A stretch of 64,000 nucleotides of DNA from Ramazzottius varieornatus (GCA_001949185.1 BDGG01000001.1:124001-188000); one strand, 5' to 3'; positions 1 to 64,000 are shown, counted from the first letter of the stretch. A program made the numbers and translations. The notes: a model not told the origin generated them from the sequence alone.

Positions 1-2285
1 GTATATGCGGGGAATCACTGTTTTGGGGTGAACGCTTCGACGAAATGGATCTTCGATAGAAAAAACTAGTTACATGTTTCATGGCGGTCAAGACCATTGC
101 ATACAAAGTGCCGATGAATAAACATTCGCTCTTTCGGCAGTCAGAAGGTCAAACTATGGCTTCGGCTTTCGGGATCGAACTGATAATCGGGCTAGGGCGA
201 ATTTGATTACGGCCCGAATAGAGAATTTCAGAATGGAAATACTCGGTACGGATTTTTTTCAGTGCAGTCCAACCCGAAATGACGGCTCTGAACATAGAAA
301 TTTGAATTTCTGACTGCTGAAACTAACTAAAATTGTTAGGGGCCACCACTGGTGTCAAGTATCTTTCTGCACCCTAAGGGAATTTCCGAACGGGACGTCT
401 ACCTATGTCAAAAAATCAACCAGAAGCGCGAATCTGTCCCTGGACAAACCGCCTGGCTGGCGGTTGAACAGTTACAGATTTGTTCCTGGAAGCGATGGAA
501 GCAACAGCCGTAAACCTAATCCGCGCCTAAGCGAGCCGCTGAGCGCCGCACACCAGCGTGCGTTCGGCTAATCAGGCACGGTGGATCTTGTTAAGACGAG
601 CAAGATCCGCATAACGTGACTCCCATGAGAAGCAACTTCTGCAGCACCTTACTCCACGTAAGCTCTATTCCTTCCTACCCATGGATACCGTCATGTTCAA
701 CCTATTAAAAATCATGATAATGATGTTACAGAGCGGCTCCTTTTATTAGCAGCCGCACCGTTCGCGACATATCAAAAATCAGAGATATTCAAGCTCGATA
801 TTCTATTCGGCAACCCATATCCGCACGAATGATTGAGACCGGATAGCTTATCCTACAACGCTACAAAAAAATTCGTTTTACGTTGAAATATTGAGAAAAC
901 CACTTTTCAGAACAGCCCTATGCATATTTTCCTTCAGTAAAAGTATTTTATACTCGTAAGCGATGAGAAGTATATGTAACTGGCAATTTTCCATCTCCTG
1001 AAGCCAAGTTTCAACAGGGGTTAGAATTTTCTTTTCAGTTCCATCGTTCAAAGTGTTATGATAGTGCAGCAGTTATCAATCGTCGCGACAGCGCAACGAC
1101 ATCATCGGCATTGTATTTCGGTAGCTCAAACATCGCCCTTTCCCTTCGCAGAGGGGGCTGCTGAGAAACTACCTTCTCGTGGAAGCCATTTATTAAGATC
1201 CTGTTCGCCTTAATCGTACTGTATGAGTAACAGGATCTACCAGAGCGTTTGCTGCTACTCGTCTTCATCTGTCGCGCTCTATTTAGGGCAAGACTGACCC
1301 TCCATCACCCCTGCATTTTTCGACCAGAACCTTCAGAACTTTTGGACACTTATTCTACGCTCACTATCGTTGAAAATGCTGGTTTTGTGTCTCTTAGATA
1401 TTTAGCATTGTCAAAACTGCAGTATGTTTTCTCGTTCCGTCTGTACCGTTCCAGACGGAGTCTGTTGATCGAAATAACTCACTTCGCCGTAATCACGCCG
1501 ACGGACGCCGGCTGTCAGCAATACACTGTAACTCAGTTAGTAGCGAAAGACGCCGATCGGGAGACGCCAGTTGCGGTTTTATATCGAACGTTACTGCTAT
1601 ACGTAGTATTATCTGGCTTTACGGACAGATACAGAGAAAGAGATCTCTCGGAGCACGGGAAGCAAACAGTAGCGCACTAGCGCCCCCAAATGACGAGTGT
1701 CATCACGCCTTGCTGACCACGGCAGGCGCAATCAATGACACCAGTTCATCCCCGGAACGCATACAGCGTTACCGCGCGTATACACCCACCTATTACGGGT
1801 CCCATCGACCAAGGTCCATTCTAATATCAACATGCATATTTCACCGAATTAGTCTTGACAGATATCGAGCCCCGGATGTAGCGCAGAGCTCACAGCACCC
1901 ATGTCGGCACTGTGAAATTCGAGACTGGCAGATACAGCCGTTGGGAACAATTCTTTACCGCGTATTCCCGGACAATCACACTTCAGCTTGCACCTGCCCG
2001 CGAAAAGGTCAGTTCGGGCGCGCTTCATACGCAGGGAAAAATAGCTTATTTGATAGTTTATTCGCGCATGTTCCCGTTTTGGAGGTACCTTGATGCTCTG
2101 AACGTTGCAGCGCACTAAAGCAATCCAGTCTGCGGTCGACAGTCCCCTGGTCGTTAGGTTGTTTGGTCGGTATCCGGGCTTATGGTCAATGCTTTTACAC
2201 GCCTACTTCGGAGCTACGCATTCGCGGGCAACCGTCAAACAGTCGATCCGGGATATTTTATCAGGTAAGAAGAATTTTGATATGC

Positions 2286-3643
2286 TCAGGCAAACACACG
2301 AGCTAGGAAGAACAGTACGAGGGAAAGCATGGGCTGCGAAACTAACACAGAGGACAGTACCTTGTCCTTGGCCTGGGTTGCCGTCTGGAGTGCTGTGTGG
2401 TACCAAGTCCTGCGCGTTGCAAAATTCCGTTTCACACGCGCAAATTTCAAACGATTCCAAGGTCCGTAATTCCCATTCGTAGCCCTTATCGTTAACTCGG
2501 TTTTTGTAGATAGCGTCCAGATATCCGTATCTCCTAAACGCCGGAGCCCGTTCGAAGTTAGAAAGGTCGGTAGCTAACTGGCATCTCCCTGCCTCCACGG
2601 TGAGGTCAGTTTCATGAAACAAGGTATCCAGCATCCATCGATCTGCGCAATATTTTTTCTGCACCTCTGTAAACAACAAGAGCCATGTGGGCATTCGGTG
2701 CACAGTTACAACTTGGACTAGGACCAATTCATTAATTATGCTGGCTTGGTTCACCAACATTAAGTGACTCCCCACTCGACCCTCCCGCTCAAGAACTCGT
2801 TCTTGTTCCGACGCTATGGTTTTTGTCGCACTCGGTGTGAAATTCGGGCACTTACAAATACTCGGTGGATAATGCTATTCTGTCCTGTAGGTGCATAGTT
2901 TTAACTTTACAAGCTGGTCGCTCGCCTTCGGCTCGGTCGCAGCTTGCTGTGAGTGGGTACCGTGGGTCCGGAATTTTGTTTTGAAAAAAAATTGGTTGGT
3001 TGTTTAGCTGGAAAGAAGGGATCGGTAAGTTCTGCAGGTCAAATAAGACGACAACTAACTGGTTTTGAAAATCACGGTTTATAAAAGCATTTGCTGAAAC
3101 CTTTGAGAAGTTGCAAAGCTCGTGGTAGTTTGGGATGAACGATAGAATAAATCCTATGCTGGCCATGATATTGATAGTTTGTCGGACAGTAACTAGCCCT
3201 CCAAATCCAAGTTAAAAAAGAGACGGCGCAAATGGAATTCTGATTGTCTGATTGTCTGATTGTTCGGAGTGATCATCCTGCGCTAGTCGACCATCGGCTA
3301 CGCTTCCCAATACGTTTTGTAAGCCACAATCTTACTCGAGGCAAATACGAGAACTTTATAATCGGGGGAGAGTTTCCTTCGGTATTAACGAACAAAGCCC
3401 TCCTTCGTTTCGTGAATCACAAAGCGAATTATTGATTGTAAATTTTTTAACATTTCTAAATGCAATTGCTTATGTTGCTGTTTACTGTTGTTTGTTCGAA
3501 TCATCTGCGCAAGACGTAAGGTGTCTAATCCACGATACGGTAGAAAAAAGGTCGTGTTATGGAAAATTGCTAATGCGCATGATAAAAAACCAGTTACATG
3601 GAAAGTATGGGTTCTACAGGTTGACACTCATAGCACGACCGTA
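2286..3643 (-). pseudogene. Ly6/three-finger-like GPI-anchored protein, decayed copy A
   Basis: Phase-1 acceptor at 3643 followed by xRSCYEC (Ly6 N-terminal CYxC). Last exon (acceptor ~2666) carries FEICACETEFCN (CxCxxxxCN). Hydrophobic tail SQPMLSLVLFFLARVFA* is reachable only across a frameshift at ~2352. In-frame stops in middle exons. Joining these exons into one gene is inference. Confidence 0.55.
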
Positions 3644-5499
3644 CTGTTTGTGCATACATTGCCTCATCTTTATTCGCATTCTAAATTAGCACTAGGGTGA
3701 CTGGGCAAAGCTCCTCAGTAAGGCGCGGCCAAAATGACGACATATGGTGCGCGCATCCAGAAGAAAGACTAGCCACCCAAACAGACTCTCGTGTTGCCCG
3801 CTCCATACTACGCAATTTGGCCACGCCGTACTGAAAAGCTTTGCCCAGTGCTCAAATTTGGCGTTCGTCTACCGGGCTATGAATTTCTTGTTTGCTCGTA
3901 GCTCGGATTTCCTCCACAGTGAGATTAATGACCAAGGACGAAAACCCAGCACGGTTAAAAAATATTTCACGATGGCGGGTGATTTTGCTGATTTTCTGGG
4001 TTTTGTCTTCTTAATGTAGACACATGCACGGTATTCCACCAGAAAAAAATGGAGCTGTGACGACAGCTTCCTCTTTCGAACCTATGTCCGATAACTCCGA
4101 TTTGGTTATCATCGGCGCTCGGGAAAATACAAAATGCCCAGGGCTGTTTTATCACTCTACTCCCAACGGCCTACCAATTTTCGAAAGTTCGGAATTCTGA
4201 AAATTGCTTTTTGTGGCGGCCACCTCCTTCCAGACGGCCTTGGTCGATCCAAATCCTGTACTTTCAAAGCGAACGGTGGTATTTTGCGAACACGAAAAGC
4301 TGCGTGCTGTGAGTGTTGAACAACACGAGTTCGTAAGAGTCAGTGGATCGAAGGCCGCTACTGTATTCTCTCCATAAGTTCGGTGCAGTCGCACGGCAGA
4401 CTCATAAATCAGGCCCCAGTTGATTATGGTTCACACGTCCCGGGGATTATTCATGGGCCAAATACTACTACAAAAGTACCAGTTTCAAGCCCAGATAAAG
4501 TTAACACGTACAGCAAATTTGCGGAAAACCTAAGTTTCAGAAGTGGTGTCGCATCGATCACGTTGCGTAAATTTATCGAATAACGATTAAAGTCCGCAAC
4601 CGCCAAACGTAGATCTCTGAACCGCTAACGACAAACGTAACATCTGTTCGACCAGACCCTTTGGTCGCGGCTGTCCGCGTTGTGAGATTTCAGCTTATGA
4701 GCTCGGGCCTGATGCACATGTTTGCCAGTTCTGGATGACTTGGTTGAAGGTCCGCCGGAGGAGTTAGTCAGTACCATGCGGTGAACCTTTCCGAACTGAA
4801 AACCTATTCACCTTCGACCAGTGAGCTAGCCCTGTATCCCAGCTTCCATGATGGCCTTCTGAGAGACTGCTTCTAAAATCTGGTCAATACACAACCTCGG
4901 AAAGGTCATGTCCACAAAATATCCTTCGATCCCAGGCAACTAGTATATTTAAACAGCTCTCGTATGCCAGAAAATGGATTAGAAAAAATCAGACAAGAAT
5001 CATATCGAATTTCAAGGCGATAAAAACTACTTTAGGTACCCACAAATCATTCTCCGAAGTTGTGTGCAAAATTTTGGGCGATTTGGATCACTAGTTCTCG
5101 CTTGAAAAATGGACAAAAAAACAAGTATCTAGTCGTAGTAATAAATTAGATCGGCTGACTAACCAAATATGCAACCACAAATCAGACTCGGTCTGCGTGT
5201 GATCTCGCGTTCAGCGGAAGATAAGAAAGCCCGGTTCCAAGTTGGGTGGTCCGCAGGTTCGGTGCAGCGAATCAGGCCGTACGGCGTAGTTAAAACGCGA
5301 GGACGTTTGCATTACCCCCTCTTGGCCGTACGCCACAAGCACTTCGACAGGACCTTCACATTTACTGAAATCTTTCGTCTGAAGGAACAAACTCCTCTTC
5401 AGAAAACTGTTATTTTGCTATTTTCAAATCATCAGACGGTGGTATGAATTTTTATCAACAAATCAATCCATCACAGGGCGATAGACTCGTTTACTGTAC

Positions 5500-6358
5500 C
5501 AGTGTTGTATTCATTTACACTCCAGAGTAAAATCAATTTACTCTTTCGTTCAATTACCGTTTTACTCCCGAGAGTCAAACTAAGGGTAAAACTGTAACTG
5601 TCAGAAGTCAAATAGTAAAGCTGGGAGTGAAACTAAAATGCTTTAGAGTAAACACCAAAATGCCGAGAAAGTCAAAAGCCAAAGACTAAACTGGGTGGCT
5701 GAAAAGTGGCTGAAAAACTGGAGATCATTTATCGAAAATCACAGGGGTGTTAAAGGCTAGTCTTGGTGTCAGCTGGAGACGCGCACCATCAAGCACTTCC
5801 GGTGCATATTGTCTGTGGGCTATTAGTAATCGATTAGTTGATTAAATTTGGCTGCGCACAGCGTTCTTTGACCAGTGCGCGTGCCGATTCGTGCGCCACA
5901 TAGATTTTCAACACTTTCAGCTACCTCCTCGTAACTTTTTGACCTGTGGTCAGACTCCAATTTTGAGTTCAGATTCGTGTTCCTCAAGGTCTGTTTGACA
6001 TAGATGCATGGATGAACTAGAGTTAAGTCATGAAAGTAAGCTACCGTTCTGAAAAACATAGGGTTTTGTGAATACTGAAACGCTGGTGCTTCAAATTGAA
6101 ATTTTAAGGACTACAATTCATATTCAAAAGACTGAAATGTTTCTGGAAACAAGTCAATCTAGAGTGTTTGGGACTGAAGCTAAACCTCGGGACTGGAATT
6201 AAAATTTGCAAGACTCAAATGATTTCGAATAGTAAAACTAAGTTGGTCGGGAGTAAAACTAAATTGTGAGAACTGAAACTGTGAACCGTGGGAGTGGAAG
6301 ATTTTACTCTGGAGTAAAACTGTCACTAAATCTGGGAGTAAAACTAGATACAACACGG
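5500..6358. mobile_element. hAT-like non-autonomous element (MITE)
   Basis: TIR CAGTGTTGTAT (5500) / ATACAACACGG (6358). Inverted subterminal block CTCCAGAGTAAAATC / GATTTTACTCTGGAG. Many GGAGTAAAACT-like subterminal repeats. 8-bp flanks tactgtac / gcatgtac resemble a decayed TSD. Confidence 0.65.
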
Positions 6359-6679
6359 GCATGTACGTTGACAGTACCCTGACAGTATGGAGTCCGACTC
6401 CTTATCCAATGTCCAGCAAGTAATGCTCCAGTACCCTGCAAGTAGTGAAAACCCGAATGGCGGCCAAATGGCCACCTAGTGGTAGCCTTTTGGTGTTCTT
6501 TCGTCAAGAGCACACCAATTTGAACAGGGAAGAGGGAGAGATTAACGTTATAGTTTCTAATCCAGTAAAGACAGGTATTACTGTGCTCCCCGGGCGTATC
6601 GAGCCATAAAACCCTCCAGATGGGCCGTGTCGCATTCGAACCATTAGATCCGAAGTTGCCTCGGTTTGATCTACCTAGC

Positions 6680-6880
6680 GATGATAAAGCTAAAAATTAG
6701 CCTAGCACTTCAGCCAAAGCTAAAACATGCTAAAAACCTAATTGTCCAGAAGATCATTCAATCCACCGTAAACATCAGTAATCAGGTCAAAAAGCTGTTT
6801 AGCTAGCTAGCTAAATATTCTTAGCCCGGGCTAAAGGGTTAAATTATCTAAGCTAATTCATAGTTTGACCATCTCTAGGT
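6680..6880. mobile_element. Possible hAT-MITE right end with GCTAAA-type subterminal repeats
   Basis: Clustered GCTAAA/TTAGC motifs ending in TTTGACCATCTCTA (hAT-like terminus). No matching left end found. Confidence 0.3.
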
Positions 6881-8461
6881 ATACCGAAGTCTAAAGATGT
6901 ACACGACCACTGTCCAACAGTAGGCCCTTATTCACTGGATTAACGAGAAGGCCAAAGATTTCCCCTTCTCATTCAGTCTCTTTTAATTCTGCGCCTTCTG
7001 ATCTCATGGCCAGCTCGAGAACAGAATCGGCCATTCCGTTCAGGCTTTCCCTGGCAGCTCTCACGTGACGGGAAAAGGATCCTAACCCGGGCGTCACTGC
7101 TAGCCAATTGATTGGTTGTGATACTGACTCGAAGGTGTCGTGTTCGAAAAGGAACACCTGTCTTCTACATGACGCTTGTCGCGACCGACTGTCTCATTGA
7201 TTTGTTGAGCCCGAACGATGCTTTTTCGACATCAGATCTGGCTGATAGACTTCAGTACGAAAACCGCGATGACGGTGGGAATTCATGAACGAGTGGCCGG
7301 AACTTACCCGTGAGCAACGGGTAACGCGCCTGTGGCAACAGCTCGACGACTGCAAGGCTGATTCTGTTCCTCCAGATGCGATGTTTCACACAAACCACCA
7401 CACACTTATCGGTACAGAGATAAAGTATCAGCGCACAAACATCCAGAAAATGAGCAGAAGAACAGCCCCCACCTCGGTAGCGCAGGCCTGCCGCGGCGCA
7501 GTAGCGGATGTGGCAAAACTTGGTATCCGTATGTGGTGCCCGTCATGTGGCTACAGGCTCGTATTTGGTCTGATTAATTCAACCGGTCCTGGTTTCACCC
7601 AAGTAACAACGCCTCATTTGCTCGCCGTAGATGTGTTTCCAGCTGTTCTAAAGCTTACAGGGACCATCCCTTTACACTGTCTACATTTTAAAATTCTTCA
7701 GCCCGTTTTGCGGACGTGATTACTGACCCAAAGTGCCAGACTGGATGCATGTGGCTGAATATCCACTGTTGAAATCTCAAGGCGATCGAATGGTCATTTC
7801 AAATGTTAAGTCGATTCCACCCTTTTCCTCCTACACAGCAACCTGCTAGCGAGCCGAAGACGAGCGCATAGCTTGTATGAGCCTAACTGTAACTTGAAAC
7901 CGACGTATTCCGTACACGCAGGACGAGACGTTATGGCACAGTAAAATCTATGGGACCAGGCCTCTTTGCTACGGTGGTACGGGAGCACGCACGTACGCGA
8001 CCGATTCATAGTAATAAATTTTTCGACACTTTTCCACGGTCGAATTTCCTTTCTCCGTCCTTTCCGTCTGTGCCATATCTGTGCCACTGTACGATACTTT
8101 TTCTTCTCGCGTGTACGCATTTTCGCGCACGCATATTCCGCTATACGAACTTGCCAGAGTTAGGGAATTCTCGACAAAATGGGAAATAAAAAAGAGTGCA
8201 AACTGAAACTGTGGTAATGCATGTTAGGGGTTGGGGAAACGTTGCGAGAATTCTGGACGAAGTAGTCTTGACACGAACGGCACCCCATACTAGGTATCAG
8301 TAGACAGTGTGCTGTAATAATAATTTTGCCAGTGCCATCTGAGATTTGCCAGTGCCATCTGAGTTTGTATTCAACACTGGAAACATCACGGTGGTTGTAC
8401 GACCTCGGATCAAACCCCAGTGTCACAGGTCTTTCTCGACGACAGCGCTAATACCGTTCAG

Positions 8462-8993
8462 TACTGCCAGTATGAGCAACAGGGTGTTAATTGACCCAGC
8501 GACACAGATTTCCTGCCTTAGCTGAATGGACAGTGGGCCGCTCTATCGCGAACGATACGAGTTGAACAAAACGATATCACTTGCTCAAAAAATTATTCGC
8601 CACCTCCCTATTCTGCTGAAATCTTAGTAACTTCCCAACAAAAAGTTCGATTCTCTTCCTTCAGAAAGGCGACACCTTGCGTTTTGCACAGATAGTTTGA
8701 ACAAACGACAGTCTGGCCAAAACGATTGCATTTAGAAATGTTTGAAGATTCAACATTAGTAATTCGCTTCGCGATTCACGAAACGAAGGGGGGCTTCGTT
8801 CATGAATCACGAAGAAAATCACCCGTCGATTAGAAACTTGCCCGAGTTGTCTTCAGTAATACTCTGGCTGGCAGAAAGCATTGAAGAGCGTAATCTGTGT
8901 CCGGGCAATGCGGGGCTACCACTCCGGTCAATTAGGCAATCAAAATGCTTCTTGGCCAGCCCTTCTTTAACTTGGTGGGCAGATTACTACTGA
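8462..8993 (+). pseudogene. Ly6-like family decayed copy B (5' exons only, cut off at the Harbinger element)
   Basis: Clear DNA homology to the reverse complement of 3190-3530 (e.g. attgcatttagaaatgtt...attcgcttcgcgattcacgaaacgaagg; gacaccttgcgttttgcacagat). Shared peptides VIRFAIHET / IIRFVIHET and LTWWADYY. In-frame stops. Confidence 0.5.
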
Positions 8994-9095
8994 GCAAACT
9001 GCACTGTATCTATGCCATTGAGATTTCTCTGAATCATTATAACTTTTCTTCGTTCTTAAACCTGGTATCGCGTGCTGGTTTCCCTTAGATCGAAG

Positions 9096-9860
9096 ATGGC
9101 GACGGAAGTGAAGAAGAAACGGTTAAGACCGCCAAAGAGACTTGCTGCCGAGGAAGAGGCCGAGAAGTCAGAGAAAGAAGCCGCAGCAAAGACAGCAGTC
9201 GACCGTCAGCTGCAAATGGACTTGGAGCTATTGCGCTTGACCAACAAGGAGAATCCTTTCCATTATACCGTGAACAAGCGGGAGGACAGTTGGAGTTTGA
9301 TTGCGGTGGACGTGACAACCCTGTTCGAAGGGGAGATCTTTGACGATCGCCGTTGCAGGGAAAGTCAGAATTCTGATGAAGGCACGCCGGGTCGAGGCTG
9401 ACAAGAAGGTTACTGGAGCTGGCTCGTTGAACCTAACCGAAGCTGATACCGTTATTCTGTTATAGATGTTCGGACACATGTTATTCTGTTAAAGATGTAG
9501 AAACGGTCAGTGCAAACGAATCCCGTTCGCCAGTCCCAAAGAAGTCTAGCCCTAAGAAGCCAGCAGCACCATTCAGAAAACGTAAAGCAGAACCAGTCGA
9601 TGAATATCTGGAAGGTAAGAAGATACAGCAGCTTAAGGAGCTAGATATGAAGATAGAGATGCATCGAGAAACTATGCTCGATAATGCCGCGGAACGAAGC
9701 ATCCGACGAGAGTTCCTTGAATTCGATCGGGAAAAACTGCGAATGGAGGACGCGGACAAGGCTCGACGGTTCGAACTAGAGAAGGAAGGGAGAGAAGCGA
9801 TTCCAGCTGGAAAAAGAAGAGCGGGATAGACAGTTTGATTTCATGCGCGATGTAATGTTG
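9096..9860 (+). pseudogene. Harbinger/PIF Myb/SANT-like DNA-binding protein, disrupted
   Basis: DLELLR-x4-NPF...W-x2-IA...RRCRE[frameshift ~9362]KVRILMK, then a charged coiled-coil tail. Convergent with a DDE_Tnp_4 transposase, the standard Harbinger layout. Confidence 0.75.
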
Positions 9861-9904
9861 AGCAAGAAGTGATCTCATGCCTCTTTTACAGCCTTACCTT
9901 GTTT

Positions 9905-10673
9905 CTAGTTATCGATGTGATCTTCGGGATAGTTCTCCAAGTGCTCCGTGAGTGTCGGCGGTACTACCGCAAAGTAGTTGGGTGTTTGCGAACCATTCAG
10001 GCAAGTGTGACAGTTCGTCAGTAAAGCGGCTACTCGAAAGTACATTCCGAGAGGCTGGAGACCCAGCTTTAAGTCTTCCGGATAGTTATCGTAGGCAAAC
10101 AGGTTTCCGATCTTCCCAAAACCCCATTCAACGGAAATCCGAAGCGTCTTCATTGCCGCATTGCAAGCAGTTTCCAACGGAGAAGCATTGTACCTTACAG
10201 GACCGACTGCTTGGGGTGTGGACTTGTAGGCCTGGTCGCCGTACAGGTAGTATCCGGTTTCCGGAGTGGGTGTCCAAGTTCTGATCTCTTTCATCATATT
10301 AAGAATTTTACTTTTGTAGAGTAGTTTGGCGTCATGGAAGCTTCCTGGTTCAGGACCGCACATGATGCCGCAAGGTGCCATCACTCCGGTATACTTCAAA
10401 TCATGTTCTTTCTTATGCCCGATGTAGCAAATTCTCTGCGTCGCATAGTCCAGAGGCCTGTAAGTCGGGTAAAAGATCTTAGATCTCAAGTTGATGGCTG
10501 GAAAAGCGGAAGTCTTCCAGGCAGTCTTGGCGAGACAGCTTGTAGAGGTCGAAATCTCCCGGTCGCATCTTGGCTTGGTTTGTCAAACGTCCCAGAATAA
10601 CCAGCTCTTCCTCGTCGATGTCCCCTTCCTCACACATGATCACAAGTAACTTCTTATCCATATCGACAAACAC
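9905..10673 (-). pseudogene. Harbinger/PIF (DDE_Tnp_4, HARBI1-like) transposase with internal deletion
   Basis: N-terminal DCLEDFRFS; YIGHKKEH; GPEPGSFHD; LYGDQAY; RISVEWGFG. The HTH region and first catalytic D (G-x-IDGT) are absent, with a frame break at ~10480. Confidence 0.9.
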
Positions 10674-13366
10674 AAAGCAAGTTCTAGAATACGAAACGAG
10701 CTACAGAAACAGAATAACGGCATGAGTTTCTTTGATGTGTGCTGAATCTTAAATTCTTATATTAACTTTACAGCTCGTTTGTCGGTCATTTGGCCGCGCA
10801 TTCCGCAACCTGTGAAAGGCGAAGGTATTTTTGAACTAGGATTTTCAAAATCCTTAGTGAGCGTTTGTTAAGTTCTTCTGCGCAATACGCAAGGTGTCTA
10901 ATGACTAGATCCTTGGTCTCCAGAGCGACGTCATACCTGCTAGCAGCAATCAACAAATCAACTCCGCAAAACATGTCGAAAATAGGCTGAAACTGGCTTT
11001 TTTGTGATCCGATTACGGCTTCCACGAACGGCAGGTAGATGCTCATCGTTACGGAATGATAGGTAGCGTTTTCTCGCCTTTACCACGTGATATAAACAAA
11101 ACGTTTACAGCGTTTTCGATAGCCAATTTATTTCCTTTGGAAAAATTAAGTGAGCGTTGTACCCGGAACATGTGTCCGATCCGGCAGAATCGGCTCGAAA
11201 ATCAGGGAGGTGGAAGCCTTGAGACCTTCTGCCGAGCTTTCCTGAGCTCTTTTTCGAATTTTGTGATGCATGTTTCTGGGATTGATCCACTCTATCTACA
11301 CAAAAAGTTTGGAGTCGGTCGGACTGCCAGTTCAACTCAGTGTCGGGGTACTCCAGTTTCACTTTAGCTTGTACTTCACGGTAAAATAATTGTTTGACAA
11401 CCGACTATCCAGGGGCTTCAGCGGAGTAAAGATATGAACTGTAGGGTCCTTGTCATTCTTTCTAATATTAGCTTCTCTGAGAATATCGTGGCTGGAGATT
11501 TCCAGGCAGCACGCTGCGCGTGTACCTTTGCCACTCATGCCCAGAGTGCAGAATCGGGCGAAGAATGGCAGCTTCACCATGTTTGATATTTAGCGCTCAC
11601 GTTCGACTGACTGACAGCTGATCGTTGATTAGCCAGTCTGCCGCGTTCTCACTACCCGGGACTGTTTCACGCGTACGACTGTGTGGTGGATCGTACATAC
11701 CGAAGATCAGCGATCCTATCAGTTGATCTTCCCCTGCACACTGGCGTCTGTGATGATTTGAATACGTTACGGCACATAGATCATGTTGGCGTGCATGCTT
11801 ACAGCATTGATCCTCAAGCCCGTGACGTCAAAAAGCACGAAGTACGGCTACAAAGTAATCCAATCAGCATGTATTTCGGATCCAAACAACCTCTTACTGC
11901 AGTACACGCACCTTGCCTAACTATTGGTATGGACAAACCACTTGGCAGCCGGCTTAATGTAATAGGGAGGTTGATACTTTCCTGGTTTATTTTACTGTTT
12001 TCAATCAGCACAGTAATCAGACTCCGCCCACCAGCTACACTAAACAATGCAGAGGTTGCGACCCGTTATGCCAGGCTCGGATTAGCGTAGTGCAACGTAC
12101 GTACAACGGCAGTCGTGAACCAGCAGTTGAAGAGGCAGTTAAAGCTCTGAACACAAAGCTCAGTTAAAGTCAGAGTATGTGAAGTCGAACTACTAAAAGG
12201 CTGCGGAAGCAAAGCGCTTTTGTCTTTCGAATTCTGCTTGCGAATCGTGTCCAAAGCTGCTAGCCACGTTTACTTCAACGCGACGTCAAATTCAGAGCTG
12301 GTTTTCTGGTCAGCTATGGTTCTGTGTTTCATGCACGAGTTGTCTACTATGGCTGGGTCGATGAAACGATCGTGAAAACAAGCAAAAGGAAATTTTCCAG
12401 TGAGACTGGGACTGTGAGGTAGAAATTCGAAACTTGCCAGTTGGAAAAAGTCAAAAGGTGCCGTAAAGTAGACGACAGGTAAAGTTTACGGATTCAAGTA
12501 GCATCATGGATGCTACATAGTAGTCAATACCCACGGTGCAACATGACTAGGCCACTAACCACTTTTTACTAAACAGGGTTTAGTGGGCTGTACGTGCTAA
12601 GCACCGATCAGGAATTTGCATAGCATAGTGGGTTCAATGCGTTCAGGTCCGCCTCCATCGCCTGATCTGATTGGCTGACCACTGTGCTAATCCGACTTAC
12701 TACACCAAACAAGGCGAGTATCAACCTCTGGAATATTCGTTACCGCTTCCGGCCGGCTTCCAACTGTTTCGTCCACGTTAACAATTAGGTCAGGCGCGTA
12801 TACCTATCTTTGAAACTCGAGCGACGTCTCCTAAGCTCTCAAGCTTACATTAGCTACATCGAACGTCAACGATGGAGCTTAAGGAAAGCAGAGATGACAA
12901 AAAATTGGCGGAGACTTGTTCCCAGCCTGTACTGAAGTCCCGTTTAAGCTGTTTCACCAACCATAATACCCAGGACTCTCCAAACGGTGAGCTTCCTGCA
13001 GACCACTTCTGCCCATGTTTGGCTTTGAATGTCGAAACAGGTCAAGCGGCTATCAAATGGCCGTCCCACAAAGTTGAAATTACCTCTTGAGCGTCCGGCA
13101 CCGTTAAGATCAGCCCATAAGATCTTTGATCCTCGTGATGGCGGCATCCGTGGAAACCAGTATCTGCAGCCCTACTCTTGTTCCCTCTTTTATGCAGGGC
13201 TGACCTCCTCGAGAAGCCAGATACCGAAGCACGAAAGGCCTTGACAGCTGACGGACAGACTCTCATTCCTCGGGCAAAATCCTTCGTTTTGATTTATCCA
13301 GAAAAACGCACGAACACGAAATACCAGCGATTTCATAAACTTGCACAAGTGATCTTTCACGAAAAT

Positions 13367-13538
13367 AGCCTGGCCCAGCTACGCCGCCCAGGTTTTTTCG
13401 ACGTCACCATAAGTTCGTTCAGATCGATTAACCTATCGTAATGGTATACCGACGCGCTCAATCAAAACTGGAAATAAAGTGAATTTTTTATTAGAGTGAC
13501 GTCGAAAAAACCTGGGCGCGACCTAGCTCGGCCAGGCT
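13367..13538. mobile_element. Palindromic MITE-like element
   Basis: ~41-bp inverted arms AGCCTGGCCCAGCTACGCCGCCCAGGTTTTTTCGACGTCAC / GTGACGTCGAAAAAACCTGGGCGCGACCTAGCTCGGCCAGGCT. Confidence 0.65.
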
Positions 13539-16500
13539 TTGTTCACGAATTCATATAACTGCTGATTTTAAATGACCTTTGCCTGACCTTGGTCGGTTTA
13601 CTAAACTTCGTGGCCAATGTTATAAGCGAGTTTTGATTAGCTTAATTAAAAGCAGAGAAATGTAGATTGCTATACCGGCGAGCACGCTTAATATTTTTTG
13701 GAAAAAACATAAACCGGTCCCATACGAGCGTGTCTTGGATATATTGCCGCGATTTTTGTTCAAAACTTCCTTCTCGGACGGTCCACTATCTCGTCAGAAG
13801 TTTCTTTCGGGTTATATTAGTATAGGAGTAGGATAGGATACGATAACTCATGCGGTAGAACTTAAACAAAAACTTGAAAATTGACTAAAAATATCTGATT
13901 TCAGTCCTTCGGAAAGAACAAGTCACACCTCCGCACCTAATATCTGAAAACAGCTATTTGTTGACGATAAAATTGTCTGCGGAGACCGGGAACTTCTTGC
14001 GAGCGGATGGATGTCGCAGTCGGCAGCCTGATCGATTCTCCCAGCCGACAACACAAATATACTTCGTGGTCTCGAGATAACATACAAGTCATTTCAGGTC
14101 ATGTTATCCTATACCACTGAGACAGCCGCTGTTCTACAGCGATTTCCGGCACACAATACTTGGGTCTCATTCAACCAGGTATAACAAGCTACATTTTCAT
14201 CCGTTTCTTTTGAAAGAGGTTTCAGTCAAATAACAAATATCTATTCCACCGACAAATGCTCAAGTTTTAATAAGACGGCTCGAAATCATTAAACAGCACG
14301 CATCTTCAGGCCGCCTACTCAGTTTTAAAGAGTTCTGATTTTCGCGGTCGTTTTTCCACGTCAAAAAACGATTTTGGTTTATTTCTCTTCAGCCGAAATG
14401 GTTTTCGAAGTAGAGCCGCCTACGTCATCCTTTTATTGCTCTCCTGATCAATCAGAGATATCGGCTGCCAGTATACAGTATATCAACCATGAGCCTGAAA
14501 AGGCGAAATTACATATGCATTCAAGAAACCGGGCGCGTGGTCGAGTGGTAGTGCTGGCAGATTTGGAATTTGGCGACGGGAGTTCGTGTGCTCGAAATGT
14601 GCCTAATTTAGTAGGTTCGGGTATTTCGGGCTTCGGGAACGAATGCCTTCTTTAACAGGCCAAAAATTTTTGGATTTGTACCTTCTGCGAGTAAGTAGAC
14701 AAGTTGGTGTCACTTTCGCCACTGTATTGACCACATTACATTAGCAGTAACTTGTTTTGTCCGATCCGGGAGAAAGAATTGAATATTGAAGTCCCAATGA
14801 TCTCTTACTTCTCTTACTGCAGTTAGATGCAACGCAAGCCCGGAGAACCACTTACCTCTCCAATCTACCCGTGACTTACATTCCAGGTAAAGGCTGACCC
14901 AATCGCCTGAATGCACTTTGAAAATTCTTATAAAATCGAGTTCTAGGGTGTTTTCGACGCGTCGCTATTCATTTGTTAGGCTATCCAAATACCACTGTTA
15001 TCATCTTTGAGATTTTGTAATAAAATTCAGAAGTGAGACTTGATTATTGGAAAGCCAAGAGTCTCCATTTATCGGGGAAACGACCGGAAACTACTACTTT
15101 GCTGGAAATCGAATTCTACAACTTATTTCCAAAGCATCCACTAAAGTTTAATCTCTTTTTATATCGTGCCCCGAACCATTGGTCATCATTCAAATCCATC
15201 AAACGTTTGAGTAATGTTCAATGGAACGAGAACCTGTATTTAGAGTTGATCCGGTTCAGGAAATCTCCACTAGCACTCTTTATTTTCTCAGAACGTCAGA
15301 GTTCTTCCAAACAGCAGCTGTGACTGGTTTCTTCTGTTTAATAGTTTGATTATATTGGTTATATTGGCCATTTTAAGGGTGAGTAGCGAGATAGTCTAGC
15401 GTGTTTTTGTTTTCTAGGCTAGACTCAGACTTTTTTCTTAAAATCGTTAGCTATGTGCTGTTTTTTGCTAACCGCAAACCTTATATTGGTTTATAGGTAG
15501 CAGAAGAGCATTCTAAGTCTGGCAAAATTTGCTCCTTATCTACCATTAAAGGTTCACTTCTGAAGCACTAATTCCTAATCAATAGATGCGCCTGCCACCG
15601 AAATCTGTAAAAGTTTGCCCAAGTGTTTACTATTTTAACCAAACATACAGTATATCCGTGTACAACTACATTTCGCCTTGTACTGTACGTGGGCGCAGAT
15701 GAAATCAGAAGGCCTTTGCGCGCAGAAAGGCAATTTGGCAACCGCCTCATACGGAGTACTCATAGTTTATCTGGTAGCTTGTTCGCGCATGTATCCGCAA
15801 TAAAAGTGCCGGGAGTCCGGAATCGAACCGCCCACAATGCGAAAGAAGTTATGGTTGCCGGTCCTGTGGTCATCTCGTCGTTTGCTCTCCCTCCCCTAGT
15901 ATCTGGTTAATGTCTTCATGGCCTGCTTCGGGACTATGCATTCGTAAGGAACGGTCAAACATTCAACTAAAAAATTTTGTCACGTATGAAGCAAGTTGTA
16001 TCTAGTGTATAACCACTTTTAATAATTCACAAAACGCAGCCGTGCCCGCCGCGATTGCATTTACGTGGTCCGTATCAAACGAAAGCTGTACGACAGGCAC
16101 ATGCGGACAGACAACGTTGCCAACAATTTAGGCAAGTTGCACTGAGAAGATCCCGGAAGAGGTTGCCAGACTGCTGTGTGAGTCAGCAGTTTGCGGCAGT
16201 ATGAAAGCTCTTCCGGGCACCAGTCCAGACATTGAGAGCTTGTATCAGTCAGCGGGATCAAACAGTGTGACACGAGCTCTTCTACGTCACCCCACACAGG
16301 CATTAGGCGTGCTGATAAGTCACGTTCTGAACAGACTGTCAAAATCTGAGCCTAAAACAAGCGTACTCGGCAAAAAGTATGCCAGGTGGAGCAGCACGAA
16401 GAAAAACATGGCCTGTGAAACCGATACAGAGGGGACAGTGCCTTGTCCTTGGCTTGGATATACGCCAGGGATGCTGGATGGTAGTGGTTCCTTCTCGTTG

Positions 16501-17639
16501 CACAAAGACGTTTCGCATATGCAGAATTCAAACTCTTGGACGCTCCCAAAATAGAATGTCTCTTTAGGGAAGCGCTTTTCGACAATTTTCTGTTGGAGCC
16601 AAGCTTTTAAGTACCCGTCTTCAGCGAATGCTGCAGCGGCACGGAAGGCGTTAATGTTGGCAGGTGACTGGCACTTATTTCTTTCCACAAATAATCCACC
16701 TGTCAAACTGGTCGAGTATCGCCCTATGGTTTCGGCAATAGTTCATCTGCGTTTCTGCAAACAACAAGATAGAGATCAAACAAACCCGATCACCACGTGT
16801 ACGTTTGCCGCGCATCACCAGTCGACTTTCGTTCGACAATCTTTATCGCACTCGAAGTTCGATTTACCGTCCTTCAAGTACGGCGCGGAAATTGCCCATG
16901 CGCTCCCGGCCTGCATTATCAAAAGCATCAGTTTTAACCTTGTGGACGCAACCGGGCTGCAAACCACGAAATGGGCTTGCAGGGATATGATTTGACCCTG
17001 CTAGCAGCTACTGCACGATTGCAAATCAGCTGTTCTTGTCTTCGCTCCTGAGACAGCAAGAAAGATCATCGACCTTCTAACCCCTGCAAAGAATTTGCCC
17101 CGATTGCCTGAACTGAGCTTAATCCGGCAGGTTCGACCATTCTGTCACCAAATCGATGGGAAACTTTGACACTTACGCTACCACACAGTTCCGTGCTCTG
17201 AGAATACCAAAGGTGGAAAATCACTTTTGCTAGTTTTTGACTGGTGAAAACCTGGAGGCGTTGCCAGACTGGTCCAATCATTACCTCCTCTGCAAAAAAG
17301 TTGCAAATTCAGACCAGAGTGCGCCTTCCAGTGCGCTAATTCAACATCACCATACAACCACAACTTTTTTCTGATGACTGGGGATGGAATTCTAGATGGA
17401 AATCTTGCGCAAGTTAAGATGGTCCCATGGCCCGAGTTTTAATTTTCGAGAAAGGTCTGGCTGAAACAGAAGCCGATCCGAACAATGATACCCTAGTTAG
17501 CCCAGTCAGGGATCCATCACGCGAAAGATGAAGCACCGCGCACGTTCATAAAGCATAACAAAAACAGGATCCGCATTCGTTCCAACGGGAATAACGTGCG
17601 CTCCAAAACACCATTTTTCTCGCATTAACCTGCGAACCG

Positions 17640-17909
17640 CTCGTACAAAAATGGTTTCGCCACACGAAAATCTGCCGTAAAGGAAACCATACGGTAGACT
17701 GTATGGTGAACCGCCGAACTTTTTAAGGTTTACGGCTCACCGTATGGCGATCGACTAGAGCTAAAAGCTCGCCTCCACCAACCAACAGTGGTCATAAGCC
17801 TTCACGCGGCGGTCACCAGGAAGCATAAAAACAGGTGGAAAAAATCCCCGTATGGTTCAGCGTACGGTGAACCATACAGTGGAGTGTATGGTGTTGATTT
17901 TTGTACGGG
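17640..17909. mobile_element. MITE with CCCGTACAAAAAT-type TIR (CMC/EnSpm-like)
   Basis: CTCGTACAAAAAT ... ATTTTTGTACGGG termini with internal CCATACGG/CCGTATGG subterminal repeats in both orientations. Confidence 0.5.
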
Positions 17910-18150
17910 CCGGTCATTCTTCGTCGAAGTTGTCGTACTACCCGAAGGACCGAATTGTTTTGTACAATCCGATGCCAGAAAAGTCAAACTCGGAATTATG
18001 TACTTGTTGAAGTGCTTCTTGAACTTCGCCAATCACGTGATCGTACGCGTGGAGTTAAACCCCGATCCGGTAAAGATACCCCACCAACCCCCAGGGGATG
18101 TTTCGCGCGTGCGATGACGTGTTTCGCGAAATCGAAGAAGCATTACAGTA

Positions 18151-18295
18151 TTGTAAATATTCGCTGTGTCCGCGCAGTACATCATCGTACACGTGACGTA
18201 CAGCCCCGGTCCGGTTTCACGGATTGCGCAACAGCCTACGGGGGTGCATTGTCACGTACGTGTACGTACTGCGCGGACGTAGCGAATATTTACAG
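18151..18295. mobile_element. ~145-bp Tc1/mariner-type MITE (family shared with 57609)
   Basis: TIR (c/t)TGTAAATATTCGCT..GTCCGCGCAGTAC, TA on both flanks, second copy inverted at 57609-57749. Confidence 0.8.
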
Positions 18296-20781
18296 TACGA
18301 ACAAAGGATTTCTAAAAATCGAGACTCAAGTAATTCATGTTTTTGGGAAACGTCTAGCCTGTGGCTGTTGGTCGTAGACACACCGTTCCCTCAAGCAAAG
18401 ATTACATCACCGGGTGCCTAGCCCATGAGCAAGACTCATTGGCATCTGCAACCCTCACAGGTATACGAAAGCATGCTGTTACAGACCAACCTCGAGACTG
18501 GGGAATCACTTACTATCCCGCAGCAGGCCTGTTTGGCTTGTCGAACGCCGGGCACTTTACGGCCAAAAAACTCACCTGATAGAGAAAAGGAAGTCGTCTG
18601 TATGACGCTACAGGTACAGTAGCTCTAGATCTGGGGACCGGAATTTCTGGACGAAAAATATAAACCTCGATATAAGTGCACGCACGCGGAAAATCTTGGG
18701 TCAGTAGAAAGTATAGCCAGGCGATTCCGAAACAGCGGCACGGAAGCAGATACTTCCTTTTTTTCAGCCTCATTTTACAGCTACTGCCGCATTCTTCTGT
18801 GCGTACCGATTGTGAGAGCCGCTCAACTACATGTCCATCCAGTCGCCGCTTTCAATGTTGGGATGTGTCCTAACTATCGTGTGCCACTGATTCTGAAGCT
18901 GACAACACTCCGCCCGCGGTTACATGCGCAGGCCATTTCCGTGGGCGGGAAAGCTAGTTTATCCGCGGCTATACTTGCCGCGAATATACCGCAATGTCTT
19001 AAACCACGCAAATCTCTAGTCGGTCATTCAGTTGTCTGGTCGGTCCGCTTGATAAACTTAGGTGTTGACGATACAATTAGGTGCCGATGATCTGTCGACC
19101 GTTGATTCATTCGTTCGTTCGTTCAGAAGCCCTCATTGTGCGACCAGACAGATACGCAGTCGTGTACCGCGGCCGGTTCGCCCCTCCCATCGCAGCATCA
19201 ACTTCCGGCTCTCGAGTCACTAATCGTACATTCACTGAATGAAAATTCGAGGCGACTTACCGCATTTTATAATGCCGAATAAAGCCACCGTAACGCAGAC
19301 AACCTTCGCCCTCATAGTGGAGATTAGCTCAGTATGACCAGACGCGAACCAGGGATTCCATATCACCGAGAAGGCTCGGGAGTTAATAATTATTACAAAA
19401 AGGTGAGTTACTACAACTGCAGACTAACGCTTTTTGGAGTAAAATGTTTTTACGATCTTTTCCAGCAAGATTGTGGATCGCATATTCTGAATCAATAATT
19501 GCACAAGGGTTGCGAAGAGACACAAGGCTCCCAGGTTTTCCGACGGTAGCCAGCGCGATTCGTGGAAATATCCGAACGCAATGGTATAAGGCAGGGTTTG
19601 AGTGTTTTGGTCACGTGCCAAACCTGTAATTTTCAACCTCTAAACGAGTCGGCTTTAGTGTTTTGGACATGCAAATAACAGTTATATGCGGCTGCCACCT
19701 TATTCTCTAGCAGAATGTTTCTTACGGTACGTTTCGATAATTATGGAGTGGCCAGTCTACTTTGCAGCATGTATCTCCTTCAAAAACGCAGTACTTCTAC
19801 TCTAGATAGTTCATTTCGTATTTTGATCTGATTTCTGCGAGATAGGAGGATTTTTTAAAACGCAAATTTCCTGTTCACGAATAAATACAGCTCTGACATG
19901 CAATATGCAAAAGATAAGCAAGATGGAAAGAGATTCGTTTACTTTGCTCGGATAATTGCAAAGCTAGCAGAAGACTTTAGGAAACGAGCACGGATTTTGA
20001 AAATATTGGTTGGGAGAAGCGTTCGTTAGAATCTTTCAGAAGTTGCAAAGCTCGCGCCACTCTGCGCGAAACGACGGACGAAAAAAATTCAAGTCCGCCA
20101 TGGTAAACTGCCTGGTAGTAATTAGCCCACCAAGTTAAAAAAGAGCTGGCCAAAATGAAATTTGATCGGGCCGAGCGAAGCAAGGCCCTTTTAAGTCTGT
20201 CGAGATTTCAATGGACGATCAGATTGTTAGAGCTTTCAGATATCGCAACCTCTGTATTGAAAACAAGTGCGCAACTTGATCCGAGTAGCAAAAGTTTTTA
20301 CTCGCAAAACTTGTGCTTCTTTGCTTCTGCTCGGCCTTCCCAGTGGTCGGAACCACTAGCTAGTAGTTAGTTTGTCCGGAATGGAAGCCCTGCGCTAGCC
20401 AGGCATAAATTACGTTCCTCTACGGTATCTGCCAGCTGAAGCATTACTCGAGCATATTAGTGACCGACTCAAACTGACTGACAATTTCTCTCGTGGCAAA
20501 CGAAGCGAACCACCCTTGTTCTGTGATCCACGAATGAATTCACTACAGTATCTCTTGAATTTTAAACAATTTTTAATGGATTCGTTTCGCGCAGCGGCTC
20601 GTTTCTTAGATTCCTTCGTATGCTTTGCGATTCCCCTAATGCGGCTATACGTGAACCATACAAGTACGAGCTCGCCTGTGGCTCTGCTCAGCTTGTTCAT
20701 CCACCTTGGTTATCCGTGTATTACAGTAGAATGGCTAACAAACAAACAAATAAACGAACGAACGAACCAACGAGTAATGTC

Positions 20782-21371
20782 CACGCGGCTGGCCTAATTA
20801 TTGGCCTGGACAAAATTTCCGGCCGGACGGGCTGGCGGCAGTTTAACGCAGAGATTGTTATGTCGTTGCAGAAACTAGCCCTGTGACGTCAGCAAGTAAA
20901 ATTTCGCAGTGCAATCAATATGCGGAATACAGTGTCATTCCAGATTTCGTTTCTTAGTTCGTACTTCTTTTCCCATCTTGAGGAAGGCTAGCCTGGGATA
21001 TGCCGGAAGGTCTTAAAACCAAGAGACAGCGAAAGTATACGGAGGATAACTGAAAAAGGCAGTTCGTGCGGTTGCTTTTATAAGGTGATGAATTGCCAAA
21101 GTAAGAGCCTTTTCGGCGAGAAAAGTCAAGTTTTAATGTTGATGTACCATCAGAGCTGCATTTGCCAAAATAGCCAAGCATATACAAGGAAATCAGATCT
21201 ACGATGATTGAGAAGATCTCTGCAAATGTTTGGTTGTTCGTGTAGGCAAAGCGGTGATGTGTGGTGAAACCAGCTCTGTTTCAGCCGCAAGCGAATACAC
21301 CTGGCGGAGCCGCTGATTCGGAAACCGTGGCCAGAAATTTTGTCCAGGCCAATAATTAGGCCAGTCGCGTG
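20782..21371. mobile_element. Tc1/mariner-like non-autonomous element
   Basis: ~43-bp TIRs CACGCGGCTGGCCTAATTATTGGCCTGGACAAAATTTCCGGCC / GGCCAGAAATTTTGTCCAGGCCAATAATTAGGCCAGTCGCGTG, with TA on the right flank. Confidence 0.8.
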
Positions 21372-21421
21372 TACCCACGCAATATTAAAGTAGCGCTGCT
21401 GAAGAGAGTAAGTCTGCTGCA

Positions 21422-24400
21422 TCACATCTTATTAACGGCCTGCGCATTGTTTTTCTTCACTTCACCCAAAAACGTCTCCATGAAGCTCAAGCTGGGTAAG
21501 ACCCCACTTCCACCTTCCGGATACTCCACCCTAGCATCTGTCGGGTGCATCCTCTCCAACCGCTTCAGCTCTTCCGTCACCGAGAAGCGTCGCAGGAGGC
21601 ACTTTCCCACTTGCCCATCCCCTTCTTCCCTCTCTGTCAACTTATTTACCCTCTCTTCCTCTCTCATTTGCTTTTCAGCCAACCTGACGTACTTCTGCAC
21701 AGGGTCTTCGGCCACACTGGGCCGAACCATCCTGTCAAACAAGCCTGCTTGTAACTGTAAGCGCTTCGTCATTTCTTCCCTCGAAGGTGGCCACCACTCT
21801 TCGGGTGGCGCTGCATAGAAGGTTGTGTCGCCTTCTCGTGACAGATCAACGTGGTTCCGTAACACCCATGTGGTTCTCTCCATCTCGGTTCTACTATGCA
21901 CGACCTGTGTCGCGGCTGTACGACCAAATTCATCCACGTCGTGCCAAAATGGATCAGTCAAGGGCGTTTTCTTCGCTTTGTCTTTCTTAACGCTGTTCAT
22001 GCTGTCGAACTTCTTACTGGCTTCCGCAAACAACTTCCTGGCTGCTTCACGCTTTGCTTCTCTGAGTGGATCACCAACAACTGCCTCCGTGTCTCCACTG
22101 TCGGTCATGCTACTGGGCGACTCGAGGAAGCTGCCTGCTCTAGGTGCTCTCGCGTTCAGTGTCGGTGACGGAGTACCAGCTCTACTTGGACCACCACCAC
22201 TCTTCATATTGGCCTTCTCCGCCGTCTTGTGCGCTGTGGTGTCCTCTAACACGTTGGGCGTGTTGAAGTATGGCAGAGGCTGACCGGCGGCTGTCACTGG
22301 TATACGAGCAGGTGGTTTGGCGCTCACACCCCCACCTTCTGCCGTATCCGCATCAGGTGGCGGAGCACCTACAGACAGATACGAAAATATGAACTCTGTG
22401 ACGCATCTCAGCAAAACACTGTAATGCTTCTTGAACTTCGTTCTGCACTGGAAGTAGTAAAAAAAAACGTATTACCAACAGCATTGGCAGCTGCAATTTT
22501 CGCTGCTTTTGGCTTGACCGCTCTAACCGGCTCTTTCGCTCTCAGCACACTTTTCAACAAGGTCTTTTTCTGCAAGAACGCCTTCCGGCGAAATACACCC
22601 CTGACGTCCTTTCCGTTCTCATTCAGCAAGTCGTGATTAGCGAACGGGAACTTCTTGTTCGGGTCGACAGCGGCCAAATGTTCCCGCAGGTTCCGTCCGC
22701 CCTTGTACGAATGCAGGAAGCGGTAGATGGCGCGGTAAATGCGGTAGTTGCCGAAGGTGGCCGCATAGTCCTTGATCGACAGGCCACACACCGTCTTGGC
22801 CTGCAGATTGGCCCCGTGCAGGATACAGTAGAGGACTGTGTCTAAGTTGTTGCTCTCGATGGCTTTCATCAACGGCGTCGCACCGGCTAGGGTGTGCAGG
22901 TTGATGTCGGCACCGGCATGCACCAGCTCGTCCACCACCATAGGCTCGCCGCGACGACAGGCGTGATGGAGAGCGGTCCAGCCGAAATTGTCCACGATGC
23001 TTGGGTTCGCCCTATCGAGAACTTGACAATTTTTAAAACAGATAAATATCGAAACTTGAAAATTTTCGACACTAAAAAATTAGATTCTAAAATCAAGAAT
23101 TTAGAAAGTAAAAATTCAGATCTGACAAGCCGTCAGACATTTCGGAATAATCGTTTTCTCACGTGGCGCGGTTCCCAACCAAGAATAATAGAAACTGCGT
23201 CACTCCAGATAACGATGCATCCCGCGGTAGCCTGCCAGAAACCTTTGAATGTTAAGTCCTGACTGAGGATTTGGATGAGTTTTGAATTTTGGAATATTAC
23301 TTTGAGCTGGAAATTACATTCGTTTGTTGTGTGTCAAGTTGTGTACCCATAAGCCAGCAGCATCTTCACCATATCCCATCGTCCGGCAGCCGCCGCGTAC
23401 ATCAGCGGGGTCTTATATAGTTTATCGCACTGGTTGACATCCAGCCCCTTCTTGCAAGCTCTGGCCACCGACTCCCAGTCCCCATCCCGACACAAATCAT
23501 TCACCGGACACGTCTCTACAGCGCTCTGTTCCATCCTCCAGATGTTGTCGCTCGTGAAGGGCGTCGACTGTTCCTTCCTCGTCAAACCACTAACTACCTT
23601 GTCCCCGAAAACAACGTGCTTGGCTACATGGAGACTGTTCTTGAAAGCCATCGGACTTTCTTCCTCCTCAGCTATGCATATCGATATCTTCAAACCTTTG
23701 GGAAGCTTCAGTTTGGCTCTCTTCTTCTTGCCTTTACCCTTCTTCCCCTTTCCCTTCTTTCCGGAATCAGCAGAGTACGCCGATTTCAGAAAAGCTTTAG
23801 GAACTATCTTCTCGGCGGCTTTGAATATATCAGCTATGGTTAGAGCGCCAGTCTTCTTCGAATCTAAAGCTTCGATTAACTCCGGAAGTTCTTCTTCCTT
23901 AACAGGCACGCTCAAGCTTTGAAGTACTGTAGACAGCTGCTCTTTCGTTACACTATCTGGATCAGTATTCCCTAGAATCGGATTTTCAGTGTCTTGGCTT
24001 TCTGATTCCGTACTGACTGTCTGTAAAGCGTTTCTGAGTACGTCGGTGTTTTCTTGGAACCAGTCATAGAACTCAATGGCGAATTTGTTACCGACGCCGT
24101 TGCGTTGCTTTTCGGCCTTCTTCATCTCTTTCGACACCGCTTTGAGGCCGTACTTCTTAGCTAGCTGTTTCACTGTCATGCCTAGACTGTTTTTGGTATT
24201 GGGATTAGCCCCTCGGTGAGTCAAGAAGCGAACAGCTGGAAGCTGCTGAGCGGCCACGGCGAGATGGAGGGGCGTGTTGCCGTGGTGGGCCGGAGAGTCC
24301 AAGTGAGCACCAGCACTGGCCAGCACCTGCAGTGCCTCCACGTGGCCATGGTAGACCGCCTCGTGCGTCGAGTGAACCTGTATAGAACTACAGGTGACGT

Positions 24401-25470
24401 CACTGCGGAAATGCACACTACAGCTCGCAATTCCCAATCCTTCTGCTTCTCTCACGTTTTCGTATAGTTTTCAAGAGTCTGATACTAATTCAAAAGGGTA
24501 CTTCAAATAAACGTTGACAAGATTTCTACCTGTTTATGGTCGACCAGATCAGGATCGGCGCCCTCCTGTAGGAGTAACTGAATGACACCCGACGCCCCCC
24601 GTCGCGCCGCTTCGATCAGCGGCGTGCGACCGGTTCGAACCGCGGCTTCGTCCACGTTGCAGCCACTTCGAATCAGCAGCTCCACGATGTCCCGAGCCTT
24701 GTTACCCTTCTCACAAGCCCGCACTAATATGGGTTTCCCAATGAGGTTACTTGTCGGTTCGACGGGTTTCTTGGTGTTCAGGCAGAACGCGGCAATCTGG
24801 CCGTAACGCTCGGTGCCACCGAAGCAGTACCACAGGAGATTCTGACCGAATCTATCTTCCGCGTTGAGGTCGGAACCTTCTTTGCTTGCGAGCAGTCGGA
24901 CCAGGTCGAAGTAACCGTGGTGGACGGCAACCATCATGGGGGTAACACCCTGGAACGAACAAGGAACTGAAAGAAGCAGAACTGTGAAACCGAACACCAA
25001 TCAGTCAACAATCAATTCAGAAACAGCTCGACTGAGCTGATTGACCGGAAGTTGATCGGACAGTAAAACTTACAGCGCGATTCCGTGCATCGATTTCTGA
25101 TCCTTCGTTCAGCAACCAGTCGATCAGCTCCAGGTCGTTCTTATACGCTGCAACATGCATAACGGTATTCCCTGTTTTATCCTCATGGGCTTGGAAGATG
25201 CCAGGGAAGCCTTGGTTGTGAAATTTGTGGACGTTGGGTAAATCGCGGTCGATGATATACTGGAACAGCGTCTTGAGCTGGACCTTCTGTCCCGCATCCT
25301 GGATACACTGGATGGGTGCAAGCCGTCGGATACTCCGCTGGTACGTTTGTATCTCTTTCAGGTGAACCATACTACACCTACGTGACGGCAGACATGGGTA
25401 CACTTTTCACAGCGTATCGCGTACCGAAGAAGAGGGAATCCTGGGAAGCAGGACTGTACCTTGTTGCCAT
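21422..25470 (-). CDS. ANKEF1: Ankyrin repeat and EF-hand domain-containing protein 1-like (~1082 aa)
   Basis: Exons 25470-25460, 25377-25074, 24949-24530, 24377-23347, 23011-22476, 22368-21422, all GT-AG and phase-consistent. Ankyrin repeats (GNTVMHVAA, GRTPLIEAA, GNTPLHLA, KTPLMYAA, GWTALHHA), degenerate EF-hand (LDSKKTGALTIADI) and the family K/G-rich KKGKGKKGKGKKK...ICI segment. Confidence 0.88.
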
Positions 25471-25624
25471 GTCGAATCCTGTCCCGAAACAAAATCTTCC
25501 GAGAACTCCCTGCGTCCACGAGGAGATCACTTCCTTTCGAAGTAAGGTTGGCAAGGTTCGGGCAGGGCAGGAGCCGCGGAGGATTGAAAAGGGCAAAGAA
25601 GCGGGTTCACAGTAACGGGCAAAA

Positions 25625-26549
25625 TCAAGACACTGTGCATCTGTTAGGCTTCTTGTTTTTGATTGATTTTGTGCTACAAGCTTGCCGCTTTGGCGTTGAA
25701 TGATTTGTTATTTTTACAGATTTTCCATTCTTCGAACGAAATTTCTGAGAATCATAATAATCTTGGACTCGAGCTAAAGAAGCAGTCAGACGTTCATGAG
25801 ACAACCTAGACATTTGATTCCATAAAGCGGTGGTATCACGAGTACGAAGGTATTCTTTGGGAGGCGTGTGTGCGGTCCAGGCCATTTCTTTGGGTACTTC
25901 CTCTAGCATCCCCGTTTCCCGGTCTCTGGCCATGTGCTGAGGATAAGTCACGTCGCTTCGCAGAAGTTTCGCAAAAGCGGATTTGTTAGGAAGACTTTGT
26001 GAAGGTCGAACAGGTAAGCGCGGAAAATAGGGACCCTCGGAGGTGTCGGAGCTTTCTTCATATGGTATGTCATTGATTATAGGTTTCGGCTTGATTTGTC
26101 GCCGAGGCGGAAGTGGCGTTGTTCCGGCTGAACTGTCGGCATAATCTCCCGTGGCTTTCCGGTATGCATTGTCCTGAATACTCCGGACGTTGAAGTCTGG
26201 TGTGAAATACGAAGAGGTGTCGTTGGTGAGCAAATGGGAAGATTCGGATCTGACCAAAGGGAAGTTGTCAGTGTTGTGGAAACCGTGGTTGGAAAAGGCT
26301 AGTCTGGCTCGTTGTGCGAGATCATGGAGGGATTTTGTAAATGGAGAAGCTGTGTGGATGGGGGGAACAGATAACGGCTGTAAGATTTGTCCGGGATTCT
26401 TGCTAACAACGGGGAAGCAACAGCGGAATAAACTGGTCGGTTGTGGTGTCGTGTTCGGACTTTCTTGGTTTCTCAACATTCTTTTGCCGACATACTTCTT
26501 GCTGAAATCCGAACTGTGAAGGAATCTTAGACATCCTGAAGACCGTCAT
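25625..26549 (-). CDS. Uncharacterised Pro/Ser-rich protein (5' structure uncertain)
   Basis: 284-codon open frame. Plausible upstream exon MTVFRMSKIPSQFGFQQE|gtatgt joined in phase 0 to cttacag|PLSVPP. No recognised domain. Confidence 0.5.
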
Positions 26550-27043
26550 CCTGTTTCTTTCGCTACTCTTACAAGCGAGATCCCCCTCACATTGTTTCCA
26601 TAGGAAGTTTTTTCTCAAATGGGACTTCGGCAAATGGATTCACCCAGATCGTCTACCCAAGTGTCGCACGCACCAGCCAATAACTCAATAAGAGTGAAAA
26701 CGTGCGCATCTTGGTCTTGCTTGTAGGAACGCGGAAAAATAGAATCGACGGAATGCGGAACTGTCCAATTGTTGAAACAGTTCTTGCATGTACAAAATAC
26801 CTTTCAGTGTTTCGTTCCACTGTAAACGCTCAAGGAAATCTGGAGATCTGGATAAAATCAAATCTCTGGTAAAAACTACTGAAAGACAAAACACCTGTCA
26901 GAACTTCAAAACCTTACGCAAAACTCCGAGGCAAATTTCCGATTCCACCGGGTAAAAAAGAGTTAGAATCTCTTCACGAAGAATGACAGAAATACGTTAT
27001 TAATTTCGAGTACAGGCTGGCGCTTCTTTCGCGGAGAGCTCTC

Positions 27044-29794
27044 TCACACGAAAGTATCGCCGCAGGTCCGTCCGTAAGCTTCCTCGTTATACTGGACTTG
27101 ATGGACAGGCGGAGGAGGATGCTGAAGCATCGGAGGAGCTTGATATTGAACCTGGGGACCGGTGAGATATTGCTGGTAGACTGGCTGAGGAGGCTGAAAG
27201 AAGGAAATAATAGTCCTCACGACAGGCCGTAAAACTCCGTTGATTGTGTTGATCTTGAAAGTGGATTACGAAGTCTCGCTTTCAAGATAAGCAGCCCTCG
27301 AGTAGCTTATTCTGAAAGCGAAAACGGATTATTCTCTGCACACTTGACTCAAAATTTCAAATTTTCATTTCTCAGCTGATCTCTGTCTGCACAGTGTTTC
27401 GCGTGGCGAGATACCGTTTCAAGTATGAGCTTCTTGATACCTATTAGTGTCGGGGATATTGGAAGACAAAGACTAGCCAGAGAGAAAACCATGAATTTCA
27501 ACTTAGTCAGGAGGCAAAGTTTGCCTACAAACATACCCCGCAAAACTCGCGCATTTCCGGTCTCGTTTCCGAGACTTGCAAAACATCCAGTTTTGCCTCA
27601 CTCACGACTAATTTCCGTTGATCAAGCAAACTCAAATTTCAAATCAACCATTTGCGACATAAACAGCTCGTCGTGAAAAGGACCAGTAAAATCAAGCCGG
27701 CGCAACTAATGATGAGCACTACACGGAGAAGGTTCGTAAAATGTAAAGTGTAATGTAAAATAGTGTAATTACATTTTACACTAGTTTACATTTTACAGAC
27801 CGAGCGGTTTGTAACGCCTAAAAGTGACAAGGAGCGACGAAAACGACGAACCAGCTATGTCTATGTTTGCACAGAATATAGATCCTAATAATTGTCTTCC
27901 AGACAAAGATAATATACGGTTGCAAAATGACCAAACTCAGGAAGTTTCTGACATTTTTCCGCGTAACTCAGCCGAAGTTGAGATTTCTGGCGGCAAAATA
28001 CTCATAGATACCGCAGATTCTGGCAGGTAAAAGTTGTAATTACATTTTAAATTTACATTACAACTTCCCCGTGGTTGTAATGTCGTGTGAAAGTGTAATT
28101 GTAATGTAAAATGTAATGTCGCGTAAAATGTAATGCTCTTCATCAGGCGCAACGGGTGATACTCCATACAAGGCTGTGCTCCTGATAATCTCAGTAACAA
28201 CTAACAAGGCCGTGCTCAGAATGACTTTCCTAAGCTCTTTTTCATCTGCTGATGGGAGGTACATCTGACCTCGTGGCCGCCGCTGTCCATCTTTTATGGA
28301 TTTCTCAATAGCCACAAGTCTTGGATCAGTTCTCGAAGAAACTTGGCTGTTTCCGAAAGTTGAGATCAGCTGTTGACTCATCCCGCTACCGGGGACGATC
28401 AGCTGATAGGATCTTTGATCCTCATTATGTATGGCCCTGTACGTAGTCGTACACGTAAATGAAGGCCGGNNNNNNNNNNNNNNNNNNNNNNNNNNNNNNN
28501 NNNNNNNNNNNNNNNNNNNGTTCGCCGTGAGTGCGCTCGAGTGATTGACAGCTGATCGTTGGTCGGTTTACGCGTTCTCGCCACCCGGGCTTCATTTACT
28601 TGTACGACTACGTATAGGGCCATACATAATGAGGATCAAAGATCCTATCAGCTGATCGTCCCCGGTAGCGGGATGATCAAGAGCTGACCTCAACTTTCGG
28701 AAACAGCCAAGTTCCTTCAAAAACTGATCTAAGACTTATGGCTATGGAGAAATCCATAAAAGATGGACAGCGGCGTGGCCACGAGGCCAAATGTACCATC
28801 CACCAGCAGACGAAACAGAGCTTAGCAAGGCCGCGCCTAGCTGACATACCTGTTGATAGGGCTGTGCCGGCGGGTACTGTTGAATATAGGATTGTGTCGG
28901 CTGTTGATAGGGCTGTGCCAGCGTTCCATTGCCCGGATTGACTGGTGCAGTGACCACTTGCGGCGGCGGAGTGCGTTGAGGAACGGAAGCCGCCACGCTG
29001 TTCTGCGTCATTACAAAGCCTCCATCGATTGCTGGATATCGAGTCAAAGCCACAATGCACATGATAATCATGGCCAGACCAGCAAGAGCTAGAAAGAGAT
29101 GGAGAACAAACAGGCCATACTTGGTCAAGGGAACCATTCGACAAACGAAATCCACGTTGCGACTGCCATCTTCCTGCACGGCGATGATGTTCTGGCCAGA
29201 AGCTACGAAACGGTTCGTGGTCATACACATACTGAACCAGTCACTAGTCAAACGAGCCAGGTAGGCGTTGAAGCAACCCATGAAGACGGCGAAAACGAGT
29301 GCGCCACCGGAGAAGTAGCGATAGATGCGCACTTTGGGACCGACGGGAATGGTGCGAAGAGCCTTGTCCGTCAGGTGAGAAGCGATGGTGAAAGAGAGAC
29401 CACCTGCAATCACCGACAGGGCACCTACAAAGATTCCCATAGGCACGTACGCCAGGTTTCGGGAGCCGCTCGAGAGGAAGTAATAGCTCAGCCCGTGTTC
29501 CTCATTGCCAGCGATAACAAACACTACAAAATGAATCAACCAATCAAACATTGTCCATTGTCCATCGTCCGGAGACAACGGTCCAATAACTCGTCTCGTT
29601 CTCTTTTCAACGGAGCTGTTTCTCCCCGTCAACGTCAATTCTGAAACGAGAAGAAGTACTTCAGATAACTTACCTCCAATCTTCATGCCGATACAGAGCA
29701 AGCCCACGACAATTTGAGCGATTCCGAGACGTTTGAAGCCATCCGGATACGTCAGGAACATCGCCGATCGAGCCTTCTTGCCTGATCCTGCCAT
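27044..29794 (-). CDS. MS4A/CD20-like four-transmembrane protein (~314 aa)
   Basis: Exons 29794-29674, 29523-28850, 27193-27044, phase-consistent. LGIAQIVVG in TM1, PMGIFVGALSVIAGGL in TM2, Cys pair in the large extracellular loop, P/Q/Y-rich cytoplasmic tail. Confidence 0.75.
27735..28137. repeat. MITE-like remnant with TGTAAT/ATTACA subterminal repeat clusters
   Basis: Two clusters (27735-27800, 28028-28137) of GTAAAATGTAA/TTACATTTTAC motifs in both orientations. Confidence 0.45.
28226..28829. repeat. ~240-bp-arm inverted repeat (foldback) around an assembly gap
   Basis: 28226-28469 is the reverse complement of ~28585-28829. About 60 bp are perfectly complementary (28379-28438 vs ~28616-28675); outer parts are diverged. 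N gap at 28470-28519. Confidence 0.85.
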
Positions 29795-30584
29795 CTTCTA
29801 GTGAGCTGGAGCTTGCGTTGACCAGTAGCGGCGTTGGACTGAATGGATTCTCGTGCCCCAGTCTCGACCGGAAAGTGCAGCTCTACCCCAGATGGAGGAA
29901 GGGAGAGAGATTCCGGCTAAGAAAGTTCGAATGACTGGATGAGCGATGTCAGAAGACAAAAGCCGAAAAATGGCACTGTTATAGTTAATATGTAAGGCCG
30001 TCCACTGGTCGCATTTAGTAGCCACGCCTTCCGTCTATGTCTCTTCTTGTTTCCTCCCGACACGGCGTACCACCCCTGAGTAACAGCTCCGGAGCAGGTT
30101 ATAAGGTACAACGTTTGGCTTACGGAAAGTAGAAAACGTGGTTATGTCAGCGATGTCATAACGCGCTTGCAACGTTGGTTTACTTTACTTTAGAATACCG
30201 ATCGAGTGGGACAAGATTGGTCCGGGTCCATGCAAGAAGACTGGCCGGAACTAGCCCAATCAGCTGCTCGGTACACACATTTACCAAATCTTTCACGGTC
30301 CGTAGTGGGCATCCCTGCTTTCATCCACGATTCGGGAAGTCTTTTTCCACGTACCCGGACCCAGTCCTGTCCGACTGGATCGGTAGTTTTAAGTATAGTA
30401 TGTCGTGTCATGACATTGTTATGTGGATGGAAGGGAAAAACTCAACTTTGTCTCCGATCTCGTTCCTCTAAACCTTGACCAACCAATCTGGCCACATCTC
30501 TCCCATTTCCATTGCAGGAAAACGATGAAATATTCCCGTAAGTACATTAGATGTTGAGCGAAATAGAGGAAAGGAGCTAGACAA

Positions 30585-32019
30585 TCACATACGCTGCGTA
30601 GAACGAGCAGCGATGGCTCTCATGGTGCCGTAAACTTTGGAAGGCGGACTACCCAAAATCAGATTACAAATCGCTGTACGAGCAATCTGGATATTCTGAA
30701 AGGATCCAAGGATGTGGATATTCCTAAACATGGAGAAAAGACTATCTGGAGGAAACTAGCACAGCGTCAGATCACAGAATTTTCCGCTCAGACCGGACGG
30801 GGAATTTACAAAGCTGAAACTTACTTGTCTGCTAAAACGATACGGGTCTTGGTCACATTCTCGATTGTAAATTTCGTCCGGCCACCTTTTCCTGCTAGTC
30901 GACCGATAGCCCTACCCAAATGATCTCCTTTCAGAGGCTTGACTGCAAAGACAGAGAATAATCCATGAGTAGTCCATCTTAATCCATCAGATACCTGCAT
31001 ACATTGCGTCCTAAAGTCACTGCGGGTACAAGTATGGAGGTTCGTTCAACAACAACACAAACTCACCGTCTGTAACTTCAAAGGACTCCAAAAACAGATC
31101 ATCCAGACGGATCAGCGCCATAGCATCCTACCAAAACACAGAATGATAACCCACAAACGAACTGTTACGGCAGTCAACTTCTTGCTAGCCTCTGTTAACA
31201 GCTCACGATGCCGGGACGTTTCACTTCCGGTCAATCCCACACAACGCTTCCGATTGATTCTGGAGTAGCTTTCTTCTTGATTGACTGGACTTACATCAAC
31301 GTCGAACCCCAGCACGTAAGCCTTGATGAGATCTGCTCCCTTCTGAAGTGCCCCAATATCGGCAGTTTCCGGACTTGGCTGAAAGACAGAAGAAAATTAC
31401 ATCATCATCACTCAATAGCGAGAAAGTCATATGTGGACGAAAGGAAGGGAAAAGAGCTGTGGGAAAGAATTGGGACGTGGGCAAACGAGCTGCACCATAT
31501 CGTCATCTCAAGTGGCGCATGTTGTCATTGACACTGGCTGGAAATGTGTGCCACTTGGGAGACCGAACTTGTCGAGTGTGTTAGCCCACATTTTCTCACT
31601 CTGATTTCCACGTTGCGAGTTTTAAGATTAAACCGCATCTGAAGCTTCAAATGTTCCACGACGGGTTGAACCAGCTGAGGCCAGGCATTCTTCAGGGGAG
31701 TATATCGGTTGGCAGGAACGGGAATCTTCCTGACATCTGTTTCGCCTTCCTGGAAGAAAAACAACACGTTGACATTCGGCCTTCGATTAAATGAACGGAA
31801 GTTGAATGACTACTGTTTTACCCATCGCGGCCTCTTCTTCGAGCTGGTTTTCTCTTCTTCCGTAGCGTCCAACACCATAGCAGAGCTCTGAGTATCCCTT
31901 CTCTTCCTCTTCTGCTGCTTCTCACTGGCTCCATCAGCACCGGATGACTTCACTGCCGATGGCTTTATGTCGACCACCACCGGATCCAAATCGGGCAAGT
32001 CGTGGTCTTCCATGTCCAT
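30585..32019 (-). CDS. PNO1: RNA-binding protein PNO1/Dim2 (KH domain, 40S biogenesis)
   Basis: Multi-exon: [17 protein letters not shown]...[18 protein letters not shown]; [18 protein letters not shown]; [18 protein letters not shown]; [29 protein letters not shown]; [15 protein letters not shown]. Confidence 0.96.
31490..31562. repeat. 81-bp palindromic repeat family, 1 unit (PNO1 intron)
   Basis: TCTCAAGTGGCGCAT-N25-GTGTGCCACTTGGGA. Confidence 0.75.
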
Positions 32020-32899
32020 TATGTCCGAGTTCAAACAGTGCGGCAACTGTCCGCAGCAAACGAGATAGCGATAACTTTGATAACGTGATCGGTAAGATTT
32101 CGGACGACGACGCTACGCGGCTACAGTTCGGGAGGCCGAAAAAAACAGAACACTTCGTATAAAAATCGCAGTCTGTCAGAAATACAGAATTCATTTGGAT
32201 TTGATTTTCAGAGCGTAGAACGGTAACCCCCCAAACCCTCCGCATCCCTTGGTCTGTTCAATGGATTGTTGATTGACTGGGTAAGGACGTGACGTCAACG
32301 GAAAACGCTTGCGCAACTCGTTAGGCGGATGGTACCACAGTATCGGCGAACAGCAGGTGATGGCGTACCACAGTACTACGAGAACGTTACAATTCTATTC
32401 TTTTTGCCTCCAGTTCATTTTAGCGAGTTCAACGAACGGGGTTTTGGCGTTGGCAGAAAAACTGAGTAAGTTTGTTCTGTTCGTTCATTTTACCTTGTCA
32501 GTACTTCCGTCGCGAAGTAATCGGAAGCATCCAGGAACTTCCGCCATTTTACGCAGTCAACGCGCACATGCTTCTGCGTTCTTGAAAGGATGTCGAAAGA
32601 CAGGGTGCGAATCGCCATTCATGTACCATTAAGATTAAGCGTTGTTTTGCACCTTGCATACAGCAATACAGTACGTCCTGCTCACGTAGAGGCGGCAGCT
32701 TTGGACTTTCCAACATAAGAAAGCAAAAGTTGCAGATACACAAGAACGGATGCTGGTATTTGGGAGTGATTTGTAAGCGACAGATTTTTTGCATGATGTC
32801 TGGGCTTAGGCGGCTTTCTTGTACGAGCTTTCTTGCTTTCTCGTGCAGAGAGTTTGAAGCGAAGAGCGCATATAATCATAAAGAAGGGCACCTTGAACC

Positions 32900-33200
32900 C
32901 ATAGACGAAGCAGGGCGCATCGAGCACAGCTTTGTGTCGAGTTTAGCCGAACAAAAGCTCTTGACTTCGTCCCCAGACTGAAAGACTTTCGTACGGGCTG
33001 AGGCTTCGTCTGATGTTCTACTGTAATTACTACAGTTTCCCACGTGACATGATCGCTTTTGTGCTGGCTCCACAGCAGCAGTCCTGGAGAGTTGTCCAGC
33101 TCGTTGGTTGGAGAGCTAGAATCCGCCCTTTTACAACGGGATTCCGATGGAAAGGTCCATGGAAGCAAGAGGGCACCTTGTACAGGCCGGTCAGATTACT
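32900..33200 (+). mobile_element. Possible decayed Gypsy pol (RT/RNase H) fragment
   Basis: Weak motif resemblance across frames: SF..LAEQKLLTSSPD*KTF and VT*SLLCWL...LLQRD. Heavily degraded. Confidence 0.25.
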
Positions 33201-34071
33201 CCATGGAAAAGGTTAGATTTAGCTCGCGTCATTTCTCAAGACTGTTCGACAGTACGGAAGTGCAGACCGTGACAGCCTGATCCAGACGGGTTTTTACTGG
33301 TGATGTGTCTTTGCGTCGACTACCGCCCAACATCTCATGACCATTGGCTGTTTTCCACAGTCAGATTTTCTTTCTTGACGTCAAAAGGCGACATTAGGCC
33401 GGACCCATAAGAACCGCCATACATTGTCGCGCAAAATCTTCTGTTGTGCTGCCAGTTTACCGAGCACTCAACCATGGGAGCAGTAAATGATGCCCGGGTG
33501 AGCCAGGGAGGCTACACTGATCACGACTCGAGCTATCAAACTAGTCCAAATATAGATCTTGGAAGTTTCTGCGGGATCCGAGACTACCGGCTCCAAGTTG
33601 CTGCGAATCAAAATACCAATCAAAGAGCTTTGCGCTACTGCTGCAACTCTGAGCCGGTAGTCCCGGATCCCGCAGAATCTTTCAGAATTTATATTTGGAC
33701 TAGTTTGACAGCTCGAGTCGTGCGCAAGACTCTTCTTTCTGCTGGGTCGGTTCGATCATCAGGATATGCTCCTTGGCGTAATTCCCTTGTGAACTACGAT
33801 ACTTTTGATCGAACATGCCGTCTAGAGAAAGAAGCAGTTTTGGTCACTGATCTGCGGTTTTTTGGGATGGGCCAGCACTACTGTACCGTTGGCCAATAGC
33901 CAGGAATATCTCTTGGCTTATTGTGCGTGAAATGGGGCAGCACAGTAATCATTCATAGTTCTGCGACACGTCACACGGACGACTTTTTTAACCGGGAATG
34001 CGCGGTGAGATCTGAATTTACTTCAGCAGACTGAAGTAATCGTAGAGCAGTGCACTTTCGGCAGAGAAATA

Positions 34072-34174
34072 CAACAAACGATTGGTCGAACGAAACGACG
34101 ACATTTAAAAAAAATTTTTTACGTGTGAAAAAGATTTTAAAATGGCATCGTTTCGTTTAAACCATCGTTTGCTG
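34072..34174. mobile_element. ~100-bp hairpin MITE with TA flanks
   Basis: TA|CAACAAACGATTGGTCGAACGAAACGACGACATTTAAAA ... TTTTAAAATGGCATCGTTTCGTTTAAACCATCGTTTGCTG|TA. Confidence 0.7.
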
Positions 34175-34559
34175 TAAATCTACTGTATGTCGAATGTGCA
34201 ACTTTCCTAAGAGAAGCCGCACTTTACACAGAAAGATCAAAAAAACGAAAACTAATCAATTTTGAAAATCATAACGAAACGCTGGCCCAGAACGCCCACT
34301 GCTCCTCTCGACCACGCACGCGACTTCTTGAAACTACACGATTTTTCGTCCTATCAGGCTCAAAGACCTGTTTTGGACTTAGCCGTTTTCCGAAAGATTT
34401 TCATGAGTGGTAAGCGTTACCTGCTTCTGCACCCAGATTGTACCAACTCCTGCTCCAACGGTTTACCTCCCACCGAAAGCTGGCTGAACGTGCCGATGTT
34501 TGTATTTACATTTTGTTCGAAAGTACTGTTTTGACATTATCGCAAGTACAACCGTAGAA

Positions 34560-34920
34560 AGTTCTTTGGTGATGAGTGTGACTTTGCGAGACAGTCTGAC
34601 TTGGGACTGTTTCGAGGTATCTTTGAAATATCTGTGAAATTCTTTTCGCTAGCGAGAAATGCTCGTTTTCTTCGAAGTTTTCGTGATGCACCACTCATTG
34701 ATAGCCACCGAAAAGAATGGAAATTTTTTTGAAGACAGTAATCTAACCTTGGAAAGCGAGAAAGCAGCGATGCAAGATAAGAAACAAGCGTTACACGGAG
34801 GGTATCGAGTTTCCGGCCCTTCTGGGAAATAATTAGTTATGGGAGATGGGGAAACGTTTTTCGTGCAAAGACCGTTCCGTATGTTAGAGTAATGGTTATA
34901 CCACAATGTTCTGTTGCGCG
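34560..34920 (+). pseudogene. Possible second decayed Harbinger-type transposase fragment
   Basis: GTVSRYL*NICEIL (HTH-like) followed by VMGDGETFFVQRP (resembles G-x-IDGT-x4-RP). Many stops. Confidence 0.35.
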
Positions 34921-35674
34921 CAGCGCACAAAGACGCTGTAGCGCGATTCTGGTTTGCAGAGCTCTACCTCGACTCGCGCGTTTGGTGAACAGCCAACCAG
35001 TACCAAAGGTGCAGATAACAACGTCGCCTACAAAGTGATAATTTTTTCAAACGGCGGCCTGCAATGCTGATCGAGCAGTTTTAAAAAATGGCAGAGCAAC
35101 TCACTTTGGAGGCCGATTTTTCAAAAACGGCAGTCGGTCGCGGTCTCCTAAACTAGCACTTTGTGAACAGAACTATCTTCCCTCGAGAAAGTTTTCTTGA
35201 TAATTTTTCTGACCATTCTTTGTTTTTGATCGAATTTTAATTATGGTTGAGTCGACTGTTCAGCGTGACGCTTCAAAGTTTGTCCACTCTGTGAGACAGT
35301 GAGAGAGAGGCTTGACCAGTCGACTTCCACCCTGTGTCTGCAGAGGATGATTGCGCTGGTCAGTTGCGCCTTTGTCAGTCAGCTATTGCACTGCCTTTCT
35401 CTTCACTGCGGTAAAAATTGGCGCTTATGCGGCATCGAAAGCCAACGGCTAGTAAATCAGCACACGCATACCCTGTGTCCCCGGTCGGTTTCTCCGAAAG
35501 GTGACAGAAAAGCTGCTTCTGGGTTGACCCATCCAACTTTGAAATTCCATATCTCGAAAACTATGAAAGTTGTCAAGTTTGCTAGTCAGCATGTAGAGGA
35601 CACATTATACTATACCACTATAAGAACCTTTATTTGTCCAATGCAAAGCCAGGCTTCGCGCTTGCGGATCAATA

Positions 35675-35779
35675 TGAAAGATACGAGANNNNNNNNNNNN
35701 NNNNNNNNNNNNNNNNNNNNNNNNNNNNNNNNNNNNNNTGAAACACAAAACGCATCGTCCAGGCCTCTCGTATCTTTCA
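35675..35779. mobile_element. TIR-bounded element with interior lost in the assembly gap
   Basis: TA|TGAAAGATACGAGA-[N gap 35689-35738]...TCTCGTATCTTTCA|TA, perfect inverted ends. Confidence 0.65.
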
Positions 35780-37729
35780 TAGTACTGAGAACAGAATACA
35801 AAATTGCCACGAAGGATATCTAACGACAGTCGCTGCTTAAAGAATCGAAAAGACCTAGATTCTTTAGTTACGGTACTTCGGCCATCTTTTTTCCGACCGT
35901 CTCAAACGTCCCGTACTTGGAACTCTAATTACAAATTCCCCCAACGAACACTTTCCCTAACTGACAAACATAACAGCCTCGAACCAGAAGAGCTCTTGCC
36001 CCGAAAAATCAAAGCCAGACCCGAATACCGCTTTCCCCTAACAGCCTCGAACCCGAACAACTTCGACCCCGAAGAACCGCGGACCCCAAGACCACCTTTC
36101 CCGAAGAACGCTTCCCGCTATACAAGTTTTGTGAGAAGCACCTGATCACTGCACCGTCAGAACTGTCTAACGATTTCTTCCATGAATCCCTTTGAAAATC
36201 ATACTGCCTCATTTGGATGACTTGACGAACGAAACCAAGCTCGGTTTGTTGTATATTTTCCCGGTCCTTGTCTTCCTGTACTTTATCGAGTGAGTTTCGC
36301 CGCTACTAAATGTAAGGACTATCTCTAGTCCACGCCATACCATCCTCTTTAGCTCTATAGTTTTAGCCCTATGGTTTCCTCTTTACTTTTTCTCTCGATT
36401 CATTCTAGCCAAGAAGCAAGAGCAAGGTGGAGTGGATAGCGTTCTAGCCCAGCGTAACCTACACTCACGCCGAGTCCATCAGACTCTCGTCCGAATCGAG
36501 TATCGGAAGGAGTTGAGATGTGTGCACACCAGTCGCCTTGAGGTGAAGGAACACCATGAAGAAGGGCTACTCGAGCACGAAAAATGAAAGCAGGAAGACG
36601 AGGGATGTGCTAATGCCAAAAAAATCTCGAAGACGATCCAGATCGCGGAGAAACACACATCTTCATCAGCGGATACCATCGATAAAGTCGTCCAAGCTCT
36701 GTAAGGTTACCGCTACCGTGATGGCCATGTTACCCACTTTCTGGTTCTTGGACTGAGTAAGACCTACTTTGCCGATGTTACCGTGTCTGTATCACGTCAT
36801 TCTTTTATTATAACGCTGGTATAAGACTTTTTTCTTCTTTTAGTGGGAAGCGAATGCGAGGGATCACGAAAGATCACACCGGCAAAGACGCAGCCCTCCA
36901 TCTACTGCGTTTGGGACTGAAACTGCCAGAACATCGGTATGGAAACAAAGGGCGATGGCAATCGCATGACAACAGCAGAGCGGTTGAACATCATAACGGG
37001 CTGGACTTGTCGCCAGTGGAAGGCCCAGTGGATGGAGGAGAAAGCGTGTCCGACACCTGACCTCCAGATGTTGTTCAAGTTGGACATGGAGAGAACAACC
37101 AGAAGTAGCTCACCGAAAAAAGCAACAAGCATCAATCTGACAACAGAGTGTGGAATGTTTACGTGCGAGAAGATCAGCGAAAGTGCCAAGCTGCTCGCTG
37201 CCCTAGAACGTTACGCAACAAAAACCTCTAATTTTGAAACAATTTCTATAAAGGCTTTTGTGGTGCGCATATACTTTTGTATCCTTACTGTACCATTCCC
37301 CCTTACCACACTTCCGCTGGTAGCAGCGAGTAATCCGTTTCATTATTGTCTTCCACCTCGTCTCCTTACTTTTCGCGTACCCTGAAAATGAAAACTTATT
37401 CATACGCTATTGTTGCGCTTTATATTACCTTGTCATGTCATTGACATGATAAAAGCATTCTCCTGCGTCATCTGATAGGTGTTAGTTTTCGAGAAAGTGG
37501 ACTGATGACTGGGTTAAGTGCCGCGCGCCGTTATGCACGAAGGCACCACCATTCTCGCTGACGGTAACTGGCAGCTAGTACCAACTTTGTGGGCTACGAA
37601 CCAGTCGCTGATCACTCTGCAGTCTTTTGTGTGTACCGTCGGAAATCTGTACAGGTGGACTCTTCTCCTCTAACGTAGCTTTCACTACCAACGTTGAACT
37701 CTCTTTTGGTGGCAGCTCAACCCAACATT

Positions 37730-39250
37730 TTTTATTCATCACTCTTACTTGTACAGGTTGAGTCACAATGCTTCGACCGATTTAGAACTTTTGCAGCAAA
37801 ATCACTATCTACTCTTCTGCCTTCGAATTTCTTCCTCAGGTAGTCTGAACATCTAAGATCATCCTTAGAGAATTTGGCGCTGCTTGTCCGCATCTGAAAA
37901 ATCATGCAAAAACAAACCTCGATAGGCCGGGAAACACCCCTCGACTCAACTTGACGCTCAAGATCGTAACTCTGGGTGAGCCAATCTTTCCATTCTACCG
38001 CCAATTCGATAAAGCATTCTTCGGGCTATTGATTACGTGTATAGATTTTAGAAACATCGTCTTAGGTTTGACCATAAAAAATTAGACTTCTAATGGTCAC
38101 TTTTCGGCCAGATATTCCTGTATTACTCAAAATTTTTGCGTCTGCCGAGTTAAAGCATTGCGCTCTTTCATGTGATTTCCTGCTAAGCTGTTACCTATAC
38201 TTGTAATTAAAATATTTTTTGATCTCTTTAGTTCTTTCGAAAGCGAAAAACTGAAGAAAACCAGAATTTTTTTCACTGCAGTCACCCAGTTAACTGCTTT
38301 AGAGAAGACCTCGGGGACAAATCTTGAAACTACTAATTTTTTGTCTAACGACTTGAACCCTCTTGGACAGATTAGCTATGGCGGAAAGGTTCTGGAAACC
38401 TCCGTTTATCGGCAAACAAATTCCCAGTATACCGAGTTCGTAGTCCAAAAAGGTATCCTGATTTCGGGGTCGCTGAAAATTTTCTCTGCAAGTTTTTTTG
38501 TGAAGCGTGCAGACGCAATGGAAATTTTAGAGATCGTTTACAAACGTTAGAGCTACTTTGTGGCGAGATTTGAAAGCAGAGGGGTCAACGCCGAGTTTTC
38601 TACAACAGTTCGAAATCGGTCGAAGCATTGGGACTCAACCTGTACACAGTAGATATATCCCTCTCCCGCGCTGTGCGAAAGATATCTGTTGAGTGTTATG
38701 CGCTCCGGAGACTCGGCCCATATAGAATGAACCGATGCTGCTGAGCTGATCATTATTTCTTCCTCGCTTTTCCTAACTACTGGCCTGAAACGGTTAGAAC
38801 TCTGCTGCAGGACTTGCAGCTGTTCAGTCACAAAGAGAACGAAAGCTTCCCTGTCCTTTGGCAGCATTTCTCCCACCCGCAACAGCAACATGGGTAAAAC
38901 AGTGTTGCGAATCCGTATGGGCGAATTTAGAACGTGAAGAAACATCACGTACATCTTTCTGTTCGTGCTCTAACTCACCGAGCAGTATCCGCCCAAAGCG
39001 AGATGACCAGATCACCGTCTTCAGGATGTCCATATGGAGCCATCTTTAACCATCGTACACATCTCGAAGTACATCATCTCCGGATTTATTGATTTGTGAA
39101 CTGCAGTACTTTCCATATGGGTATCTGCGGCCTAATTTACGGGACAACGTTTTTGACTCCGAACGACCTTTTCCAACATGAAGTCGTTGGATTTGTTCAA
39201 GGGCATAGAGTGGTGCCTTCGCCACGGATAGAAGTTTGACAAAACTCGAA
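37730..39250 (-). pseudogene. CACTA/EnSpm (Tnp2-like) transposase remnant
   Basis: Family motifs in the correct order across frameshifts: LRDVYDG*RW; DLVISLWAD; FLHVLNSPIRIR...P...FVLFVTEQLQVL; AESPER...SHSAGEGYIYC; AVEWKDWL. Confidence 0.75.
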
Positions 39251-39399
39251 TCAATTCAGACTTTTCTGAAGAAGTCATCTGACCAGTGGTCAGACAGCCA
39301 AATGGACATCAGCACCGTTTTGCTCAATGTCCGTTACACCAGACCGCATCAGCAGTTCGACTTTGCCCTTGGGAACCCAAAACTGAAAACTTGATTCCC

Positions 39400-39760
39400 G
39401 AACAATTTGAGTAGACATCGTGGCGCCCCAGCTCGTCGACAAGTTTGTTTGCAACGACAAACATGGGGCTCACAGAGTCTAGCCCCAAGACGCAAACCAA
39501 CCGAGATGCGAAACGAGTTGTCATCCAGCAAGTTACGTAAGACAGAAATGGGCAACGCATTAAGCCATGCTCCTGAGTCCTTGGCTGATACGGCAACTAG
39601 TCTGGCTCTTTCTGCTTGGGAACTGGCATCCAGATAGGTTTGGTAGTGCTGGTCAACTATCGGGATGTCCCACGCCTTCTGCGCTGAACGAAGAGTGAGA
39701 ATGGGAGACTGTGACATACTTTGTTCCTGCCAGAGGTTTATCGCCGATTTTAAACTTTCG
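39400..39760 (-). mobile_element. CRE-clade non-LTR retrotransposon 3' fragment
   Basis: QKAWDIP...ERARLVAVSAKDSGAWLNALP...LLDDNSFRISVGLRLG...CRC, the typical post-RT region preceding the zinc knuckle of CRE elements. Confidence 0.82.
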
Positions 39761-40183
39761 CTCCGGATACAAATTCTTTGACTTTTGCGCTTCGAATGTT
39801 CTCATTCAGCCAATGCATTTGCATATGTTAACTTTCTTCAACTTAGGTAACCATAAATATTCTTTTAGACACCCATATAACTGTGACTGATCGGCAGGGC
39901 AGACGAGTACGAAGCAATGAGAAACAAGAAAATGGAGAAATGATATGCACAGAACTACCCGAAATCAGTTCCTGATCCACGCATCTGAAAATTAGTGGAG
40001 CTGGAGACGATACATCACTATTAGTATGTCTCCATGTACTTGAAGAGAATACGGAAACAAAGGAAAGGCGATAAAAGCGACTCGAACGAGTCCTGGGGAA
40101 ACAAAGAATTTTTGCGGAATACCCCCAGCTAGGGCGTCGGGCTGTCCTCACTGACGCACCCAGAAACACCACGGGTCTCGCAC

Positions 40184-43100
40184 TCAGCAGCCACAAGTGT
40201 TGCTTGTCAACTTCCACTCCCTCCGTCGGTCATGGTCGCGCACCGGTTTAGGGATAGCCGCATACTGCACAGATTGCATCCTGCTCAGATCCTTCAGACT
40301 TTTGACGAAATGGATTTTACTGTAAAATTCCTTCCTGTAAAAGTACGGACCTCATGAACAGTACAGCAGTTTCCTCGAAGCCGGAACTGAGCCCTTACCC
40401 CAAAACAGCTCGCCCTATCGTTTTCAGTTCCGTCTTCGTCTTGAGGTTTGGATGCACGATCAGCAGCGACTGCATATTCTCCTTCATCCTGCGAGCAAGG
40501 CAGAAGGTTGGTTTCCACCAGTTCTGAACATTTCAGAACCTCACGACGTTAAACTTACGCAGGATCCATCGATTTGTGTACGTGTTGGATCCACGTTACA
40601 GCATGTTCCGTCCCGGTTGGTACCGCCGCATTGAAGACGAAAATTCTGAACGGTTTATCCTCAATCTCTTCCAGCCGACTCATTACAAACCTTAAAAGAG
40701 GGAAACAAGATTGAAAGTCACTCCTTGTTAAACAACAGCAATTTGGGAAGCCTGCAGACAAAACGTGCAAGATTGTTGTCGGAAGTGGCGCCATGAGCTC
40801 ATTGTTGTCGGCTGAATGCGTGCGCCAGTTGGAGAAACAGCCAAATTCGACAAGATCGTCTCTCAAATGGCGCACCCTGCCAGTTGATAACAGCGATAGT
40901 GTGCGCGACTGTCGAAAACGATCCCGCACGTTTTGTTTGCCAATCTTTCCATCTGGCTCTTACTTGTGCAGGTGTTCCATGATTCTGTCATAAGTGTTCA
41001 GCGAGCGGTCCGGCAGAAGACACGGATAAAACAATACGGCCGTTGGTTCCGTTCCTTCATCTGGTCTGGTATCGAGGACATTCTTGTACGGCTCGATGAT
41101 GCTTCTATCAAAGTGCCATATTTGTGATACCGTTCTGTGGTCGCCGGCTTGGTGAAGCTCAGCTTGAGAAGCTAGTGCTGCGGACTTGGTGGTTGGTAGT
41201 GCGGGCAGGTCGCCGTGTGGCCGGGTGATGATGTGGCGACTGGCGCGAGCTGAGGGAACAGGTGGCGCACTGCGAACTGCTGGACGAGGTGTGGCTGGCG
41301 CGTCAACCGACAAAGGATCCGCGGGTATTTCGGGGGCTTCGAATCCGGAACTCTCAACTGAACGACTCAGCAGCGCTGGAGTTGGAGATACAAAGAAGTT
41401 TTGAGCAATATTCTAGCAAAATTTCGCATCTCAAACCACACATGATTTTAGAAGGAACATTCAACGAAGCACTGATTCCACAAGAAAATTCTTTAAATTA
41501 TTTTACAGAATGCGCTGAAAAAAAGGTTTTTGTAGACTTACGCGCGGGTATTGTAGCTAGAAGCGCCGCTAAGGTTGGTGGACCAACAGCAGTCGTGATA
41601 GATGTCATAACAGTCCTTTCGGTATCATATCCACCTACACGACGGTACAGGCAAAGAAAGATGGCTCGTTTCAGAATATTGAAAAAAGTGCCTGTATTGG
41701 CAAGGGAAAGATACCTGTGACTTGTGATGGGACTGTGGACGACTGAACGGAGAGCGTTACGTCATCCATCGGCAGCGCTAGCTGGCTGGGTCGATTACTT
41801 CCACTGAGTTTCAGGGTGTTGACCGGTAAGTTGTCAAGCTGATACCATGACCGTTGTCCAGAAGGCTTCAGCGTCTTCCTCCTCAGCTTGGCAGAGTTGG
41901 TGTCGCCACTAGTTAAGCTGGTACCGCCATCAGATTCTGACAAGTCGGCTGCATCTTCCTGCGTGTCCAGGTCTTCTCTCCTTCTTCCTTTGGATACAAG
42001 CGACCCACCCTGACTTTCCATCCCACTTTCCAGGAGTTCCGTTGCGTGTACCAACGACGAGGCAAAGTGGCCGCTGGTCAAATCTTTCAAGGACTGCTGG
42101 GTGAACAAGCGGTCCAAGGCGGAATGAAGGATATCAGTGGAGGCGCCTTTGGCAATGTAGTGCTCTTGGAGGTCGGACAGGTTGACGTGCTCCGCCAGAT
42201 TCCACTGCGTTCGTCGACTGATGGCGTCATCCATCAGAACTAACTCGGGAGGCTCGATGGAAGGGACGACCAGGTCGGCCAGCTGGTAGTCAACGTCCTG
42301 CACAACATAGTAAGGCTCGACATGGTCCAAGTACTCTTCCTCGTTCTGGTCATTGGTTGTCTCTTCGCCTTGCTCATTGCCTTCGCTGTCGGGCTCTGAA
42401 CCGATGTAGATGAAGGATGGTTGGCGGACATCTTGATCTTCCGGCTGGTTGAAAGCTTGCTCTCTGATAAAGAGTTCGGTCGATTCGACTGCCGACGTAC
42501 CTTTACCTTCTTTCGAGCTTTCACCTGCTTTGTCCACTTCTTCGTCAGCTGGAAGAAGCTTCTCCGTAATAGCCTCAACTTCACCAGACGTTGCTTTTTC
42601 CTGCCACTGATCCTGGCCATTTGGTCCAGCGTTGCAGGCTGTTGCACCGTAATTCATCTCCGCTGGCTCGGCTCGGTACATCTGCTCTCGCTCAAAGTGC
42701 TCACCGGACTCCAAATTATACGCAGGCTGGCCACAATCGTCTTCTTGGTATCTTCTATCGTCAAATTCGTTGTTGTGTAACTCGCTGCTAAATTCGCTGC
42801 GTGTGGACTGGAAGGCTTCTTGGTTGAAATGGCGTGGATACTCTTGCTGCATTCCATCAAAGTCTTTTGCTTCCTGAAACCGGCTGTACATAGCTGCTTG
42901 AGACCCTTGGTCGGCATAATTGTCCTTCTGGTCATAATCTCTAGATGATGCTTGATGGCGGTCGCCGTTGAAAGAGTCATTTCTTTGGTAGTTGTGGGAG
43001 GAGATGCGAAAGGGACTTGCTCTGTTGTCTATACCGTAGTCAATCATATCTCTTTCCTGATCCACTGGCCGGTCGTCGTTGTACAAGCTGTTGTCCGAAT

Positions 43101-46100
43101 ACCGATTGTCCTGAATGTAGTTACTGATGCCTCTGGTGAAGTACTCGTCAGGTCGATGGGAGAATTGCTCGATCCGCTCAAAGTCTTGGTTGTACTGGTC
43201 GAACCTTTGGTCTGCTCCGCCTGTATGACGACTGTCAGAGTTTGCCGATTGCCGATGGTTGGCTGGCTCATTGTCGTTGTGGGGGGACTGCGTGTAGCTG
43301 GTGGGCGCATTGTCCACCATCCCTTTTCCGTCCGCTGCTTTCTTGCTGTCTGCCCTCTCCAAAGTTTCCCGCTGGTCATTCTCGTTGCTATCCAGGTAGG
43401 CTATACTCCCATTTGTCATCATCTGATTGCCAGATGCGGCGCTCATTTTTCCTCCCTGAGGGGTGGCGGACTCTTCTTGAGGCTGGCTTTCATCCATTTC
43501 AGTGGGCAGGTCTACAACAAAACCAAAGCCATTTGCACCGCTTTCTCGGTCGTTTCTATCCGTGCGATCCTTACTACCTTCGTCAGACATTCCTTGACGG
43601 ATTTCTACTGTCGGCGCTTCCCCTTGTTGGTGACGATTGTCACCCAGTGCGTCAGAAGGGCTCTTCATGAAACTTGTCAGCGCCGAAATATCTCCGTCGC
43701 TGGTGTCCATCTCGTTGTGAAAGTCCTTGTCTGTATCGCCCACTCGGCCAGTTTCATCAGTGTACCGCGAAGGCTTAATTGAGCCAGTCGATTCGCCTTC
43801 TTCGTCTTCTGACTTGTCATGACTGACTTCTTCACTGATGTCATCCGCTGCATTGTCTTGGTTCTGAGACTCGTCAGTCTCAAACGCGTGACCATAACTT
43901 TGCTCACTGGCCAGAGAAGTTCGCTTTGACGAAGCCAAGTCTCGAAGTAAAGCGCCCGATTCAAAAGTCGTACCTTGGCTGGCCATTCCTTGATGAAATG
44001 AAGACTGGCCTGTATCCAACTCTTTCACTTCCCCATCTCTCCAACAAGCAGCGTCGCCACCTCGGTCATTTGTGTTCTCATAAGAATATCTGTTGTCATT
44101 TGAATGATTGTGATCATTGTCCTTCTCTTGAACCTTCAAAGGCCAGTCATCAGACTGCCTGTTGGACATGTCTTGTCCCTCTGACCACTTATAGTCCCCA
44201 TCTTGCGCAGTCGGATGATCACCAAGCCGATCTCCATTTCCCCGAGCATTACCATTGAGATGTTGGTCGTACTCCCAAGGTGTTGCCGAACCTGGCTGAA
44301 ACTCTGTATCACTGTGTCCCGCCGTCATCGGATTGTATTCGTTGTCGGCGTTGATCTCAGTGTTTTCTTGATCGTGCAAGTCCGTTCGATCGGACTGGGC
44401 TGCTTCGAAGTAAGGTGATTGTGGCCGTGTATATTGATCGACGTCATCGACGTCCTCTTTCGCCAAGTGGACCGTCGGCGCGCTTGTCAACTCCCCGTTA
44501 TCGAATGCCCGAGGCACATCACCTTCAAGCGTGTCCCTGGCAATGTTGTCTGCGGTTGCGGGCTGTGACTCGTTAGCTCTTTCTCCAGATTCACTGTCAT
44601 CTTTGTCGAGCTGTACTTTGTCATCTGGCCAATGTTGCTCAGTAGATGGCTGCGCTCTGTCGTCACCTTCTGTTTGTGATTTCAGCTTCGGACCATCGTC
44701 GTCCATCAGTTGATCCACCTCTTGTTCTTGTCTGAATGGCTGCAAGCTTTCAGTTTCGCCGTCTTGGTTCGGATAATACTCAAGCTCAGAGTAGGCATTG
44801 GAAGTGCCGTCTTGCCTATATCGCTCTGGCTGGCTGTCACCTGGCAGATCGGCCTCAAACTCCTTCTGAAGGTTCTCGTTAAACTGCTGTAAATTTTCCG
44901 AGTTTAAACTATCCTTTTCCGCGTAGTCTTCGTTGGGCGTCAGCAACACCCCGTCCACATTCCTTTCGCCGTCTTCGGCATTTCGTGGGGTGTACTCTTC
45001 CTCGTTGAGTTCTTGACCCTTTACCTCGTTGGGTTCCTCCGACACGAACCCAACTTGCAGATTCGCGGCTTTCAACAGCTGATAGGCGACTGCTCGCTTT
45101 GTTTCATCTGCAAGCGTTTCATTCGAAAGGTCACTTTCCCCCATGTAAGATGGCTGGTCGTCCAGGCGGTTCTTCTCCTGCCCGTAAAAGGCATTTATGG
45201 TATCTTCAAGCGAATCAGAATAGAAGTTATTCCGTGGTTCTGGCTGATCCTCCGCGTTATCTTGAACAGGCCTGACTGGACTTGTCAGCATTCTGTCTTC
45301 TCCGTACGAATGCGACGATCCCTGCCGTCTTTCGGCTGAATACCCATAGTCCATCATGGCTGTTTCATCGTAGTAATGTAACATTGGCGCACTGAGGAAA
45401 CGAAGCTCTTCGTAATTCCACAAGTTTGAGTCGGTGTTGCCACTGTCACCGCTTGCATCAACTTCCTGTCGTCCCGTTGAGCCGCCTTCCGCCGATTCCT
45501 GGCGCTGCCAATCACTGTCATTTGAACCAACCGACCGCTCTTTCTCTTCGTTGGAAGTTTTTGCGGGAGTTTCGTCCAGCGAGTCTTGCAGTATGTAGGG
45601 TGATGTTAGATCATCCGGTTGGTAGTTGCGAGTAGCTTGTGGAACAGCGTGGTCTCGAACGAATGTTTCTTTCTCCGTATCAGCTGGGTGGAAGTTGTCT
45701 TCGATGTTTTCCTCTCTGAAATCGCGACGAGGATCGTCCTGGCTTCTTTTCCTGTCTTCGGTATAATCATCTGTATTTTGGTCGCGGGAGTCTTCATCGT
45801 CTGTTAGCCGATGGGAAGGTGTAGCCCGGTTGTTGTCCACAGACTCATCCCCAACGTTGTAGTATCGTCCTGAAACACCAGGGGAATATCCTTGGTGATG
45901 GTCCAGTGAAGGTGACGCGCCTTGATCGGACTGTCCTTCGAGGTGGCGAACCTTGTCACGGTACTGCTGCACAACCAACTCCAGCCGTTCGATTTGCGAC
46001 TCGTCAACGTAGCTCTCTTCGCCATCGCTGGTGACCCAGTCATCGTGGAGGCTTCCCATGAAGTAGGAGACTTCACTTGGACCAAGGTAGGTTTCTTCCG

Positions 46101-47696
46101 TGTTGCGACTCAGCGTGTCATTGTCGTCTTCGCTATCCTCTCCAACGTCCGCTTTATCGCCTGAAAAGTCAAATCATCTGCTAAGTAAGACTGAACAGAA
46201 TGTAAGAAATGTCAATGATTACATGAATCATATTCCAAAAATATACCACAAATTTTTCAACAAGCATTTCGCACAATTCCAAGAAAAGGTTACCGAATTT
46301 ATCTCTGTCAACTGCGCATGCCACTAAGTCAGCCTTTTTATCAAGAAATGCGGAGCTGTGTTCGGAAGTGATACCCGTCAGCGTTGACGTATCCTCTTCC
46401 GTCGAGGACAAGCCGCGAAAATCCGCCAACATGTGCAGCGCCTTGTCGATCTGATCCCAGTTCTGGTCAGCCACCGAGTCGAACTGCTCACGCGGATGAG
46501 TCAGTGGCGTAAAGTAACTGACATTTTCAGGCATCTCTCCAGACATCGTCGCGGGCTTTTCTTGCTGGTACGCTATGACTTTCGAGAACCCAGCCATGCT
46601 GCTCGTCTGTGTCATCGAGAAGTTGACAGTACTCTGCTGGCCCTGACCAAAGTCCGCTGCAGTCAACCTGGTCATGAACTGCTCCATGTTGGACTCATCC
46701 ATCAACATTTGCTCGTAGGTGCGTAACGAGCCGAGAGACTTGGATAATCTTCCCGCTAAATCTGGGCCGGTATTCTCATCACGTAACAGACCGCTGGATG
46801 CAGCCGGGACAAGGGAGTTTTCCCGCTCTTGATCACTCAATGTTCTGTCATCTTCGATGACTTCAAACGAACCTTCTTTCGATTCGGGGATGTTCGCTCT
46901 GGAATATTCTGCAATGCATATCGACTCGTTCAACCCAGCCAACATGACAGAAAACTCCAGACTTAGGCAAAAAAACTCCACAAAGTTTCCAGATCTATCT
47001 TCTCAAGTGGCGCACGCTTTCAGCGAACAACACCAAAACGGACGCCACTCTGCAGAGCAATCAAACTCACCAGATCGTTTTTTTCGAGTGGCGCATACTT
47101 CCAGCGAGAACTAAGTTCGAGAAAGGTGCGTCACTTGGGCATACATATTCAAGAAGATTATTTTCAATTCGATAACAGTAGAGACATGCGCCACTGGGGA
47201 AGCATTCCTGTTAATCTTGTTTGCCCAGCTCTCAATTAGAGTTCGAAAAGAGGACACCAAAGTTATTACCTAGGTTTATGTCGCTGTCTTTTTCTTGAAA
47301 GGCATTCTGGCTAGTGTAATCATTGTCCAATTCAACAGCTAGTCTCGGTGAAGAAGGGCGGAACAGGGCAAAGAGATCCAGGGGGTTCGGTCGGATATCT
47401 TTGATGACGGACAAGGAGAAGGTGCTGCGCATTTCGGCCGGTGAACGAAACTGCCGTGGAGCAAAGTATTCGTCTCTTTCGGGCGCAGTGTCCATGGCGC
47501 TTTCGGTAACAGAATGAAGACCACGAGGAAGGCCCTGAGGCATGAAATCAAGGTTCGGACGGAGTAATTTACCACCGGAATAAGAAGGTTTGCCATGATG
47601 ATCGCGATGGGCATGTTCTTCGAAATACACATCACCAGTGTGTCGATCCAGGAAATTTGATCGGTGGTCATTTTGCACACGATCACGGTCGGCCAT
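40184..47696 (-). CDS. PRUNE2/BMCC1-like (BNIP2/caytaxin family) protein: long acidic disordered region plus C-terminal BCH (CRAL-TRIO-like) domain, ~2121 aa
   Basis: Exons 47696-47270, 46908-46294, 46160-41715, 41634-41542, 41375-40964, 40690-40559, 40488-40399, 40334-40184, all GT-AG and phase-consistent. BCH signature IIEPYKNVL...CLLPD...YDRIMEHL...W...MKENMQSLLIVHP...FYSKIHFVKSLKDL...IP. Additional upstream exons are not excluded. Confidence 0.85.
40736..40915. repeat. 81-bp palindromic repeat family, 2+ units (intron of BCH gene)
   Basis: Units 40779-40834 and 40861-40915 (AAGTGGCGC...GTGCGCCAGTTGG; CAAATGGCGCAC-N25-GTGCGCGACT), linker aaattcgacaagatcg. Confidence 0.7.
46985..47200. repeat. 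81-bp palindromic repeat family, 2.5 units (intron of BCH gene)
   Basis: Units 47001-47054 and 47082-47140, plus a lone right arm ATGCGCCACTGGGGA at 47186-47200. Confidence 0.75.
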
Positions 47697-48794
47697 GCTG
47701 CCTCTCTTTTAGAATATCTTAAATCAACTTACAGCAAGACACATGACCTACCAGTCACCTGACTGCGGTTAATTCCCGACCATCTGATAGGTTTTTGTGC
47801 CGGTTTTACACACAGTTTCCATTAGCAACGCCATCCATCTATCGGAGCTTCCGGTCTGCTGATTTCTGATCGCGGAAGAAGCAATGTTTAATCGCTGCAC
47901 ATTAGGGGAGGTGTGGGTGAGTATAGGGGAAATGAATGTGGACGGCGTTGTGTCTCTCTGTGGTGAAACTACTTGGTGAGAAGTCAGCAGATCATTGTAC
48001 TGTCTTACTTGAGTTACTTCTTTGTCTGCAAAGAGTTTCAAGATTGTTTTTCACATATCGCAACTGTATGATTGGGTGTTCTAAGAAATTGTATGGAAGC
48101 GAAGGGTCAATGTCGCGCGGCGAAATTAAAATAAAACCATTGTGGTAGGTTCTACTGATCTTTGGGCTCATAACTTCCCTGTCACCCAAGTCCGCACTAA
48201 TTATGACTCCGATCATGCCAGTCGGTATCTAAGTGTTTGTCTTGGTTGTCGTCATGAATAAATAGAGAGTTCGCCTTTCCGTTCAGCTCATTGCTGAAAT
48301 GGGCATTAGCCGCCTGGCCGTTCGTCCTCAGAGGATGCCAACTTTTAATTAAACGGACTTTGGTCCTGGACGAGCCAGCAACAATCTGTCAGGGACCAGT
48401 CTACGTAAATGCAGCACGGAACAATCGACAAAACTTCGCGCAAGACTGCGAGAAGGTTGGAATGACATCAGCAACCGACAGTGCTACGTATCACACTCAT
48501 TGTTATCCCATACCATTTTATCCTTTCAAGCCCAAAGTTATCCGTGGCAGACAGTAGCTACGTGTCCCGTTGGGGTGGCAGTTATCGTGTGTTGACAAAG
48601 ATAAGCTATGACAAAGATAAGCTATGAAATTGCCAGATATAGATAGTACTGGCGTTCAATATGAAGATCCGGCTGATTTTGCAGCAGTAGCTTTTGGGAG
48701 TTATGCGGTGCTTTCACTCGGTCTCCCACCCCCTTTTTGGACGATATTCATAAGTACCCTGATTTACTTTGATTTTTAGTAACCAAATTCAACC

Positions 48795-51771
48795 ATGGTA
48801 AAACTATACTTGCATGGGATCATACAGCTCGGTAAGCGTGGTTTTATATAAAAATAGTTCTGCTCCTCCTGTATCTTGAGAACGTGTGTTTGAAAGGACT
48901 AACTCCCCCTCTTTTGACTGCAGTGACAGTAGTCTGTGTGGCTTTAACATCGGCACAGGCGGAACCAATCAAGCGATACAATTACTACAAGAACCTCCCT
49001 ACTGACGGTGCTCGAAGAACAGGTATCTTTTTTACCACGAGATGATTTTATACCGTCAGTTCAACACAGTGTTCCATCAATAAACGGAAAGGGGGATTTC
49101 GACACTTTTGTGTCTGGTCTGCAGTAAGTGCAAGCATATAGGTAACGACATTTTCTGCAATGTCTGCAGGTGTGACTGCGGCTGGGAGCAACTTGACGTT
49201 GAATGGAAAACCCCTGCGACTGATAAGTGGCGCCATGCATTACTTCCGCATTGTTCCTCAATACTGGCGCAACCGACTGGCGCTGCTGAAGGCGGCGGGC
49301 TGTAATGCGGTGGAAACATACGTCCCATGGAACCTTCATGAGCCCTCACCTGGGCACTTTGACTTTGAAGGCATCCTGGATGTCAGGTGGGTTACGTGAA
49401 AAGCATCGCCCAATGTATCTTGCTAACGGACTTCCCCTTGACTAACGCCATATACTCCGTTAACCTATCTCCAGTTGACAACAAAGTCTGGCTAGAGGTA
49501 GATGATAGCATTGATCGAATTTATCTGTGTAGAGATCAAAGACGCAATCTGCATACCAACAAACATCCATCACTCGAGGATACAGCTGCTGAATAGTGAT
49601 AAATTATCCCTGAAAAAATCCGTTGTGCGTTGCAGGCGGTACATTGAGATTGCGGCAGAACTGGACTTGATGGTCATCTTCCGACCTGGACCATACATTT
49701 GTGCCGAGGTACGCTCCATGATCGATACCTTGGATCATATTCAACTTTGGCGGTTGAATGCTTTTCTTTTCCATTTTGACAGTGGGAGTTTGGCGGCATG
49801 CCGAGGTTTGTCCCCCATCAACCAATGTTCCTTTTACTTCAGCAGAGCTTCCGAATAATACTTGAATGTACGGGTTTGTAGCTGGCTTCTGGCCGACGAC
49901 AACATGAAGGTGCGCAGCAGCTACGCTCCGTACGTCGAGGCCTCTGATCGATTCCTGCAAGAATTGATACCTCGGATAGCCAATCTGCAGTTTAGCCAGT
50001 CTGGCGGGCCCATTATCATGGTGCAGATTGAGAACGAATACGGTGGCTTCGATCAAGATCGACGTTTCATGGATACGCTGCGAGACTCCCTCAAAAGGTT
50101 CGGAGTAACGGAGATGCTCTTCACCTCGGACGGTCCCAACGACCTGGCAAAGGGTCAAGCTAGCGATGGTAAGACCATAGCGCTATTGCGCCAGATGGCC
50201 TTTTTAAGTTCATCCTGAACAGCCGCCGGCTAGTGCAAATATCACCGGAAGACAAATCAAACAATTTGTCGACCATCGTAGTGTGGCTGACGGTGAACGA
50301 GCAAACAAATATGGGCGATGCGTTGGACAAGCTGACAGCTATACAGCCTAACAAGCCGTTAATGGTGATGGAGTACTGGAGTGGCTGGTTTGATCACTGG
50401 ACAGAGCATCACCAGACCACCTCCATGGAGAAGTTCAGCAGCGAATTGACGACCATTTTGGCCCGTGGTGCCAGTGTCAACTTTTACATGTTCCACGGCG
50501 GCACCAACTTTGCCTTTATGAATGGCGCTAATATGGGCCTGTTCAATGTCTCAGCCGGCTACCAACCCACCATCACCAGGCAGGTTACAACATTCGATAT
50601 ACAAAGTCGTCAGATGGAGAGATACTCATGCTAATTCAACCTGCTTCTTCCTACAGCTACGACTACGATGCCTTGGTCTCGGAAGATGGTCGCGTCACCC
50701 AAAAGTGGCACAAGACTCGAGAGTTGCTGGCCCAGTTCGGACTGTTGCCCGAAGAGCTGCAGGACCCGACGCAAAACGCAGCACCCAAATCGTTGGGGAG
50801 AATGCAAGTCGACGGATGGCTACCATTGACCACACTGAACTCCTTCTTCCCCAGCTTCCAGCTCGAAAGCCCGCTGTGGATGGAGAAGTTAAAGTATAAG
50901 CCTTCCGGACAGTCTTACGGCTTTATCGCCTACGAAAGGATCCTGCCTGAGAGTAGCGGTGAATTGCTGCTAGGCGAAATGCACGATCGCGCTCTCATTT
51001 TGGTAGAGGGCCAGCAACACGCTCTCATTGACTTTGCAGCGTCGCTGAAAAAAGCCCACACCATCAAGGTACAATATTCTAGTCTTTCAACTATCGACAC
51101 AAATTAAGCAATTTAAATTGTGACTTGGTTTGATTTGATTACAGTTGACCAATAGCGTAGCTGGTCAGAAAGTGACCATCTTGGTCGAGAACATGGGTCG
51201 CGTCAACTACGGAAATTCCGCTGACAGTCAACGAAAAGGTCTGATGGGTCAGGTGACCTTGAACGGCAAGCCTCTGACCGGATGGACAGTTCGACCTATG
51301 GAGTTCACCTCCGTAGACGTGGCTGCGATATTCAACCCAACGACCGCATGGGACGGCCTTTCACCCTCCACCTCCGTTCCGGCTTGCTTCCGCTTCACTC
51401 TTAACCTCGACGAGGAACCTACCCAGGACACCTTTCTGGGCATGGAGGGTTGGGGGCGTGGTGTGGCTTTCGTCAATGGCTTCAACTTGGGTCGCTATTG
51501 GCCGACAGCTGGTCCGACCAAAACCATGTATGTACCGGCCCCCTTACTGAAGAAGGGCCGCAACACCTTTATCTTGTTCGAGCTGCACACCGTGGACAAC
51601 GTACTGCAGTCCGTAGCTCAGCCTAATCTCGGTCCTGTCCAGCCTCACCAACCAGCAACATCGATGTCGCCCCAGCCATCTTCCTCACCGTCAAGTCATC
51701 ATGATTACTTGTTTTACAATGTGCTAGCAGCTGCTCTGATGATGCTAGCAACTATTACTTACCAACACTAA
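48795..51771 (+). CDS. GH35 beta-galactosidase (GLB1-like 2/3 type) with signal peptide and C-terminal membrane/GPI signal
   Basis: Exons 48795-48831, 48924-49022, 49170-49387, 49636-49708, 49783-49805, 49882-50168, 50282-50579, 50657-51068, 51145-51771. Motifs SGAMHYFR, ETYVPWNLHEP, RPGPYICAEWEFGGMP, QIENEYG (acid/base), MEYWSGWFDHW (nucleophile), YMFHGGTNF, LVENMGRVNYG, NLGRYW. Confidence 0.95.
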
Positions 51772-52214
51772 TGTTTCGCTTGAAATTGCCACTATAAAAG
51801 TACTCGTTACTTTTGAGCTGGTCTTAGCTTGCAGGCTGACGGATCCTTTAATTTGGCGACAGATTTATTCTGATTGTTGTGATACGATTTTTGTTATGCT
51901 TTACCTTGTCTGTAGTTTGAGCGTACTTCAGTTATCTGATATTCCACCACCGGAAACCATTCTGAGCGAAGAATTGCTGACTTATTCAGTTTGACCCCCC
52001 GGTTTAGTAATAGCCTTTTACGTAATGTTTCGCTTTCCTGGCAGGCCGCAGCGTGGATGAATGGCGGGCTGCATTTTGAAATCGTCTCGACAGACGACAC
52101 ATTTCGAACGCGAGAACGGTACCTACAGTATCAACTGCAAAACATCTTACTGTGTGTACACCGGGTACAGTAAAATTAATCTCAAAGTAGATAAAGAGTG
52201 CACAGAAGTTTGTG

Positions 52215-52848
52215 CTACGTCTGGAACATAGCTTCAATGACGCGCGTCAGTTCGGCTCTTTCCATAGCCAGACGTTTCCGTACAACTCGCATCCTTTTGT
52301 GGACGGCATTATCCTTATTGTAGATATGAAACATGCGCAGCAAAAAGCATTGGGAGAGAGCGAATATTGTGTAGATGGGAGCTAAAGGACTGAAATGCTT
52401 GACGGGCAACATCACGAACCATCCCAGCCACAATACCGTCGACGTCATCATCATCACCGTGGTCTTAATCACATCCTGAAAGCACCTTCTGTAGACTATC
52501 CACATCTGAATCTGAGTTCTACGAACTTACCTCGAGTAGCTGTTCCTGTAGCCGAAATTCCTCGGCTTTGATAACTTTGGACCTGATGTGATATTCCACC
52601 AAGTGGAAGTCGAGCGCCATCTGCCGCATGACTTGGAAGAACAGTACAGGGTTATTGGCGTACCGTCCGCGGTTACTGATGGCGCCATCGCCGTCGCCCT
52701 GGCCGTGTTCAGCACGTTGAACAGGTAAGTCTTCCAGCTCATGACTGTGATACTGGGGTGGCTCCCGAAGGTGGAAATCTCCATCGGGATTATTGAAAAA
52801 CAATCGCCTTCGACGTTGCGGTGCTGGTCGGTGGGGCAATAAAGCCAT
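52215..52848 (-). CDS. Uncharacterised two-TM protein (~192 aa)
   Basis: Exons 52848-52531 and 52475-52215 joined by a 55-nt phase-0 GT-AG intron. Two hydrophobic segments flanked by helical charged stretches. Confidence 0.6.
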
Positions 52849-53571
52849 GTCGGAATATGACGGAAGAGAGACAGATACCACAAAACAAGTTGTTTTCTAC
52901 GGTTATTCAAGGTTCAAAATTCGTAGGTGACAATCAATCTAGGGCCAGATACTGCAGAATGTTTCGATTATTTACAAAAGTCTTGCAGGATAAAGGTGAC
53001 CCTTTTTACCGCGCTGCACGAGGGCATCTAATTCTCCTTGGCATCCGAGTGTTTATATGTGTGAAACGGAACTGAGAGAAATTGCTCACCCACATCACTA
53101 TCTCAAGCAGTGCACGTCTTCATCGTTGATAGGTACCTTGCGCGCCAGCCAGAATCTCACGACGAACGTTCAAATCTCACGTTGAACGGTGAGTCATCTT
53201 CGAGCGTGACGTAAGTTACGTTGAGCGCGCTTCGTGACGGTGGCAAAATAACGACGAAGGCCCTGTTCGTTCGTTCGTGACGGTCAAATTTCACGACGCC
53301 GACTGCTCCGCGAATATTCAACTGTCTAAATTTCTCCCGTTCAGCAGTACAGCTCCGTGTACATACAGCACTCACGACCCGGGGCAAAGCCGAACGTTGC
53401 CCCAACTTATTTAATTTCTTAATCGGTTATTTTACACCGTTCGTCGTGTTTTTCTCGCAAAAGCCAAATTTAAATTTTACGTCGGGGAGAACCGTGAATT
53501 TCTCTAACGTGAAATTCCGCCGCTCGTAGCGAAATTCTGGCTGGCGCGCAAGGTCCCTTATAGTCGGGTAC

Positions 53572-53670
53572 GTGCGCCATCCAGAAAAATGCTCTTGGCG
53601 AGTTCGTGTGTTTCCAGCAAGTGGCGCACGCTTTCAGGGTTGTTGGCCGAACGCATGCGCCACTTGGGAA
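53572..53670. repeat. 81-bp palindromic repeat family, 1.5 units
   Basis: CAGCAAGTGGCGCAC-N25-ATGCGCCACTTGGGA (53615-53669), preceded by a lone right arm 83 bp earlier. Confidence 0.75.
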
Positions 53671-53788
53671 AATCATTTGGCTAAAGTCGTTTGCAGGCTT
53701 ATCAATTTGCTTGAAAAAGAAACTCAAGACAACAAAATTTTTGAGAAAGAACAGAGGGATAACATCAGATGACAAGAACGTGATAAAA

Positions 53789-55653
53789 TCATCGAGGGTC
53801 ACGTTGGAACTGGTCGAAAAATTCTTCGGTAGGATTGGCTCGACCATAAACTGCCTTGGCGATCTCTTCCCTTTCCTGATCTTCCAGCACTTGTTTGCGA
53901 TTAGCTTCGTCCATTCCTGCCCTAAGCAAAGCTCGTTCGGCTTTGAGCTTTTCCATCTGCGCTTCATACTCCACGCCCATGCTGCGGAAGTAATTGTCCC
54001 AGGTGTAGCCCTCCGCCCTTTCCTGGTTCTTGGCAATCTCTCTGTCGTGCTTTTGTCGCTCCCACATCTCGTAAATCTTTTTCTTCTCTTCGGGCGAGAT
54101 ACCCTTTCTGTCCCGTGGGTTCGTCGGATGCTCGTTCAGCAGGTCGCTGTTCATCGTGTTATTGATGTGGACCTTCTTGTCTTGGTTTTCTAATTCGCGA
54201 AGCCTGCGTTTACCCTCTTCCTGGTTCACAGCCTGAACGGGCAAAAATGTGCAGAGTCCACTCAAAGACAGTCAGATTCATGGTACACGTACGATAGGAA
54301 ATTATGGGATAGGCCTTTACATACGTACGTGACTGATTTACGCACTTTCCGACAGTTTTCTACGGTCGACTTCCCATTTAGCAGTCCTTTCCGCCTGTCT
54401 CATAATTTTCACCGAACTATATTTCTGCTTAATGCTTCATGTGTGTTCGACAAGATACTTTTTGAATTACTAAAATTGGACGACGGGTTCGGGAGATACA
54501 AGGAGGTAAATAATGGCCATGGTTGCCCATGACCAATGACGGTGACTGTACGAACGCGTGTATTGCTTACCAGTGATTCGTTGTAGTGGGAGACAGCCTT
54601 GTTCATCGCATGCTTCAAGTCCTTCGTGGCGTCCTCCCGTCCTCTCATCTTGGCTTCCTTGGCCATCGATTCTTTATGTGCGATATTATCCAAATGCCGT
54701 TCAAAGTCCTTTTTGGCCGCTTCCTCCCACATTTGTCTTTGCAAGTCATCCCTCTGCTTGTTGATGCTGTTCTTGATGTCCTCCGGCTGGCGAATCTTGT
54801 CGCTGTCGAACCTGCAAAGTCAATGAATGGTCAACTGCCGTTGACCGGTGTGCAAAGTTGGTATTACGTCAGGATACTTGATGGTCCGTAGATGGAGTAG
54901 TCGCCACTGGCGCCAACGGGAAGAAATGACTTGGAAGCGTTGGGATCGTTCAAGTCGTATGTGGAGGAATCTTCCTTGCGTTGGAAGTACCGTCTGTAAC
55001 CATCCACCTCGTGCGCCAGAGCCTTCTTTACTTCCTTCTGTTGCGCGTCGATCAATTGATGAGCTATTGCCTGTCGACATGTGGCTTGGTCTGGAAGTAA
55101 ACGCTAAAATTTTGGGATGAGTTTCTGAATTTGAACTTTTAGAACCCAAAACCTAGAACTTGTCGAATTTTGAAATTTCGAAAGCTTAAAAATCCGAATG
55201 TGAATTTAAATTTGACTTTTGAAAACTATGTACTGCGAACTTACCAAATGTAAGATCGCGCATCTTCTCGGCCATTTCTTGCGCCTTTCTGACATGAACC
55301 TGCCGTTGCAGATCTTCCACATGATACTGCAGAGGAACACAAAATTAGGAGTTTAGCTTTTGGAAACACTCAAATGGACAGATCAAAGCGAAAAGGTTTG
55401 ACTGCTGGGCTAGCAATGATTTATGCCAATAAAGGCGGATATGCCGACTGTCAGACTGCACGATGTTTCCAAATGTCCTGGAGTGTGGGCAGTTTTCTGT
55501 GTGGCACTGAAAAAGGTAGTGACTGTTCTGTACCGCTTGTTTGGATGCATCAGCGTCAAATATCTTTCTTCCGCGCTCTTCCAAGGTCTGACGCTTCCGT
55601 GTCAGCCTATCATGCAGCGCGGTATCGATTGGCAGTTTCGTAAAATAGCTCAT
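53789..55653 (-). CDS. RIB43A-like coiled-coil protein (RIBC1/2 family, axonemal microtubule inner protein)
   Basis: Five exons: KLPID...R..LEERGRKIFDA; LQRQV; YDLNDPNA...LP...YGPSS; SDLLNEHP...DRKGISPEE; C-terminal NPTEEFFDQFQRDPR*, the family-typical ending. Confidence 0.88.
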
Positions 55654-55795
55654 GATTTTTCGGTCAAATAACAAACGACAAAATTTCACTAAGAATGTGG
55701 ATACCGTGATCTAAGTAATAATCAGACGAATATGTTTCCAAGGGGATCCAAGAATCTCCACGCCGTTATTACCTGCTCGATGAGACACAGTTAAC
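55654..55795. promoter_or_regulatory. Bidirectional promoter with X-box-like motif
   Basis: Only 142 bp separate the divergent ATGs. GTTTCCAAGGGGAT at 55734-55747 resembles an imperfect RFX X-box. Confidence 0.45.
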
Positions 55796-58700
55796 ATGAC
55801 TTGGATCTGGCACAAAAATCCCTACGCATATCACGTGAGTCATTTCTTCTTCAATTTATTTTTTCCAATCAAACGTCATTTTTTCGCGGAAAATATGTTC
55901 AAGGGCAAATTTATTTCAGCTCATCAAATTGTACGATGAGGGCGTGGCAGGACATTCGGCCGTGGCTATTCCGTATTACCGACCCGATGATGCTCCTGGA
56001 AAGCTATCACCGAAGATTAATCGTCCGGAAAGTGGGCGTATTTTAAGCTATGACGAACGAGAAGCTAGCTGCGTCTTTGTCAAATGCTGGGAGATTGGCG
56101 GGAGTATTCAGTACTTGTCCATCGTCAAGGATCTGTTGATGCTGTACACCTACAACGCTCCTCCAACATTCGTGCTGTACACTGACCTCTTCTGCAACTA
56201 CAACGTCACTGTAAGGTACAAAAGCACACGTTAAGAGAAGTTAGTCGTTTACGTGGGAAGGCGGAACATGAATTCGACCAGACGTTTTCCCAAGTGGCGC
56301 ACGTATCCAGGTACTAACACTGACAACGTGCGTCACTTAGGGAAATTAGTTTCCACAAGGTTATTATCGTAAGTGGCGCCCGCGCTCAGCTAAAAACAGC
56401 GAAACAGTGCGTTGCTTGATAACGCCGATATGGGGGAAATCATCTACCGACGTTTCACGTATGAACAGTTCGAAACTTTCAACTTTGGGTATCTACGATC
56501 AATTGGCTTTGGGTGTCCCGTAGAATAATGGTATGCAAGTATTTTCTGTGCGGCATTTCTTCGAGCATGGGACGTTGTGGGATCATCTGCAGTGGATGGG
56601 TACCCGTGGGATCCCTTACAGCACGGTCCTGCTGGACAGGTGGCTGATTCAGCTTCTGACTACGATCGACTGGGCGCACTCCAACCAGTTGGTATTAGTG
56701 TGAGTTTGGCATACCCGCGATGGAACTGTAGAAAAATGACTGAATTGAGTGATCGTATGGTTGCTACCTGCTTGTAGAAACCTGTCGTTGAAAAATATCT
56801 GCCTGACCGATGACGGTATGGACCTGCGCGTCGTGGACTTTTTGCCTGCCGGCATGGTCAAGGAAGTCCTGAACGGATTGTCTTCGCCGCTAAAATGCCC
56901 GAAAGGTTCTGCTGGCTTGTGTTTGTAGAAGACGTTTTCGAACAAAGTCACCGTGCTGCGGCATTTCTTCAATCTGGTCTTTTTTAAAATGATTTAGCTG
57001 GACGTGTCTGCCTTGCAAACAAAATCGAGAATTCATACCGAGTATCTAGATGTCATGGCTTTTATCATGAGAATGAGTCTACCGATTTCAAAATAGCTCA
57101 AAAAGAGGGCAGATGGAACTAAATGTGAGATTAGAAAGGGTTAAGAAACCGGAGGTAGATCTACAGCGATGCCACCACCTCCAGTAAAATTCTTCTGGAA
57201 CAAACCTTCGAAGAAGATTTCTTAGAATTTTGGTAAGTGGCTCTTTTGGCTCAGTGGTTCATATATCTAGGGATTTCACTAACATTCCATTTCAGCTGAT
57301 TTTTGATTGCTAGATGCAAGGATTTTGCCCCACAGGCGGCTGAAGGTTCAAACCTAACTGAAGCTCAAGTTTTTTGCCAGATTTCCCGTCGTTTTGCGCG
57401 TTCTGGTAGGCTCTCCATTTTTTATTAGAAAGAGCTAGCGCGAGCCAGTAGCAGCTGAGCTTGTGCGGGGCGCGAACTTCCTCGGTGAGAGCCAATCGCT
57501 TCCGGTAAAACGATCCGTCTCTTACTGCGTATTTGAAAGAGGAAAAGCTACTAGCCAAATCTCTTTTTCGGCTCTTTTCGCGCTCCCACATTTATCTACG
57601 GGAATACTCTGTAAATATTTGCTGCATCCGCGCAGTACGTACTCGTACGTAACGATGCACCCCCGTAGGGGGTTGCGCAATCCGTGAAACTGGACTGGGG
57701 CTGCACTTCACTTGTACGACGACGTACTGCGCGGACGCAGCGAATACAGTAACTTTTTTTCATACGAGTATGTTAATACCATGACTAGTTCGGTCGAGAC
57801 TTCATCACCGCAGCCCATACCACCGTCATTGTCAGTTGGCCGTTTTCTCCTACAGATGATCATATGCTGACACTCTTCAAACCCGAAAAATGGACTTCGG
57901 TCAACGACTTTGAGGCTGCCGCCTTCGTGTTGTTCCAACTCAGTCTGGTCGGCCACACAGACTACCAGCGCGTCAAGATCCTGGCCCACCCCTACTGTGT
58001 TCGGGAACACTGGTCGGAGCTCATGACAGCAGTGTCGGAGGTCCACGGTACATTATGGATGCACACATTGGACAGGCTGGTGGGCGAAGAGCACGCCGAG
58101 CAGCGGGAAGACTTTGCCAAGGAGCTGCTATCGAGGATTAAATACGCGCTGCAACACCCCATGATCAACATGGAATTGTGGGAAAGCGGCACGAATTTCA
58201 ACAACGACCAGGACGATGTCGATAAATGCCAGCCCGAACCACCTGTTCAACCGCAGCATAATCAGCCGGAGAGCAGTGTACTGGTCAGCTTCTTGGAACA
58301 AGCTTTTGAGTTTTTCCAGCACAACAGTCAAGGTAAGGCCTCGGGTGTAAAAAATCTAACAAAACAACGTTCGTTACGGCCAGAAAGTCTAGATTCAAAT
58401 GCGCCACAGGCACGACGAGAAAGTATGGGCCAATAAAAATTATTGACCACTTAAGCCTGCTTGCACAGACAGCGTTACGCCATCGTACACACTGGCTTGA
58501 TACGGCCAACGTACTGTATTCCCTCGATAGTTCTGCGAATCACGTGACTGTTCCGGTAAATATTACCCGGCGAGGATAGAAAATATTCATGCATTCAATC
58601 AAAGATTGCTCGCCAGTCAAGTAGAGTGACCGGCGACAGTCACACAAGCAGTGATATCACTGCGGGTGTAATATACTGTCCTGATGACGTAGTTCGCAGA

Positions 58701-60302
58701 ACTATCGAGGGAATACGGTACATACAAACGCTACTATTTCCGCTAGGTCATTGACCACTAAGAGTGGCTACACAAAACCGAAATTCGAACGTAGGGAACT
58801 TTCCTATTGCGTCTGGATGTCCATCTTGTCGTGTTTTCTGCCTGGTCCATAATTTGGACTGTCCCATAATTTCTCGTCGTGAATGAATTCTGAATCGCTT
58901 TTTTGAACGATATGGGTGGTAGATTGTCACTCTTCTTCTACGTAGCTTTCGTACTAGAGGTGATAATCCTAAACCCTCCGCATGGTGTACACTTATCTGT
59001 CTTTCTAAATACTGTACAATACTGTTTTTTGAATGTTAGGGGACTTTGCGAGGATCTGCCACAGCATGCTAAAATTAGTGCCGACGGACCAGCAAGCAGC
59101 GTTCAACTCGCATCACCTGGTCATGTTCGCAGAGATGTTCGACAAACAAACAGACAGCGACCGCGGTGTGGCGCACAGCCTGGCTACAGTGCTAGCCGGC
59201 TTGCTTTATGCCGGTAAATTAATATCCTCCCCAGTAATGTCACATCACCTTCACTTCTGTTTCCAACGTTGGTCTGCGTTCTCAGATGACGTGGATAAGC
59301 TAGCCTGTGCAGGCAACTTTGGTCCAAAGCTGATTCGTTTCCTGGACAAGCACCTTCAGGCACCCGACCTTCTGTGCATGCTGGCCACAGCCCTTTCCCA
59401 AATTCCTCTGTACATGTCTCGGGTCGGCTGTCTGACTCAACAACTGACCGACGTACCCGCCTTGTTCCGTTGTGCCTTCGCCCATTTCTGGGAATGGCCC
59501 ACCTTGATGCCGCTTGTCATGTGTATACTGCAGGCTGTATCAAGTAAGTATGAAAACCTTCTGTGTGACGTATTTGCGGTTCCGCCCATTGGACCGCCTT
59601 CTCGAGCCATTCCACCAGTAATAATTCAACGCTCACTGTTTACTAGTGCTTAATGGGCTGAAGAAACTGCTCGGGAGTCGGGACTCCAGAGTGATCTTCA
59701 GGCTTGATTGATTAATTGATACTCCCGATAAACAGATTCCTTTTTAGCTATGCCAGTGACGGATGTGGCAAGAACGCCGCTGGTGCCGCTGCTCATGTTG
59801 ACCATCCACTGTCACGTGGATTTCCCCTGTGAAATCAACTTGGCTCTACGGATGCTGCGTCGCTTGATACAGAAGAGCGACCTGGGCGCTTGTATGGTTA
59901 TTCGTTTCCCAGTGGGAGGTGCTTTGTACAGCCCGGTGGACACGTTTCTTCGGATACTGGAACTCCACGGGAACAAGAACAGCCTTCGAAGGGAGATCGC
60001 GCTCATCACTGTCCGACTTTGGTCGACCGAGCGGTTCTTCGCCATTCTGATGCAAGATGGCTGGCTGAAGATATTCGCGGCGCTGATGTCGGCATCCCGT
60101 CAACAAAAGGTAATCCATATTCTGTCGGAAACCTCTCTACAAACCAGTTTACGGGAATCTGCAGTAAATGCAATTTCTACAGGGCATCACGAAGCTGCTG
60201 AAGCAGTGCTTGGCTGATCGTAACTTGGTCATCATCGACAATAAAATCTACCGGATTTCAAAAGAGCCGTTCATCAAGTCGGCTGAATATTTCGATTCGT
60301 AA
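55796..60302 (+). CDS. STKLD1: STKLD1/SgK071-like pseudokinase with C-terminal helical (ARM-like) region
   Basis: Multi-exon: YHLIKLYDEGVAG (G-loop), VFVKC, VLYTDLFCNYN, FFEHGTLWD, WLIQLL...WAH, LVNLSLKNICL (catalytic loop without HRD), LRVVDF, WTSVNDFE, then Leu-rich helical repeats (59040-60302). Orthology is inferred from architecture. Confidence 0.7.
56272..56421. repeat. 81-bp palindromic repeat family, 2 units (kinase intron)
   Basis: TCCCAAGTGGCGCAC-N25-GTGCGTCACTTAGGG (56288-56342) and 56367-56421, also N25. Confidence 0.8.
57609..57749. mobile_element. MITE, second copy of the 18151 family
   Basis: Reverse complement aligns end to end with 18151-18295. Confidence 0.8.
58514..58718. 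mobile_element. Pogo/mariner-type MITE with TA TSD
   Basis: TA|CTGTATTCCCTCGATAGTTCTGCGAA ... TTCGCAGAACTATCGAGGGAATACGG|TA (26-bp TIR, 1 mismatch), intronic. Confidence 0.88.
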
Positions 60303-60497
60303 AGTCTGAGACGCAGCTGTGAGGTACTATGATTGTAGGAAAATAGCCCGTAGCAGCCGAGCAACAATTCGAAACCAGTGTCGACTTCGCGAGACATGTC
60401 CCTCTCATGCGATCTTCCCTAACGTGTGCGTTGCGCGTTTGGTGCTTTATTAGCCGCTCTCAAAATAGAAAAGTGGCATAAATCCGTTACCGGTACA

Positions 60498-61277
60498 ATG
60501 AACAAGTTAAGACATGCTTCCCATGTTATTACAATCTTATTTATGATAAACTGGGTACGATCAGAGATGCCCCCTGTCTTTTCTGGGGAAAAACTTCACG
60601 GTGTCCTCAACACCACAGCCAACACCTCCGATGCCCGTTCCCACGAGTTCAGCCCATGGTCACCTTGCACGGCTACCTGTGCGCCATCCTACCGGGTCCG
60701 TAGGCTTCTCGACTGTCCTCCTGGTCCCGACGAGCGTTGCTCCGAAGTTATGCCATGTAACACCACCCTCCCCGAGTGCGGAAGTGACAGCTACCCGGGC
60801 ATCGATGTCTATCTCAAGGTAGGCGACACTGAGAACTTCACCTGCCCCGCTCATCCACGCGAACCGGCTCTCCGCCCCGTCTGGTACCACTGGTCGAACG
60901 ACGCATGGGCGCAGTTCTACTCATCCGAAGATCAGCGCATCCTCATTCGAGACCATACCCACTTGCTGGAGCTGCGAAGTGCCACTGAGACAGACCAAGG
61001 CTCGTATAAATGTGTACTGAGGTATCCGGATGGGAAAGTGAAGGCGGCGTATTATTACCATATCAAAGTCTCTCGGCATTTTACGCTGTTGTTTGAGATA
61101 TTAATGGGCGTGGCAGCGGTTGTTCTGTTAGCCTTGATTGCATTGATTGTGTACAGTTACTGTTTGCCAAATTCGAAAGGTACCCTACCGTGTTTTACGA
61201 AAAAGGAACCAGCGAAGACACCGTCTGAAACTAATTATACTTTACTGAGCGAAAACCCGGAAACCGTGATAAAATGA
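60498..61277 (+). CDS. Intronless type-I membrane protein: signal peptide, 6-Cys TSP1-like hairpin, single Ig domain, TM (TMEM81/SPACA1-like), 259 aa
   Basis: Signal MNKLRHASHVITILFMINWVRS; WSPCTATC..YR...CPPGPDERC...C...CG; Ig cysteines FTC...W...DQGSYKC; TM LLFEILMGVAAVVLLALIALIVYSYC; short cytoplasmic tail. Confidence 0.85.
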   Translation: MNKLRHASHVITILFMINWVRSEMPPVFSGEKLHGVLNTTANTSDARSHEFSPWSPCTATCAPSYRVRRLLDCPPGPDERCSEVMPCNTTLPECGSDSYPGIDVYLKVGDTENFTCPAHPREPALRPVWYHWSNDAWAQFYSSEDQRILIRDHTHLLELRSATETDQGSYKCVLRYPDGKVKAAYYYHIKVSRHFTLLFEILMGVAAVVLLALIALIVYSYCLPNSKGTLPCFTKKEPAKTPSETNYTLLSENPETVIK

Positions 61278-61482
61278 CTGACAATCAACAATCAATGTGT
61301 ACCACTAACAACAACAAACTCGAGAACGGAGTATAACACAAGAAAAACATAACGAGAACTAGTAGAACAAAAATCAACATAAAAACAGGTAGTATACCAA
61401 AACAAACAGAAATCCAACACGCACACAACGATAACAGCTTCCAAGAAGAACAAATAAAAGATAAAAATGAAAGAACGCATTT

Positions 61483-63011
61483 TCATGGTCCGTATAAGTC
61501 TTGTGGTTCGAGTACGATAACAATTTTCTGCAAGCTCTCCACAGTAAAAATGGTCTTCTCCAGCTCATTCAACGTCTTCTCCAAAGCAGTCTTCCGTTTG
61601 ATCTTGGTCTGGTTGTCCAACACGACGGATAGAGCTTGGAATTCGTGCATGGCTTCGTCAAAGTTGTACTTTAGTTTCCGAAGAATGTCGGCGCGTTCTT
61701 CTTCCGTCAACCACCGGTACTTGGACTGATGCGCCAGTAACTCGGCTCCACGAGCTGCGGACAGTTGGGCTCTGTGCCGGTCGATGGCCGATTTTTCATA
61801 TCTCTTGATATACTTCGGGACAATACCAAAACTCTACAAGAAAGAATATTTTTACCATAAATCGATTGAGTAAGATCGGAAAGGATTTCGACCAGATTGC
61901 TGTTACCAGTGGCGCATGCATTCAGCCGACAGCGCAGAAAGGGTGCGCCTCTCGAGATATCAAATAAACTCGACAAGATCGGATTCTGAGTGGCGCACGC
62001 TCTCAGCTAATCCTAAACAGAGCGTGCGTCATTTGGCAAAACGATCTGGAGAAATCATTTCCAAGCACCCAGATATTCACTCGGACTCTTCTCACTTTCT
62101 TCAGTACGAATTCATTCGCCAATCCGGATTTGGCGTCGAGTATGACTGTATCGCCATGTCGGGTGTCCACAAATTTGGGTATTGGCTCCTTGGTTTGGAT
62201 GCTCAGGACCTTCATCTTGGTTTTGGCTACCATGTCCCGACTGAGGGGAAGTCTATAGGTCGGTTTCCAGTCAGGTTTCTTCGGAATCGATTCCCGAAGC
62301 TCCACACAAGGATCGAAAGGCTTCGCTGCAAATGTGTAGTTATCAAGACATGGGTGGTTAAGGAACTACCAAAAAATTACCTGGCGGAGGACACGGCTCT
62401 ACTCGGGGACGTTTATGCAGAAACTCGGTGGGTCCCGCCAGCGGTGTATGCGCATAACCGAACGTCCTCCGAGGTCTTTTTGCGTCGCGCAGTTCTTTCT
62501 TCACAGCGTCGGAAAACTGGCAAACATGTCTGTGAATGTGGAAAAATGATGTCACTGTTTCTAATATCGCTAGATAATCGTCGCAGATGTTCACCTTGGC
62601 GGTCGAATAACCTCCGACTGGATCGCCGGGCGTAAGTTGTAGACGGATTCGGTAAAGAATTCTCCGTAATTTTTGACAGGGGGTTTCGGACCATACGATG
62701 TGAACATTGTTGACGTAACTTTTGGAATGAGACAATCTTCGCCTGTGGAAACTAATTATAAGTTGGCAAAATCGAGTAAGCTGTTTTTCGTACGAAGAGA
62801 CGTTTTTAGAATTTTCGACAGTCTTAACTGGATGGAGTAACTAAGCAGCATCCAAGTCCCAGTAAGCAGGGTTCGTCCCAGCTCGTCCAGCTGTCAAATA
62901 AGCTTTAGTGTTTATAGAATGACGATTTTATCGTAATTACCTGTAACAGCCTGTAACATAATTACCTGTAAAACAGTCTGGATATTGTCGACAGTACTGA
63001 CTGCGGATCAT
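61483..63011 (-). CDS. ENKUR: Enkurin
   Basis: Spliced peptides ESVYNLRP...RPPRHVCQFSDAVK...RTFG...PTEFLHK; FVDTRHGD...SGL...FVLKK|SFGIVPKYI; LTEEERADILRKLK...FQALSVVLD...KRKTALEKTLNELEKTI. Start at 63011 (or 62707) is uncertain. Confidence 0.92.
61885..62038. repeat. 81-bp palindromic repeat family, 2 units (enkurin intron)
   Basis: Units 61903-61957 and 61984-62038, both N25, period 81, linker aaactcgacaagatcg. Confidence 0.8.
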
Positions 63012-64000
63012 CGGGATGGTACTGAGAGTCCCTAGCGCCCTCTAAACGCATTGTAGGTAATCTGGGTCAGACTGATGTAAGCCGCCAATTCGACCACAAA
63101 ACCCACACCGTCTATAGAGGGCGATATAGACGCCGAGGCACCTGCACCCCTTGGTCTTCAACAACCGACACTGATGGTCGATAATAGTTGATATGGCTAG
63201 CTAAGTGCTCAGAAACAGAAGCAGAGTTTGGTCTGCTGGGAAAAAAACTCAAGAATCCGTCGTGGTAACCCTCTTGATTAGCATAGGAAATGACTGTGTT
63301 ACTTAGAAAGTGGTTAAGAAGCTAATACATATTATTCAGTTCTTTATGGCTGCACAGTTAACGTTAGTCCCAGAATGGCAGCCAGAGTTATCTGATGAGA
63401 GTTAGTCGAATTTTCTTACATGGCGTACAGCAAAGTGTTTCGGATGCTTGACTGAACTTACCTACCATAAGTGTGATTAGTTCCTAGTCGTAGAAGCTGA
63501 GTTCCGTAGATTCTGCTAGATTATATGTGCCGTTCGATTGATGGTATGCCAGATAATTGTTGGTAATTAGATGATTACTGTACAGCATCATTATATGGGC
63601 TTCGGCGGCCCATTTCCGTAAAGATCTTTTTTGGTCCCGAACCACCATTTTCTGACATCAAGTTGTTGGGAGTATCCAGGGAGATCGCGTGGTGAGGTCG
63701 CCACGCTTCGCCACGAGTAGAAGTCTCACAAGACTGTTCGCCCTTTTGAGAATGCTTTTCCGAAAATTCTGGGGTGGTTATCAGCTGAGATAAGCCCCAC
63801 ATGAGGGTTTTGTTTCAGAACAGGTGGAGGCGGAGTTTTTATTCTGCATGACGTCATGATGTTAGAGCTCTTTCCCTCAAAAGTTGGAACCGTTTCACGT
63901 TCTTGGGACGTAGCCATCTGACGATTGGTCAGACAGTCAAATGAACTCCGGCATCGTGTTCCTCGATGTTTGCTGCACTACAGCGCATCAGTGGTCGGCT

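What the first reader, a model, noticed from the sequence alone, without database searches (positions are those of the whole stretch)
60498..61277. Candidate invertebrate TMEM81/SPACA1-like sperm-egg interaction protein
Seen: a single-exon type-I membrane protein with 8 ectodomain Cys: CTATC-x3-YR...CPPGPDERC...C...CG, then one Ig domain (LKVGDTENFTC...W...HLLELRSATETDQGSYKC...VKAAYYYHIKV) and a TM. Known (from recall): vertebrate TMEM81 has an intronless CDS with the same order CTVTCGLGYK...CEVGPDG...C...C...CG plus Ig (DSGTYRC...VKRLYFGLRV), SPACA1 has a similar Cys hairpin, and TMEM81 forms a sperm trimer with IZUMO1 and SPACA6 that is required for fertilization in fish and mice. Inference: this may be a protostome member of that family, supported by its position between axonemal/testis genes, which would extend the fertilization module beyond vertebrates. 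Rival explanation: a generic TSP1+Ig adhesion protein.
Basis: partly seen in the sequence, partly recalled or inferred. Interest (0 to 1): 0.85.

Follow-up and report, generated by a model that had tools for sequence, protein, structure and literature searches.

The report
Tardigrade TMEM81-like TSR–Ig membrane protein
A real, intronless tardigrade gene encodes a small membrane protein (one thrombospondin-type repeat, one Ig domain, one anchor) built like the vertebrate sperm proteins TMEM81 and SPACA1 and lying beside sperm-tail genes. Neither true kinship with those proteins nor expression in sperm could be proven with the tools at hand.

Summary
Window 60498-61277 (+) is an uninterrupted 259-codon ORF of Ramazzottius varieornatus. 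It reads signal peptide, six-Cys thrombospondin type-1 repeat (TSR), one Ig domain, TM helix and a conserved 38-aa tail.

It is single-copy and has orthologues in at least four other tardigrade assemblies. A full-length homologue exists in the hemichordate Ptychodera flava, so the family is probably of bilaterian age.

For TMEM81/SPACA1 kinship:
- Size, domain order and eight ectodomain Cys are the same.
- The ESM Atlas puts TMEM81 and SPACA1 clusters first, for the whole protein and for the ectodomain alone.
- IZUMO1 and SPACA6 are among the top 20 Foldseek PDB matches.
- Neighbours include enkurin and RIB43A genes, and the genome keeps two DCST-like genes and a TMDD1-like gene.

Against:
- An exhaustive HMM search of 1.84 billion proteins reached no other protein of this build, vertebrate ones included.
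- Pfam and PDB profiles see only a canonical TSR and a generic Ig.
- No IZUMO domain is found in the genome.
- The species is parthenogenetic, and expression could not be tested.

Verdict: a plausible (about 0.45-0.5) but unproven first invertebrate TMEM81/SPACA1-like protein. The scan noted this same stretch once before (s1-808278).

The parts
60498..61277 (+). Complete intronless CDS (259 aa plus TGA) of the TSR-Ig-TM protein. It corresponds to R. varieornatus RvY_00071, whose public model is truncated.
60498..60563 (+). Signal-peptide-like leader (residues 1-22). It is poorly conserved in sequence but hydrophobic in the orthologues.
60567..60605 (+). Tardigrade-conserved N-terminal motif (residues 24-36, around P-x-F-x-G-x-K-L-H-G), followed by a variable glycosylated linker.
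60645..60782 (+). Thrombospondin type-1 repeat (residues 50-95) with six Cys, W54 and R66-x-R68, ending in C-G directly before the Ig domain. It is the best-conserved part: 46% identity to the hemichordate homologue.
60795..61073 (+). Single Ig domain (residues 100-192) with the C116-C172 pair and a very conserved F-G hairpin.
61086..61160 (+). Transmembrane helix (residues 197-221).
61161..61274 (+). Cytoplasmic tail (residues 222-259) with two juxtamembrane Cys. The C-terminus, ending in I-K, is conserved across tardigrades.
61453..61458 (+). AATAAA in the A-rich 3' region shared with the convergent enkurin gene. It is a candidate polyadenylation signal.
61483..61710 (-). Context: last coding exon of the convergent neighbour, holding an Enkurin domain (E 4.5e-14).
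53789..54744 (-). Context: two exons of a RIB43A (RIBC-type axonemal microtubule inner protein) gene, E 1.6e-15 and 0.023.

Best explanation
The gene encodes a type I surface protein whose ectodomain is one thrombospondin type-1 repeat fused without a linker to one Ig domain. I read it as an invertebrate member, or pre-duplication relative, of the vertebrate TMEM81/SPACA1 group of sperm membrane proteins.

Proposed mechanism (inferred, not shown): it is made in male germ cells and sits in the sperm or acrosomal membrane. Through its conserved TSR and the F-G face of its Ig domain it acts in cis as a scaffold subunit of the ancient DCST1/2-TMDD1(-FAM187) fertilization assembly. In vertebrates the corresponding role is that TMEM81 links IZUMO1 with SPACA6, and its N-terminus is predicted to cap the DCST1/2 tip. 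The conserved tail with two juxtamembrane Cys would anchor or sort it.

Shown here: the gene, its domains, its conservation in tardigrades and a hemichordate, the axonemal neighbours, and the presence of DCST-like and TMDD1-like genes. Inferred: homology to TMEM81/SPACA1, sperm expression and the binding partners.
For: 1. Architecture: SP, six-Cys three-stranded-type module, Ig, TM, 259 aa, eight ectodomain Cys. PMC11052572 describes TMEM81 as a three-stranded sheet plus hinge plus Ig with four disulfides.

2. ESM Atlas, whole protein: the five best clusters are TMEM81 or SPACA1 (0.94-0.95, 202-211 of 256 features). UNC5-like and FAM187A clusters share 177-179 features.

3. ESM Atlas, ectodomain only: TMEM81 clusters rank 1 and 2 (0.87, 189-192 features). 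TSP1+Ig proteins such as ADAMTSL and UNC5D score 0.85-0.86 with only 147-160 features.

4. Foldseek against the PDB: IZUMO1 (5f4e) is rank 9 at 2.1e-5 and SPACA6 (7ta2) rank 17 at 4.6e-5 with 20% identity, among at least 500 Ig matches. Their alignments (112-146 columns) reach beyond the Ig domain.

5. Pfam Izumo-Ig gives weak hits in 3 of 7 family members, best 0.006.

6. A tardigrade-only profile finds a full-length homologue in Ptychodera flava (E 1.1e-5 in 1.84 billion proteins, one stretch covering TSR, Ig and TM; pairwise BLASTP 5e-12). The gene therefore probably predates the protostome-deuterostome split.

7. Context: a convergent enkurin gene and a nearby RIB43A gene.

8. The genome keeps two DC_STAMP-domain loci, at least one of which (contig 8) has a RING-like finger ORF downstream. 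It also has a gene with a signal peptide, an extracellular Death domain and a TM helix, which is TMDD1-like.

9. The strongest conservation is in the TSR and the Ig F-G hairpin, which fits a conserved cis partner rather than a fast-evolving egg-binding face.
Against: 1. An exhaustive HMM search gave 92 proteins at E <= 0.001. Apart from tardigrade sequences and the hemichordate protein, the rest were mostly long multi-Ig proteins. None of the nine small hits read out had this build apart from the tardigrade sequences and the hemichordate protein; the names of the remaining hits were not looked up, so none could be identified as TMEM81 or SPACA1.

2. Word-indexed searches with the protein, the hemichordate homologue and the family profile named no TMEM81 or SPACA1.

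3. Pfam and PDB profiles call the N-domain a canonical TSR (F-spondin 1vex 3.4e-4; circumsporozoite TSR 2.1e-4; TSP_1 or TSP1_spondin in 5 of 7 members). They call the Ig generic (titin, Robo, contactin).

5. The N-domain of the model is low-confidence (pLDDT about 50), so its packing against the Ig domain could not be compared.

6. No IZUMO four-helix domain is found in the genome.

7. R. varieornatus is parthenogenetic and only females have been seen (PMC11175437, PMC11191345). An intact gene could therefore mean a non-sperm role.

8. Two 2026 papers state that TMEM81 is restricted to vertebrates.

9. Atlas scores are embedding similarities, not alignments, and may partly reflect shared architecture.
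Confidence: 0.45

Rival explanations
1. It is a generic TSR+Ig cell-surface adhesion or receptor protein that shares only its architecture with TMEM81/SPACA1. On this view it acts in somatic or female tissues, for example in matrix or guidance-cue binding through the TSR, and lies next to sperm-tail genes by chance.
Against: The only small SP-TSR-Ig-TM protein the searches turned up outside tardigrades was the hemichordate homologue. The Atlas feature counts favour TMEM81/SPACA1 (184-211) over UNC5 and ADAMTSL (147-179). IZUMO1 and SPACA6 are both in the Foldseek top 20. The same genome keeps other sperm-linked genes intact (DCST-like, TMDD1-like, enkurin, RIB43A), so intactness does not argue for a somatic role.
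Confidence: 0.33
2. It belongs to the same family but works like SPACA1 rather than TMEM81. In that case it is an inner-acrosomal-membrane protein whose conserved cytoplasmic tail anchors the acrosome to the nuclear envelope or cytoskeleton during spermiogenesis, and it is not a subunit of the gamete-fusion assembly.
For: SPACA1 clusters score as high as TMEM81 in the whole-protein Atlas search (0.95, 211 features). The 38-aa tail is conserved across tardigrades, 13-27 of 35-38 positions identical. From recall only, this fits SPACA1, which has a long functional tail, better than TMEM81, whose tail is very short.
Against: With the tail and TM removed, only TMEM81 clusters stay on top and SPACA1 clusters drop out of the rows shown. 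Nothing here tests localisation.
Confidence: 0.12
3. In R. varieornatus itself the gene is a functionless relic of a recently lost male function. It is still intact only because parthenogenesis is young.
For: The species is reported as all-female. The Hypsibius exemplaris model (OQV13075.1), from another parthenogen, loses the second half of the Ig domain and repeats an N-terminal segment instead.
Against: No stop or frameshift is present, and every structural Cys, W and R is kept. Neighbouring and unlinked sperm-type genes also look intact. This concerns the gene's present use, not what the protein is.
Confidence: 0.1

Closest known systems
TMEM81 (vertebrate sperm protein, subunit of the TMEM81-IZUMO1-SPACA6 trimer and of the SPARK complex)
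   Same: Both are type I membrane proteins of about 255-260 aa. Both have an N-terminal three-stranded, disulfide-rich module placed directly before one Ig domain, with four ectodomain disulfides (PMC11052572). TMEM81 clusters are the nearest neighbours in the ESM Atlas for the whole protein and for the ectodomain. From recall, the TMEM81 CDS is also intronless and starts its Cys module with C-T-x-T-C-G.
   Different: No significant alignment-based similarity was obtained. The tardigrade N-domain keeps the canonical TSR Trp and Arg-x-Arg, which (from recall) TMEM81 has lost. The tail is long and conserved. The partners IZUMO1 and SPACA6 have no detectable counterpart in the genome. TMEM81 is reported as vertebrate-restricted.
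SPACA1 (acrosomal membrane protein; Pfam PF27947)
   Same: It has the same overall build and similar size. Its Atlas scores equal those of TMEM81 for the whole protein, and some TMEM81 clusters carry the SPACA1 Pfam family. It also has a sizeable cytoplasmic tail (recall).
   Different: PF27947 is not in the local Pfam copy, so it could not be tested. SPACA1 clusters are not among the rows shown when only the ectodomain is queried.
IZUMO1 and SPACA6 (IST superfamily)
   Same: The Ig domain is preceded by a disulfide-bonded beta hinge. Both are in the Foldseek top 20 (5f4e 2.1e-5; 7ta2 4.6e-5). Pfam Izumo-Ig gives weak hits.
Canonical TSR proteins (F-spondin, thrombospondin-1, properdin, BAI1, circumsporozoite/TRAP, UNC5, ADAMTSL)
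   Same: The N-domain matches the TSR register: W-S-x-C-[ST]-x-T-C, then R-x-R, then four further Cys. PDB profile hits are 1vex at 3.4e-4 and 9cca at 2.1e-4, and TSP_1 or TSP1_spondin hit 5 of 7 members.
   Different: It has a single shortened TSR with one Trp instead of two or three. It is fused to one Ig domain and a TM helix in a 259-aa protein. UNC5 has the Ig domains before the TSRs, and the others are large multidomain or secreted proteins.
FAM187A / SPE-40 (sperm Ig protein conserved in invertebrates)
   Same: It is a type I Ig-domain sperm membrane protein. An arthropod FAM187A cluster appears at 0.90 in the Atlas.
   Different: FAM187 has two Ig-like domains, about 400-440 aa and no TSR, and it shares fewer features (177).

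Membership tests
TMEM81/SPACA1 family | Type I membrane protein of about 250-300 aa with a signal peptide and one C-terminal TM helix | tested here: met
   259 aa, a hydrophobic leader and a TM helix at about 197-221
TMEM81/SPACA1 family | N-terminal three-stranded, disulfide-rich module directly abutting a single Ig domain, with four ectodomain disulfides (PMC11052572) | tested here: inconclusive
   By sequence it has a six-Cys TSR (a three-stranded fold) ending in C-G 22 residues before the Ig Cys, so 6+2 Cys in all. The AF2 model of this part has pLDDT of about 50, so the geometry and disulfide pairing were not verified.
TMEM81/SPACA1 family | Significant sequence or profile similarity to TMEM81 or SPACA1 (e.g. 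Pfam PF27947) | tested here: not met
   No TMEM81- or SPACA1-like protein was recognised at E <= 0.001 among 1.84 billion proteins, or at E <= 10 in the word-indexed searches. PF27947 is absent from the local Pfam copy, so a direct profile test was not possible. Only the embedding similarity is positive.
TMEM81/SPACA1 family | Ig domain structurally closest to those of IZUMO1 and SPACA6 | tested here: inconclusive
TMEM81/SPACA1 family | Testis or sperm-specific expression | not testable with these tools
The species is parthenogenetic. The axonemal neighbours are only indirect evidence.
TMEM81/SPACA1 family | Complex with IZUMO1 and SPACA6 (TMEM81) and contact with FAM187A and DCST1/2 (SPARK) | tested here: inconclusive
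   No IZUMO domain is found in the genome. DCST-like and TMDD1-like genes are present. FAM187 could not be identified, and no complex prediction was run.
Thrombospondin type-1 repeat (TSR) domain | W-x-x-C-[ST]-x-T-C ... R-x-R ... six Cys in the TSR order | tested here: met
   The family profile hits solved TSRs at E 2e-4 to 7e-3. TSP_1 or TSP1_spondin hit 5 of 7 members, best 4.9e-5. The single-sequence score is below Pfam's cut-off (15.1 against 21.6 bits). W54, R66, R68 and all six Cys are invariant.
Immunoglobulin superfamily domain | Beta-sandwich with a Cys...Trp...Cys core and D-x-G-x-Y-x-C | tested here: met

The most novel reading that the evidence does not exclude
This is the first TMEM81/SPACA1-type protein outside vertebrates, present in tardigrades and a hemichordate. 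It would show that the 'three-stranded sheet plus hinge' of TMEM81 (and, by extension, the IZUMO/SPACA6 hinge) is a degenerate thrombospondin type-1 repeat. It would also show that the TMEM81 arm of the sperm fertilization complex already co-existed with DCST1/2 and TMDD1 in the bilaterian ancestor, before IZUMO1 and SPACA6 arose.
Probability: 0.4. Interest if true: 0.8.

Novelty: new member of a known kind. Interest (0 to 1): 0.6.

Why it matters
Current literature holds that TMEM81, IZUMO1 and SPACA6 are vertebrate inventions added to an older DCST1/2-TMDD1-FAM187 core (SPARK preprint 10.64898/2026.05.13.724128; PMC13319360). A bona fide TMEM81/SPACA1 relative in tardigrades and hemichordates would move one of these 'vertebrate-specific' parts back to the bilaterian ancestor. 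It would also give its N-terminal module an evolutionary origin, the TSR. And it would offer a partner to test with DCST, TMDD1 and FAM187 in invertebrates, where the molecular basis of sperm-egg fusion is poorly known. If the link fails, the result is still useful. It defines a small, conserved TSR-Ig membrane protein family of unknown role and corrects a mis-modelled gene in the reference tardigrade genome.

Tried and rejected
1. Retrieving vertebrate TMEM81/SPACA1 sequences for a profile-profile test. All three word-indexed searches returned only family members and one weak Ig protein. The exhaustive search returned no recognisable TMEM81 or SPACA1. Pfam PF27947 is not in the local library.

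2. Deepening the alignment from metagenomes. The protein-pattern scan and a degenerate DNA pattern both came back blank.

3. Structure. The first AF2 run with three sequences was useless (pLDDT 40). The second, on the ectodomain with seven sequences, gave a good Ig domain but a poor TSR. The hinge geometry could therefore not be compared, and pdb_via_wide was not worth running.

6. The upstream neighbour (about 57864-60217, +) has no Pfam or PDB match.

7. Complex prediction was not run. The direct TMEM81 partners in SPARK are FAM187A and the DCST1/2 tip. FAM187 could not be identified in this genome, the DCST genes are multi-exon and long, and TMDD1 is not predicted to touch TMEM81, so a blank would have meant nothing.

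8. Literature. No paper in the library links TMEM81 or SPACA1 to a TSR or to invertebrates, and none mentions RvY_00071 or BV898_12732.

9. Multi-exon neighbours and the TMDD1-like and DCST-like genes were read exon by exon.

Full report
**Observation**

Window 60498-61277 (+) is an uninterrupted ORF of 259 codons, from an ATG to a TGA stop, with an in-frame stop upstream at 60420.
- Cys residues lie at 57, 61, 73, 81, 87 and 94 (N-terminal module), at 116 and 172 (Ig pair), and at 222 and 232 just inside the membrane.
- The strongest hydrophobic stretch is at about 197-221. There is a hydrophobic leader at the N-terminus and four ectodomain N-glycosylation sequons.
- Pfam 'ig' passes its curated cut-off (29 against 21.8 bits, residues 104-181). 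TSP_1 and TSP1_spondin appear below cut-off at residues 50-82, and Izumo-Ig at E 0.12.

**Source and gene model**

The genome has 55,842,812 bases in 200 contigs. That is exactly the published Ramazzottius varieornatus assembly (supplement 1 of PMC11191345).

GenBank GAU87181.1 (RvY_00071, 'hypothetical protein', 207 aa) is identical to residues 24-207 of the ORF and then diverges. The public model therefore starts at an internal Met, lacks the leader, and splices out part of the TM helix.

The uninterrupted ORF is the better model. It is collinear from leader to the C-terminal I-K with orthologues of 79%, 46% and 40% identity, which were themselves called as single ORFs. The gene is single-copy in its genome.

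**Family and age**

A profile of three tardigrade sequences was run with HMMER over 1.84 billion representative proteins. It found five tardigrade-type sequences, including Hypsibius exemplaris OQV13075.1. The next hits were long multi-Ig proteins.

One further small protein matched in a single stretch spanning TSR, Ig and TM. This is XP_070571335.1 of the hemichordate Ptychodera flava (248 aa, E 1.1e-5; pairwise BLASTP 5e-12, 27% identity).
- All six N-module Cys, W54, R66 and R68 are invariant in every sequence that covers them.
- The TSR is the best-conserved part (19 of 41 positions identical between phyla), followed by the Ig F-G hairpin.

The family is thus present in Ecdysozoa and Deuterostomia and is probably of bilaterian age.

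**What the domains are**

With the seven-sequence profile, solved TSRs are hit over the whole N-module: F-spondin 1vex at 3.4e-4, the circumsporozoite TSR at 2.1e-4 and BAI1 at 7e-3. The Ig part hits titin, Robo, contactin and NCAM. TSP_1 or TSP1_spondin match 5 of 7 members (best 4.9e-5), and Izumo-Ig matches 3 of 7 (best 0.006). By sequence the N-module is therefore a bona fide, shortened TSR with one Trp and an R-x-R motif. It is joined to the Ig domain without a linker.

**Test of the TMEM81/SPACA1 idea**

Positive evidence:
- The ESM Atlas does hold these families. For the whole protein it gives TMEM81 and SPACA1 clusters as the five best (0.94-0.95, 202-211 of 256 features). UNC5-like and FAM187A clusters follow with 177-179 features.
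- With leader, TM and tail removed, TMEM81 clusters are still ranks 1 and 2 (0.87, 189-192 features). TSP1+Ig proteins nearly tie in cosine (0.85-0.86) but share only 147-160 features.
- By the tool's own calibration, 170 or more shared features is typical of same-family hits. That calibration was not measured for parts of proteins.
- The AF2 model of the ectodomain (seven sequences; mean pLDDT 66) has a good Ig domain (75-87) and a poor TSR (about 50).
- Foldseek against the PDB places IZUMO1 at rank 9 (5f4e, 2.1e-5) and SPACA6 at rank 17 (7ta2, 4.6e-5, 20% identity) among at least 500 Ig matches. Their alignments (112-146 columns) extend past the Ig domain.

Limits and negative evidence:
- No alignment-based search reached a TMEM81 or SPACA1 protein.
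- The SPACA1 Pfam model is not in the local library, and no TMEM81 chain was among the PDB matches listed.

It was not a fair test.

PMC11052572 describes TMEM81 as a three-stranded sheet plus hinge plus Ig with four disulfides. That fits a TSR-like module, since a TSR is three-stranded with three disulfides. From recall only, human TMEM81 and SPACA1 begin their Cys module with C-T-V-T-C-G, the TSR signature. I could not verify this with a tool.

**Context**

The gene converges on an enkurin-domain gene whose last exon ends about 200 bp away (E 4.5e-14). A RIB43A gene lies at 53789-54744 (E 1.6e-15). Both families are known as components of motile axonemes. From general knowledge, not tested here, tardigrades have motile axonemes only in sperm. 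The immediate upstream gene has no recognisable family.

Elsewhere the genome has:
- two DC_STAMP-domain loci (E 1.7e-43 and 4.7e-17), at least one of which, on contig 8, is followed by a Cys-rich RING-like ORF;
- a gene with a signal peptide, an extracellular Death domain and a TM exon, i.e. TMDD1-like. This agrees with the SPARK preprint's statement that TMDD1 occurs in tardigrades.

No IZUMO four-helix domain or HAP2 was found, though those searches had no positive control.

The preprint also reports that FAM187A bridges the TMEM81 trimer to DCST1/2-TMDD1, and that the TMEM81 N-terminus is predicted to shield the DCST1/2 tip. That gives a concrete role a TMEM81-like protein could have without IZUMO1 or SPACA6.

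**Caveats**

- R. varieornatus is parthenogenetic and only females have been observed. An intact gene may therefore be a young relic or may have a non-sperm role.
- Other sperm-linked genes in the same genome look intact too. Unverified scan notes also report CatSper1 and CatSper2.

**Verdict**

I put about 0.45 on a sperm-type TMEM81/SPACA1-family protein, 0.33 on an unrelated generic TSR+Ig surface protein, and the rest on variants (SPACA1-like acrosomal role, relic).

Two 2026 papers state that TMEM81 is vertebrate-restricted, and no paper in the library links TMEM81 or SPACA1 to a TSR or to invertebrates. If confirmed, this would be a real extension.

Noticed in passing
window 60498-61277; GenBank GAU87181.1 (P0093): The public model RvY_00071 (207 aa) starts at Met24, so it lacks the signal peptide. 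It diverges after residue 207 inside the TM helix, as if a false intron had been removed. The uninterrupted ORF agrees with the orthologues to the C-terminus.
   Followed up: yes
P0001/P0094 and P0002 (ENA-derived orthologues), C-termini: These predicted proteins continue past the conserved ...I-K end with a Trp and a low-complexity tail. In R. varieornatus that position is the TGA stop, and the read-through of its A-rich 3' region looks similar. The extensions are most likely TGA read as Trp by the gene caller, not real sequence. The long N-terminal extensions of P0001 and P0094 are probably upstream read-through as well.
   Followed up: partly
P0004 = Hypsibius exemplaris OQV13075.1 (BV898_12732): After the first half of the Ig domain this model switches to a repeat of its own N-terminal segment (...ISMVLDFYEVTGLIPIFSG...) and lacks the F-G strands, TM helix and tail. 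This could be a partial tandem duplication, a mis-assembly, or decay of the gene in this parthenogenetic species.
   Followed up: no
window 61483-61710 (-) and further exons to about 62735: A convergent neighbour encodes an Enkurin domain (E 4.5e-14). The two genes' ends lie about 200 bp apart in an A-rich stretch (AT skew 0.36 at 61200-61599).
   Followed up: partly
window 53789-54744 (-): Two exons of a RIB43A (RIBC1/2-type axonemal microtubule inner protein) gene. It appears intact in an all-female species.
   Followed up: partly
G000:C7, locus L009 1414-1842 and 1990-2373 (+): A TMDD1-like gene. One exon encodes a signal peptide followed by a Death domain (Pfam Death, E 3.6e-4), and the next exon encodes a TM helix and a Cys-rich juxtamembrane stretch. 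The Death domain would therefore be extracellular, the hallmark of the sperm protein TMDD1.
   Followed up: partly
G000:C3:2629971-2630483 (L002) and G000:C8:1036398-1037079 (L003/L004): Two DC_STAMP-domain loci, candidates for DCST1/2 (Sneaky, SPE-42/49 type). The C8 locus has a downstream ORF (L004 2429-2815) with a RING-like Cys pattern. The TAG inside the C8 match lies at the edge of the match and looks like an intron boundary.
   Followed up: partly
window about 57864-60217 (+): A multi-exon gene immediately upstream (ORF pieces of 190, 206 and 155 aa) has no Pfam or PDB match. Its claimed sperm or axoneme nature could not be checked.
   Followed up: partly
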